Origin: Trichodelitschia bisporula
Taxonomy: Eukaryota
Direction of reading: 5' to 3'
NCBI GenBank assembly: GCA_010356995.1
Contig: ML996696.1
Span: forward strand, 312,364 to 376,363
DNA: 64,000 nt
Shown here piece after piece: positions 1 through 64,000 of the stretch (positions are counted from its first letter, which is position 1; every line of letters starts with the position of its first letter). The notes under the pieces are model-generated. The model searched no databases. It saw nothing but the letters and a program-made list of their open reading frames with translations, and was not told the origin of the DNA. The position numbers and the translations under genes were made by a program.

Positions 1-559
1 ACCCCTCTCCCATCAGTCGTCCCACGCCACGATTACGAGCACCGTCCGTCACCAGGAAGCCTCCATTGCAGACATGGCTGGAGCGCCCTGGATAGTTCGG
101 TTTGATATAGAAGCTTCCCAGGCATCCTTTGTCCCAGTCGTGACCGCGAGCCTCCAGTTCCTGCACCTCTTCCGCACTCTCGATGCTACCCAGGAGCATG
201 ACCGCGGCGAAGTTGGCAAACCAGTATGAACCAAATGCCTCGAGAGCGAAAGGCTCAATCATGGGATATGTGTCGCCTTTTTCGATTTCGCGGTTGAGTT
301 GGTCGCAGAGGTACGCTAGCAGCGAGAAGGGCACTTGCCTCGGGGAGGAGAATGGAATCAAGGTTGCCACTGTAACGCGGTCGCGCAGCGTAACCTGGCG
401 CGGGGTGACATCTGGAGGCAGTGGGGAGAAAGGCGTTGGGTACGGCGCTTCGCCCGACGTCCGGTATATGGGAGGCGCTGTAGGGTCATCGAGCACTGCC
501 TGGTGATAGTGAGCCTACAAGCCCTCGCGATAGCAACGGCGGTCACATACCGGCATCAT
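1..559 (-). CDS. SPT10: Spt10/Mpr1-type GNAT acetyltransferase, 5' part (gene runs off the left edge)
   Basis: Missed by the ORF track. ATG ATG CCG at 559-551, intron 550-500 (GTATGT...GCTCAC...CAG), then AVLDDPTAPPIYR...VTLRDRVTVATLIPF...EIEKGDTYPM...CLGSFYIKPNYPGRSSHVCNGGFLVTDGARNRGVGRLMGE, the typical Spt10 GNAT signature. Confidence 0.85.
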
Positions 560-1062
560 GTACGAGGCGGAAGACCCGACAATCGGACTGCGATCCAGCG
601 ATATGGTCAGCGCAAATGTAGATGAAGAGGGGCGTCATCATTGGCTGGTGGGTGGCGCGTTTTCATGTCTACCCCTCAATGAGGAGCCAAGCAGCTCGGT
701 GAGACGGGTGGGCGTGCCATCCCGAGCTCACAGAGATACTGAATATGTTTGCGCATCATGAGGGGGATAAAGTGTAGGAGGAATTGTGGCAAGAGGTCAA
801 GACTTACCCTTACAAAGTGGTGCTCCAAAATACTCTCACTGTGCTCACTGTTTCGTCAAACTGCCTGAGGAGCACGATGGAATATCACGTGTTCGGCATT
901 CCTATCGGATGTCGGGATGGAGTTCTCGGGAACAAGAACCAGCACGTAATTTACGGGAAAAGGGACCAAGGGCTACCCGAAAAAGTGGTAGGGCAATTGA
1001 TGGCGGTTGGCAGTAGAGCACCAGCTTCGATTGCTATAAAACTAATTGCTGTCCTGCTAAAC

Positions 1063-2286
1063 CTACCGCCGACCTGAGAGGTCGAACACCTTATTGTTCC
1101 TCATGTTGGAGGCGAGGCCTTCTGCGTCCCGCATCCTCGCCTGCTCTTTTGCCACTATCCCAATGCGATCGGTGAACGGTGTAGCCTTCATGATGTTGTC
1201 GAACTCGTCATCCAAGCCATCCTCAGACGGTGCTCTCTCTTCCTCGACTGGCTCTTTTGCACCCCCTGGACGCGCTATCCTTTCTGGCCCCTTTTTCTCC
1301 TCTGAGCTCGAACTGGCAAAAGGTTTTGACTGCAAGACCCTTCTTCGCAGTTCTGCCATTTCCTCTTCATCGTCGGACTCAGGTGGGAGGGCGTACGGGT
1401 CTCGGTCGTCATCGTCATCCTCGTCTGCATCGGAATCGTTCTCGTCGCCCTCCTCTCCAGGCTCTCTGTCACCTGGGATGGCTCCATCTTCCAGGACCGC
1501 CTCATCTGCGGTGGGTGTCGTTCCCACTCCTCTGCTTTTTCCATATTCCCTCTCAAGCTTGTCCAGCCACACCTCTTCTGCCTTTTTGATCTCTTCCTCG
1601 GTTGTGCACGCCGCATACCGTCGGAGCGGAGCCTCATTGATTTTGAGAAATTCTTCGCCGTACGAAAAGGGAGCCAGAACCAGTTCAGCCCAGTCGAGGT
1701 GCCCACAGATGGCAAAGCAGGCAGCAAGCGCTTCGACGCAGTTCAACCGCCAGGGCCGGCCGTAGTTGGTGGGATTCGCGGCAACGAGGTAAGGTACTGA
1801 GAAGCGTCAACTTTGCATCTCGAGGAACGGGGAGGAGGGTGGAATACATAATCGCTCGCATTTGCCACCGATGCGCGAGAAAGGGACCTCATCGACGCGA
1901 TTCCAAGAACACTCGACAACCGCTGCTCCAAACTGCTCCAGCAACTCTCTATCCGCACCTGACACGATCTTTTTAGCTTTTGGTCTGATGGAGGTTAGCG
2001 AGAGCCCGGTCGGCTAGTAAACATCGACGTACGATATGACGATGCCGGCAAACTTCTGGCCAACATGAAGCTCGCGCATCAGTCCCAGTCTCATCAGGCG
2101 CTTGCCTGAGCACCGCTTCGCATCACAGTGTCCGAGATCCCAGCAAGCAGCTTTGAATGGCGGCCGTGCCGGCTGCTCTTCCTCCTGCGACTCTCCATCT
2201 GCTCGTAGCGGGGGTGGACGGGGGCGACTTCCACCGAATGTCTTCTTGCCACCTCGCTGGAAGCCGTCCTTCTTGTGACGAACCAT
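1063..2286 (-). CDS. TSR3: 18S rRNA aminocarboxypropyltransferase (multi-exon)
   Basis: MVRHKK start; WDLGHCDAKRCSGKRL, VECSW and LNCVEALAA motifs; acidic C-terminal tail; introns near 2030-1985 and 1848-1800. Confidence 0.93.
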
Positions 2287-2785
2287 GATGGGCGCTGGAA
2301 TTACACGAGAAACAGGGGAAGATACAGAGGCAAGGACGGTGAATGTGAACGTAAGTGATTGTTTGGAGGTTGCAAAGAGGTTGTGAAGTATAGGCGATAC
2401 GGTACGTAGAAAATTATGTAGAGCGTGCAAGACAAGTGTGAAATGCGGGGCATAAAAACGGCCAACCCTCGTCGGAGCTCCACACCCTCACTGGCGGGCA
2501 AGCCGTGCGCACTCAGCAAAGCCACAGTCGCCGTCTCCCCACTACTCTCTCTCTCTCTCTCTCCCACGTTCCCCTAACTTCTCAGGCTCACAACATCCCT
2601 CCGTAATCTCGTCACCACAGGCAGCCGGCGGTGACAAACATCTTCTGTCCTTCTCATTGCTCCTCGCCTTCACCTTTGGGCCAGTTGACATCGTGCAACG
2701 CTCAGAGCCCACCGCTAGCTATCTGCTCGTCTCGAACCAAAACGATCGCCTGTAAGCCGCCAAAGTGGAAGCAGCAAGTGCTCGA

Positions 2786-5079
2786 ATGGCCGCCCGCGAC
2801 CGCTTCGGCGGTTATGGCGAGCCTGCTCAAACCCCGTTGCAGAGATACATAAGTGGGCATATATCCTTTGGTCACTTCAAGGCCCCAGAACTGATACATT
2901 CCCCGCAGTTCAGGCCTGCGACCCCCAGAACTTCGAACCGAACCTCGCGCTGAACCTCGAGATTGCGGACCTCATAAATGCTAAGAAGGGAAACGCGTAA
3001 GGGCAGCGCTATGTTGTACAATGTACGGCAACTGACTGTGTGGCAGACCTCGAGAAGCTGCCGTGGCCATCGTTAACTTCGTCAACCACCGAAACCCCAA
3101 CGTCGCTCTGCTTGCGCTTAACGTAAGAGCTTCTTTCCGGTCACTGCTTGGGCTGACAGACGAGTAGCTGCTTGACATATGCGTAAAAAACTGTGGCTAT
3201 CCTTTCCACCTCCAAATCAGCACCAAAGAGTTTCTGAATGAGCTAGTACGGAGGTTTCCGGAGCGTCCTCCGATGCACTCGTCGCGACCGCAGAATAAGA
3301 TCTTGGAGCTTATCGAAGAGTGGAGGTGTACAATATGCGAGACCTCACGATACAAGGAGGATCTCGGGTTCATTCGGGACATGCACCGCCTGCTACGCTA
3401 CAAAGGATACCAGTTTCCAGCTGTTCGCCGGGAAGATGCTGCCGTCCTCAATCCAAGCGATGTAAGCTCTGTTCCCCTATCAGTGGACTAGGCTGATGCG
3501 CTGTAGAATTTGCGGTCAGCCGAGGAAATGGAGCAAGAAGAACGCGCCGCCCAAGCTGCAAAGCTGCAGGAGCTGATCCGGAGGGGTGGACCCCACGACC
3601 TGCAAGAGGCGAACAAGTTGATGAAAGTCATGGCCGGCTATGACCTGCGCAACAAGACCGACTACCGAGCGAAGGCAGCGGAGGAGGTCGGAAAGGTGCA
3701 GCAGAAGGCCAAGCTACTCGAAGATATGCTCCAAAAACACAAGGTCGGAGACAAAGTCGCCGAGGGTGACGTTTTTGAGGTGAGTCGTGTGACGATATTT
3801 GGACCCAACTCATTCAGTACAGGAGCTGGCGAACGCCCTGATGAGCGCACAACCGAAGATCCAAAAGATGTGCGAGGAGGAATCAGAGGATCACGAAGCG
3901 GTTGCAAAGCTGCTGGAGATTAACGACAGCATACACCGGACCGTCGAGAGATACCGGCTCATCAAGAAGGGTGATCTTGAAGGCGCGAACCGGATTCCTA
4001 AGGGTACGCTGGGGACAAGTGGCGCAGGCGTGTCCACGGGACCAAACAATGAGCTTTCACTTATCGACCTCGGAGGCCCTGACGACGATTTATCGAGCGC
4101 TCCGGTGCCTTCTACGCAGCGAACAGCCGCGCCTCAGAGCTCCCTCGAGAATGACCTCCTCGGACTTTCGATGGGGGAATCATCCGGTCAGGATGGAGCG
4201 ATATCATTGGGTTCCTCCAACGGGACTGGTAAGCAACCCAAGCATCTAACAGGTAATTCTGACATACACAGGTTACTCCGGGTTCGGCCAAACTTCTACA
4301 CATCAACATCTCTCCAACGCCCAAATCACAAGCATGTTCCAGCAGCCCGCAACCCAGCCCGCCTACAATGCCTTTTCCGCGCTCGCGAGCCCTCCACCCC
4401 AGGCATCTACATCCCGTCCCCAGTCCGCACAGCCGGCAGCTCTAAAGCCCGATCCCTTCGCGGCGCTAACTTCACACGCGCCGCGCCAGGCTTCGCCCTT
4501 CCAGTTTCAGCAGTCGATAAGCCCCCCAGTTCAAACGTCCAGTCCCCTTGGCCGCGGAAATTTCTCCGCCCCTCCCCCCGCACCCACCGCCGCTCCCGCT
4601 GCTGCTCCTGTGACCGCTCCCACGGCAGCCGCCGACGACGAATGGACGTTTGCCTCCGCCCTACCTGACGCCCTTCCCGAGCTGACTGTTACCAACTCGG
4701 CACTCAACGTCGTGTGGGCGGTGTCACGCCCGCCCGATGCGCCCGATGTGATTGAGATCAAGTCGCGTGTGTCGAACAACACGGCGCTCCCGGTGTCGGA
4801 TGTGGTGATTCAGGTGGCAGTGACCAAGGTACGGATATCAACTGGGATATGAGAATGGCAGGAGCTGACAGTGCACAGAGCTACCAGCTTCGCCTCGAGC
4901 CGCAGTCGGCGCGCGGCCTGGCCCCCAAGCAGGTCAACGGGATCACGCAGACAATCCAGCTGCATGGTGTTCAGCGGGGCAGTGGCGGTGCGGTGCGCAT
5001 GCGCTGGAAGGCGTCGTATGTTGTTGGCTCGGAGCGGAGGGAGGAGATGGGTGAGGTGTCGAATCTTGGAATTGCCTAA
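2786..5079 (+). CDS. GGA2: Golgi-localised VHS-GAT-GAE clathrin adaptor (GGA family), multi-exon
   Basis: VHS (EPNLALNLEIADLIN...LLDICVKNCGYPFHLQISTKEFLNELVRRFPERPP), GAT (AAKLQELIRRG...EANKLMKVMAG), low-complexity hinge with LIDL clathrin box, GAE ear (QVAVTK...LRLEPQS...RWKASY). Possible upstream GTG start at 2765. Confidence 0.92.
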
Positions 5080-5505
5080 GGAGTGTTTGTAGCGAGTCGG
5101 CTGCTGGGTGAGGGTGTTGGTCCTCTGTATCGAGTGCCCAGTGCGAGTATACCTTTCTAGCGAGTTACGTACTGACGGGCGAAGGTGCCGTCGGATGGTG
5201 CCGTGCGGTGCCGGTCTATTCGAAGCACGTGGCGGCGGGTTGGAGAAGATATTTTTGCAATCGAACTAAGCCGTTGCGCCTAGGTTTGTACCCTGATACT
5301 TCGAAGTGGAATATCCTTCCTCGTTCAAGCGGCGATTGGCTTCTTGAACCTCGCTGTATTTGCTGTTCACCCCGTCCCCTATTCCCATGTTCCAAACAAT
5401 GGCATATACACCTACATGCTGTAACCCAGTTCCCACATCCAATGTCCGATTTCCCATCCATACATGCATCCCAAAAGCACCCAGCAACCTCTCTTTCCCA
5501 GACTC

Positions 5506-6525
5506 CTATCTAACCCACCCACTCTCCCTCTCCCTCCCCGCATACGCCCCCTTGTACCCCTCATACAATCCCGGTCCAAATCCCGAATCCACCCTCCGAC
5601 TCTCCCACTCCCTACTTCCGCGTCTCAACGAACCCCCACCCCGGCGATACTCCTTCTCCCCCCCACCAGCCCCAAAAGTCGAGACAAGCACCACACTCGC
5701 ATCGGACTTGCGCCCCAATCCCCGCCGCGACCGCGCCGGCGAAACATCTCGTCGAGACCCTTCAAACCGCGAGCGCGAGCGAGACATCGAGCGTCGGGGC
5801 GGCGGCGTTTGCGACCGATGTGACCGATGCGAGGGGATAACGATGACGGGCGGCGAGGGCGGGAGGTGGTGCGCGGGTGCATGCGGGGGCTGAGCGTAAT
5901 ACACCTTGGGCGGGGGCGGTGCAGGTGCGTACCGCTCATCGCCCTCGTCCGGTTCGATGGTGCGGGTCGAGTAAGCGTATGAGCGTAGTGGCGAGCGCGA
6001 GTGGAAGCGTTCGCGGCGTTCGACGACGCGGCCGCGTGTGGGCGAGGTGACGATGATGGTGCTCGCGCGCTTGTGACCACGGCCTCGGCCTCGGCCGCGG
6101 TCGGGGGAGGCGTGCCGGGTGAGGGCGGGGGAGGGGTAGGCGCGATCGAATAGGACGGGAGGGTCTCGGGATATGGAGCGGGTGAGGGGGGCCCGGGACA
6201 TGGAGCGGGCGCGGGCGCGGGGTGGAGGGGCCCGGGACACGGAGCGGGCGCGGGCGCGGGGCGGAGAGCGGTTGCGGGAGCGAGGGGGGGAGCGGTGGTG
6301 GGGTGGAGAGCGGTGACGAGGGCGAGATGGCGAGCGGGTTACGGTTACGTAGGCTGTGTCGTGCTTCGGGGGATTGGATGAGATGGTGGTGTAGCGGGGC
6401 GGAGAGGCGAGACGAGGGTAGGATCGGGGAGGATCACGATCTTCGTGGTGAGTTGGGGTGAGGAGGGCGTTTGCGACATTGTGGCGCCAGTGATCGATTT
6501 CGAAGAGTTTGTCGCGGGTTGACAT
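5506..6525 (-). CDS. Hypothetical Arg/Ser/Pro-rich low-complexity protein (339 aa)
   Basis: Intact 339-codon ORF with good ATG context (ATCGCCATG) and a TATATAA box ~90 bp upstream on the minus strand; repeated RSP/RARARS motifs; no recognised domain. Confidence 0.6.
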   Translation of the reverse strand: MSTRDKLFEIDHWRHNVANALLTPTHHEDRDPPRSYPRLASPPRYTTISSNPPKHDTAYVTVTRSPSRPRHRSPPHHRSPPRSRNRSPPRARARSVSRAPPPRARARSMSRAPLTRSISRDPPVLFDRAYPSPALTRHASPDRGRGRGRGHKRASTIIVTSPTRGRVVERRERFHSRSPLRSYAYSTRTIEPDEGDERYAPAPPPPKVYYAQPPHAPAHHLPPSPPVIVIPSHRSHRSQTPPPRRSMSRSRSRFEGSRRDVSPARSRRGLGRKSDASVVLVSTFGAGGGEKEYRRGGGSLRRGSREWESRRVDSGFGPGLYEGYKGAYAGRERESGWVR

Positions 6526-8777
6526 GGCGATGGTTGTGGCGCTGAGGCCGGGAGAAGGGGACGGTGGAATGATGGACGGCTAGGAAAGAGTCAGCGCGTG
6601 TACCGTGAGTGGATTATATAAAGGCAGACGACATTGCATCCCCCACGCCTGATCGACGCCAAATGCAATATGCTTCTGGGGCCACTTACTCCGTTCTCCT
6701 CGGCTGCCAGCAGGCGCCAACGAACGATGGCTGTGCTACGTCCAACACGTGTCCCGGGTGACCAGTCACACGGGGGATAACGGGGACAGGCGTCAGCGGT
6801 TGTTCAGTATGAGGCGTTTGATGGGTGGGGGGGTGGTGAGGCAAGAGGGCGAGAGAGATGTTCGATGGAGATGTTCGGTGTTCGATGACGGGATACTCAA
6901 GCACGTCTCCCCAGTAGGCAGCGCGTTGGATGTCGTGGCATCGCGTGTCTCGCCGCTAAAGGCTGAGAAGGGGCAAGGATGCCGCTAGCCCGCTTCCGTC
7001 CGATGATGGGCGTCTGGGGTACAGACTTGTGGGCGCCGTGATTGGTGGGCGTACCTGAAGCTGGAGGGGTCAAGCTGTGTCAAGCATCAGGTCTTGAGCG
7101 GATTATGCGGCACGGCGGATATTATCGCTACTATAGCATTGCGCAAGAGGCACGTTGCACTGTGTAGAAGGAGATGGGAATTTGGGAGTTGGGAGTGGGG
7201 ATTACGTAGAGCAAGTTGCTTTTCATTGCAGGTCCTTTTGCGAGACTCTCTTACCGTCCGTCGGTACTGCGGAGTGACGTAGATGCCTCCAGAGGCATTT
7301 GATGCTGCGGGTCTGACGGGCAGCGACTGCCCGACTTTGATGCAGAAAGAGCTCTAGTATTCCCGAGACATGGCACACTAGTTGAGCAGCAGAACAGCAG
7401 AGCAACAGAACAGTACCACAGTTGAGGATGGCAGAGCGGCAGAGCAGAAGCCGGATGGAAAATTGCCCAAGGCCGGAATATAGAGGGCCGGTGGGAGAGG
7501 ACGTAGTGGCACTCTACGAATGCGCATCATGCGTACATGGGCAACGGAAGAATTTAAAGCAGCTGCTCAATAAATGGAGTACAATACTACAGTACGTTAG
7601 TAGCCTTCCCGTCTCTGGCCAAGGATCGAAAAGGTACAGCAAGGAGCGCAGGGTGTGGCGAAAGAGGAAAGCTTTTCAGTTCAATGTAGTGAGGATCATC
7701 GGCTTCACCCCCCCACGGCCACCACATGCGGGGCATGTGGCGTATGCATCTTCCGCTTTCACTTTTGACGCCGACTTCCGACACGCCGATCGCCGGCTGG
7801 GCAACCGATAGTGATCGATAGGCACTTTTTCTTTCTTCTCTGGTGCGAAACACAGCGTCTCAGACATACAGAGTGCATGTAAGGCGGCATGCGAATGCAA
7901 CAGAAGGGTTCGGACAGAGATAAATCGGCATACGAACGGATACTGGTCGCTTGGAGGCCGCGTCAGCCAGGCGTGCAGAGGCGAAGGAGTTGCATTGCAT
8001 TACGGGCTGTGAAGAGTGGAGAATCTGGGCGCTTGATATTTCAAACCTGACGCTTCGGAGCTTTCACCTTGACGAACGCAGTACTTGCAAGCCGAGTCGT
8101 ACATTTGCTACTTGTAGCGACGTCTGTACGTTGCATAGCTACGCACTACTCCTGGACAAGTGGACAAAGTACCTACGTAGGGTGGGCTGATGTACTCCCG
8201 TTCCTGTATACTCGATACCGCCAGTCCGTCGAGTCCAACGTACCCAAAAAACCGGTTAGTGAGGCGCAGGAGGTGCAGAAGGCGGTGCAGAATAAGAGGT
8301 GTGAGGATGAACCCGCAACTACGAGGTAAAAGCTGAAAGCGGTGCAGAGGATGCGGGAGGATGAGCCTGTACATCCGTAACTGTTCACGCCATTACTGTC
8401 CCTTCGCCCTAGCCGAAGGAAAAGTCGCCGAACAGCCCCCCCACATGCCGCACAGTTCAATTTCCGCAACGTGCAAACTGCGAGGATGAGAAAGTGGAGA
8501 GCCTTGCTGGCAGGTTGCGTCATTTTGACCTTCCGTGGGCTGAATGGGTGACCTGAGCGTTGACACCAAACATGGCACCATCTCCGCGACTTCCTATTCT
8601 TGTCTCTCTCTTACTTTCTCTAACTTTCGAATTTGTTGTTCCTTGCGAATTGCTGGGGTGTGAAGAGGATATTCCGGCAGTCTGGAGGTTAGGGGGAAGG
8701 GAAGGAGCCGGAGAACTGGGATGAGCAGGGCTAGGAAGAGGAGGAGGAGGAGGAGGAGGCTTGGTGGTGAGCCGTGA

Positions 8778-8780
<3 letters not shown>

Positions 8781-8828
<48 letters not shown>
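8781..8828. repeat. (GA)24 microsatellite
   Basis: Perfect GA dinucleotide run read directly. Confidence 0.97.
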
Positions 8829-8831
<3 letters not shown>

Positions 8832-10159
8832 GTCAGAAAGAAAGATCAAAGAAGTGAGAGAGAAGCGAGAGAGTGACAGTGAGAGAGCGAGTGAGAGTCA
8901 GCAGAGCATGAGATACATGCCGGATTAGGTATGATGATCACTCCTAGGTCTCTCTGCTTTCTGTCTCTTCTCCATTGATCCCCCATCTCTTGTCACCTTG
9001 TTTCCAGTTTGATGCTTCAAGCTCTCTGCTTAGCTGCTTAGCTGCTTTAGCTTTGCCTTATCATCCCTATCCCTATCCTCATACCCCATACGCATATGCC
9101 TAACGCCCTCATCTACCCGTATCTGTCGTGCTTGACATTCATCCTAGTTGGGCGTTTCTACCTCTGATTTGGTCAAGCCCTCTCTTCTCAGCCTTCAAGC
9201 AAACCACCGCTCTCTCTCTCTCTCTCTCTTCTCCCCCGGCAACATCAAATTCGCTCCTGCATCCGTTCGTACATGCGCCTCTCTCTTCCCCCCTCCTACC
9301 GAGACCGAGCTGAAGAGACCCGAAGAGCAGTAGCTTCCTTTCATCAGCAAAAGGCGTCGCAAATCCATCCAGTTACAAGACTCGACTCCACCAGGTGCCT
9401 GTCACTGATAACGCGGATCCCCAGCCGCTCCGCGCCATCCCAGTTCAACACCTTGGCCGCTCACCTTTTAGCCAGGGCCACACCTTCCCACCCCTTCCCT
9501 TGCTCCATCCCGCCATCTCGCGCGCGTATCTTACAGGGAAACAAAAAGTGGGTTGGCGTTGGCGTTTTTGCCGACACGGAAACCTGCACGATTTAGAACT
9601 AACAGGTTGGACAACCGCACCAACGTCGCGCGCTCTCTTCTAAACCAAAACCAAGCTCTCGCTCTCTCTCACTACTCTCTCTAATAAATCTCTCTACCTG
9701 CGTAGAGCGACACGCACGCGCCACCTCTACAGCAATTGGAGATACTAGTCTACTGCCCGGTCCAGCAGGTTTCCCCGCACCTCTTACCAACAGTCGTTTC
9801 TGCGCTCTCCCATCCCCCACTCATCACCCACACCCCCCCCCCCCCAAATCCGGCCTTTCCCTCCAAACCGCAGGATAAGCAACTTTCCAGGCTTGCTTAA
9901 TTGCGAGCGCAAAACGTTTCACCATCCAAGACTTTCTGCGTGCTTCTCGTTGCACTCTGACCTTCGTCGTACACTTCGAAAAGCTTGACCAGCCCGCTGG
10001 CGCAACTGCCCTTCGTTTACCGACACCTACTCGGTACCGGTCGCATTCACTATCCACGTCGTATTTACCGCCTCGTTGATGTCGCTGTAAAAGTCTTCTT
10101 GCAGCGCCCTCTCTCTTCCAGCGCCGAGCTCCATGGGCTTGCCAGCACCTACTATCAAG

Positions 10160-12737
10160 ATGCCCTCATTTCTCAAGAGCTTTCGCAAGTCTTCCGCCGC
10201 AAGTATCCGATCCAAGTTCGGTTCCGTTAATGGCAACAATGCTGGCGAATTTCGAAAGGCAGATGCGACGGACAAGACGGACAAGGTGGACAAGTCGGAC
10301 GAGACTCCCGACAGCGGCTCGGGCACTACCACCCCACCCAGTGAGCCTTTGACCGACCAAGATACGAACGCCAGCTCTGTCAATGGAAGCTCCGAGGTGT
10401 CCCTGGCGCGCCGCCCGAGTGTGATGCCAGGGACGGCGCACAGCAATCGTCATAGTGTCATCTCCATGGTGCGTACTCCTCCGTTAAGCTGCTGGTATCA
10501 CTACTAACGTCTATTAGAGTGGTATGACACGTCGGTCCAACGGACACAGCCCGCCTCCACTCTCGTACTATGCTCCGCATGTGACGTCCATCCGTGACGG
10601 CTATACTGTAAGACATGTGGTCCCTTGGTCCTGCAATTGCTAACTCCCGCAGGTGCATCAAAAGGTTCTGTTGATCAAGGGTCAGATCGGAGACCCTGAA
10701 AAGATTGGTGAGCTCAACAAGAGCAGCAATCAGCTGCCGACTCCGAAGCTGGTGGACGGTGAAGTCTTAATCCACCACCACCAAGACAGTTTCCCGCCCA
10801 TTCGTGTGCCGGTGGTGGACTCTCGTTTTAAGGCGCTGGTTCACCTGCAAGCCGGGCGCAACAACTTGTGTCTGGAGTTCTTCAAGGCGAGAGCATCGAC
10901 GAGCAATCTGTCTGTGCCCGAAGGCCACAAGAACTGGGTCACATACTCGTACCTTCCCATGAACGCGTCCCCACCGCTGCACCTGGCTCTGCTACTCGCC
11001 AAGGACTCTCCTGGAACATTTGATGCGGTTCCCGCTCGCATCGCCGCCGAAGGCAACGATCTTGAGACCGCCAAACGTAAGTTCCGTATGGCTGCCTATC
11101 TGTGGCAGGCATACACTGCGGAGCAGATGGGCCGCCATGGCTTCCACGGTCGCTGCTTCAGGTTCGAGGAGGAGTGGCAGACGTCTACGCTGGCCCACGA
11201 CGATCCGCCGCAGATGCGATCTGAGGCGCGCATTCACGTCATCCGGTTGGACGAAACTCTCGCGGAATTGCGGTCCGAACAATATGCTCAGAAGGATTGC
11301 GATACTACTGGCGGACTGTTCCAGATCGCCAAGGAAGCGTGCAAGGCACACTTCCCGCAGATTCCCGGACAGAAGCAGTATGTGGCTTGCATGTATCTCG
11401 ACACGCATTGGGACCAAAATAAGATCCTCGCGCATGCAGCAGCTGGCGGCTCAGACGAATCCATGGGGCTCGCCGTCTTTGGATCGCATGCGCTTCAGGC
11501 GTACCCGGCCAGTGTTCATGACGTCATTCCGACTTTCTCGGACTGCACTCGGACCGACACCCAGTTCGTAGCCAACGAGCTGCAGCAGTCTGGCAGCGTC
11601 TGGGAAGCGGCCACAGCCGCCATCAGCGCGCACCTCCATCAGGTCGGACACGCGTTTGGCCTCCCGCACCGCACCCACGGCATCATGGCTCGGGAATTCG
11701 CTCCACTGAACCGTTCCTTCACCGTCGGAGAGCCGTATTCGACGCGTACGCGGGCGGCCGGCCGTCGTGTGTGCCCGTCCAGTCAAGAAGCGAAGTGGCA
11801 CCGCACTGACTGTCTTCGTTTTCGGTATCATCCGTGCTTCCGTCACAACTTGGACTCCGTAGGACGCCCGATCCCGCCGGAGAGCAGCGCTGGAATCACG
11901 ATTTGGACCACCGAACACGGTCCGATGGCCAAAGCCGAAACCGGCATCGCTTGGATCGAACTGTACCGGGACGACGAGGAGCTCTCTGAAGCCTTCAAGG
12001 AACTCATCCCGCATCCCGGAATGCCGGGCAGTGCCTCGCCGCCAAGCCTCAACTGTCCAACCCGCTACAAGCTGGACGAGGTCGAGTTGCGCGATCTGCT
12101 GAAGCAGTCTGCTGGGCTCGAGAAGAATGGATTCAAGAGGCTGCGGCTGAAGATCTACTCCACGGCGGGTGGCTGCTACGAGGTGGATGATCTGTCCCGG
12201 CTGACGAGCAAGGAGATGCGTGTCAAGCTTCCCAGCGGTCAAACGGGCTTCCGTGGAGGTGTCGTCGGCCCCGGCCGCATCAATAAGCAGGAGACCATTT
12301 TGGATACAGTATGTCGGCGGGGACAACCCAAGATGCTCCTTGGTATCCGCGTCTATTTCGACACGGCTATCGATGGCCTCGAGTTCTTGTATGAAGATTC
12401 CTCGAGTCAGCTGATCGGCAACCGCGGGAACCAAAGCGAAGACTTTACGTTCGACATTCGCCGCGGCGAGACGTTTGCGGGCTTCTACGTGCGTTGCGGG
12501 ACGGCCATCGATGCGCTACAGGTTATCGCGACCACGACGGGGCGGAAGAGTCCACTGTTTGGCAACATATCGGCGGCAGGCGGGTAAGATTTTCCTCGAC
12601 TTCATTTCGTATGCAGAGCTCAGACTAATTTACCGCTCAGGTACTTCTTGATGCCCCCGTACGGATACCAAGTCGTCGGCATCACTACCACTTCCAATCC
12701 CTCGCTCGACTCGATGCAGCTCATTATCACTCGTTAG
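10160..12737 (+). CDS. Fungal zinc metallopeptidase-like protein with C-terminal jacalin-like lectin domain (YIL108W-like)
   Basis: Exons ~10160-10468, 10518-10607, 10653-12583, 12641-12737. Motifs FKALVHLQAGRN, PPLHLALLLAKDSPGTFDA, KFRMAAYLWQAYTAEQM, HQVGHAFGLPH plus GIM Met-turn; jacalin-type repeats (DGLEFLYED, GFYVRCGTAIDALQ). An in-frame ATG also exists at 10133. Confidence 0.85.
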
Positions 12738-12748
12738 TTTGCTGGGCT

Positions 12749-13190
12749 TCACCACATCTGCATTTCGTTGGCCCTACTTTCAGCATGTCGCGTACACCCT
12801 TGGTCTTTTGTAAGACTTTGCAGGACCCACACGATATCAGGACCATCGTCTGGGTCTTTCCATTGTTCATGTCGAAAATACAGGAAGGCATCATATCCCT
12901 GGAAGCCGAGGGCCGTGGCCACGGCTTTGGCGGCGTTTAGGTCTGGAGCTTTTGCTGGATGTAAATGGCATATGAGCATATCAACATCCAAGGGGGGTGA
13001 GCTAGGAGGCGGTCTCATTGTCTCGTCTGATAGAAGCCGGTGGGTTATTTCCTGTACATAACGCTCACACCCTCCCTGGATTTCCGCATCATGTTCGCTT
13101 TTCTTCTCCTGCATCCTCTTTGAGCTTTTTGAAGGCATTTTCGAGCGGTTAGGGACTTGTCTTCAGCGATTGATACCTGCTGTCAGCCAT
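12749..13190 (-). CDS. Possible small hypothetical protein
   Basis: 129-codon ORF (12749-13138) with protein-like composition; a short upstream exon ATGGCTGACAGCAG (13190) followed by GTATCA...CTAAC...AG could splice in frame. No family recognised. Confidence 0.3.
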
Positions 13191-14405
13191 TTCGTTTCAG
13201 GTTCCGGTAGGCTTTTAGAGTGCCGTCGAGGCAGCGAAGAGCGGCGCTTTGCGGTTCAAGGACGTGATGGCGGCACCGTAATGTAATGTGTTAGGCTTGA
13301 AGGCTTGTAGTATCCACGAGGAAGGTGAATGGATTCCGATAAGTACATAGAAACGGTTATACCCTCGTGGGGCGCAATGACGCGTTCTAGTTCTTGATTT
13401 TACGAAAGGTGCGTAGGACTTGCAAGTGATGTCGATAGTGATTTGAGCATTCAGCCTTTCGACGGACAGGGTCGAGGCCTATCTCGTGGCTGCCAATTAC
13501 CAGATTTTTCTGCAAGGCAGTCGCTTCCGTTTCAGGAATGCTTAACTCTAACGCCTGCATGTTCTCCAGGACGTTCCTATGCCGCCTATCTACTCAACCG
13601 TCTCAATAAAAGCACAATATCTTCATGCCATGTAGTTCACTACAGTTGAGAATGAAGTCAAATTTTTACATACTCGATATGTGTGTCTTTGAACTAAGAT
13701 TTTACTTTTATGTGTCCTTGACGCATAAGTACCTCGCGACTTCAGGATGAGAGCTTTTAGTGTGGTAAGTTCGCCAAGACTACGCGTCTGGCTATTCGAT
13801 TCAGGGGAAAGGGTGGGTATGCGTGGACGGATTGGATCCAAGAAAAATTATACGTGGTTGTAGTTCTTCCCGCGGTGCGGTCCAGAGTATGTAAGCAGGT
13901 TATAAATGTCGCTCTTTCTTCCGCCGTGTTGGGGAACATATGACAGGGCAGTGCTGTAAGCCTATTGGGTGCTGATGCAAGCTGCGCGTGCTGCAAAGCA
14001 CACCCCACCGTTGCAGCTGCTACAGAAGTTTGTTCTGTAGGATAATTATAGCGGCATCGGTACTGCAAAAAAATTAAATACATCTACTTGCAGTCATAGA
14101 ACCGCAAATCACCGCCGGGACCCAAAACCAGCCAATCAAGAAACGTGAAGCTGAGAAATGCGCGCCAATCAGGGCACTAGTTTCACACCTGAGCCATAAG
14201 AACGTGACCTCTAGCATAACAAATTTCATCACGGGTTTATCAGGTGTGAGAAAAATCTCAATCGCGCATCTCGTCGGAATAGATTCACCGAACCGCCGAT
14301 GATCTCAATACACCTATGTCAGAGGTGTGTGATTTGAATGTCACTCTAAAATTTGATTTCGCTACGCTTTAGCGGCTAACCGCAGGAGGATAGGGGGAGG
14401 GAGTG

Positions 14406-14437
14406 CGTAGGGGCGTAGGGGCGTAGGGGCGTAGGGG
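14406..14437 (+). repeat. (CGTAGGGG)4 tandem repeat, G-quadruplex-capable
   Basis: Four G4 tracts with 4-nt loops, preceded by further G runs from 14393. Confidence 0.85.
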
Positions 14438-14440
14438 AGC

Positions 14441-14599
14441 TCCCTTGTGCTGTGGGTTGTCCTCGCTGGTGCCCTTGCAACTGGCGCACCAATCTCCGAG
14501 CAAATTTCTTTAACGGAACTGTTCTGCAAGGAAAACGTTTCTCTCTGATTGGTCAGCTAATAAAGAGTACGCTAGCGGTGGTGCCCGCAGGACAAGAGA
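14441..14599. mobile_element. Degenerate MITE, 159 bp (subfamily B)
   Basis: Left end TCCCTTGTGCTGTGGG...CGCTGG...ACCAATCTCCGAG versus reverse complement of right end TCTCTTGTCCTGCGGG...CGCTAG...ACCAATCAGAGAG; TA after the right end. Confidence 0.65.
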
Positions 14600-16743
14600 T
14601 ACGTGCTTTTCTCATTTTATTTACAGTACCCACCCTACTCGGTTCATTAAGGCGATCTCAGGATATGTACCGTCCAGGCATAGGCATATGAAATGAAAGA
14701 ATATATGCATCTGAAAAGTGGGAGTTAGCTAGCATGATTGGCCAGCGTGCTTTGGAATACGTGTCTTTTAAATTGGTTGAGGCGGAGGGAGGGGACGACA
14801 ACACATATCCCATATGGCGAGTGCTCCGAGCTCTGGAGTGCACAAGTAATAATTCCGAAAAGAAGCCATTCACCTCGCCGGGTCTCTATGCAAGCAAAGT
14901 ATCTTTTTAGTGGTTCTGCTTCTCAAACACGGCTTTTAAACTCTACTTTCAAACCTTAGTAGGCCTCCGTCTAAAGCTTTTAGTATCCGCAGTTTTCCTG
15001 ACCACCATGCAATATTTTGACACTGCTGCAAAGACTTGGGTTGCCTACAGTCTAGGGAAAGCAACCCCGCAGTCGCAACTACTGCTTTTTTTTTGTCGAG
15101 CAATATGTTGACTGCGGCTTGGTACTTGCCATTTATCTAGGACGCATACTTTGACGCCACGGTATGCTTAAGAATAGAGGGACGAGTTACAAGCCATATC
15201 TACACTGCCCGCTGGCTTGCCTTTTGGGCAATGAGCTTTACCAGTACCTAAGGATTCCGGCTATCCGGAGTTCCACAGCATCCTGGTATGACTAATGTCA
15301 AACTGACATGAGCAAGTAACACTTTGGAAGGCGGAGGTTATCATTATAAAGGAGTAGGCCAACTACCAGGGACACTTCCCGACCTGGACGGGACGTTTGC
15401 TATCATCATGTTTCAGGGTCTAGAAGCGCGGTAAATTTATGGCGAGCAGTTCTCTTATTTATTATCACAATATACATGCTGTCTACTTCCTCTCTGCCTG
15501 CACTTCTCACTGCAACCAAATTCTTGTAAAGAGAACTCATACTCCATGCAACGTGTTAGACCAGCATGGTAGCCAGAGTCCGGCTGAGTTGTGCAATAAA
15601 CGTGCAGATTTGGTTGGTCAAATGGGTAAATGAGGTAACCATTACTCATGAATCCATCACCCATGGATCGATGCCAGCTACTCCCCTAGCGGAAGTCATT
15701 ATGCGTAAATCCCACAAATTTGAGGTGCGCACCTTACATGCGCGCCCTCCTTTATCCCAAATGAAAAACACCTTCGTTTAAGAAATACAAGCCAGGTTGC
15801 CATGTTCACCCCTTCAAAGCTACTGAAATTATGTAGCTGCATAAATAGATGGAATCTATCTACGCAGAATTTAAATTCAGTTTTGCTAGACCCCCCCTTA
15901 CATCCACACCGTCATATGCAGCCAAGAGACCCCCATAACACTAAGGGGTTAAGCTATGCCTTGTACTAAGGGTGTCCGCAATGGCATCATTATGACTGGC
16001 CTGGCGTTGGAGCCTCCTCCCCACTGGGAAGGAAGCTCCGGTCAGGGTTTGGGTCGACACCCAGGCTCTTTCCTTGAGCAGACATAGAGGGTTTGCTTGT
16101 TTGGCAACCTTAGGCATATCAGCCGTCCTATGCTATATATAGCTTGCTTCCTCCCACATCTCTCACCAGGCACCATCTCTCTCTCTCATTCACGCACTCC
16201 CACGTTTGTGACGTTCATCCAAGCTCTGATAAAAACTCATGGGGTCCGGCATTAAAAAATAGGCTTACAATTTAGGCCCCGGGAGCCTGGACGCTGGCGA
16301 TGGAATAGCGGGATGGATTGGTAATGCCTCTCGGCGGTAGACGATAAGAACTTTGTCCCGAATCACCGAAGCTACCCAAGGCAGCTCTCGAAGTACACTC
16401 ACATTCCGAGTCTGGGTATTATGAACACTAGGGCAGACCGGACGACGCTACTTGAGCGCCACAACGAGACTGTGATTGAAAAAGATAATTTGAGGGCTAC
16501 GGTGAAATTGAGAGGAATGCATGAGACTGCGAAAGAGGCGTGGCTTTGAATGTAAAGGGGTGCGCTGCACGGTTTACATTGGAGATTAGGAGACAATCAT
16601 GGAGCGCTGTAGCAGAAGCCAAGCGTGCGTTAATGGATAAGTATCCTCTTGCCTTTATTGCAAAGTAGATCAGTCAGCAAGGTACCGGATAGAAGCTGGA
16701 ATAGCGGTTAGGTGGCGGTTGCAGGATGGCCAGAACACGTTTA

Positions 16744-16909
16744 TCGCAGAGCGGGTCTCCTCGCTAGCGTCCGCGTATATGCCGGAATAATTCAAAGAGC
16801 AAGAATTTAGTTCTATAAATGCTTCTCTATTTAGGTAACAAATTATAGCTTTCTGACCGGTCCATAATAGCGAAATAGTGGGGGCCGAGTACCTGGGGCG
16901 TACATGGGA
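16744..16909. mobile_element. Degenerate MITE remnant, ~166 bp
   Basis: Right end GTACCTGGGGCGTACATGGGA-TA matches the subfamily A TIR; left part GCGGGTCTCCTCGCTAGCG resembles the subfamily B TIR. Confidence 0.5.
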
Positions 16910-18349
16910 TAGTAAAATAATAAACTCTACAAAAATATCACTGGGGCCATCGCAGTGTCAATAATTTGGCTTACTAAACCAACATTAATGATCGGATTGA
17001 TCTTTTTGCAAATCAGTCGGGTAAACATGCTCGCACCTTAAACCTTACATATCTTTTTTACGCCTAGCTTCAATGGGATCCTGGCGCTGCTCGTAGGGAA
17101 AGCGGTGCTGTGCAGCCGAGTAATGTTTTTCCGGTAGGTGGGGGTGGCTAAAGGAGACTTAAATTATGTGTTGCGTCGAGACAGCTCTAATGAAATAAGA
17201 ATTAGTGAGACATCTATTTCGCATAGATAAATCGCCATTCGAAGTTGCATTAAAAAGCCAAGTGCTGAGGGAACCATTGACAAGGGATGGGGTAGTGCGC
17301 AATAAAAAGGGACTTCGATGGATAGCCTTACAAGTATGCTCTAACAGAATAGCGTTAACTTTAAGAATGACCTGCTACGGTGTTTGCACAATTATATATC
17401 CTGCATAGAACGCAACCCCGATAAGCGGGATTGACATAGACTGGAGGAGGTTTTAGAAGGTTGTTTATTACCTACCTACTAACGACTAACAACTTTTACG
17501 TTATGGAAAGAAAGGGGATAGATAATGAATATGCCTGTGGAAGTATATCACATTGCAACCAAGCAAAGGAGCTCTGTTATCTGCTCAGTATCGTCCCAGA
17601 GTTTCAATGGTTCCGCAAGTCCAGTTTATACATTTATATGTCGTCGATGATAACCGTATTATCGCCGCGAGCCTATCCATCTCCAGTAATGCAACAGCTT
17701 GTATACAAAAGAAATTCCTTGTCTTTTTATTTTATCAAGTAGGATCTGGCCGAGCGTGGGCAAAGTAGGAGAGGGACGGAGTAGAATGTCGTAGATGGTA
17801 AAGTTCCTAGTAATAATGTATGGCCTGTAGCATTTATGCAAGCGGGAGCATTTTCTTAGTAGCAGGCGCTTACTGAGTAGAGCGTATGCGACGTCTATAT
17901 CTCCGTTTTCTCTCGGGGAATCTCTTGTACGGCCCAGGTACTGGCTCAGGTACTTGTTGGCTACGTACCCGCAATTATGTACCAATTAGAGAGCTCAAAT
18001 TTATGTCTGTAACAATTTCTTTGGGTGCTTGTAAATTTACTGCCCAAAAACTTTCATCAACAGCCCTCCCGAAAGTTAGTCCCTAAAGGGGTAAGGGTTC
18101 CTCGCAATCCTTACGCTTACGTAACTAGCGCCAAAATTACTGCCGTACCTAAACCAGTGACTTATTAGCCACATACACCCTACAAATCTTGGCCAAGATC
18201 CTATCAAAAAACTTACCGCAACTTCAAGTCGCGATGCACTCATGCCACAGTATAATATAAAATTGCAGTTAAGTTCATTTAAATTGCCTTAGCGCGGCGA
18301 GTATTTTGGCGTGCCTTTTGTCGTATTGGCATTATTATAAAAAGAGTTA

Positions 18350-18488
18350 GCTTTTCCTCAACCCTTCCAGGGGGGGGTTTTGCCGTGTGGAACCAAAAGA
18401 ATTGGTCAAACCCACTCATAAAGTGGTGAGACCCGACCATGTGGCTAGCTAAAACAAGCCTGGGCGTAATCAAGCTATTATTATTATT
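18350..18488 (+). mobile_element. 5'-truncated non-LTR retroelement 3' end, copy 1
   Basis: Ends GCCTGGGCGTAATCAAGC-(TAT)n; flanked by direct repeat ATTATTATAAAAAGAGTTA (18331-18349, 18489-18507). Confidence 0.85.
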
Positions 18489-18522
18489 ATTATTATAAAA
18501 AGAGTTATTATGGTTTGAGGTT

Positions 18523-18719
18523 AAACATATGTTGAAGGCGTGGGGCTCACATGCCCCTCTCCAAAGGAAGACTTCCAGGGCTTTTCCTCAACCCTTCCAG
18601 GGAGGGTTTTTGCCGTGTAGAACCAAAGAAATTGGTCAAACCCACTCCTAAAGTGGTGAGACCCGACCATACGGCTAGCTAAAACAAGCCTGGGCGTAAT
18701 CAAGCTATTATTATTATTA
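18523..18719 (+). mobile_element. 5'-truncated non-LTR retroelement 3' end, copy 2
   Basis: Same 3' sequence and (TAT)n tail; direct repeat TTATTATGGTTTGAGGTT (18505-18522, 18720-18737). Confidence 0.87.
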
Positions 18720-18773
18720 TTATTATGGTTTGAGGTTTTGTAGTACTTGGTTTGGGAGCCGCAGCTAGCCATA

Positions 18774-19244
18774 ATAATAATAGCTTAATTACGCCCAGGC
18801 TTGTTTTAGCTAGCCGTATGGTCGGGTCTCACCACTTTAGGAGTGGGTTTGACAAATTTCTTTCGTTCTACGCGGCAAAAACCCTCCCTGGAAGGGTTGA
18901 GGAAAAGCCCTGAGAGTCGTCCTTTGGAGAGGGGCATGTGAGCCCCACGCCTTTTACATGTGTGTATCGTCTTTTCTTTGCACCATTCTTGTGTGTCTCA
19001 AGCGAGAACTTGGCTGCACGCCGAGAAACCGAGAAACACTCCATATCCCAATTAAACCCCAAAAACGCCGAACGCCTACAGCAACGCAGATCCCGTGATT
19101 CTAGGTCATGTGATCGAAGAGAGAAGGAGAGGAAGGAAATTGCGGAATGCCAGGTGGTGTCCGGAGGCCGCCAGTGGGGGCGGCTCTTTGGGGGAGATCC
19201 GGCTCCTGGTAGCAAGGGTTGTGTTGAATCCGCTCTTCTTCACG
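18774..19244 (-). mobile_element. 5'-truncated non-LTR retroelement 3' end, copy 3 (longest, inverted)
   Basis: Reverse complement of copy 2 over ~190 bp plus ~280 bp extra 5' sequence; direct repeat CGCAGCTAGCCATA (18760-18773, 19245-19258). Confidence 0.87.
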
Positions 19245-19868
19245 CGCAGCTAGCCATACTTAGCCATGAAACCTTCAATGCGCGATAACTCTCTACTATG
19301 CAGCGAAATCTTAATGAGAGTGGTATCCAAATACTCGCCGCATTAAGGCGATTAGGATGAGCTTTACTGCAGCTTTATGTCATATTGTGGCATGAGTGCA
19401 TCGCGAGTTGAAGTTGCGGTAAAATTGTTGATAGGGGTTTGGCGTAATACACGTGAGCAAATATAAGTTCCGGCGGTGTTTGTGGTGAATTGCGTAAGCG
19501 CACGTTGGCAGCTGACTTTAGCCTTTTGGGACTAATGTCTCGGAGGGCTGTAGATGAAAGTTTTTAGGCTATAGATATATAAGCACCCATTGCTTTGTTT
19601 CTGCAACAGGTCCTAGTTCTTTGATTGGCCCGTAATAGCGGGTACGTGGCCGACAAGTACCTGCGCCAGTACTTGGGCCAGTACAAGTGCCGTACAAGGG
19701 ATACTACACAGCAACGGTTCCCAGCGGTCGGTGTTCTTTGGCTGGATTATCTTGGCAAGGTATCTCTTATTAATAGGTAAGTCCCGATTCTTTGAATTCC
19801 CTTCGCTCACGAAAGTGCTCATCCAGTTGTTTCCTACACGGCAGTATTATGTAATACCTTTCTAGCTG

Positions 19869-20074
19869 TCCCTTGTACGGCCCAGGGACTGGCGCAGGTC
19901 CTCATTGCATACGTACCCGCTATCATAGACCAGTTGAAGAACTAGAATTCATTCCAGAAACAGAGAAATCTTCACGCAACTTTTTTAAGCTCTTTAATTG
20001 GTCCATGATAGCAGGTGCGTAGGCCACGAGTACCTAGACCACTACCTGGACAAGTACCAGGGCCGTACAAGGGA
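19869..20074. mobile_element. MITE, 206 bp (subfamily A)
   Basis: TCCCTTGTACGGCCC...GGGCCGTACAAGGGA termini with ~80 bp imperfect inverted arms; TG left, TA right. Confidence 0.85.
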
Positions 20075-20314
20075 TATATCTCCTGGCTACTATTTCATTT
20101 CAGTGTAAAGCACGAATAGCATAAGGGTAGAGGATGTATACTTGCGCTCAACTTATTATTATTTACTCCATTCCTTGTATCTTAAGCTCAGATGCGTAGA
20201 GCGCATTTCAGAGGTTAATAAGGGAGATTGCACGAAATTTATATTAGATAAGCTATTCAGTTCAGTTAATTTTCCGATTACACTCCGAACTCAAAACGGC
20301 TTTGGACGTTGTTA

Positions 20315-20376
20315 TCCCTTGTACGGCCCAAGTACCTGGGCCTGTACCTGGGCCAGTACCTGGGCCGTATAAGGGA
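20315..20376. mobile_element. Minimal 62 bp MITE (subfamily A)
   Basis: TA-TCCCTTGTACGGCCCA, three GTACCTGGGCC units, GTATAAGGGA-TA. Confidence 0.85.
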
Positions 20377-20834
20377 TATGGTAGAGCTGAATTAGTTATT
20401 GAGTGGACAACCGCCATTGTATCCGCCTTTAAGGCTCTTTAGCTAATTCATAGTCTCGATGGATTCTAGGAGATACGCCGTTTACTCCCTTCAACTTTGA
20501 ACTAAGTCCTCCGCCTTAGAGGATATATCCCTTTATCTATCTCCATTGCCTACCTTTCAGCAGCTGAGCGGAATATCCAATGTCGAAACCTCGCTCTTCC
20601 GGCCCCTGATTGAGTGTTCGTGCTCTTGCAGTGGGAGTTATTAGGCGAACTCCCATAAAGCTCAAGACAAACATATAATTTGCATACGCAGAAGTCCAGG
20701 CTACAGCAAAACGACATTTTTGAGGAGTACATTCCAGTTTTTCACCCAGCCTTCCCCAAACTTTGTAGTTGAATAACGAACTTCCTTTGAGCTGCAGTCG
20801 TGATTCATTCATGACACAGGTTTCACATCATATA

Positions 20835-20989
20835 TCCCTTATTGCGGGCATCCTCACGGGCGTTCTCGTAACTGTGGCATCAATCAGAGAGCAGGGTCCC
20901 TTTACATAATCATTATATCACACATTTCAGCCCTCTGCTTGGTCCGCAGCTTACGAGACCGCCAGCGAGGACGCCTGCAGTATTAGGGA
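20835..20989. mobile_element. MITE, 155 bp (subfamily B)
   Basis: TA-TCCCTTATTGCGGGCATCCTCACGGGCGTTCTCGTAA versus reverse complement of right end TCCCTAATACTGCAGGCGTCCTCGCTGGCGGTCTCGTAA; TA on both sides. Confidence 0.8.
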
Positions 20990-21908
20990 TAGGTTTTCGA
21001 ACGCCTCAATAAGACAACAGGGTTGACGTCTTATTTAACTCAATAAAATTATGAAAACTGCATAATTTAGCTACAAAATATGTGCAGCTTTGGCCGGCAT
21101 ATCAGAATGCATTTTCTGTAACATCGGCCTTCGAAACGGGCCGCTGGAGAAGAGCTTAGGAAAGGTGTTAATCTTATGGTGCTCGGAGTGTACACTTTAT
21201 GATTCCTTTGGTACCAATAGTAGTTAGTATGGTTCTACTGCACGTGTGTATTCGCTAGGGAATTGGTCGTTAGTCTATCCGGTTGTCTCTAGCTCAATAA
21301 ATGGAAAGCGCTTACTTCCCTCCGGTTCTGGCTTCAATGCAAGCCCCATCAAAGGCTTGTCCGCTCACGGATTGGGAGATTAGTTAGTCAAGATTTTTGC
21401 ATCAAGGCAACTATATGTTCGTAAGTGGCCGAAGCAGGACAAGAATTTCGGTTAGACCTACAAACACGCCCCCTACGCCCTCCACACCCCATGACAATTA
21501 TTGACTTTGACGAAGCTCCACGGAGACCGAATTTGGTTTATCAAACTGCCTGGACGGCACTAGTAAGCGGGCAGCATTTTTATTTTTATCAAACGGCATC
21601 TCATGAATGCAGTGCGATTTGAAAGTTTTGTAGCTTATCGCGGCTTAACTCCCTATTACCCTATCAAATCATGAGAAGTAACGAAAGTCCAGTAAAATGC
21701 CCAATTTTCTAAGAACCCCAGTTTCTGTTCGAGACGATGTATGACTCATTACAGCTGCCCTAACGAGATACACGACCTGGCACGTATTAAGCTGATATCC
21801 CTTTATAAAAGCTTGTTATTTAGGTATACAGCAGTGCGACATCAAAGATTTTAAGTACTGCAACTTTCTAAGGCCCACGCCTCTGATTGACTGATATCAG
21901 AGGAGGTA

Positions 21909-22060
21909 TCCCCTGTACGGCCCAAGTACACGCCCAGGTACTTGCTAGCATGGACCAAGAAAAGCGCTCGGATTTGTTGCGAGACTGAGAATTCTTTACA
22001 GAACTAAATCGAGCTCTTCCATTGGTTTATGCTAGACCAGTACCTGGGCCGTACAAGGGA
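21909..22060. mobile_element. MITE, 152 bp (subfamily A)
   Basis: TA-TCCCCTGTACGGCCCAAGTAC...GTACCTGGGCCGTACAAGGGA-TA; inner inverted CTAGCATGGACCAA / TTGGTTTATGCTAG. Confidence 0.87.
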
Positions 22061-24427
22061 TAGATGGGTCGTTTGTTTTTCAAAAGACATATTGGATGCA
22101 TACCTTGATCATCATAAGCTGCAGCATTGCTCCCTGGTTACCACTAAGACTCATGATTTTTTAATGTTGAACTTCAATTTGCGATGCAGTCATAATGTGC
22201 TAAAATAGAGATCAGTTGTATATCATGAGATTAAACTCATTAGGGCGAGGAATCTGATACCACATTTCAACGTAGGGGGTTTGGCCCGGCTTAACCCCGC
22301 TCCTAGACGCTTTTGCAATTAACTTGCTGTTTCCTACACATGTGGCCGTCTGCATGGACCTTAGGGAACCGTATTTGGCGTATAGTAGAATATATCTATC
22401 TTCTGCGCTTGGATCAATGAATATATAGGAAGACGCTTCAAACTTTGTTTTGTATGGATCAGGGTAACAGTATAGTAGTTGCTTAGCTCTATATTTGCTC
22501 GGGGAAATTCTCGTCAGGTTACTGGCCGGCTGGATGGTTTCTATTTAAGGCATTGTCCCAAGAAACTTTCGGTACTCTCACATAATTCATGAAGTACGGC
22601 TTAAGATCTTCTTTGAGATCGAGTCTATGGATGTCAAGATTGAGGCGTCGGTGGGGTCTGCTGCACGACCTCCTCGTTGTGAATCAACCGCTAGCCTGGT
22701 GCTGTCTGTTGAAACTACATGTACAAATTATGGGTAACAGGTGTACCTATGAGAACTGTGGGAGGACCTCTCTCGCGATACAGTATTTACGACGTATGCA
22801 GGCTTGTTGTGAGAGTCCGTAAGGCATGTCCTGGTATGTATCCCTTCGATTGCTGGTGTCATCGCTACGTCCCTCGCTGTGTGACGTGCCATGGTGAGAC
22901 GCTGTCAAAGCTTCATGTTTCTCCACCTACGTCTGCCACAGCTGCTAGCACATCATCTATCAAGGAACGCGCCCTTACGGCCATCAATAATGACAAAATC
23001 ATTGCCAGAGCTGAGAGCGTTGCATCACTCTGCCATGTCCTCCCATTTCGCATTGTGCCATTTTCAAAATTTCCGACGCTATTCTTTGTCTACCATGATG
23101 TGGGCGTGGAAGGAGCATCCTTATGTCAGGAAGGGGCGTATGTAACGCGAGCATGATAGAAGGAAGGCGCAAAGGAAGATACTTGGCATTGTGCATTTAG
23201 TTTCGAGAGCTTCTGACTCTCTCCTTCTCTTTGTCTTCAACTTCAATATTCAGTGACATATGGAGGATTTGGCGCACTTTGAGAGTTGAACTTTGTACTT
23301 AACGCTTTTTGCGTACGCTCTTTATGCCTCTGTGAGCCCTGGTGACCCGGCATTACCCGGCACTCGGGTTTTTTGGTGTTGAAAAATCCTGTCCACACAT
23401 TGGTCAATGAAGCATGATGACATAAGCGAGGGCCTGGCAGTCGAAGAGATGGATGGCGGCATGAAGCTATTCGGGGTCCTCCCGATGTGACGCTTGCTAA
23501 TCGGAGTACCCTAGCCAATGTTAGTTACTCAGTAGACCTAGAGAAAAAAGTTAAGGCTTTGGACTATATAGCTCTTGCATTGGTATGGATGAGGAATCAA
23601 TCGCTGTCTTGCGGGGTTTACTCCAACGTCCGCCTGTGCAAATAGTTAGTGACCGGCGAAACATCGGACCCAAACGCTCACCAGCTTGAATAGCGGCCAG
23701 ACTGCAGGTTGAACGGTTTTCTGAGAGTAGAAGCTGATAGCTGTTGTTGGTATTCTCAGAAGACCGCCTCGTAGTGCGCTGCGGCAGTTTCCCAGCCATC
23801 ACAGGCTAAGAAGACTTGAATCTGATGAGGAGGCGGACTTATGACCACAACGAAGGGCTATTGCACCCGTAAGCCAATGGTGAAGGAGCTCCTCATCGCA
23901 TCTATTACGGTCAGGCATACGCGTCGACCAACAAGACATTAAGTGGCATTCACATCCAAATATGTTACAACACAATAGCCAATGTACTCCTCAAGGCGCT
24001 TGCCGACGCTACCCACTACACAAGATACAGGACGACAGAAAGTCAACAATCATTACGACAGCGCAAAGGTCTTCCGACTGGAAGTAAACGGCAGAGCAAA
24101 AACCCAGTCACCAATCTAGCGCAAACCGAACGGACTATTCATAACCACCTCGTCTCTCCCAGTGGAGACGGCAAAGAAGCAAAAGTCCAAAGGATACCCA
24201 AAGCTCCTGCACGCCATTTTCCCGACGACTCAAAAAGATGCCACCGCAAGGACTCCAATATTTCCCCTAGAAATATGTTTTACGAATTGAACCGCCAGGT
24301 GGACTTGCTCCCTAGAGCGAGCCGACCAAAAATTACAAAGCATTATCTGACGTCATCTTCCTCTGTCCAAACCCAAAGTTCAGGAAACCAAAGAGGCGGC
24401 AGCGATGGTGGACCGCGCGAGAACCGC

Positions 24428-27400
24428 TCAGTCGCCGGCCGATGTTGCTGATACAGTCGCCGTGACCGGAGCGGCGGTTGTGTTCGCGAGACTGACGCCG
24501 CCCGCGTCATCCACATCTTCCGACCCGGTGACGTTCCCTGCAACAGACTCGTCAGCAGATGAAGCTGAGATGAGCTTGCTGAGGACGAGCTGCTCGGCCG
24601 GGTCGGCAACGAGACGCAGCGTGGAGGTGTAGCTCGCCTGTGCAGAGTTCGACTTGATGGCCGACGCTTCACCGGCCGCCTCGTTCGTCGCATTGCTACC
24701 GTCCGCTGCGACCGATACGGAATTGCGTGCTTCGCGCTCGCGGCACATCTTATCTTTGGCTTGTTGTGCCGCCATTAGAGAGTCGATGTACGTGCGGAAC
24801 TTGACAATCTCCCGCAGGAGATAGGCCGACTTCTTCTCCCAGTTTGCCATGGCCTTGGCCGCATTCGGATGGCGAGGCGAGAACTGTCACCATTAGCACT
24901 GAATCAAAGGAAAATACCAGGGGCAAACTCACCGCCATGCCCATCAGCGGCCGCAGTTCGTTGTGCCGCCGCAGGTCCTCTTCAACGTTCGTCACGTACG
25001 CCGTGAGTGCGCGCAGCTGGTCTACCTCCATAAGGTTACTTGCCATCATGCTCTGTTGCGGCGGCATCCAGTCGCTAATCGTGACGCGGTCTCCTGGAAG
25101 GCGCGCCCGGAACGTCCCAGGGCCGTGATCATCGCTACGCCGCGAGTCGGACCCACGTGATAGCGGACTCATGGGCGTGGTGCCGGTCAAGCGAGACGTC
25201 GCCACGCGGTCGCTGTGATGGCTGTGCAGGCTGTGACCACCAGTCGACCCTGCAGTCATCGGAGGATGTGCCGATTCCGGCCGCGAGCCTGGACGACTCT
25301 GCCCCGCTGCAGCCGAAACCACGGCATCGCCCCAACCATACTCGATGTTCGACACACCCCCGCCGAGCGGCTCCTTGCTCAAGCGCGCCGACCAATAGTT
25401 GGCGGTGCTCACGAACTCCTTGGCAATCTCCGGAGTGCCGACGTGGAACAAGTGAACAGCACCCGTCGGCAGAGATAGCGCCCAGACATGCGGCCGCGAC
25501 TTGGAGTACCCCGGCGGTGGAAGAGTGCTGGCAATCGTCTGGCGCAGCAAGAAGCTGACCACCTCCTCAGCGTTCTCGGTCCAGTTGCCGCCGCCGACCA
25601 CGTTGCCGGCGCTAGAGCTCGTCACCGGGCGCTTCGGCTTGTGGCGGGCGTGCTTCGCATTTGCGTTGAATGAAAAGAGACGCATGAAGCCCTTTTCAAT
25701 AACGGCGAAGCACTCACTCCACCCGCGCTCTTTGGCCTTTTTTTCCAGCGTCTCGAGGTGGTGCTTGTGCTTGACTATGCCCTCCTTCGCCCATGGCGGA
25801 CCAGCGAGTTCGAGCGTCTCATCTTCAAGCAGTGGCACGACCCGGCCACAGTCTTCGGTACCGGCATTGGCCTCTTCGCGGATGTTGGCCTGGCTCAGCG
25901 CGTTAGCAAAGCCGATGGCCCGCTGGTAGTCACCGTGTGCAAAGTGCGAGCCGAGCGAATCGACCGACATCGACGTAGGCGTCTTGCCGAGCGAGTACTT
26001 GCTCCACGTGCTGCCGGCAGGACTCCACACGGACTGATCGTCGAGGCTGGTACGGCTGGAGCCGATGGTTGACGAGGGGTAAACGCGTGGACGTGACCGC
26101 GGCTTGGAACCAAAGCGTGCCGTGGCAGTCCGGAAGTCGGTCGAGCGGCCGCGGTAGCTGACAGTATCAGATGGAGCCTTGCTGAGCACACTCGGGGTGC
26201 GGCGTAGGGCGTTGGTCACGACGGAAAGACCACCGCTGGACGCTTCGGGAGGAGGGTTTGAACCGTGAAGTGGGAGGCACTGGGTGCGGATGGAATTGTA
26301 AAACTCCTTGAGCACAATCTCCACCTGAAACTCCCACCCCTTCATGCCACCTTCGTACGGGGCCTTGACGAGCACGTTGCAGTTGTCGATGGTCTGGTTG
26401 TCGGACGACGAGCCCGGCCCCTCAGAGTCAGCGCGTGCCGGTGGCCGGATGGACAGGCGGTTGCGTGAGCGGCGCGTCTCGAGAGAATGGCGCTCGGCGG
26501 GCTCATCGGCCGCAAAGACTGGGGACGAGGGCGAGTTTGCCTCCCAGTTGCCACGGGAGTGTCGGCTCTGCGCTCGGACCATCTCGGCCTGCGTTGGGAG
26601 CGCGGCGTCGGCGATACTCCGAATGGTCGGCAGCGTATTCTTGACGAATTGGTTGCGCGTCATGCGCTGCTCAATGTCGGCAATGTGCAGATCGGTATTA
26701 AGCATAAGCACCGAGTACGTAATAGTGTGTACAACGTCGCGGTCCTTGAAGCCGTGGCTCGGGTTGCAGTGGCACCAGCGCTCCGAAAACGCGTCAATGA
26801 CGCGGTCCAGCTGCTGCGACTCCGCCTTAACAACAAGACGGCAGCAAAGCTCGCGGAAAGCGGCGAGGATGTTAACGCCAGCCCAGTCGAACAGATCCAT
26901 GTAGGCGCGCCGCACGCGCAAGCTCGTGGCGTTAGTTTGCCCAAGCCAGGCCGCAGCACCTGACTTGGGGACGAAGCTCTCGTCACCGTCGAAGATCTTC
27001 TGCGCGCGGTCACGGTCGTCGGCAGTAATTTCCGTATCCTGCGCAAGTATCGCCTTGGAGCCGTCCGTGTCAGCCCACTCGGGGACTAGCTCGCGGTTCT
27101 CAACATGCACAACAGGCAAGCTTGTCGCCGAGGAGAAGACGTCGTTCTCGCTCGACGGAGACAGCTGGTCGCTTAAGCGGTCCGAGGTCCGCGGCCCTTC
27201 GAGTGGCAGTGACAAGCGGGCCGACGCGGGTAGCTTCTCATCGGATGAATTGCCGTCGAGCCACAGGCGACTACTATCACCCTGAGTAGTCACTGCAGAC
27301 GTCATATACTGGTCGTCGTCGTCATCATCAAGCAGGCGGGAGGGTTGATCATCGCCGGGCAGACGCACCGAGCTGAGGTAGTCGATGCGCTTCTCGCCAA

Positions 27401-29261
27401 TGTTTGCCCGGCGCGGCGCTGGCTCATCCAGCCGGACCGTGGTGGCAGAGTATGGAGATGATGTCGGCGGAGGCGACCGGTGCGTCGAGAATGGCTGGTC
27501 GTCGCCGCTGTTGTCGGCCAGGAACGAGCCACCGTCCATGTCGCCCACGAAGCCAGATGACGGTCGGTTGCGCTGATTGATATTTGCGGCGAGGGAAAAC
27601 GGCGACCGGTCAACTTGTACGCTTTGCACGCGGAGCTTGGTGGTGCCATGGCGCGGTGTGCGGTTCTCAAACTCGTCGAGGAATGGTGGACCGGTGGGCG
27701 CGGGTCGGGTGGGCGCCTCCGAGCCCGTCGTATTGTGCGGGGAAACATCGCGACCGCGGTCAAAGTCATGCATCGGTGGCTGGTGTTCCTGTGAGTCGAA
27801 GTAAGTTTCGAGCGGGCTGCGGGGACTAGTAACCTTGTCGGCGAGATAGGGGGCCATGACATTGCGGAGGCTACTTGTAGTGGGGCTTGGTTGTGCAGGG
27901 GTGATTCCGTTCATCCTCGAGTATTTTTGCTGCTGGAACGGCTGCAGCACAGGGACCGGAGGAGGCATGGTCTCAGTGAGTGACTTCTTTCGGCGCCGGA
28001 AAAAGGAAGAGTGCGACTTTTTCAGAGTGCCGGTGTAGCCGATATCTCTGGACGACGATGGGTCCTGAGTGGGTGGTCGAGATGACGAAGGCTTGGTTTG
28101 TGCCATGTGCTGCTGCGCAGGTTGAGTTCGCGGTCGACTGGGCGTCACGTTCGACGAAGTTTGCCGCAGCGGCGGGGACGGATCGTGCTTGTCGTCCTGA
28201 GGCTGCGGAGCCGGCGAGCTGTTCTTGGAAGAGCCGCCACCAAAGACGCGTCGGAAGAAGCCCGGTCGTTCCTTTGGTGCTGGCTGAAGCACGGGAACGG
28301 CGGGATAGACCTTTCGTGACGATACCGTTGGGCTGGGCGCCGACGGAGTAGACGACGCGTGCACGCTCAGCATGTTGTTCGTTTGCTGGACAAATTGCTT
28401 TGCTTGGTCACGAATTGCCGGATCCATAGCTCCCGCCTGTGTCTGGCTCTTTGGCTTTCTCAGGGTCCGTCCACCGGTCGTCGACCTCATGCTGTTTTTG
28501 CGCGAAGGGGCCTTCCTCGGCGTTACGGGAGACGGCAGGATGGCAGGCGAGAGAGATTCTGTCGGGCGCCGAGGACCCGCAGGTATTGTGGGCGTCGGCG
28601 CAGCATCATCATCGTCGTAGTCCATGGAAGGCTCCGACAGATTCCGGTCCAGCATAGGCACTGACGCCTTCTTGTGCGGTGACGGGCGCTGCACACGCTC
28701 CGAAAAGCAGCTCTGGTCGAAGCTGGCGGCACGGCTGGGCCCGTGGGCGTGACGGCCAGCAGCAGCAGCAGCACTTGCACTGCTGCTCACAAAGCCGTTG
28801 CCCGCTGTGTATCCCAGATCCATGCTCGACGAGCCACTCCCCTTGCTGCCCTTGATGCCAGTGCCGCGGGAATGTCGCGGCCCGTCGTGGTCCGGACGCG
28901 TGCTGTTGCTGGCGGTGCTCTCGGTGCGGGTGGGACGCTTAGACTGGGATACGTTGCCACGACCGCGAGAGTGGTAGACGGCGTAGCGACTGGCCGTGTC
29001 GTCGACGTGCAGATCGTAGTCGGACAGCGAGCTCGTGGCCGTGTGGCCGCGTCGTCGGCCGGAGTTGCTTGGAGCCTTGTGCGGACTGGTCGTGTAGATT
29101 TCGGTAGTGGCGTCGAAGTCATTGAAGGGCGAGGTTGAATTGGATGTAGAGGGGAAGTCGGAGAGGGACAGGAGCATGGAATCGACGACGCTGAAGCGCG
29201 TAAAGCGCAATGAGAGGTCATGGGAGTCACGCTCGCCGGCGGGACGGTCTACGAGCTCCAT
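24428..29261 (-). CDS. SYT1: Sec7 and PH domain ARF guanine-nucleotide exchange factor (Syt1-like)
   Basis: Sec7 (LVVKAESQQLDRVIDAFSERW; SVLMLNTDLH), PH (WAKEGIVKHKH...WSECFAVIEKG...ANYWSARLSKEPL); intron ~24932-24885; last exon ANWEKKSAYLLREIVKFRTY. Confidence 0.88.
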
Positions 29262-29972
29262 TGTGGCATGGCAAGCAGCACCCTCACACCTGCCGTGGAA
29301 CGGAACAGGGTTGTAGGGGGGATGGGTTCTACGTGCGTGTGGTTATGTGTGGTATCTGGTGTGTGGTGTGTGGTGTACTCCGCAGGCAAGGGAATGTGGA
29401 GAAAATGCGACAAGAGCACCGCAGCAGCCGCAAGCGCGAGAAGACGGTGAAGAAGGCGAAGAAGCAGGGGCAATGGGTGTAGGAACGAGCGTTGTGAGGC
29501 GGATTGTCGTGGTCGTTAGAGTGTGGTGATAGTGCAAAAGATGGTGTTGCAGCAAGAGAGCTGAAGAATCATGGGCCGAGTCCTTTTCTCGAGAGAAGGA
29601 GCGAGAGAGAGGAGGAGAGTTGAGACGCCGAAGAGAGGGGAGGCTTGACGCGCTTGGGGCTTGAGACCATGGGGATGACAAGGTCAGTTGATTGGCTGAT
29701 TGTCCTGGTAAAGAGAGAGGGGAACTGCAGGGGACTCAAGACTGGATATGGAAGGCGCGTGCTGTCCAGGGGAAGGAGCGAATTGTGGAGAGTCTTCTCT
29801 TCTTTTTTTGCTTTGGGCAGGGACGATCGATGGTTTCCCGATGGTGATGATCCTTGTTGGTGTTGAGCCGAACTTCATACACTACCGTACGAAGGTATGA
29901 ACGTCATCATCATGTTCATCATGTTCATCGTGTTCATCATGTTCATGATCTGATATGTATTGACAATCGAAA

Positions 29973-30044
29973 GTGACAGTAACAGTAACAGTAACAGTAA
30001 CAGTAACAGTAACGGTAACAGTAACGGTAACAGTAACAGTAACA
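29973..30044. repeat. (GTAACA)12 imperfect hexanucleotide microsatellite; (CATGTTCAT)n repeat nearby at ~29905-29947
   Basis: Read directly from sequence. Confidence 0.95.
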
Positions 30045-30627
30045 TATGTCAGTGTCAGCGACAGTAGAACTAGACTAATTTGCACATGGCAGCAGCCACT
30101 CTTTCGTCTCCCCTCCATTCCCTTATCCCTCTCCACAATCCACTCTTCCTTCACTGTACTTTCTCTCCCCGCAAATCCTCCCCCTCCACCACACTCCACC
30201 TCTCCTCCCATCCGAAACTGCCCTTTCTCCGCAGAGTCGACGCAGGGGCATGCATGAGGTCGTTTGGTGTAGCTGCTTGACTCTGCAACCCGCAGCAGGA
30301 CTCATGATGGTGGGGTACAACGGGAGAAAATCCATGCACCTAAACTGCACGCTCCCGACTTGTGCATCCCCTTCCCTTGACCGCCGTAGCCTCAAGAAAC
30401 GATAATCTCTTTTCACCGTGCTGCAGGAGGCCTAGAGGCTCTCGACTCAGTCATCAAAAAGGTGCATTTCATAGCTCTAAAGGTACAGTAGCGTGCATCA
30501 ACTGTCAACTTCCCCTCGACAAGGTTCCCCCCCGAACCCCTCAGTGCCCTGCCACTACCACACACCTCACACTCTGCTTAACCAAATCCATTATATGCCA
30601 ATCTCGTCTATGTACATCCTACGTACG

Positions 30628-31401
30628 CTAATCCCTCCTCCTGTCCCTCTGCACCCGTCGGCTCTCCACCAGCGAGCGGATCAACCCCACAGTGGCCCCC
30701 ACTCCCGCTTCAACGTCCTCTCCAGCCTGGCGGGGCACGTGGAAAAACACCACCGGCCGCTCACCCCCCGCTTTCCAGAAATGGTGAAGCGATAAGTAGT
30801 ACACGAATGCGCAGAGGTAGGTGCCGACATCGTCGCTGATCTGCGCATCTATACGATCCGCCAGTCCCGCCCCGCGCACCTCCGCCTGCCACCGCTTGCA
30901 CACATCCTGGCAGTCAAACGTCGGCGTCAGCTTCTCTGGCGCATCCGTCCCAATCAGCGCCGTCATGTCCGCGTCGCTCCACTGCTCGCCGTACACATCG
31001 CGCCCGTCGAAGCCGTCGCGCAGCGCGTTTGTCTCAATGGCCCAGCAGGTGCGCCCTGCCGCGAGACCCATGTGGAGCACAATGTCAGGTGGCGAGGCGG
31101 GTGGTGCGGGTGCGAGGAGGCCGGGAACTGCATTGGCGATGGCGCGCCATGCGACGGGGAGGGCGGATTCTGGGGTGTGGATGTGGATGGGGGTCGGGTG
31201 GGTGGGTGTTGGCTTGAGGTGGGATGGGAGCGAGGATGCGATGCTCCACGATGGGTTCTCAGGGTGCGACTTGAGGAAGGGCTGTGAAAGGGCTGTGAGC
31301 ATGACACTACCCTATGGGGTCCCCATCTTCTGCGATAGATGGTTACCGCGCGGCCTACTCACCCCGTAGCCGGTCACTAGCACATGGACATCCGGCAGCA
31401 T
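30628..31401 (-). CDS. Pyroglutamyl peptidase I (peptidase C15)
   Basis: Exon 1 MLPDVHVLVTGYG, GTGAGT intron, then PF...NPSWSIASSL, DIVLHMGLA, IET, DDVGTYLCAFVYY, VVFFHVP with the Glu-Cys-His triad intact. Confidence 0.92.
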
Positions 31402-32216
31402 GGTTTCGACCCCGCCGTCGCGCTCCGTCCCCTCTACCCCGCCGAAGAGCGTCGTGTCACCGTCTATCAAGTCGCCCATGATAAGTATACTGATAGAATA
31501 CCGATTGAAGCTGCACTTCGAAGCGATAAGCCAAAAAAAAAATGCAATGATACCACCGCGAAGACCGAAACCAGTTCACACAAAGCAGCGGAGTGACGGG
31601 AGAGGGGTGAGATTTATGCGCGGTTCGGTGGCCGGAGGACCGCAACACACCTCCCTGTTTCGGCGGTGGGGGGAGGGGTCGCTGATACGGCAACTTCGCG
31701 CTTGACCCTTCGAGAAGGTTGGCTGCCGGCGTAGGCTGCTGGCGCCCAGTATTGGGCTATCATTGCCGAAGATTGAAAGCGCTTGTCATCACCTTCTGCT
31801 TGCACATAATGGATTATCTTGCCTTTTGGGGCCTTTACGGTAATGTTCTCCTGCTGCCTCGTGCCTCACCCCCCGCATTTGGCTTGTGCGCCCTGTCGAG
31901 CGGATGCTTTCCGCCCTGCGGCCCCACACCGGTGGTCAAGGCTCTGAGCGCACAGCCTTTCCTGCGCATCGGGACTGCCCCCGTACCCGGTACATACCTA
32001 CATGGCAACATGTGTCGGATATCATTGTTTGGCGTTGGTGGAAGATGGCAGACACAACACAACATATCGAGCGCGGTTCAAGTTCTGTCAGACCGAAGCT
32101 CAAAAAATAGCATCCCGTAGACTTCATGTGCTGTGTCAAAAGTCTTTACGAATGTACACCCCACAAAAACACCATACACCACTACGCCGTCTACCCCCAA
32201 ACTCATTCTCCAAAGT

Positions 32217-33885
32217 CTAATCAATGTCATCATCCCGCAGCGCAAATACTGCCTTCGTGACATCCTCCATGCGGCTACGCACGGCATCATGATACATAGC
32301 GTTCGTAACGAAAGTCTTCGTCCCCTTAATCTTACTCGCAGTCTCCATCGACAGCGCAAAGTCAACGTACATATCCTCCATATAGACAGCCGCGTACACC
32401 GGCACCGTATTCTTCGCTAACTGTGCCGTGTCGTACAGCGCGGGCCAGTCTTCCGTGTCGGCCAACGCCTCTGCCTGCTTCTTGACGCGCGCCAACTCGG
32501 AGTAGTCGTCGAACATCCACGGGTAGATCATCTCGCCAGTGAAGAAGACGGGTTTTGTACTCGCAGACCTGTCTTCGTAGCGCGGAATTTGGAACTGTTC
32601 GCCGTACTCGGCTTGGATGCGGTGGGCGGACCAGTTGGAGGCGGAGCTGCGGCGGTTAGCTTCGCTGTCGTTTCAATGGTGACCGTACCCATGGCAGTAG
32701 ATCGGCTCGTGAAGGATCGAGTAGATCAGATGGTAGTCGAAGGGCTGGGAGGATTCGATTTTGGCGACGGTGGGGCGTGTGAGGTGCCCGACAAAGTCGA
32801 GGTCCGATTGACATTTCAGGACAATATCTGGACGTCAGTTGAGCTGAAGGATACGGAATATGCACGAACCATGGATGTTATCCAGGCCGCCTACTATCAA
32901 TCAGCTTCCATACGGCCATGGGCTGCACGTTAAGCTCAACTCACCGTGAAACCCGAATTCGAGTCCCAGCTGCAGGAAGCGCCGCGCTGTCATATGCCCC
33001 ACACCCGTCGTGTCCCGCACCGTCGTGTCCCCATTCTTTTGCAGCCAGCGCACGATATTGCGTACCCGCGCCACGTCCTCCGGAAACTTACGATAATACG
33101 CCTCGTTGCGACTGATGACCTTGAGATACTGCCGACGATACACTTCATCCGGCCCATCCACCAGTGGCGGCAATCCACCAAAGATGAACACTTCCCGCAA
33201 CCCCTCGGGCGCGAAGCTCAAGTACGTAACCGCACAAAAACCGCCAAACGACTGCCCCATAACGCTCCATTTTGCCTGTTCGGCGGGCAAATGACCTAAC
33301 AGCGCGCGACGTATGGCTTCGCAATCGCGAACAATGTTGTCTGCGCGAAACTGCTTCAAGTACTGCGCCTGCAAATCATCGTCGCCGCGTAGACCGAGCG
33401 TCGACGGCGTGAGCGGGCTGCTTAGCCCCGTGCCGCGCTGGTCAAGACAGAGTACCTGATAGCCACGCTCGAGCACCGTTTGCATCCAGTAGAAGGACTG
33501 CGGCGCACTGCATTCGAAACCCGGCCCACCTTGGAGGTACACGAGCCAGGGGAGTTCCGGCTTGGGTGCCGTAGGCTTGCTGGACTTGGTGCTACTGCTG
33601 CCAGGGTTTTCTGGGGGCGAGATTAGCGTGAATTGCGGAACAGGAGTCGGGGCGGGCGTGCTGCTGTTAGGTTGGTCGCGGCGGCGGGCGGCGCGGGCGA
33701 AGAGCTTCAAGGGCCTCGAAGCGGGATTATTGTAATTGTGAGGTACCTCGAAGGAGTACTCCGTGACGGTGATGCGGCCTGCAGGTGTTAGACAGGCACA
33801 TATCGGAATGGATGTGGGGAATGTAATGCTTGCCTGGGACATTGTGTGTCCTTTGGCTGAGGATCTTCGCAGTCGTGGTACTCAT
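32217..33885 (-). CDS. Proline iminopeptidase (alpha/beta hydrolase, S33), multi-exon
   Basis: YLQGGPGF, DQRGTGLS, FRADNIVRDCE, GQSFGG nucleophile, LHEPIYC, FTGEMIYPWMF, EDMYVD, YHDAVR motifs. Confidence 0.93.
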
Positions 33886-34950
33886 GTTTCTTCTTGCTTC
33901 ACGAAGCACGCGTATCATGGGTTTGTGAGGATTGGATGGGAGAGCCAAATCCAGGGCTGAGAGGACTGAATCGGGAGAGTTGCTATTGATGTAGGGGACA
34001 AAGGGATGGAAGCCCCAGAAGCCGCTGGTTGCCAGAAGTTATTTAACGGTGAAGTAAAAATGGTTGATACGAGGACTTACGTAGTTAGTACAATTGACTT
34101 TGAAAGCTGTGATCGCAAGAGTTTCTAAGCTGAGCTTGCAGGTGCAATGGCTTGTATGCCCCGTTACAGTACTAGTTCTAGGTGGGGGGTGGGGGTAAGC
34201 TCCAATATATTCACGTGGGGCAGTGGCGTCTCGTACAGTAAGGGTAGCGCTCAGCTCCTTCACCATCGCCGGCGAGCTTACCGCGGTAACTCACTCCTAT
34301 CACAACCTACTATAACCTAGGGCCTCTTCATACCAGTTTCTTCAGCAATTTCTGCGTCTACCTTTCCAGTACCTTTTCCGCCTCGTTGTGAAGAGCATAC
34401 ATTTTAGCTGCTCAACTATCAGGAATGCCTCTCCAAGCATCACGATGATCCAGCAGTTGCGAAATCGTCTTATGGCTCGGACTGAAAGGCAAGATGAGGG
34501 GAAGTTGCTGCTTTCATGCCCAGAGCTGCGGAAGGGGGCATATACCGTACTTCGGACTGTTGCTACCGTCGTCAAGTTCAGTCCTACGAAGTGCCCGACG
34601 CAATTGAGTTGCACTTTCAGGTCTTTTGTGCTTCTGACTGGCTCTTTAATGCTTTAATACTCACTACTTCATTCTTTCTACAGTCTAGATATATAGAGTA
34701 AGAGCAACAGACGTTGGGCAATAATGGAAGGTTTCCTTCCAGTAGTGCTGAAAGGAGAGCCATGGAACTTCCCAAGCGCTTCTTGCGAGGGGTCGTCATA
34801 ACCTATCTATGGTGGGGATGCAGGGATGTTTGCCACCCCGCCCTGGTTAGAACTAGTGGCCAAGCGAGAGCTTTGAGCATTTTGATATCTCACTCCCCTC
34901 ACTCCCCTCACTTCACAACAACGTAGCTACCCAAAAAAAGAAGTGTTTCG

Positions 34951-36969
34951 ATGGCAGGCAAAAAGGACAAGAAGAAGTCGGCAGATAAAAAGGCCCGAGT
35001 GGCCCAAAAGCAAGAGAAGAAGGCGGCGCAAAAAGAGAAAAAGGGCAAATCCAAACCTCGTGATGCCGACGACAGCGACGCCGACGACGTGGACATCGAC
35101 GCCGTACTGGCCGAGTACGCCCGGCAGCAGGAACAGTTTCTAAAGGTTACGGAAGTGTCCACTGATCCGCCCTCGCCCCGCTCCTCCGCCACCCTCATTG
35201 CTTCACCCGCCAACGACCACGAGCTCTTCCTCTTCGGCGGCGAATATTTCAATGGCGCGCTAGCTAGCTTCAACAACGATTTGTACGTCTATAACACACA
35301 CCGTGATGACTGGCGCCGCGTCACTTCGCCCAACTCGCCGCTGCCGCGGAGCGGACATGCCTGGACCCGTGCCGCCAATACTAAGGATATCTACCTCTTC
35401 GGCGGCGAGTTCTCGTCACCCAAGCAAGGTACATTCTACCACTACAACGATTTCTGGCGTCTCGATCCTGCGTCTCGCGAATGGACGCGTGTAGACACCA
35501 AGGGCAAGTCGCCCCCCGCGCGGTCAGGGCACCGCATGACAAGCTTCAAGAACTACATCATTCTGTTTGGTGGCTTTCAGGACACGGCGCAGCAAACGCG
35601 GTACCTGTCCGATTTGTGGATCTACGACTGCCTTACCTTTATCTGGCATGAGCCGAAACTCCCCTCCGGTGGCGCCAAACCTGATCCCCGGAGCTCGTTT
35701 TCTTTTCTTCCGTATGAGGCAGGGGCAGCGCTGTACGGCGGATACTCGCGCGTCAAGGCTACTAAGGGTGGTGGTAGCGGGAAGAAGGGTGGCGGTCCGG
35801 CTAGTCGTACTGTCCTGAAACCTCTCGTCCATTCCGACGCCTGGTTCCTGCGCATCACTCCCCCGGCCCCCGAAGCGCCCTCCGGTACCCTTCCCGCTGT
35901 ACGCTGGGAGCGGCGCAAGAAGCCGGCTAACGCCCCCGTTCCAACCCGGGCTGGTGCAACAATGTGCGCGCATCGCGGTCGCGGGATTCAGTTCGGTGGT
36001 GTGCATGATGTGGAGGAGAGCGAGGAGGGTATCGATAGTGAATTCTTCAATCAGTTGTGGGCGTGGAATATTGAGCGCAACCGGTATTTCAGTCTTATCC
36101 TGCGGCGGCCGCGGCAGGCTGGGAAGAAGGCGGTGCAGAGCGGTGGTGGAGGTGGAGGAAGGAGGGATAGGGGCCGACAGGCTGAGGAGGAGCTCCTTGC
36201 CAATTTGAGAGCATTGGAGATGAAGGCGGGAGGGACAGGGGACACTGAAGAGGCGAACAAGTTGGAGGCAGAGAAGGAGAAGGAGGAAGAGCCGGCCGCT
36301 GCACAAAAGCCGGTTGTGTTCGAGATGCCCCATCCCCGTTTCAACGCCCAGCTGGCCGTGCAAGGCGATATGCTCTACATTTTCGGCGGAACATTCGAAA
36401 AAGGGGATCAGGAGTTCACCTTTGATGAGATGTGGGCCATCGACCTGGGGAAGCTGGATGGTGTGCGGGAGGTCTTTAAACGGGAGCTCCAAGACTGGCA
36501 GGGCAGCGATGACGAGGAGGAAAGCGAAGAAGAGGATGAGGACGAGGACGAGGAAGACGAAGAAGAGGCACTTGAAGTGGACAGTACGGATGCAGCAAGC
36601 ACGGCGGATACGGCGGCTACCTCGGTCACGGACAAGGGCGACCTTGATGCGGCAGAAGAAGAGCAGTCGGCGCTGACCGATACACTGCCACACCCGCGGC
36701 CTTTCGAGTCGCTTCGCGACTTCTACACACGTACGTCGGTGCAGTGGCAGGAGCTTGTCATTGAGGGGATGAGCAAAGGCGGCTCGGCGGAGGGCCAGTC
36801 GGTCAAGGATATCCGGAAGAAGGCGTTTGACCGCGCTGAAGATAAGTGGTGGGACTGCCGCGAGGAGATCCGGGCGCTGGAAGACGAGCAAATGGAGGCG
36901 GGGATTGGGGATGTGGTCAGCCTGGCGGAGAAAGAGGGTACTGCGGGCGGGGTTGGGAGGCGGCGATGA
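34951..36969 (+). CDS. KEL3: Kelch-repeat protein (Kel3/KLHDC4-like)
   Basis: Intronless 672 aa; Lys-rich N-terminus, kelch GG repeats (LFGGEYFNG, SPLPRSGH, GTFYHYNDFW), acidic tract, C-terminal PRPFESLRDFY domain. Confidence 0.92.
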   Translation: MAGKKDKKKSADKKARVAQKQEKKAAQKEKKGKSKPRDADDSDADDVDIDAVLAEYARQQEQFLKVTEVSTDPPSPRSSATLIASPANDHELFLFGGEYFNGALASFNNDLYVYNTHRDDWRRVTSPNSPLPRSGHAWTRAANTKDIYLFGGEFSSPKQGTFYHYNDFWRLDPASREWTRVDTKGKSPPARSGHRMTSFKNYIILFGGFQDTAQQTRYLSDLWIYDCLTFIWHEPKLPSGGAKPDPRSSFSFLPYEAGAALYGGYSRVKATKGGGSGKKGGGPASRTVLKPLVHSDAWFLRITPPAPEAPSGTLPAVRWERRKKPANAPVPTRAGATMCAHRGRGIQFGGVHDVEESEEGIDSEFFNQLWAWNIERNRYFSLILRRPRQAGKKAVQSGGGGGGRRDRGRQAEEELLANLRALEMKAGGTGDTEEANKLEAEKEKEEEPAAAQKPVVFEMPHPRFNAQLAVQGDMLYIFGGTFEKGDQEFTFDEMWAIDLGKLDGVREVFKRELQDWQGSDDEEESEEEDEDEDEEDEEEALEVDSTDAASTADTAATSVTDKGDLDAAEEEQSALTDTLPHPRPFESLRDFYTRTSVQWQELVIEGMSKGGSAEGQSVKDIRKKAFDRAEDKWWDCREEIRALEDEQMEAGIGDVVSLAEKEGTAGGVGRRR

Positions 36970-37038
36970 TCACGCCTACACGATATCGCGGAACATATGT
37001 CACAAAATTGCATGGCTGGCGTTGCAGAGAAAAGTTGA

Positions 37039-39516
37039 TTACATTTGCGTTTCACGGGGCCCCGCGAGAACGTCTTCGATCCACTTGAGCCGCACGGCGC
37101 TGACGTTTCGCCCGTAGCTCTTGTTCGTGAACACGAACTCGCTGAACATGATAGCTTCGACCTTTTTGCCGAAGAGGACGCTGGATGGGTGGATCGATAC
37201 GGTCTGGTTTCCAAGCAGCGTGCGGTAGCTGCCGTCCGGCATCAAACGAGCCGTATTGCTGGCGAAGCCTTTTAGGAAGCTGCGCAGAATCGATTCGTTC
37301 CGCGCCTCGTTCTGCAAAAAGTCCAAAGTTTCGAGGCTGACGTCGGAGGGGAGGAGGTTGGACTGCTTGCATAGGGCAAAGAGTTGCTTGCGGACGTCCT
37401 GGCACTTGTAAGTATTGAACAGGAGAAGATGGGATGACATACCATGACACTTTGCATAGCACGGTGAGAAATGAAGTACCGCTCAGCCCACGCCTTCCGG
37501 TTCGTCTCCTCTGCGGCGTACGCTCGTACCGCCGCCAGCATAGTCAGATGGTCACCATCTCGCTTGTAGAGCTCCTTGCGCGTCATCTCCGCAGCCTCTT
37601 TCTTTTCTTCCGTCACAAGGTTGAGGAAGATATTCTCGACGCTGAGACATGAAATGATATCAATAACGTCGGCAAGACAGTCATTCTCTGGCTGAGCCGC
37701 TTCCACCAGCGCCCGACCCAAAGAAGGGGAAATAGGAAACTTGGCGAGCTGCTTTCCGATTTTGCTGATATTGCCGGACGTGTCAAGCGCTTCAAGCTGC
37801 AAAAGCTGCAGCAACGCCTTTTCCAACGCCTCTCGCGGCGGCGGATCCAACAGCGGAAACCCGACCACATCCTCCACACCCCGAGCTTTCATCGTAAGGA
37901 TCGATCCCGCCAGATCGCACCGCAGGATTTCCGGCATCGTCCTCGCCTGCAGCTGCTTGAAATCCTTCTCCGTGTACAGGTGGTAGCACTTTCCCGGACC
38001 CTCGCGACCTGCACGACCTTTGCGCTGGATCGCTGACGATTGTGATACCGGTTTAACCAAAAGCGAATCGAGGCCGAGGCGATTGCGGAACTGCTTGATT
38101 TTGACTTTGCCGCTGTCGACGACGAAGCGAACGCCTGGCACGGTGACGGAAGTTTCGGCAATGTTGGTTGATAATATAACCTTGCGGGTTCTATGAGGGG
38201 CCGGCTGGAAAACTTTCTGCTGCGCAAACTGGGGCAGGGCAGCAAAGAGGGGGAGTGTGATGATCTGTCGGGGTCAGCATATCGGTACCACTGCAAAGTT
38301 TGGAGCTTACTTTGGGGACTTCAGGGCCCATGGATGCCGCATAGTCGTTCACGAGGCGCTCGAGAGTCTCAACGGTATCTTGGCCTGTCAGAAACACGAG
38401 TATGTCACCCGGCATAGGTTCCTTGTAGTGGATCTGAAAGATGCATTTGAGAGCGGCTTCGACGAAATCCTGAGTCGGCGCTGGTAGGTATATGGTGTCA
38501 ACGGGGAATTGCCGGCCCTGCACATGGCAAACACTGATGCGATTGGAGAAGTCATCATCCTTCACGGCTTCCTCCGCAGTGACCAAGAGCTTCGAAGCTT
38601 TGGACTGTTTCGGAGACAGAGCATTATCAGGCAGGGCTTGAGACTGTCGAAAGCCTTTCTTGAAGAAGTTGACGAGACTGTCTACATCCGCCGTAGCGCT
38701 CATGACGACAACCTTGAGAGGCTTCCCCTTGCGACCCTTTTTGTCCCCATTGACAAGGTTGCGCAGGAACCCTAGTATCAAATCAACGTTGACACTGCGC
38801 TCGTGGACTTCATCTACGACGACGACACTGTACTGGCGCAAGTACGGGTCTCGGAGCAGTTCCTGCAGGAGCATGCCTTCGGTGAGGTACTTGACTCTCG
38901 TGCCCGGTGACACAGAGGAGTCGAACCGGACGGAATATCCGACCTTGCTTGCCGGTGAGGCGGAGCCCAAAGGAGTCCCCATCTCGTCCGCGACACGTCT
39001 TGCCAGCGAGATGGCTGCTACTCGACGAGGCTGTGTGACTGCTATACCTCCGGTGCACCAGTCCTCCTCTAGCAAGAACTGCGGGACCTGTGTACTCTTG
39101 CCGCTACCCGTCTCACCAACCAGCACCATGACGTCCTTCGAGCCTCGAAGGCTCTCTCGTATTGTTTGTTTCTCATTCCAAATGGGGAGTTTCTGGCGAA
39201 ATGGCAGGAGGGCCAGGCGCTTGTCGTTGAGGGACTTGTGAGGCTTGTGAGGCTTCGGAGGCCGCCCTTTCACGGCTTTCTCGTTGGGATGTGGTCGTTG
39301 ATCCGAAGCGCCTACATTTTCGCTCGTATCCTTCTCCTTCTGCCCATTCTTTCGCTTTTCTTGAGGCTGAGGCTCATATGTTGCGGACCCGGTTCGCTTT
39401 CGCTTCTTGCCGCTGAAAGTAGTATTGGGCGACGGAGCCTCCTGGGGGGTGTTGATGCGATCGTGTTTTAGCTTCTCATCGTCGTCAAGGCGAGCTTTTT
39501 TAGGCTGTGGGCGCAT
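37039..39516 (-). CDS. DHR2: DEAH-box RNA helicase (Dhr2/DHX33-like), 3 exons
   Basis: GETGSGKSTQVPQF, TQPRRVAAISLA, DEVHER, MSAT, TNIAETSVT, QRKGRAGRE, IHPSSVLFGKK; basic N-terminus. Confidence 0.88.
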
Positions 39517-40262
39517 GATTGTGATTTGTCTTCGTCCTTCGTGAACTGTCGCTGATCTCCAAAAAAGTTGGAGGTTGCGCCGGAGTCCGGGTGAACGTGG
39601 GTCCGTCATGACGCGCCCCACGCGCGGGATACAACCTCAACATCCCCAACCTTCGTCGTCGTTGATCCCATCTCACAACCCCCACCTTATGCGATCTGGA
39701 GTACGTGCGTACAATCTGGGCCTTTAACAAACCTCGCGTGGAACGGGACCTGGGGTTTCCGGTGCATTGCTACCGGGTTCTGAACACAGACCTCCCACCA
39801 GTTTGTTGCAGATTGATGGTCATCCACATGTCCCAATATATCGGTCGTGTATGATCAAAAGCTGGCGTTCACTCGCTAACCATTCTCCATTTTGCGGTGC
39901 ACCGAAATGTCTCTATTCTAAATCACTCCTCATCGTCTCGCAGCATGACTGGCCGCCCGATTCCGAGCCTCCTCACTCTTCGCATATCATACTTGATATA
40001 TCGCTTCGACCTCCCGTGCTTCAAAGACTAGAACTACTCTCCGTCAGCTATAGTGAGAGTTTGAGCAAATTGAACCATAGCCGAAGATTGCCTCCCAATG
40101 GCTTCTGACAAACCTAATTACATCGAGCAGGTCGCCGGTTGTACAAAATGCCGTACACCTCCGTTTCACTTTCAACCGGATTCGAACTGCCCCCTACGCA
40201 GTATTTCTCGTTTTGCTATCACTCCCTTAAACCACTTTCGTTAAAAATTAGGGAGGCTCGAA

Positions 40263-42314
40263 ATGTTGAGACTTTTGACTTTCCTCGGGCTGTTGGATGC
40301 CCTCGCTGCTGCTTCCCCGATTGTCCACAATGGACTTCCCTACCATAGCCATGAGGCGAGGCAGGCGAACCTTCCCACAATTAAGCTTCCATACGGCACA
40401 TGGCAGGCCAGTAAATATGATGCCGCGAACGATGTCCGTCTCCCACAGGTGTAACTGTATCTTGCTCACATGATCTTAAGATATACACATTCGCCAACAT
40501 CCGTTTCGCCGCGCCTCCGGTGGGCCAGTTGAGATTTGCGAAACCCGCGCCTCCAGCAGTCAGCACGACGGTGCAAACCGGGAGTGTTGGTGGAACTTGC
40601 CCTCAAAGTGTGCCAGCGAGCCTCATCGGCGGTCTTATGGGCAGCGCCCTTGGAGGAGGCTCGAGCGGTGGCGGGCTCGGATCCCTCCTTGGGAGCCTAA
40701 GCGGCTCCTTGCTGCAAAGTATGGACCTAGGGAAGCTCATGGGCGGGGCGGCATCAAGTGAGGATTGCCTTTTTCTCGATGTCTACGTGCCTGGGAAGGC
40801 TCTCAAAGGCCAAGTCAAGCTTCCTGTGGTCAACTGGATTTACGGAGGAGCATACATCCTGGGTGCAAAGGATGGTATGTACGCTGGAGGGCCCGTTGTG
40901 AAGGCTTCTGGTGGTAATGTCATTTATGTTGCTGGCAACTATCGCGTAAGTGCCCATTCGAAGCCTCTTGTCTTTTTGCTAAGCTGCAAAGCTTGGAGCC
41001 TTTGGATTCCTTGCCGGCTCGACGATGGAGAAAGAGGGCCTGCCGAACGCAGGTTTCTGGGACCAGCGCGCTGTACTTCAATGGATCCAGGACCACATCC
41101 ATCTCGTTGGCGGCGATCCGACTGATGTCAGTGTCTGGGGCGAGTCAGCCGGCGCTGGGTCTATCTTGCACCACATCACGGCTTTTGGCGGCAAGCAGGA
41201 TCCTCTGTTCAAGAAGGCAGTCATCCAAAGTCCTGCATTCAACCCCCAGTACGACCGAAAGGGGGACTTGGAGAGGCAGTTCCAAAAATTTGCGGAGATG
41301 GCCGGCTGTGCAGGCAAGGGCGTTGCGTGTCTGAGGGCGGCTGACTTCAAGACTATCAAAACCGCGCAGGATGCGTACATCAAGGCTGCACCCCCTGGGA
41401 CGTTCGGCTTTGGGTACGATCTTGTCTTTCAGTTTAGAACGAAACTGACAAATATAGCCCGTCTACCGATGGCAACTTTGTGAGGCAACTGCCAGCCCTC
41501 GAATTAGCATCTGGTAAGTCGTAAGGGACAGTCGCTCTTCGGCCCTAACATTACTCAGGCAACTTCGCTAAGAGTGTTCAAACGGTGGTTCTGTCGCACG
41601 TCATCGATGAGGCGTCCATGTTCGTTCAAGATCATATCAAGAACGACACCGCATTCAACTCCTTCATCGAATACGGCTACGGTAACAACAGCGACCTCAA
41701 GGCTGCCATCACAAAGGCATTTCCCTCCCCTTCGTCTCCTCAATCCAAATACAAGACCCAAAGGGCACGAGTGAGTGACTACATCGAATTTTCAACCTTC
41801 ACGTGTAATGTCCGCTACATGACCGAGGCCTTCAAGGGCCGGACCTACAACATCCAATATGCCCGGGGCCAAGGAACCCACGGCTCTGACATCCGCGCCG
41901 ACTTTTACGGCGGATCCGGCGGCGTCTTGTCTGGGGGCTCGGGATCGGACAAGTCGTTCCCGCAGTTCGCGGCCCAGTTCCAGAGCTACCTCACTTCGCA
42001 TGCACGGACCGGTGATGTTAACAAGCTCCGGATCAACGGGACCATTGAGTGGCCTATCGTTACGATTGGACCGGCACTGTCGAATGTGTTGAATGCGACC
42101 GATAACGGTTTTGAGTTGATTTCGGATACGAAGACGAAGGCGGAGGACTGCGACTTTTGGAGGGATATCTTTGCTTCGGTCACTAACGCTCTCGGTATGT
42201 TCATGCGCTGCTTTTAAGACTTTGGCTAATTCCTCATCAGGATATGCGCCCCCAGGTGCCGTGCTTCAGTCGAACACCTTGAAGGCGGCGGCGAATCCAT
42301 CCGCGAACTTCTGA
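40263..42314 (+). CDS. Secreted type-B carboxylesterase/lipase, multi-exon
   Basis: Signal peptide MLRLLTFLGLLDALAAA; NIRFAAPP, SEDCLFLDVYVP, WIYGGAY, NYRLGAFGFL, WGESAGAGS, THGSD. Confidence 0.92.
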
Positions 42315-42522
42315 ATGTCAAGGCGCTTACAGGACGAGATAAACAGATCAGCCTTTTATGCAAATAAATGGAGGTGAGGCATAGGGTTATGGGACAGCTC
42401 TGAAGAAGCACGGGTGCAGTGCAGTTCAAAGACCTCAATTATTTCTTCTGGCTCCTTTTCAACTCCTTTTGCGCTGCAAGCACCTCTACCGTCAAAGTTC
42501 CATGTCAACTCCATAACAGCAT

Positions 42523-45500
42523 TCAGCGCTGTCCCGCATTGTCTACCAGTCCCCCCTCCCTCGCTAGCTCAAAGAACGCACCACCGGCCTTGATAAGCTC
42601 CTGCGGTGTGCCAAACTCGACCACCTCACCACGCTGTAGAACGGCAATCCGGTCGTAGTCTATGATGGTGTTGATCCTGTGTGCAATCGTAATGAGGGTC
42701 CGGTCTGAGAAGAGATCGCTGCGAAGCGTCTCCTGCACGAGTGCATCCGTCTCCACGTCCACCGCAGCCGTAGCCTCGTCTAGCACGAGAATGGTGGACT
42801 TGGTCAACAGGGCGCGGGCCAAGGAGACGAGCTGTTTCTGACCCTGCGACAGGTTCGACCCTGCCTCTTGTACGGCTGCGTCGAGCTTGCCTGGCATCGA
42901 GGACACGTGGGCCTTAAGACGCGCTTGTTCTGAAGGAGTTAGCCACAGCCGCAGTCAGAGAAGGAACGAAGGTACTCACCAAGTGCGGCCCACAATTCGT
43001 CATCGCGCTTGCTGTGCATGGGATCCAAGTTATCGCGGATGGTCCCAGCGAACAGCGCGGCATCCTGTGGGATGATGGCCAATTTGCTCCGCAGATCGTC
43101 GAGACCAATTGCAGACGTATCAATATCGTCGATGACTATAGTCCCGGACGCTGCTTCGACGATACGGAACAGCGCGAGGGTGAGGGAGCTCTTGCCCGCG
43201 CCGGTCCGACCGACGATGCCGATCTTCTCGCGCGACCTGAGGCTCAGCTCGATGTTCTTGAGGACGAGATCGAGACCTGGGCGGTAGCGCATGCTGTAGT
43301 CATTGAACTGAATGTTGCCCTTGGAGGGCCATGTGGGCAACGGCCGGTTGTTGTGGATGATCTCCTCGGCTTCGCTCGGCAGGCGAGCGTACTCGAGAAC
43401 GCGCTCCACGGATACGATGTTCGTTTCGACTTCGACGGAGAGCCGGACCATCCAGCTCAATGCCTGTGTGATCTGTAGCGCGTAAGACATGGCGAGACCA
43501 ACCATACCGGCGGAAGGACCGCCGCCGTTGATGACCGCTAGAATTGACAAGACCGCCGCCATCAAGACAACCATAGCACCCACGAACTCAAGCCTAATTC
43601 CGAGCCAGCGGTTGGCATAGATGGGGGGGAAGAAGGCCTTCAAGTTAGCGTCGACACGATTCTCGCTCTCCCATGACCACCGCTCTTGCTGTTGAAATGC
43701 GCGAATGGTCGTAAGGCCGCCAAGGGATTCCTGGAAATGAGCGTAGATAGGACTCCTGGAAATGCTCTCGAGGCGTTTAAGCTCTCTGTTGCTGCGGAGG
43801 TAGTACCGCTGGATGTACCAGTAGATGCCGCCGAGTGGAACGAGAATAGCCATAAACACGGGCGTAGTGACGCAAATGACGCCAATCGTGAAGAGGGCCT
43901 TCGCCCCATTGCCGAACAGTTCGCTGAACGACCTCCCCAGTGCCTCGTCAACTCTGAACATGTCGGATGAAAATCTGTTCAGAATTCGGCCCATGGGCGT
44001 CGTCTCAAAGAAGCTCATTGGGCTGCGGAAGATCGCATTGGCCATGCGTGCGTGGAGCTTTCGCGAAGCCTGGATCGAGCAGAAGAGCCACATGATCATC
44101 GTCTGAATGACGATCATGATGGAAGCTGCGATGCCAATGGCAAAATAGACACCGACGTTCTTAGCAATGTCGGGGTTGCCGCCGGACGACTCGTTGCCCT
44201 CCGCCCAGTTCTTGAGCCAGACTGAGTTGCCAACTTGAAGTGATTGCACCGCGACGACTGTGAAAACCCAAAGAGCAACCGCGTTGACGTTGCAAGCCTT
44301 CGCATATTCGAAGTAGACATTCCACTTCACTTTTCCCTTCTCAGATATCTCTTTTGTTTGCCGCGATTTGACCACCGGGAGAAGTGCCATCTCCTCGTCG
44401 CCTTTTTTGGACTTGTGCATGCTGGAGTTGCTCGACCGGCGGAAGCGGGATACAGAACGATCTTCCTCTTTTTTGAACAGGTCTTCCTTCTCCGCAAACG
44501 AAGCCAACAAGTCTTCCTCGCTCTCCTCTCCAGAATCCATTCCGCTGCTCGACTTTGTCGGCGATGGCGCGGAACTAGCTGCACCACCAGAGTGATCCGA
44601 CGAGTTCTTAACGGTCTTGATGAGGGCGGCAATCTCTCCATTTTTCGAAATGGCATCCCAGAAGGTGCCCTCTTCCGTTATCCGGCCCTCGCTGAGCAGG
44701 GCAATGTGATCGGCCTCCTTGAGCACCGGAATGGAGTTCGTGGCCAAAATCCTGGTCTTACCACGCAGCAAGCCCTTGGGGCCCACGACATGATTGATGA
44801 TATGGCGTCCCACGTGCTGGTCGACTGCCGAAAGGATGTCATCCATGAGGTAAATATCGGCTCTTGCGTACACAGCACGCGCAAGTTGCAAGCGTGCCTT
44901 CTGACCACCGCTGAGGGAGATGCCTTTCTCGCCAACTTCGGTCCGATCCCCGTCGGGCAAAACCGCCAGATCTTCAGTCAAGGCGCACGCCTTGATCGTC
45001 CGCTCGTAGTATTCCGGGTCATAGTGATGACCAAATAGGATGTTGTCCTTGACCGAGGCATTCGTGATCCAGGCATGTTGCGCCACATAAGCGATCGTAC
45101 CGCAGACGGTGACGTCCCCATTCAGTTTACGCAAGTCCCCCAAGATGGCCTGGAGAAGGGACGTCTTCCCGCTTCCAACCCGTCCAACGATGCAATTGAG
45201 CTGGCCTTTCCGAGCCGATAGGCTGATATCTGAGAGAACCGGCTTCTTGCCTCCGTCCTGGCCCCATGTGAACGACGCTCTTTCGACCCGAACAGTGTCG
45301 GCTCCATCCTCTGTAGCGGCGGGGAGTCTGTTGACAGCGTCGGTTTGGATCTCCTTGGCCAAGAAAAAGGACTTAATTCTCCGGACTGCCACAGAGGATT
45401 CAACAACGGAGGATATAACCATAGGTAGCTGCGTCAAAGGCTGTGTGAGGAGGTTGAACAAAGTCAAGGCTGGGAAGACGAGCTCAACGGAAAGCGGTTT

Positions 45501-47165
45501 TTCGCTCACCATTACGTAGAGAGTGAAGGTGCCACACGAGACCAGGAATGGAGTGGTGTTCCAGCAGAAGCGGGACGCTGCCTGAGTTCCTCCAATCTTA
45601 CGCAGCATCCTAAGCTCCTTGTTCCGCACCTCAGAGAGTCGTTCGGCGAAGGCTGCGGCCCACGAGTACAGCTTGATGCTCTTGATGTTGTTCAAGATCT
45701 CGGTGGTCACTCGGGTACGCTCGTCTTTGTTTCCCATCTGCTGACGCTGGTACGTCTTCATCAACCTGGCGATATACGCGTTTAGCGGGATCATGACGGC
45801 CATGACAACTACACCGGCAAAACCTGGCCATCCGAGGAGTTGGGACAAGGAGATCATGCAAAGGGTGATTTGGAACGGAGAGGACCAAAGTTGGTGACCT
45901 TGACGAGAGAGATCCGATATCCTCTGCGTGTCGACAGCCATCAGATTGACAATGTCGCCGGTGCTCTTGGCCGCAGAGCCCTCTGCCGACAACCGAAGAG
46001 ACTTCTTGTAGATCTCTGAAATCAGGCCCGCCCTGACTAACTGGCCGAGCTCAAAAACGCAGGTCATAAAATGATTGTTACACAGGGATTGCACGAGCTG
46101 CACCGCAAACATGCTGAAAGCGATGATGAAGCCGCGGAGCGGAGGGTCCGGATTGTCGGTTCTGTAAGTGTTGACGAAAGTGATAAGCATGCGGAGAAGC
46201 ACCGGTTGCATGTAAGAGAAAGTGTCCGCGGTCATCTTGATGGGAACAAATCCGACGTATGGTCCGCCAAACGCTGAGATAAGTGCACCCCATACGCTTG
46301 GATTCGGTGTGCGCGACTGTTTGAGCCACGCAGCCGCAAATTTGTCGCCGCTGTGTTTGGTAGTCTGTCTTTCCGGCAAGTCCCAAAGATCCTCTTCGGT
46401 AAGATACGTCTTGTAGCCGCGCTTTATCAGAGGGGTGAACCACGAATAGCTGAGGATCTCGAAGATGTTGCTGTACTCCGATGGGCGCTCCTTTTCGTCG
46501 CCAATTCCTCTGTACATTGACTGTTTTTTGGGTACAAAGGCTTCCAGAATGAAAACGGTGGTAGCCAAGACGAGGTTGGTAGCGACGAGAGCGAAAAGGG
46601 CTTCATGCTTCGTAAAGTTCTGGATATAAAGAGAGCGGGTCTTGATAACACCAACAAGCAAGTAAAACAGCCAATAAAACAGCACTGTCCCGCTCGGGAC
46701 GCGGGCTCGTTCATGCTCCAGTTCATGGATGGCAAAGATGACGCTCAAGGACGAAATTTGAAGGACGGTCGTCCAAAATCTGAAATCTCCGAGAGAATTG
46801 GTGTGACCTGTGACTTGCACATAACCCTCAAGCGTCGTGGTGATACCCACTCCCGCAACGAGGACCTAATAGGTTTAGTGTCATACAGGCAAATTGAGCA
46901 GCATTCCTACAAGCTTCGCGTAGTAGTGCCAGTCCTTCTCCGTCGGCTGCTTTGAGCATTTGTTCAACAGCACCCAGATCGTGATGCCTCCAACAAGCAA
47001 CCCAAACAGTGCAACTAACGCCTGGGGTACATCCAGAAAGCAGGGAGTGAAGTCATAGCGAGTTAACGACAGCGGACCCCAACCTTCCGGGTTATTGCAA
47101 AACGGCTGGAGAGATACCGACAAAGAGGCATTGCTGGCCAGCGCGGCTGCTCTGACGAAGTACAT
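42523..47165 (-). CDS. YCF1: ABCC/MRP transporter, Ycf1-like
   Basis: TMD0 ([12 protein letters not shown]...DFTPCF), NBD1 [21 protein letters not shown]2 [20 protein letters not shown]; two introns. Could be a YCF1 paralogue. Confidence 0.88.
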
Positions 47166-47934
47166 GGCGCCGATATTGGATCAATCAACATTCAATTGCG
47201 AACTGCGAGAATGCTGCATAATATTCCCATGTGGCGAGCATTCGTAACTTGGCCCCGCAAGCGGGCCGGTAGCGGGTTGGTGGTTTGCCATGGCGAGTAC
47301 CCACGTCACATCGGCTCCACTACTTTTCTAGTGGGGAAGGCCGTGATACAGACGCCGTGAACGCCCAACGGCGGCTGGGGAGATCCTCGTCGCTGCATGG
47401 AGGCGAGACCGATGGAGCCAATCCGGGATACCGACAGCATGCCGACCCCGCGCATGGGAACTGAACCTTGCGGCGGGGCGCAGGAGGAGCGCAGGAGGAG
47501 CCCAGGCGGGGCAAAGAGAGCAAGTCTACTCATGGCATGTGCGATTGAAGGCTAGGCAGACATATTGATTCGATTTATAACTGGTGGAAGATAAGTGGGA
47601 AGGCGCTGAGAAATCGGACAAATGTCTGTCGTCGCTGCGTATCCGGGTCGGTGGATGATGGTGTTTCTCTCCTTGATCTTGTTCTCAGAGCCGTTCTAAG
47701 TCAGAACTTCGATTAGATGCAAGAATGTCGCAAAAAAAACCCTTCAAAACCGGTGATAATCGAGGAAATGAGCGCTTCAACAAGTTAGAGCTGCATTGTG
47801 GATGCAGAAGACGTTGCCCGGGTGCCCGACTTCCCCCACACTCACCGCCGCCTATGAACGCATTGACCACTCGCTTCGAGATCCCGGTCGACGGGTAGAT
47901 CCGCAGCGCCAATCTTATCAATCGCACCGATCTA

Positions 47935-47940
47935 CCTCGG
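47935..47940 (+). promoter_or_regulatory. FarA/CTF1-type CCTCGG site upstream of acyl-CoA dehydrogenase
   Basis: CCTCGG ~190 bp upstream of the ATG of a fatty-acid catabolic gene; single hexamer, so chance is possible. Confidence 0.4.
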
Positions 47941-48127
47941 CATTGTTCGCAGACAACCACGGTGGGTATGATAGGATAGAACCGAGCCGGGCCCTATACC
48001 GCAGCGCGGGGTGGCGCCCTGGCCATGTATGTATTTGCCGTAGAGAAAACACCTTGTCTCTTTTTATCGTCTGCTCTGTGCTTCCTCTTCTCTCGTGTTG
48101 TTGTGCCGTCCTTCCCCGAACGCCGCC

Positions 48128-49759
48128 ATGTCGTCCCAAGTCTACACCCGCGACGAAGTCGCAAAGCACAACTCCGTCGACGAGACCTGGATTATCATTG
48201 ACCACCGCGTCTACGATGTGACCGACTTCCTGGACGCGCATCCCGGTGGTGCCGTGGTGCTCAACCAAGTTGCGGGCAAGGATGCGACACAGGCGTTCTA
48301 CAACCTGCACCGGCAGGAGGTGCTCACCAAGTACGAGTCGATGTGCATCGGAACAATTGAGGGTGAAAAGCCAGAGGTTGTTGTCGTTGGTCCCGGCGAG
48401 CTGAGCACCGTACCGTATGCCGAACCGTTGTGGCTGCGGCCCGAGTTCCGCAACCCGTACTACAAGGAGAGTCACCGTCGGCTGCAGAAGGCGATGCGCA
48501 AGTTCGTCGATACGTATATTACGCCCGAGGCACAGCAGAAGGAAATGGACGGCACCTATATCAGCCAGGAGTTGATAGATCGCATGGCCGAGGCGAATAT
48601 CCTCGCAATGCGCCTGGGACCGGGAAAGCACCTGAAGGGACGGAAGCTGTTGGGCGGTGTCGTGGAACCGGAGGAGTTTGACTATTTCCACGATCTAGTT
48701 GTTGCGCAGGAGATGAGTCGGTCCAATGCTCGCGGTTTCCAAGACGGTAATCTTGCGGGTATGGTCATTTCGCTCACCGCCGTCCAAGAGTGGCTCAACA
48801 ACGTTCCACTCCGGAATCAGCTCAATGAGGAATGCTTATCGGGCAAGAAGAAGATTTGTTTGGCAATTTCAGAAGCATTCGCTGGTAGTGATGTTGCTGG
48901 TATCAGGACTACGGCTGAGAAGACGCCGGACGGCCAGCACTACATCATTAATGGAACAAAGAAGGTAAGGGAAAGCTCTCATCTCTGAGTTTTGGACCTA
49001 ACGGAGACAGTGGATCACCAATGGAATGTTTGCAGACTATTTCGTCACAGCCTGCCGCACGAAGAAGGGCTTCTCCGTCATCCTGGTACCCCGCGGAGAA
49101 GGCGTTGAGACGAGCCACATCAAGACGTCCTACTCCCCCTGCGCCGGTACAGCCTTCGTCGAGTACAACAACGTCAAGGTCCCCGTCTCGTACCTGATGG
49201 GCGAGGAAGATCAAGGCTTCAAGGTCATCATGTCGAACTTCAATCACGAGCGCTTCGGCATGTGCTGCGGCTCCATCCGCAAGGCCAGGACAATCGTTGA
49301 GGAGTGCCTGAAGTGGTCGAACCAACGCATGATCTTCGGAAAGCGGTTGATCGATCAGCCTGTCATCCGGCAGAAGTGAGTACCCCCCCGCTGACTGAAC
49401 TGCAACCGCTAACAACACGCAGACTCGCTAAAATGATGTCTCACGTCGAGGCCAACCAGGCATGGCTCGAATCCCTAGCCTACCAGATGAACCAGCTGTC
49501 CTATAAGGACCAAAACAAACTCATGGGTGGACCTTTGGCCCTTCTCAAATCATTTGCTACTCGCTCTGCCCACGAGATCGCAGATGATGCTGTCAACATC
49601 TTCGGCGGTCGTGGTATCACCCAAACCGGCATGGGCCGCATTATTGAGATGTACAACCGTACTTACAAGTTTGACGCTATTCTTGGTGGTGCTGAGGAGG
49701 TCCTTGCCGATTTGGGTGTGAGGCAGGCGTTGAAGTTCATGCCGAAGGCTATGCTATAA
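48128..49759 (+). CDS. Cytochrome b5 domain / acyl-CoA dehydrogenase fusion, 3 exons
   Basis: b5 heme motif VYDVTDFLDAHPGG; ACAD motifs CLAISEAFAGSDVA, INGTKKWITNG, IMSNFNHER, FGGRG, ILGGAEEVL. Confidence 0.93.
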
Positions 49760-49969
49760 GGATAGTTAGACTTTTGAATAGTGCTTGTAAAATACTTTGA
49801 TTTTCAGTGCTGCCGACTGATGAGTGGGAGGCACTCTATGGGAACGTCCAGCTATGTGTCTAATACATGGTAGAAAACGACACTAGACTCCTCGCCGTAA
49901 ATGCAGAACAACCTCATTTCATCCCCGCTTTTCCAACGGGCCGCACTACACCCGTGTTCAGAAATAAGT

Positions 49970-52900
49970 TCAGCCTAGAAACGCCTCCATTGCTTGAGCG
50001 AGAGATCCCCACCCGCTCGCTTGCCATGGTGCGATCATGATGGCCCTCTGAGCATCCCCTGCCGTCCGAGCCTCCGCATAAGCCGCAGCGACACCAGCAG
50101 CCTGGAGCTCGCCCATCGGCGGTGCACTCTTCTCGGCCGTTTCAATAGCCTGGTCGTCCACATACGAGCTCTCCACCACACTGGAGAGCCTCCGCCACCC
50201 GTCTGACTCCCATGGAGCCAGATTGAGGGAGTGATATATCCCGTCCAAGCGCTTGACATCAGCGTCCTCACCTTCAGAAGTCCCTGATGCCGCAATGAAT
50301 TCGAGAAGGTCACCCATGCGATGGCGGTCGTGATCACTCCAGTCCTCCCTAGTACGAAGTCGTTCTACCTCCTTCTTGACCTTTGGTGCCATGTCAACAT
50401 CCTTGTCGAGTGTCACCATAACAGCGAGCAACATGACTGTCTCGACATGACCTTTGTGTGTCTCGAGATTTGCAACGAGCTGTTGCCTCGCGACGAGCTT
50501 TTCGGTATCTCCACCTTGCGCCCACAAGACCTGAGCTAGGAGACACACAACATCGGGATTTGCATTGCTGTCTTGCAATGCGGCGCGGAAGGCAGTAAGG
50601 GCAGCATCCATGTCCGGCAAGTGGTAGCTGGCCAGACCGGTGGTAAGATGCGCAGAAAGGCGGATCTTGCGTCGCATGTCATCGGATTCAACCCCCTCCT
50701 CTTGCTCGGCCAGCTCAAGGGCCATCTCCGCATCCGCAGCAGCCCCGTCAAAATCCCTAGTCGCAAGTTTGTTGCGCGCCAGGTCAGATTTAGCTTGCGC
50801 AAAGCGTACCATGACGTCGGGATCTTCCCTTTCTTCGTACTCAGTTTCCAGATGATTACAAAGTTTCTCCAAGGTTGCGACTGCATCCATGTGTCTCCCA
50901 GCACGCTCATTGTAGAGACCATACAGATGATCGTATGGTCCATCATTGGCGGACAAGGAGTAAAGCTGCTGAAGCGCGAACACAGGTTGAATGAGATGAT
51001 CAATCGAGAGCGTATTCTTGCGCATCAGCAAATTCTTGAATGAATACTTCCCAAGTTCTTGCTTGACAATCAAGGACGAAGAGTCTGCGATCTCGAACGC
51101 GTGGGTGAAGTGGTTCAAGGCCTCTTCCTCCTGCCCCTCAACCAAGGCGAGAAGCCCCTCTCCCACCCAAGCTTGCGCGTATTCAGGATCTGTGGACTGC
51201 GCCCGGGAGAATGCATTGTACGCAAGCTCATAATCTTTCTGGAGCAGGTACAAGGTAGCGAGGTTAGTCCAAGCTTGTACATTGCGCTCGTTCAGATGTA
51301 AACTCCTGACGAATGCATGTTGTGCAACCTTGGGGTTGAGGTGGGCGGTCACGACACCTAACGCGTTCCAAAACTCGGAATTGCCGGCTTCGAGCTCAAT
51401 GGAGCGCTTGAAGCACCGCATCGCCGCCCTGAGGTATTTGGAAGAGGACGCTTGAATATGCTTTGGTTCATCAAGGCAAGCATATGCTCGGTGTTCCACC
51501 CATCCAAGGTTGTACCATGCCACAGCCTGAGCGTCGACATCTTGGTTAACAGCGACGATGGCGCGCTTAGATGCCAAAATCGAACTCTCAAGAGAAAATC
51601 GAAGAAGAGTTAGAGTGTCAAGCGCTTCATCTTCGGCTTCTTGGACAAGCCGGTCAAATGTCTCTTCTCCGATGCCATCAACCTCCGCAAAAAGCTTGTA
51701 CTGGGAGGTGTCGAAATCCTTCCCCAGGAGGTCCATAACCTGTTTGCGTGGAAGCAGCTCCAGCTTGCTCTGGACAGTAGAAAACATGGAGCAAGCATCG
51801 GCAAGGGTCTTCCACAAGTTGAAAGCACCAGATCGATAGCTGGCGATAGACTGTGCCACACTGAGCGCCTCCACGACGTTGTCAATAGCTCGTCCAAAGA
51901 ACCCAGTTTGAACACACCGTTGAGCATACTCAAGAAGTGTTTGCAATACGGCGAGGTCAACGCCAAATTCCTGGCTACGCTTCAACCTGACATGCTGGTA
52001 AGCTTCGATTGCCTCATCGTATTGACCAAGTTCTCGGTTCACATTGGCGATCATGTATTGCGTGAACCAACGTTCGTCGGGTTTATGAATGACGACTCCA
52101 TCACCTGGATCCTCGGCATAGTGGAAAGTTCGGAGTGCAGAATTATATCGACCCGAGTTGTGATAGCTTTCGCCAAGCCCCACGTATGAATAGTAATCGT
52201 CCGGGCCAATTCTTAGAGCGGCCAAAAAGGATACGATGCTCTGTTGGTAGTCTTGCCGGTTGATTTGCACCACTCCGAGCGCCGAGTGCGGCCAGCTTTG
52301 CCCCTTCTTTTTGGAACCGGGAGGCGGTCGCGTCTTTCCGGAGCCTATGACACGCTGGGCAATAGTCTCTACAACGTCCCAGTCGCCTTGGTCCGCAAAC
52401 GACCGAGCGAGGCGCTCTGCTGCTTCGATCTCGGAAGCAGAGAGTTCGAACGCCTTTTGGAAGCACTGACGTGCTCGCCGCTTGTCGACCGCGTACTCGA
52501 GATAGTAGAAACCAAGCATGGTGTAAGCTGGCGCAAAGCTCACATTGGCTTTTATGGAAGCCATGAACATAGCGTAAGGACCTTTCCTGTCTTTCCGGCT
52601 GGCTTTGGACGTGTTAAGATCCCATTGGCATCGGCCAATCCGATAAAGAGTCAGAGATCGCAGCTCTCGGATACGTTGCTGTTCCCCAGTAAGATTTTCC
52701 AGACGAGACTGAAGCTCTCGCAGCCCGGTTTCCATCTCGCCGTTAAGTGCTTTGCACCAGGCCAGCTCAACCCCAATACGGTCGTTGTTGGGATCGCGTT
52801 TGAGTACTTCGGTGAAGTACTCGATCGCTTTGGAAAACTGGTCGTCCTCTTCGAGAATGTAGCCGATCCCTATCATCGCAGGAGTGAAGAGTGACTTCCG

Positions 52901-54436
52901 CCGGAGGATCTCCTCAAAGATATCCTTTGCCTCAGAATGGTACCTGGGGGCTTGATACGATATCAAAGCAGTAGCTAGAGTCTCGTTCATAGCGTCGAAA
53001 GAACTTCCCTAAGTGTTAATACTGAACGCCAGGTAAGGGAGTGGGATGACGTACTTTTGAAGAGCCAACCCGCTTTTGGCGCTTTCTGCAAAAAGTAAAG
53101 CGCGGCCACGCCGTATGGTATCCGTGACGATTTCGTACTCCTCCAAGTAGGCGTAGAATTGCGCCATGAGCCTATGCGCCAACGGAGAATCTTTCGCCTC
53201 CGCGATTCCGTCCTTGATGGCATTAGCTCCGCTCTCGAGAAAGGTTATAAAATTGAGAGTTCTCACCGACATGGATACGAGCCGGTCTGCCCCAGTAAAG
53301 GCATCCAGAGGAACGCCGCCGTCATCACCATCACTATACAGTGAATCGGTGTCTGGTGTGGGTGAAGGAAAGGGAGAAAGTTCGCTCTCAAGATACCCCT
53401 TCATAACCTTGGCGAGTCCAGTATCTGGGAAAAACTCAATGTACTCGCGTAGAACTCCAACATCCATGTCAGCGATGCTCTCAGCATCGGCCCACTCAAG
53501 CGTGACATGCCATGCCAGGAGGAAAGGGCGCTTGATGATAACCATGCCACGAGCCTGGTTCATCACGTCCTCTCGCTTCTTCGCCTTTTCCTCGGGCAGG
53601 AGTACGAGCAATGTATCGTATGACCGTTGGAGAAGTTTCTCCTCGTAAAAGCGACGCCTTTCGTCATCGCGCAAACAGTTGATGAGGTTGTGGTAAAGCT
53701 TTTCGAGATCACTCTCGGCGTAAACTTCGCGCTTGACCTCGGCTGTGACTTGCTCCTTTCGAGCACCAAGACGAGTACGGCGTTCTCCGATTTCTTTGTT
53801 GATACGCTCTGACTCCGTTTGCTCCGTGAGTTCGACAAGACGAGTGTAGGTTTGGTCTAGAGGTGCCAGACGGGCTTCAAGGACGGGGTAGAGTATGCTC
53901 TCGTCGGTCTGAGTGAAGAGAGCGCGCTTGTAATCCTCCTTACTACCAGCTGTGCGAGCGTGTTTCATGAGCTCGCTAACGGTCTTCTCGGCCATATCAT
54001 AGTTTTCACTGAGCTGAATCAGCACATGAAAGGGCCGGCAATGCGAAGATACATACCTAAGGGCAAACCGATGCGCCAATTGGACCGACACATCTATGTA
54101 TTCCCTCATCAGAACTTTCGGCCAGCGTTCACACATCTTGCGGAGCCCAACTAAAGGCTGGTCGCTGTCAGGCTTCAGGCTCGCGGCAATCCGGTAATGC
54201 TTCACTGCGTTATTAAGGTCGCCACATTTATCGAAAGCGACGGCGAGGAACAAGTGGCTAAAAAGATTAGCGACGCCTGTGCTCCAGCATCAGTGAACGA
54301 ACCCAACGTGGTGCTTATTATCGAGCTTGACAATACGCAGCCCCAATTCACGAGCTCCATCCCCATCTTCCTTGTCGAGCAGGGCCCTGAGTTCCTTCAC
54401 TAAGCGCTTGATTTCCTTTCGGTTCTCTAGGTCCAT
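49970..54436 (-). CDS. SKI3: TPR superkiller complex subunit, multi-exon
   Basis: Many TPR repeats; ERRTRLGA, RARQCFQKAFELS, LGESYHNSGRYNSA, AQHAFVRSLHLNE, AQRAIMIAPW motifs. Confidence 0.9.
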
Positions 54437-54923
54437 TGTGGAAAGAATGTTGGGAGATCAGAATGGGACTGAGAAGGAGTGTGAGGGAGCGGAAAGAGCT
54501 GAAAGTTACAAGAAGCGTAATTGGGCTCAAGGAAAGAGGAGGCTCGATGCGTTCAACACAAGGATGTATGGTACGAGAAACATGAGCATGTGGAGAGATG
54601 GTCGCGTTGCGGGGTTCGGGGAAGGTGAAGGGTGCCTGTGCGTCACTGCATTCGCTAGCTCGTCGACAGGGGTCACAGTGGGGAGCTTGTGCGCCTCCCC
54701 GTTTGGCAACTCACCTTCTCCGCAAAGAAACATCACTCAAAATAAAAGTTACCCGTTGGCAAATAGTTCTAGTGAGCTTCATTGCGCCAAGCTTTGAACC
54801 GAGAATGGTACCCTATTCCATAGCCTTCAGAGTTACAGATGAAAACAAATACCCAGACGCCACCGTCCATCTTCCCTCCCAGCCTCATCTCCAAAGGATA
54901 TCAGTATGGAATGGTCCAAGTGA

Positions 54924-55569
54924 CTACGAAAGCCCCATGATCCTCCGCTTTTCTTCTTCGGAAAACAACGACTCGCCCTGCCCTAAAGCGTGGATGAGAA
55001 GGGGCAAAGAAGAGTCTTTGAAATCGGCAGCCGATCGGATCTTATCGAGATCCTCATCCAATTCGCTCGTGATCTGCCTTAGGTAGAACGAAGAGAAGCC
55101 TTCAACTGCTGGCATTTTCTGTTGCTGCATTTGCATCAGTGAATAGCTTACGGCTGATTTGGATCGGGTCGAGACAGACCTTCACTAGGGGATCTATTTC
55201 CTCTTCATCCTCATATTCGTCCTCCACAGGCTTTGATTCAGGCTTCGCTTTCTTGTTTTTCTTTGCGATCTTGGGTTCACGTTGAACCTAGCGAAGTGAT
55301 GAGCGAGAAATTCAATATCCGATCGGCAATAGAAGAGGGTGGGCATACGTTTGGCAGAGCCGCCTCGTCCTCTTTTGCCTCAACTTGGTTTTGAGGCCCA
55401 CTGTCAGAGTCACTGCTACTCGAGCTATCGTCTGAGAAGTCTGGAATTGGTGATTAGAAGCGGAGCATCGACGAGACGCGTTCGTGAGAGATTTACCAGT
55501 CGTCCGGCTCTTTCTCTTCCGACGTGACCGCTTTTGATCTGCTTCGCGGCTCCTTCCTTGAGCCGCCAT
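54924..55569 (-). CDS. RSA3: Ribosome assembly protein 3-like, multi-exon
   Basis: Basic N-terminus RRKRKSRT, Ser/acidic middle, C-terminal FYLRQITSELDEDLDKIRSAADFKDSSLPLLIHALGQG domain. Confidence 0.8.
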
Positions 55570-55740
55570 GCTGCCCGTATCTTGATTTCTTCGCTGGACA
55601 AATACAAAGTAACAGGCTCAGCGCATGCAGGTCAAGGCCAACCGTCCCAGCACTCAACCCAGGTCGCGGCGTCGGATGGCTATCGATAAAATCTCAGCGA
55701 CAAGGATTATGCGGGCCGGGCCGCGTGCACGAGCCACAGC

Positions 55741-55761
55741 ACGCGTCGACGCGCCTCGCGA
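55741..55761 (+). promoter_or_regulatory. MCB (MluI cell-cycle box) cluster in ECO1 promoter
   Basis: ACGCGT, ACGCGC and TCGCGA in 21 bp, ~60-80 bp upstream of the ECO1 ATG. Confidence 0.65.
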
Positions 55762-55822
55762 TAAACACCGCCTCCAGATTTTATCTTCTTTCTCCTCCCC
55801 ATCCCACACATCCTTAACCAGC

Positions 55823-57052
55823 ATGATTAAAAAGACCTACCTCCGCCGCGGCCTCCGCCGGAAGCGCTCCAATGATGACGTACCCTCACCCTCATCCTCA
55901 CCCTCCAAGCGCACAAGGCTCGCCGCCACCGCCACCGACGCGACCCTGAGCTCCGATCCCGCACTCCGCCCCCTAGACGACAGTGATGCCCGCTCAAATG
56001 TGCGCTCAAGCCCCATCCCGCGCTCCAGCTCAGCGATGGGCCTCGAACCGCTCTTCTCCGACGCAGTCTTTCGCTCGACGCCGGCGTCATCGCCTCCGCC
56101 TCCATCATCGCCGCCCGCGCCCTCCAAGCTCGACGCGCCGCTACGGCCCTCCTGCACCACACAGCCCGAAGCCGAAGCCGAAGATGAAAATGACGATCTT
56201 GACGACCTCTTCCAGAGCCTAAAGCCCAAACCTACTCCTCCCCGTCGGGCCGTGCGCGATCCCCTCAAAACCTCAAAGCCCAAACCCGCCCGCCCTAAGA
56301 AGCTTACACAACTTACTCTCTCTCTCGGCCCGGCGTCAACCAAGCATTGCCCTGAGTGCGACATGGACTACACGCCGTCGAATGCAGGAGATGCAGCGTT
56401 ACACCGCAAGTTCCATGCGAAGAATGTGGGCGGCGTAGATTTGTCCAAGAGGATCGTTACACGGCTGCAATTTAACAGATGCGTGTCGGTTGAGGGCGGA
56501 CGAGCTATAATTGTGGTGGTTGATCGTCGGGATACAATTGCCAAGCGTAAGGCGGTGGACGACGTATGGACGGTTGCGGAGCGCGAATTGGGCGGTGAGG
56601 GCGTGTTACCTTTCGGGTGGGAACAGGCGGAGGATATGAAGAAGAAGAAGGTGCTTCGGTGCAAGGCGTTTTTGTACATTCAAGGACAGAAGTGTGTAGG
56701 GTTCTGCCTTGCACAGCCAATTACAGAAGGCTTTGCTGTTCTGGCTCAGGAGGGCGCTCAGGGGCAGCTCTTGGAGGAAATAGGAGCGAATTTTGAGGGC
56801 AAGAGCTCGTCCATTTCGGTGAGCAAGACCCCTAAACCGGCACTACTTGGGATTTCTCGAATTTGGACGTCTGCCGGGTCACGGGGGAAGGGTGTGGCGA
56901 CTGGATTGCTTAATTGTGCGACGCAGAACTTCATTGTTGGCATGAAGATACCCAAGGAAAAGGTGGCATTCAGTCAGCCGACGGAGAGCGGAGGGAAGCT
57001 GGCAAGAAAATGGTTCGGCAAGGAAAGCGGTTGGCTTGTGTATATCGAGTGA
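55823..57052 (+). CDS. ECO1: Cohesin acetyltransferase
   Basis: PIP-like QLTLSL, C2H2 finger CPEC...HRKFH, acetyltransferase GISRIWT...RGKGVA...VAFSQPTESG. Confidence 0.93.
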   Translation: MIKKTYLRRGLRRKRSNDDVPSPSSSPSKRTRLAATATDATLSSDPALRPLDDSDARSNVRSSPIPRSSSAMGLEPLFSDAVFRSTPASSPPPPSSPPAPSKLDAPLRPSCTTQPEAEAEDENDDLDDLFQSLKPKPTPPRRAVRDPLKTSKPKPARPKKLTQLTLSLGPASTKHCPECDMDYTPSNAGDAALHRKFHAKNVGGVDLSKRIVTRLQFNRCVSVEGGRAIIVVVDRRDTIAKRKAVDDVWTVAERELGGEGVLPFGWEQAEDMKKKKVLRCKAFLYIQGQKCVGFCLAQPITEGFAVLAQEGAQGQLLEEIGANFEGKSSSISVSKTPKPALLGISRIWTSAGSRGKGVATGLLNCATQNFIVGMKIPKEKVAFSQPTESGGKLARKWFGKESGWLVYIE

Positions 57053-57199
57053 GGCGGTATGACCTTAGCTAAACTGGATTATTTGCTTGAATAGCGGATG
57101 ATACCGCGGTTTGCTCTTCATAGCATAGCGTTGGCATAACAACAACATCTAGATGTCTATGGGATAACTGTGTGAGATCTCGAAATACCTTGAATATCT

Positions 57200-58567
57200 C
57201 TATCGCCCAATTACCCCTATGATTGCCCCAACCATAACCGCTGCTTCTCGTTCCCAGTTCTGCGATGAAGCAGCTCTCCCTTTAGCCGAGGATGAGCCCG
57301 GTAACCGACTACCCCGATCCACGCATTGTCGAACCGCGTCTCTGACCTTGTCCTTATTGCTTCGCAGAGTGCGTGCAGAGACACCGCCCCGGTTCATAAT
57401 CTCCTGTACGCGAGACGAGAGGTTCGAGGCTAGGGTCCGCCAGAAAAACGAAGGCAGAGATGACGTATCCAAGGATTGTAGTAGTGGCTGCAGCAGGTGC
57501 GGAGTCGAAACCGGGGCAATACCGCCGTCGGATAGAGAGTCGAGGGACGGATGTAGTGGCGGCTTTATAGACTCCAAGAGTGCCTCGAGAGCAACGATAT
57601 TCTGACACCGCGCTGAGATTTCCAAGAGAGTGCGATCCAAGGTCGGCAATGTTGCCAGGGAACGAGCTAGTGATGCAAGAGACGACTTCAAAGCAGTTTG
57701 AAGGTAGTCTTGCAGACTTGACACGAGCAATTTTGGCTCAAATTCGGCTGCCTTCAAGCTGACGGGCGCAGGTGACAGTATGTACAAAGTCAGAAGAGCT
57801 GACGTGGCGCGCGACTTCGTGTCTTCAACTTGGTTGTAGGTGGCAGTGGCGGCTGCTGGTTGGCTGGCAGCGTTCGAGGCAAGAAGTGAGGACATGGAGA
57901 ATTCCCGAACCGTTTGCTGTGCCTTCGAAAGCAGGTTCCTCTCAGCGGGTGTGATGACCTCGTTGCGCAGAGTCGCGATGACATTGACCCTCTCAACGCC
58001 GTACCCCTCGTCTTCAGGCTTGGACGCAGAGAAGAGCTGGTTGATGGCAGTCATAGTATTCGCTGAGCGGACCATAGCTCTGTGATCTCCCTTCCTCGCC
58101 GCGCCGGACCCAGAAATCTCCCCCATCTGCGCCTCGAGCTGTCGTCCCAGCATCAACAATCGGCCAACCGCGCGCCCCAGTTTCACGGTTTCGCAAAGCC
58201 GTTCGGCAGCAACCTGAACTTGCTCTGCAGCTTCATAGCGATGGATAACCTCTTTCTCGAGTGTTTTGTAGCCCGCCGTGAGCGTCGCGACTTGAGTCTC
58301 CACCTCTTCAAGGATTCGACTACTGGCATTGGCTTGTGTTTTGGTGTGTTCGAGCAGCGGAAGCGCCGACTTGGTAGTGAGAGAATCGATGTGCGTATCT
58401 ACTTCTTGGACATCAAACAGGACGCGCGAAAGGGGAGTAGATAGGTCCAAAGGCGTGTCGGAGGCGTTGTTGGTGGCCAGCACCAGACCGTTTGCGAAGG
58501 CTGTTGCTGAGAAATCTGGATCCAGGAAAGCTTCATAATCAATGTACGAGGGATCCTCTTCTGCCAT
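57200..58567 (-). CDS. COG5: Conserved oligomeric Golgi complex subunit 5
   Basis: SYIDYEAFLDPDFSATAFANGLVLATNN...DLSTPLSRVLFDVQEVD; FWRTLAS; WEREAAVMVG. Confidence 0.9.
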   Translation of the reverse strand: MAEEDPSYIDYEAFLDPDFSATAFANGLVLATNNASDTPLDLSTPLSRVLFDVQEVDTHIDSLTTKSALPLLEHTKTQANASSRILEEVETQVATLTAGYKTLEKEVIHRYEAAEQVQVAAERLCETVKLGRAVGRLLMLGRQLEAQMGEISGSGAARKGDHRAMVRSANTMTAINQLFSASKPEDEGYGVERVNVIATLRNEVITPAERNLLSKAQQTVREFSMSSLLASNAASQPAAATATYNQVEDTKSRATSALLTLYILSPAPVSLKAAEFEPKLLVSSLQDYLQTALKSSLASLARSLATLPTLDRTLLEISARCQNIVALEALLESIKPPLHPSLDSLSDGGIAPVSTPHLLQPLLQSLDTSSLPSFFWRTLASNLSSRVQEIMNRGGVSARTLRSNKDKVRDAVRQCVDRGSRLPGSSSAKGRAASSQNWEREAAVMVGAIIGVIGR

Positions 58568-58691
58568 TGTGGAGTAAGCGACGGATTCCAACAGCAAGCG
58601 ATTGAGGATGGTGATTGCGTAACGGTTATGAGTAGCGACTGTTGTTGAACTCGGGCGGAAGTCGAAATGGCCCGAAAATTCAATGACGTGC

Positions 58692-58703
58692 CTTATCGAT
58701 AAG
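58692..58703. promoter_or_regulatory. Palindromic double GATA site CTTATCGATAAG in the COG5/DAL3 divergent promoter
   Basis: Perfect 12 bp palindrome of two GATAAG sites ~90 bp upstream of a purine-catabolism gene; AreA-type binding is inferred. Confidence 0.55.
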
Positions 58704-58791
58704 CCTTGTATGTACAACCTCGGGGAGCTTCATATGAGCAAACAGCTACCCCACACTCTCAATTACCTCCCTGTTCCCAATCCAATCTAAA

Positions 58792-59637
58792 ATGATTCCC
58801 TCCATCAAATCCCCCGTCTTCCGCATCCCCATCGAACCCCTCAACCAAACCTCCTTCGCCCCCTTCGGAACCGTCATCCAAAACCCTGACCACGCCCCAC
58901 CCAGCACCACTCCTCCCCTATCCGTAACCGCAAACCAAGGCTCAGCAACCAAATACCTCGATGTCACCAAACTCAGCAACTTCTACCACCTCGCACCGAG
59001 CAAAAACCCCGCCAGCCCCGTGGTGAACATGTTCGTATGTGCCCCACGACCGCTCCGCCCGCACCAAGTGCCTCACGGCATGGAGCCCGCCTTTGACGTC
59101 CGCCTCCTCGAGCGCCACCCCTATACACCGCAAATCTTTATCCCCGTCGGCCTTGCCCGCAACGATCCCTCTACGTGCTATCTTGTCGTCGTGGCGCCTA
59201 CCCTGCCCGCCGCCCCGCCGCGGCCCGAGGTGCTCACTCGCTCAAAGCCATATCCAACACCTGACCCGGAGCCGAAGAAGCAGTCGCCCTTTGAACGTGC
59301 CCGTCCGGAGCCCTTTACCAATTCCACGGCACCACCTCCCGCCACCCGTCCACTGCCTCCCGAGATGCCCAAGGGCCCCGGGATGCCGGACGTGCGCCGG
59401 CTCCGGGCGTTCGTTGCGAATGGGAGCCAGGGGGTTACGTATGGGGCTGGGACGTGGCATGCACCTATGGTGGTGATCGGGGCAGAGAAGGTGGCGTTTG
59501 TGGTACTGCAGTATGCGAATGCGGTGGGGAATGAAGACTGTCAGGAAGTGGAGATAGTGCCGGGAAAGGAAGGGGAATGGCCGTATGTTGTTCTATCGGG
59601 GATAGGAAGAGACACGTTGGTAAAGGCCAAGATGTAA
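58792..59637 (+). CDS. DAL3: Ureidoglycolate lyase/hydrolase
   Basis: FAPFGTVI, ANQGSA, LERHPYTPQIFIP, YLVVVAP, QGVTYGAGTWHAPM, EDCQEV; C-terminal AKM (PTS1-like). Confidence 0.92.
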   Translation: MIPSIKSPVFRIPIEPLNQTSFAPFGTVIQNPDHAPPSTTPPLSVTANQGSATKYLDVTKLSNFYHLAPSKNPASPVVNMFVCAPRPLRPHQVPHGMEPAFDVRLLERHPYTPQIFIPVGLARNDPSTCYLVVVAPTLPAAPPRPEVLTRSKPYPTPDPEPKKQSPFERARPEPFTNSTAPPPATRPLPPEMPKGPGMPDVRRLRAFVANGSQGVTYGAGTWHAPMVVIGAEKVAFVVLQYANAVGNEDCQEVEIVPGKEGEWPYVVLSGIGRDTLVKAKM

Positions 59638-59705
59638 ACGTTTTAGCGGTGCATCCGTCGAAACTGTGGGCTCGAAAGAGAAAAGAGTCGAGGCCGGCCC
59701 GCCAA

Positions 59706-59741
59706 ATAGCACCGATAGCACCGATAGCACCGATAGCACCG
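59706..59741. repeat. (ATAGCACCG)4 tandem repeat
   Basis: Four perfect 9-mers in the DAL3 3' region. Confidence 0.95.
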
Positions 59742-59797
59742 ATAAACAGAGATCTCGGTTCTTCACCCAGTAGCCAGCATCCAGCCGTGGCCCAAGA

Positions 59798-60203
59798 TTA
59801 AATTAGCATGCTATGAACGCCCAGCATAAAGCAGATGTCCAAACCAAAAACAAGTCGTACTGCGAAAAATGCCTTTGAAGGAAAATGAACCCACGCGCAT
59901 TGTCTGACCGGGAACTTCACCGTCTCATACAGCCTTGTGGGGTGGAGAGAACGCCGAAAAGTATTGCAATGTCCCTTCAATCTTCCCAATATCTCGAAGC
60001 TTCCTAATATCATCCCAGGGGAAGCCGGGCAAGTCGGGCGTATTGCCAAGAAGATTTGCCAGAAGGTCGTCAGGACAAAGCACTAGTTTGATTCCTCAGC
60101 TATGCCGTGCCAACCTGTTGATGGCTTTCTGGTCCCGCCAGGACGAATTGCATCGCTCCGGCCTGGCAAAGTCAAAGATGTCGAGCAGAAGCTCATTCGG
60201 CAG
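59798..60203 (-). pseudogene. Possible decayed F-box gene
   Basis: LPNELLLDIFDF F-box-like motif followed by an in-frame TGA; CNTFRRSLHPTRLYETVKF in another frame; no ATG start found. Confidence 0.3.
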
Positions 60204-60570
60204 CTGAGAATAAAAGCAGTCTGTGTCTCTATGATAATGGTGAAGGTGTGCAGTTGATACAGTACGGAGTACTGTAGCTGAGATCCCCTTAATTTTGAAC
60301 CTGGACAAGTTTGTGGCGGTGAGACAGGAGCGCGGAGGCACAGACCCGGTGATTAGCCGTGTTACTCGCGACCTTGACGTGGCGGGGTGCTGCAGATCAG
60401 AACGATAGATATTGTGCAGAAGCCTTCACACTTGTACCGCAGAAACTATAGTATCCATGTCGTAACCAGCATTTAGAGGAGAGAGCTAGAAGTGAACAAG
60501 CGATTCTCCCATAGCGAGGCTTTAAGATGGAGCACCCTGCCCTCAAGACGTAACAGATGCGTCATTCACG

Positions 60571-61469
60571 TCATACCCCCGACTCCATCGCATTGTCCTT
60601 GAAGCTAATGGGTAGTTCTTCCAGATACTGCACGGCCATATCCCAGTCTCTAAGCTCCTGATACGGGCTGCTCAACCAAGCTCCCAGCTCATGCAAAAAC
60701 AGTCTCGCATTCTCTCGCCCCAGAAATTCCTGCAACAAATCCTCAGCCCGACCATCGCTTCCCCTGATGTCTAGTGTCCTGAGTACCGCCACAATGTATT
60801 CAAGCAAGAATTCCGCATTGTTCGCTCGCCGTAAGGTCCAAGACCTGTCCTCAGACGAGGCTGAAGACGTAGGATTCAGAAACGTAAAAATTTGAAGTTC
60901 GCGTCGGATCCATTTCCGAGCGCGTGACTGCAGCTCGGGCGATGAAACGAAGAGCCCAGGTGTTAGGACTCGAAAGCGTGAGAAGCGGTTCACGCCGACG
61001 TGTAGCGAGTACAGCTTATGACGATAGATGTGTCGACGCCGGAGGACGGCGTCAGGCTCAACGAAGGCGGGAACGGCGTGGTGCGGTTGACGATGGGGAT
61101 TCCGCGAGCGGAAAGAGGACGGATTGTTTCGATGCTGAGCTCGAGGGACCGGCGCATGAGCTTGAGGCTTCAGGGAGGGTACAGAGAAGGACTTGAAGTC
61201 CGTAGGAGAATGCCAGTCATACTGGACGGTATCTACAGAGGCTTTGCCTGCAGGGCCTGTTAGGTCGGACCACCCACCCTTGAGGACCGGAACTTACAGA
61301 GAGGACATTTGGGCTGCTCCTGGAGCCAGCTCACAAGGCAAAGAAAGTCGAAGCTGACATGATTACATGGAGAGGCAACTGCTCGATCAGAGATGGCCTG
61401 CAAACATATGACACAAGCGTCCACATTAACCAACTGCTGCTTGCTCCGATCGATGCTGTCGTGGTCCAT
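60571..61469 (-). CDS. RING-finger E3 ligase (Topors-like fungal family)
   Basis: CVICL...[15 protein letters not shown]...CPLC RING; C-terminal [32 protein letters not shown]; intron ~61296-61260. Confidence 0.85.
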
Positions 61470-62609
61470 GCAAGGAGTTGCTGGCAGTCGCCACAAATTC
61501 GGCCTGTCGTTCTTCAAAACACCTGGGATGCGGGGTCGGAATTTCTCAATATTCCGAAGCGGACGTCGTTCCGGAGCTTTAGTAAGCTAGTCTCGACTGA
61601 GCGAATGACAGCCTTCTGCTTCGGGTGTACTATATACATTCTGAGCACTTCCTAACTGCAAACTTGCTACATCAAAACTTTCGAGGAAGATTACTCACTG
61701 CATTAAAATGGCTCAAGTGTGCCCTTTTCAATATATGTGGTTCGGTTCGACGCTGTACGGAGTAGGTGCACGATCAAAGCTGACGGTATCGAGGAGTAGT
61801 TGGTTGACTACTGGAAGGTCGTCCAGGCCCGGTGGTGGTAGCTGCGTGGCCGGGGATTTTTCAGGGAAGACTGCCTGATACCACGTTTTAGGCCAAGGAC
61901 GTAGGGTCCTCGAAGCAAGCTTTCAGCTGTTTGATCAAGCTTCCAGTGGGTAAGGTGCGGAGAGCCGCACCCATCAGGATATGGCTCACTAGTGGTGTAA
62001 AAACCATGGTGTATATCGTGTCAAAGGTCCGGTCCGTTTCAGTTCCCCGCTTGGGTGACTCTCTGCCTCGAACATTTTTACTGAGTATCTTTTCCTGACG
62101 CTCAAACGTGGTTGAACATAGAAGAAAGGACCATCGAAAGGTAGAGGATAGTTCAAACCCCCCTCAACCACCAGTCGCAGAGTCCTGAGCTCCTCCAGTA
62201 ATACGTGGGTATCACCTTGTGAGGCAGCTATGCAGTCGATGACGAGTTTGGTCCTCATTCGAGGCTTAAGCTTCGGTTATGTCCCCTAGGCGCCATGCAT
62301 CGTTACGATAGCAGAACCAAACTCCTCTGGTGGTCTTTCCCAGGACCCAAGTCGGTAAAGGTATTTAAGAGGATGGCCTGCTAATCTTTTACCTACTCCG
62401 TACAACGCACTCCTTACTTTCACGTCAACACACTTTAACTTCTGCTCATTAAGAGGCTGACAGTTTCTTCACGAAACACGATCGGCCATTGTTCACCAAC
62501 CACTTTGGCTCAAAATATACTCTCACAACAGGCTCAAACCAGCCTGACCTTCCGCAATCCACCTCTCGTAACCAAGTCTCTACGAGAACGACCTTTACGA
62601 CACCGAAAA

Positions 62610-63221
62610 ATGAAGTTCTTCAAAAGCTTGCGTTCTCGGAACGGAAAAGCGAAAAAGAGACATGTCGACGACGAATCCCAAAGGCTAAAGACAGCACGAA
62701 ATGTGGCCAACACAGAAACTGCATCTTTGTGTCTTATACCACCACGCATGTTCTGCGGACAGTCGGATCGTTGGTCGTTGGGGTCGTTCCGGAGCGAAAT
62801 GAAGGCCGCATGGGCTCCGACGTCCCACAAGAAGGACAGTCTGTTCGAACACACCCCATCAAGGCTCTCAACGCCGGCTACTGCTTCTGCATCCACACTC
62901 TGCCAAGGTAAGCACCATCTATCCGACATTCCAAGCCAAAGCACAGCCTCAAGACAGGAGAATCCATTTTCATTGACAAAGCGAGAAGCTGACAGCAGTC
63001 TAGAAACACCGACCATACTGCCACCCTCATCACTGCCGCCTCCACCGACCGACGGAAACAATCGCCGCCTCTCAAGGTTCACTGAGCATCTGGATCCCGA
63101 CGAACCCACTACATATCCGGAGACGATGCGGCGGCCTTCGGAGGACCGCCGCTCTTTGGCGGTGGCGGCAAGTTCGAGCCGGCTTTGGGCGGCGGCGCGT
63201 GATCCTGCTCCCTGCTCTTAG
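62610..63221 (+). CDS. Orphan hypothetical protein overlapping GRH1 in antisense
   Basis: ATG in AAAAATG context, open for 204 codons; contains a frame-preserving intron-like segment 62908-63003 (GTAAGC...GCTGAC...TAG). Confidence 0.45.
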   Translation: MKFFKSLRSRNGKAKKRHVDDESQRLKTARNVANTETASLCLIPPRMFCGQSDRWSLGSFRSEMKAAWAPTSHKKDSLFEHTPSRLSTPATASASTLCQGKHHLSDIPSQSTASRQENPFSLTKREADSSLETPTILPPSSLPPPPTDGNNRRLSRFTEHLDPDEPTTYPETMRRPSEDRRSLAVAASSSRLWAAARDPAPCS

Positions 63222-64000
63222 CCTCACCCTCCTTGAAGTACTCGTCGATTTCCAAGGCCGGTACAGCAAAATTATGCGCTCGGACTTTTCTCTCGCGTTT
63301 GGGCGGTCCAGTACTGGATGGGCGGGAATTTGGTTTGATCATGTCTGCGGGCACCAGGAATTCACCAGGGGGTACCGGGCTTTGGGTATTTGAAGGTGGG
63401 GAGAACAGCACTGGACCTGGCGAGGAGGATAACGCATGCTTCTCGTCCGAAGGCGTTTCGAACATCGTCTCTCCAGGTGCGTGCGGTGGCTCCTCGAGGG
63501 TTGGCGGAATCCGATGCAACGCACCAAAGCCAAGAGTGCAGCCGAGAGCACCCTGTCCACCCCAGCTTCTGGAAGGGGTGATGTCGACATGGCGGGTGAC
63601 ATTGTACTCGTGGTTATAGACGAGTAGGCGAAGGGGACGGTCGAGATGCTGGGACTGCGTGAGCTGCAAGATAGCGAAATGCAAGGATATACACACATGT
63701 TCAACAAGTTCACCGAGCCCTGACTCACCCCGAATGACAGCTTCGGGACTGCCTATCACATAGTCACCATAGGGGAGGAGACCAGCAAGATCGGCAGGCG
63801 AGTTAGGCGCGACATCCAGGATATGCCACACGTCTTCCGTGCCTGACAGAGGGGACCACTGAAGCGTGATGCCTAATGTCGGGTTGTCCTGCGGAAGGGC
63901 AAAGTAAATTTCGCGAATGCGCTGCCCCTGCAGTCCGAGTGGTTAGATATGCCATTGAACGAATGCTCGAGCATACCTTTGCGGTCCACACCCCGAGGCT
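63109..64000 (-). CDS. GRH1: GRASP55/65 Golgi reassembly stacking protein, 3' part (runs off the right edge)
   Basis: WHILDVAPNSPADLAGLLPYGDYVIG, PLRLLVYNHEYNVTR, WGGQGALGCTLGFGALHRIP; Pro-rich tail. Confidence 0.92.

Follow-up and report, generated by a model that had tools for sequence, protein, structure and literature searches.

Three separate retroelement insertions in the central spacer of a palindromic MITE of Trichodelitschia bisporula

In a 64-kb stretch of the genome of the little-studied Dothideomycete Trichodelitschia bisporula (hereafter the window), three copies of one tailed retroelement, all with the same 3′ end, have inserted within 51 bp at the center of a small palindromic MITE. 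The copies are supported as three independent insertions of the target-primed reverse-transcription type, each with a tail, an exact target-site duplication, and a 5′ truncation peculiar to it, and the centre of the MITE is a real local hot spot for insertion. With a probability of roughly 0.6, we favor the explanation that target-primed reverse transcription, on three occasions separate in time, placed 5′-truncated copies of one dispersed non-LTR family into the central spacer of the MITE, with short TAT runs as the main cause of the hot spot.

Results

Repeat finding, blastn, and alignment delimited copies A (18350-18496, + strand), B (18523-18726, + strand), and C (18774-19244, − strand), which lie in two orientations and are 91-95% identical to each other. 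They are the sole blastn matches in the window (3/3 at E ≤ 1e-3), and a self-comparison of the window returned only these copies and the family of the host MITE. The 3′ end of the retroelement family reads ...GCCTGGGCGTAAT(C/T)AAGC followed by (TAT)n. The tails, (TAT)7 in A and B and (TAT)4 in C (TRF and string check), abut the 3′ duplicates of their target-site duplications, and the bodies upstream of them measure 126, 183, and 462 nt, giving three different 5′ ends. Over 201 nt, copies B and C are an inverted repeat of each other (94%), with 53 nt between them. The features of the insertion site are the following:

18331-18349, + strand: duplication A, 5′ copy; TAT run of 8 nt, then 11 unique nt
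18350-18475, + strand: body of copy A, 126 nt, the shortest and most diverged (repeat finding, alignment)
18476-18496, + strand: tail of copy A, (TAT)7, its last 8 nt indistinguishable from the start of the duplication
18489-18507, + strand: duplication A, 3′ copy (string identity)
18508-18522, + strand: duplication B, 5′ copy; 15 bp (18 from 18505), 11 nt of it unique
18523-18705, + strand: body of copy B, 183 nt (repeat finding, alignment)
18706-18726, + strand: tail of copy B, (TAT)7 (TRF, string identity)
18723-18737, + strand: duplication B, 3′ copy (string identity)
18738-18759, no strand: host spacer between sites B and C, 22 nt
18760-18773, − strand: duplication C, tail-side copy; on the minus strand, TAT plus 11 unique nt
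18771-18782, − strand: tail of copy C, (TAT)4, its first 3 nt common to the duplication
18783-19244, − strand: body of copy C, 462 nt, the longest, yet 5′-truncated when set against copies elsewhere in T. bisporula
19245-19258, − strand: duplication C, copy on the 5′ side of the element (string identity)

String identity showed all three duplications to be exact: ATTATTATAAAAAGAGTTA at site A (19 bp), TTATGGTTTGAGGTT at site B (15 bp, or 18 bp if taken as 18505-18522 and 18720-18737), and CGCAGCTAGCCATA at site C (14 bp). Since each copy has a different exact duplication and a different 5′ end, and both orientations occur, the copies result from independent events. The original prediction of three (TAT)n-tailed copies of one 3′ end that differ in 5′ end, orientation, and duplication was thus borne out by alignment and string identity, and the signature of target-primed reverse transcription that it described (tail, exact duplication, and 5′ truncation) is present in all three copies.

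The duplications open with a TAT run of 8, 7, and 3 nt at sites A, B, and C, respectively, and in each of these three sites, the only ones available, the run is followed by exactly 11 unique nt. Homology between tail and target in the form of TAT, also put forward from the sequence beforehand, is therefore found at 3/3 sites. Outside the tails, TTATTAT occurs on either strand at six loci in the window, two of which are sites A and B; the other four (15459, 16923, 20153, and 54315) are without insertion. The longer string ATTATTAT occurs at only two loci in the window, one being site A. Site C has TAT alone, of which the window, once emptied of the copies, holds 1279 sites. The most A+T-rich 60-mer overlapping sites A and B reaches 73% AT and ranks within the window's top 0.07%.

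The insertions also differ in apparent age. Over the 129 columns common to the three copies, A carries eight unique substitutions, C four, and B none (exact multinomial p = 0.0097), and these counts argue that the insertions probably occurred at different times. Repeat-induced point mutation (RIP) was rejected as the source of the divergence because the substitutions mix transitions with transversions (six and five, respectively, between B and C in the alignment).

The host of the three copies is one member of a MITE family found in this part of the window:

17921-19701, no strand: M1, the host MITE, 1781 bp as found, 923 bp without insertions, TA-flanked
19869-20074, no strand: M2, 206 bp, outer arm parts only, no insertion
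20315-20376, no strand: M3, 62 bp, terminal inverted repeats only, TA on both sides
21909-22060, no strand: M4, 152 bp, TA on both sides
16883-16909, no strand: M5, a solitary right terminus followed by TA

Removing each copy together with one duplicate leaves the 70-bp empty site that had been predicted (19+15+22+14), and the emptied M1 is almost fully palindromic. An alignment of its arms covers 385 nt at 71%, the best block of the inverted repeats being 115 nt at 83%, and its DNA fold was calculated at -234 kcal/mol. The motifs quoted in the original prediction as evidence of a restored inverted symmetry pair as an apical stem in this reconstructed fold. The prediction had also placed the insertions at the apex of the symmetry; they do lie at the center of a long inverted-repeat element, but this center is a weakly paired and weakly symmetric spacer of 164 nt and not a tight hairpin tip.

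The proposal from the sequence that the host is a foldback (FB) transposon fits its long inverted-repeat arms but calls for qualification in view of its TA flanks and its family. The family comprises members of 62, 152, 206, and 923 bp with a common terminal inverted repeat, whose consensus, TCCCTTGTACGGCCCAGGTACTGG, was obtained from an alignment of nine termini, and TA precedes seven of these nine (the exceptions are AA and TG). As regards strict FB features, M1 has the long arms, its tandem subrepeats (a 12-mer repeated 2.4-3.0 times, identified by TRF) are confined to the tips, and its flank is TA and not a longer duplication. TA-flanked terminal inverted repeats and small non-coding copies of varied size are what is expected of Tc1/mariner-type MITEs. 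As TA flanks are a mark of Tc1/mariner-pogo-type mobilization, the host MITE points to this type of mobilization and not to a duplication of the Drosophila FB kind. No transposase or other transposable-element protein was recognized, as none of 10 ORFs tested in the 12.6-24.4 kb island reached a Pfam cut-off.

Within the 963-nt reconstruction, the insertion points are at 450, 465, and 501, and the geometric center of the element is at 483; all three are hence within 33 nt of the center of M1 and inside the 164-nt spacer. The three copies occupy three different sites within 51 bp and not one fixed target position. The probability that three random TAT sites fall within 60 bp is P = 8.5e-6 in the emptied window and P = 1.4e-4 in the 10-kb low-GC island, both values being post hoc because the locus was picked as striking.

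Protein-level comparisons traced the retroelement beyond the window. In T. bisporula, six gene models located on as many contigs (P0121 and P0123-P0127) are repeat-derived or share its upstream part, and on this evidence the family is shown to be dispersed in the T. bisporula genome. P0121 and P0124, which lie on other contigs, match copy C at 65-90%, and P0121 aligns by tblastn to 19246-19116, in copy C. Both proteins carry an identical stretch of 52 residues upstream of the 5′ end of copy C, which shows that copy C, measured against them, is itself 5′-truncated. A HMMER scan of 1.84 billion representatives matched, at E ≤ 1e-3, P0121 itself, P0123, and P0122; the last, a repetitive protein of 1125 aa, was set aside as unrelated.

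Judged by tail, duplication, and 5′ truncation, the copies are of the non-LTR type, but no autonomous partner came to light. The 64-kb window contains no recognizable reverse transcriptase or endonuclease, and protein searches linked none to the repeat. The names LINE and Tad clade used in the original prediction are putative; a LINE of the Tad1 clade would be expected to carry an ORF2 with an APE-type endonuclease and a reverse transcriptase falling with Tad1 in a tree. Neither the searches with longer proteins (the 47-aa frame of copy C and P0121) nor the HMMER scan joined a protein bearing a reverse transcriptase to the repeat. P0123, P0124, and the frame of 47 codons at the 5′ end of copy C had no Pfam match. 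A SINE head was not detected either (ARAGORN, no genes; Rfam, none at the gathering score) in the part searched, which stops short of the true 5′ end of the family, and tRNA, 5S, and 7SL gave no Rfam match at the gathering score or at E ≤ 10. All that Rfam matched at E ≤ 10 were weak, hairpin-type similarities to miRNA precursors and sRNAs at 18624-18866, which correspond to the B/C inverted repeat and are not RNA genes. The predicted RNA fold of the 3′ end is no better than that of shuffled sequences (z = -0.56 over the final 202 nt and +1.01 over the whole of copy C). The three copies are nearly identical and offer no covariation. An exact 22-mer of the conserved 3′ end had no match in bacterial and archaeal contigs, as expected for a fungal repeat, and our literature search returned no treatment of the transposable elements of T. 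bisporula.

Discussion

Targeting by TAT runs is the better-supported part of our explanation, compared with targeting of the palindrome apex. In the mechanism that we propose, the nuclease and reverse transcriptase of the element would begin at a short TAT run. The bottom strand, which after nicking ends in ...ATA(A/AT), could pair with the (UAU)n tail of the RNA, or the nuclease could read TAT followed by two purines; as the position of the nick within the TAT run cannot be fixed, microhomology and nuclease specificity are not separated by these data. The second strand would then be cut at a fixed distance of 11 bp past the TAT run. The hot spot would stem mainly from two TTATTAT runs located 20 bp apart in the center of the MITE, among the most AT-rich stretches of the window, with the addition of a TATGG located 36 bp further on the other strand (site C). 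A further local boost might come from the inverted repeat itself if, as it is replicated, it gives rise to mismatched hairpins or single-stranded DNA. Sequence alone hardly accounts for three insertions made at different times within 51 bp. It also counts against TAT-run targeting that site C offers TAT alone, that the four further TTATTAT loci are empty, and that the perfect (TAT)7 tails, which should be the best homology targets, were not re-used. The hot spot at this one locus could be caused by short TAT runs, DNA shape, or both.

It is possible, although in our view unlikely, that the targeting is directed by structure: the machinery would prefer the unpaired center of long inverted repeats, where loops, mismatches, or stalled forks invite nicking, and TAT would fix only the exact nucleotide. 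The clustering at the center of M1, in a poorly paired spacer, is far tighter than the density of TAT sites predicts, and palindrome centers are described as hot spots for breaks and insertions (e.g., PMC6489244, PMC7999016). By analogy, human L1 ORF2p is reported to need single-stranded DNA beside the duplex that it nicks (PMC10830416), and the L1 endonuclease to be ~40-fold faster at mismatches and to act mainly on DNA structure (PMC12809410), but the enzyme at work here need not behave like that of human L1. Apex targeting, as originally predicted, thus agrees with the position of the insertions but comes from a single locus; given a cluster in a 923-bp host, the chance of its falling within ±33 nt of the center is ~7%, which is suggestive and not decisive. 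Moreover, none of the three other complete members in the window (M2, M3, and M4) holds an insertion. Imperfect arms and long spacers disfavor cruciform extrusion in duplex DNA, and with arms 71-83% alike and 164 nt apart, the extrusion invoked in the prediction is unlikely for M1. Among the matches listed in our search of the literature on LINE insertion at palindromes, cruciforms, and hairpins, there was no report of a retroelement targeting palindrome centers. A family-wide version, in which the retroelement would prefer the unpaired centers of palindromic MITEs and other long inverted repeats and recognize the shape of the DNA (a single-stranded loop next to mismatched duplex), with the TAT run setting only the priming register, strikes us as distinctly unlikely.

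Another explanation is that one insertion begets the next, the tail, transcript, bound proteins, or local chromatin change of a resident copy drawing later copies to its side. The differing ages (8/4/0) imply that the later events took place next to a resident copy, and the TAT run of site B is only 9 nt beyond the tail of copy A. We nevertheless consider this highly improbable. No resident tail served as a target, and each duplication contains 11 nt of unique host sequence. The substitutions suggest A as the first arrival, C as the second, and B as the last, and the oldest copy, A, truncated to 126 nt, cannot have templated the longer B and C. The literature surveyed documents no such mechanism for non-LTR elements. 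Finally, next to no weight can be given to an assembly error, a duplication (tandem or inverted), or one complex event of the twin-priming kind, since, although twin priming or misassembly can give the shape of the B/C inverted repeat, a single event would leave only one pair of duplicates while each copy here has an exact duplication of its own and of different sequence, the copies differ by 6-9% and in their 5′ ends, and their removal restores a coherent host.

Several known systems resemble parts of the explanation by TAT-run targeting of a MITE center. Kachroo et al. are said to have first found Mg-SINE, in 1995, inserted in the inverted-repeat transposon Pot2, and Tx1L of Xenopus reportedly inserts in the DNA transposon Tx1D; the latter is likewise a case of a non-LTR element inside a DNA transposon, that is, of one mobile element inserting into another. 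Tx1L-like and microsatellite-specific elements use one fixed sequence site, whereas we found three sites with three duplications, and unlike for Tx1L-like elements, there is no evidence in T. bisporula for a family confined to the host MITE. Drosophila FB elements make a duplication of 9 bp, in contrast to the TA flanks of M1, but foldback and MITE transposons share with it long inverted arms that take up almost the whole element, termini built from short tandem subrepeats, and, in its family, deletion derivatives (62-923 bp).

Target-specific non-LTR lineages have been reviewed (PMC4640811). MGL and Mg-SINE of Magnaporthe and the Tad1-clade LINEs of Dothideomycetes are like the present copies in that these fungal insertions are described as having duplications of 10-20 bp, simple-repeat, microsatellite-like tails, and frequent 5′ truncation (PMC2104539). 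A fixed-length duplication is likewise reported for a Tad1-clade LINE of Zymoseptoria (12 bp in 8 of 11 copies; PMC4522978). However, three hits in one 51-bp stretch are not described for the MGL, Mg-SINE, and Tad1 systems in the literature surveyed. In RTE-related LINEs and SINEs, according to Nishiyama and Ohshima (2018), the 3′ microsatellite correlates with the first base of the duplication and a spacing rule based on the helical turn applies (PMC6007223), as might be the case here; the duplication of those elements is said to start ~10 nt downstream of the T stretch, whereas here 11 nt separate the end of the TAT run from the cut of the second strand.

From a biological perspective, the unique part of the duplications, constant at 11 nt, gives a concrete and checkable rule for second-strand cleavage, and the locus adds two new families in T. 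bisporula, one of retroelements and one of MITEs. If only TAT runs are targeted, the locus is a textbook example of nested insertions. If the center of the palindrome attracts the element, it would link in vitro findings on human L1, namely the single-stranded DNA needed by the nick and the fast cutting at mismatches, to a natural pattern in a fungus. The reading of DNA shape, if true, would offer a natural instance, on a genome scale, of target-primed reverse transcription guided by structure, where one class of transposons acts as a landing pad for another.

Three copies of one retroelement end

We found one sequence present three times in 18331-19258 (repeat search, blastn and alignment), with 91-95% identity between the overlapping parts. 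The copies have a common 3' end followed by a TAT microsatellite and, as their body lengths indicate, start at three different points. Each is flanked by its own exact direct repeat (string identity).

Retroelement copies and their direct repeats
18350-18496, plus strand: copy A, body 126 nt, tail (TAT)7
18331-18349 / 18489-18507: direct repeat of copy A, ATTATTATAAAAAGAGTTA, 19 bp
18523-18726, plus strand: copy B, body 183 nt, tail (TAT)7
18508-18522 / 18723-18737: direct repeat of copy B, TTATGGTTTGAGGTT, 15 bp, extendable to 18 bp
18774-19244, minus strand: copy C, body 462 nt, tail (TAT)4
18760-18773 / 19245-19258: direct repeat of copy C, CGCAGCTAGCCATA, 14 bp

No further copy was detected in the 64-kb window, as all three blastn matches are A, B and C, in agreement with the self-comparison. 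The original prediction, which interpreted the locus as three LINE insertions at the apex of a foldback transposon, described the sequence correctly in all checkable details, including its 70-bp empty site. In the 129 columns common to all copies, A carries eight unique substitutions, C four and B none (exact multinomial p = 0.0097). On a simple master-copy model, the insertions would have occurred in the order A, C, B, spread over time. The pattern of changes is not RIP-like (B vs C: 6 transitions and 5 transversions).

The tails of copies B and C face each other, and the two copies form an inverted repeat (18517-18717 / 18771-18971, 201 nt, 94%, 53-nt spacer) with sub-threshold miRNA-precursor-type Rfam matches (e.g., MIR4240, 71.8 bits vs a cut-off of 200). 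If transcribed, it could give rise to hairpin RNA or siRNAs directed at the retroelement. Separately, the sequence TCAACTTATTATTATT at 20148-20163 is 88% identical to the final 16 nt of the retroelement (body end and tail). No convincing duplication was seen around it; a fourth insertion with extreme truncation and a chance match are both conceivable.

Identity of the retroelement

A conserved protein encoded in the window assigns the genome to Dothideomycetes. Codons 1-47 of copy C match a hypothetical protein of Trichodelitschia bisporula, P0121, and its cluster-mate P0124 tracks copy C for ~285 nt through two frames. These two proteins have identical 52 residues upstream of the first base of copy C, the first 33 of which are common to four other models (P0123, P0125-P0127). 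Since the models reach past the 5' end of copy C, this copy is truncated as well, and the length of the family element comes to about 620 nt or more. The location of the six related models on six different contigs shows the family to be dispersed. All six are annotated as hypothetical proteins (71-148 aa), share the beginning MKASHHKADGPQPEP... and lack a Pfam domain. The models seem to have been called on copies of the retroelement repeat, and are probably annotation artefacts, not genes. A stretch at 18535-18624 resembles residues 7-36 of P0123 (37% over 30 aa, E = 5, not significant); this weak likeness of the upstream part to the element's own 3' region could reflect an internal duplication.

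Longer-protein and HMMER searches found no reverse transcriptase joined to any of the six models, and retroelement-related sequence contained no Pfam domain. ARAGORN and Rfam detected no tRNA or 5S head in the part present in the window, the 3' RNA fold is unremarkable, and the conserved 3'-end sequence had no matches in bacterial and archaeal contigs, as expected. The copies may be the 3' end of a LINE, for which the original prediction suggested a resemblance to the Tad clade, or of a long non-autonomous partner.

The host element and its surroundings

Excising each copy with one duplicate restores a 923-bp element whose termini match those of smaller elements close by.

The host element and its relatives
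17921-19701: M1, host element
19869-20074: M2, MITE family member, 206 bp
20315-20376: M3, MITE family member, 62 bp
21909-22060: M4, MITE family member, 152 bp
16883-16909: M5, solitary end, MITE family terminus

The halves of M1 are inverted copies (385 nt aligned at 71%; best block 115 nt at 83%), and, when single-stranded, the reconstructed element is predicted to form a single long hairpin (-234 kcal/mol, DNA fold). The terminal consensus of the family, TCCCTTGTACGGCCCAGGTACTGG, includes a 12-bp subrepeat in 2.4-3.0 copies and is preceded by TA at seven of nine aligned termini. The family termini, TA flanks and absence of coding sequence therefore identify the host as a TA-flanked, non-coding, palindromic MITE; its shape is foldback-like, as had been proposed, but its TA flank is not that of an FB element. 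Related TA-flanked MITEs of 62, 152, 206 and 923 bp and the solitary end form a nest at 16883-22060, and sequence comparison suggests that the short members arose from the long one by internal deletion.

The surrounding region is a gene-less island with a GC content of 43-48% vs 54% in the window, and none of 10 ORFs tested in 12.6-24.4 kb reached the Pfam cut-off. The island is 11 kb long (13000-24000), with a putative metallopeptidase gene on one side (10644-12587, PF12044) and a Sec7/PH-domain gene on the other (24750-29342, minus strand); the MITEs and copies A, B and C are its only repeats in the window self-comparison.

A common target rule

All three duplications open with a TAT run, ATTATTAT (A), TTATTAT (B) or TAT (C), followed by exactly 11 unique bases.

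Non-TAT 11-nt parts of the duplications
18339-18349: AAAAAGAGTTA (A)
18512-18522: GGTTTGAGGTT (B)
18760-18770: GGCTAGCTGCG (C, minus-strand reading)

This hints that the second strand is cut at a fixed distance beyond the TAT run, equal to one turn of the helix. Two readings fit the duplications, and in both the second strand would be cut 11 bp beyond the run. The first-strand nick may lie at the run's left edge, freeing a 3' end (...ATAAT, ...ATAA or ...ATA) that would pair with the (UAU)n tail, much as poly(A)-T pairing works in L1. Alternatively, the nick would fall at the right edge, with a nuclease recognising TAT plus two purines. Other clades are known to show such matching of tail and target and a spacing by helical turns (PMC6007223), and a Tad1-clade LINE with a fixed 12-bp duplication is described from a related fungus (PMC4522978).

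Clustering at the palindrome centre

M1 occupies 22-944 of the 963-nt reconstruction and is centred on 483; the insertions fall at 450, 465 and 501, none of them more than 33 nt from this centre. There is no tight tip here: the 164-nt spacer between the innermost well-matched arm blocks is poorly paired, apart from a short stem (TTGAGGTTT with AAACCTTCAA) already pointed out in the original prediction. Outside the tails, the window contains no more than six TTATTAT loci; sites A and B, separated by 20 bp, are two of these. ATTATTAT is present at two loci, namely site A and 20148-20163. The 60-mer overlapping sites A and B is 73% AT (top 0.07% of the window). The MITE centre is therefore an unusually good sequence target.

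Nevertheless, sequence accounts for the exact sites within the spacer better than for three events there. The post hoc chance of three random TAT sites within 60 bp is P = 8.5e-6 for the window and 1.4e-4 for the island. This tight clustering, the TAT alone at site C, the lack of insertions at the remaining four TTATTAT loci in the window and the (TAT)7 tails, which never served as later targets, point to a contribution from some further local factor.

DNA structure drawing the retroelement to the palindrome centre is an unlikely candidate for this factor. Work on human L1 lends the idea credibility: ORF2p requires single-stranded DNA next to the duplex that it nicks (PMC10830416), and the L1 nuclease is ~40-fold faster at mismatches (PMC12809410). 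However, the enzyme here need not behave like that of L1, this is a single locus, and the three smaller relatives of the host in the window are all uninterrupted. Diverged arms and long spacers generally disfavour cruciform extrusion from duplex DNA. As the arms of M1 are so diverged and its spacer so long, extrusion is unlikely here; it is easier to envisage a hairpin forming in single-stranded DNA at replication. Attraction of later copies by a resident one is more doubtful still, as no tail served as a target. Since each copy has a separate duplication, twin priming, tandem duplication and collapsed assembly are ruled out, and an artefactual origin of the triple copies is extremely improbable.

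Clusters of nested transposons are a common feature of Dothideomycetes; Zymoseptoria has 78 (PMC4522978). The literature searched yielded no paper on T. bisporula transposons, and none among the matches listed reported retroelement targeting of palindrome centres. The retroelement and the MITE are both new, each of an already known kind. The triple insertion is a striking anecdote, which would be of interest only if such insertions were enriched at inverted-repeat centres genome-wide.
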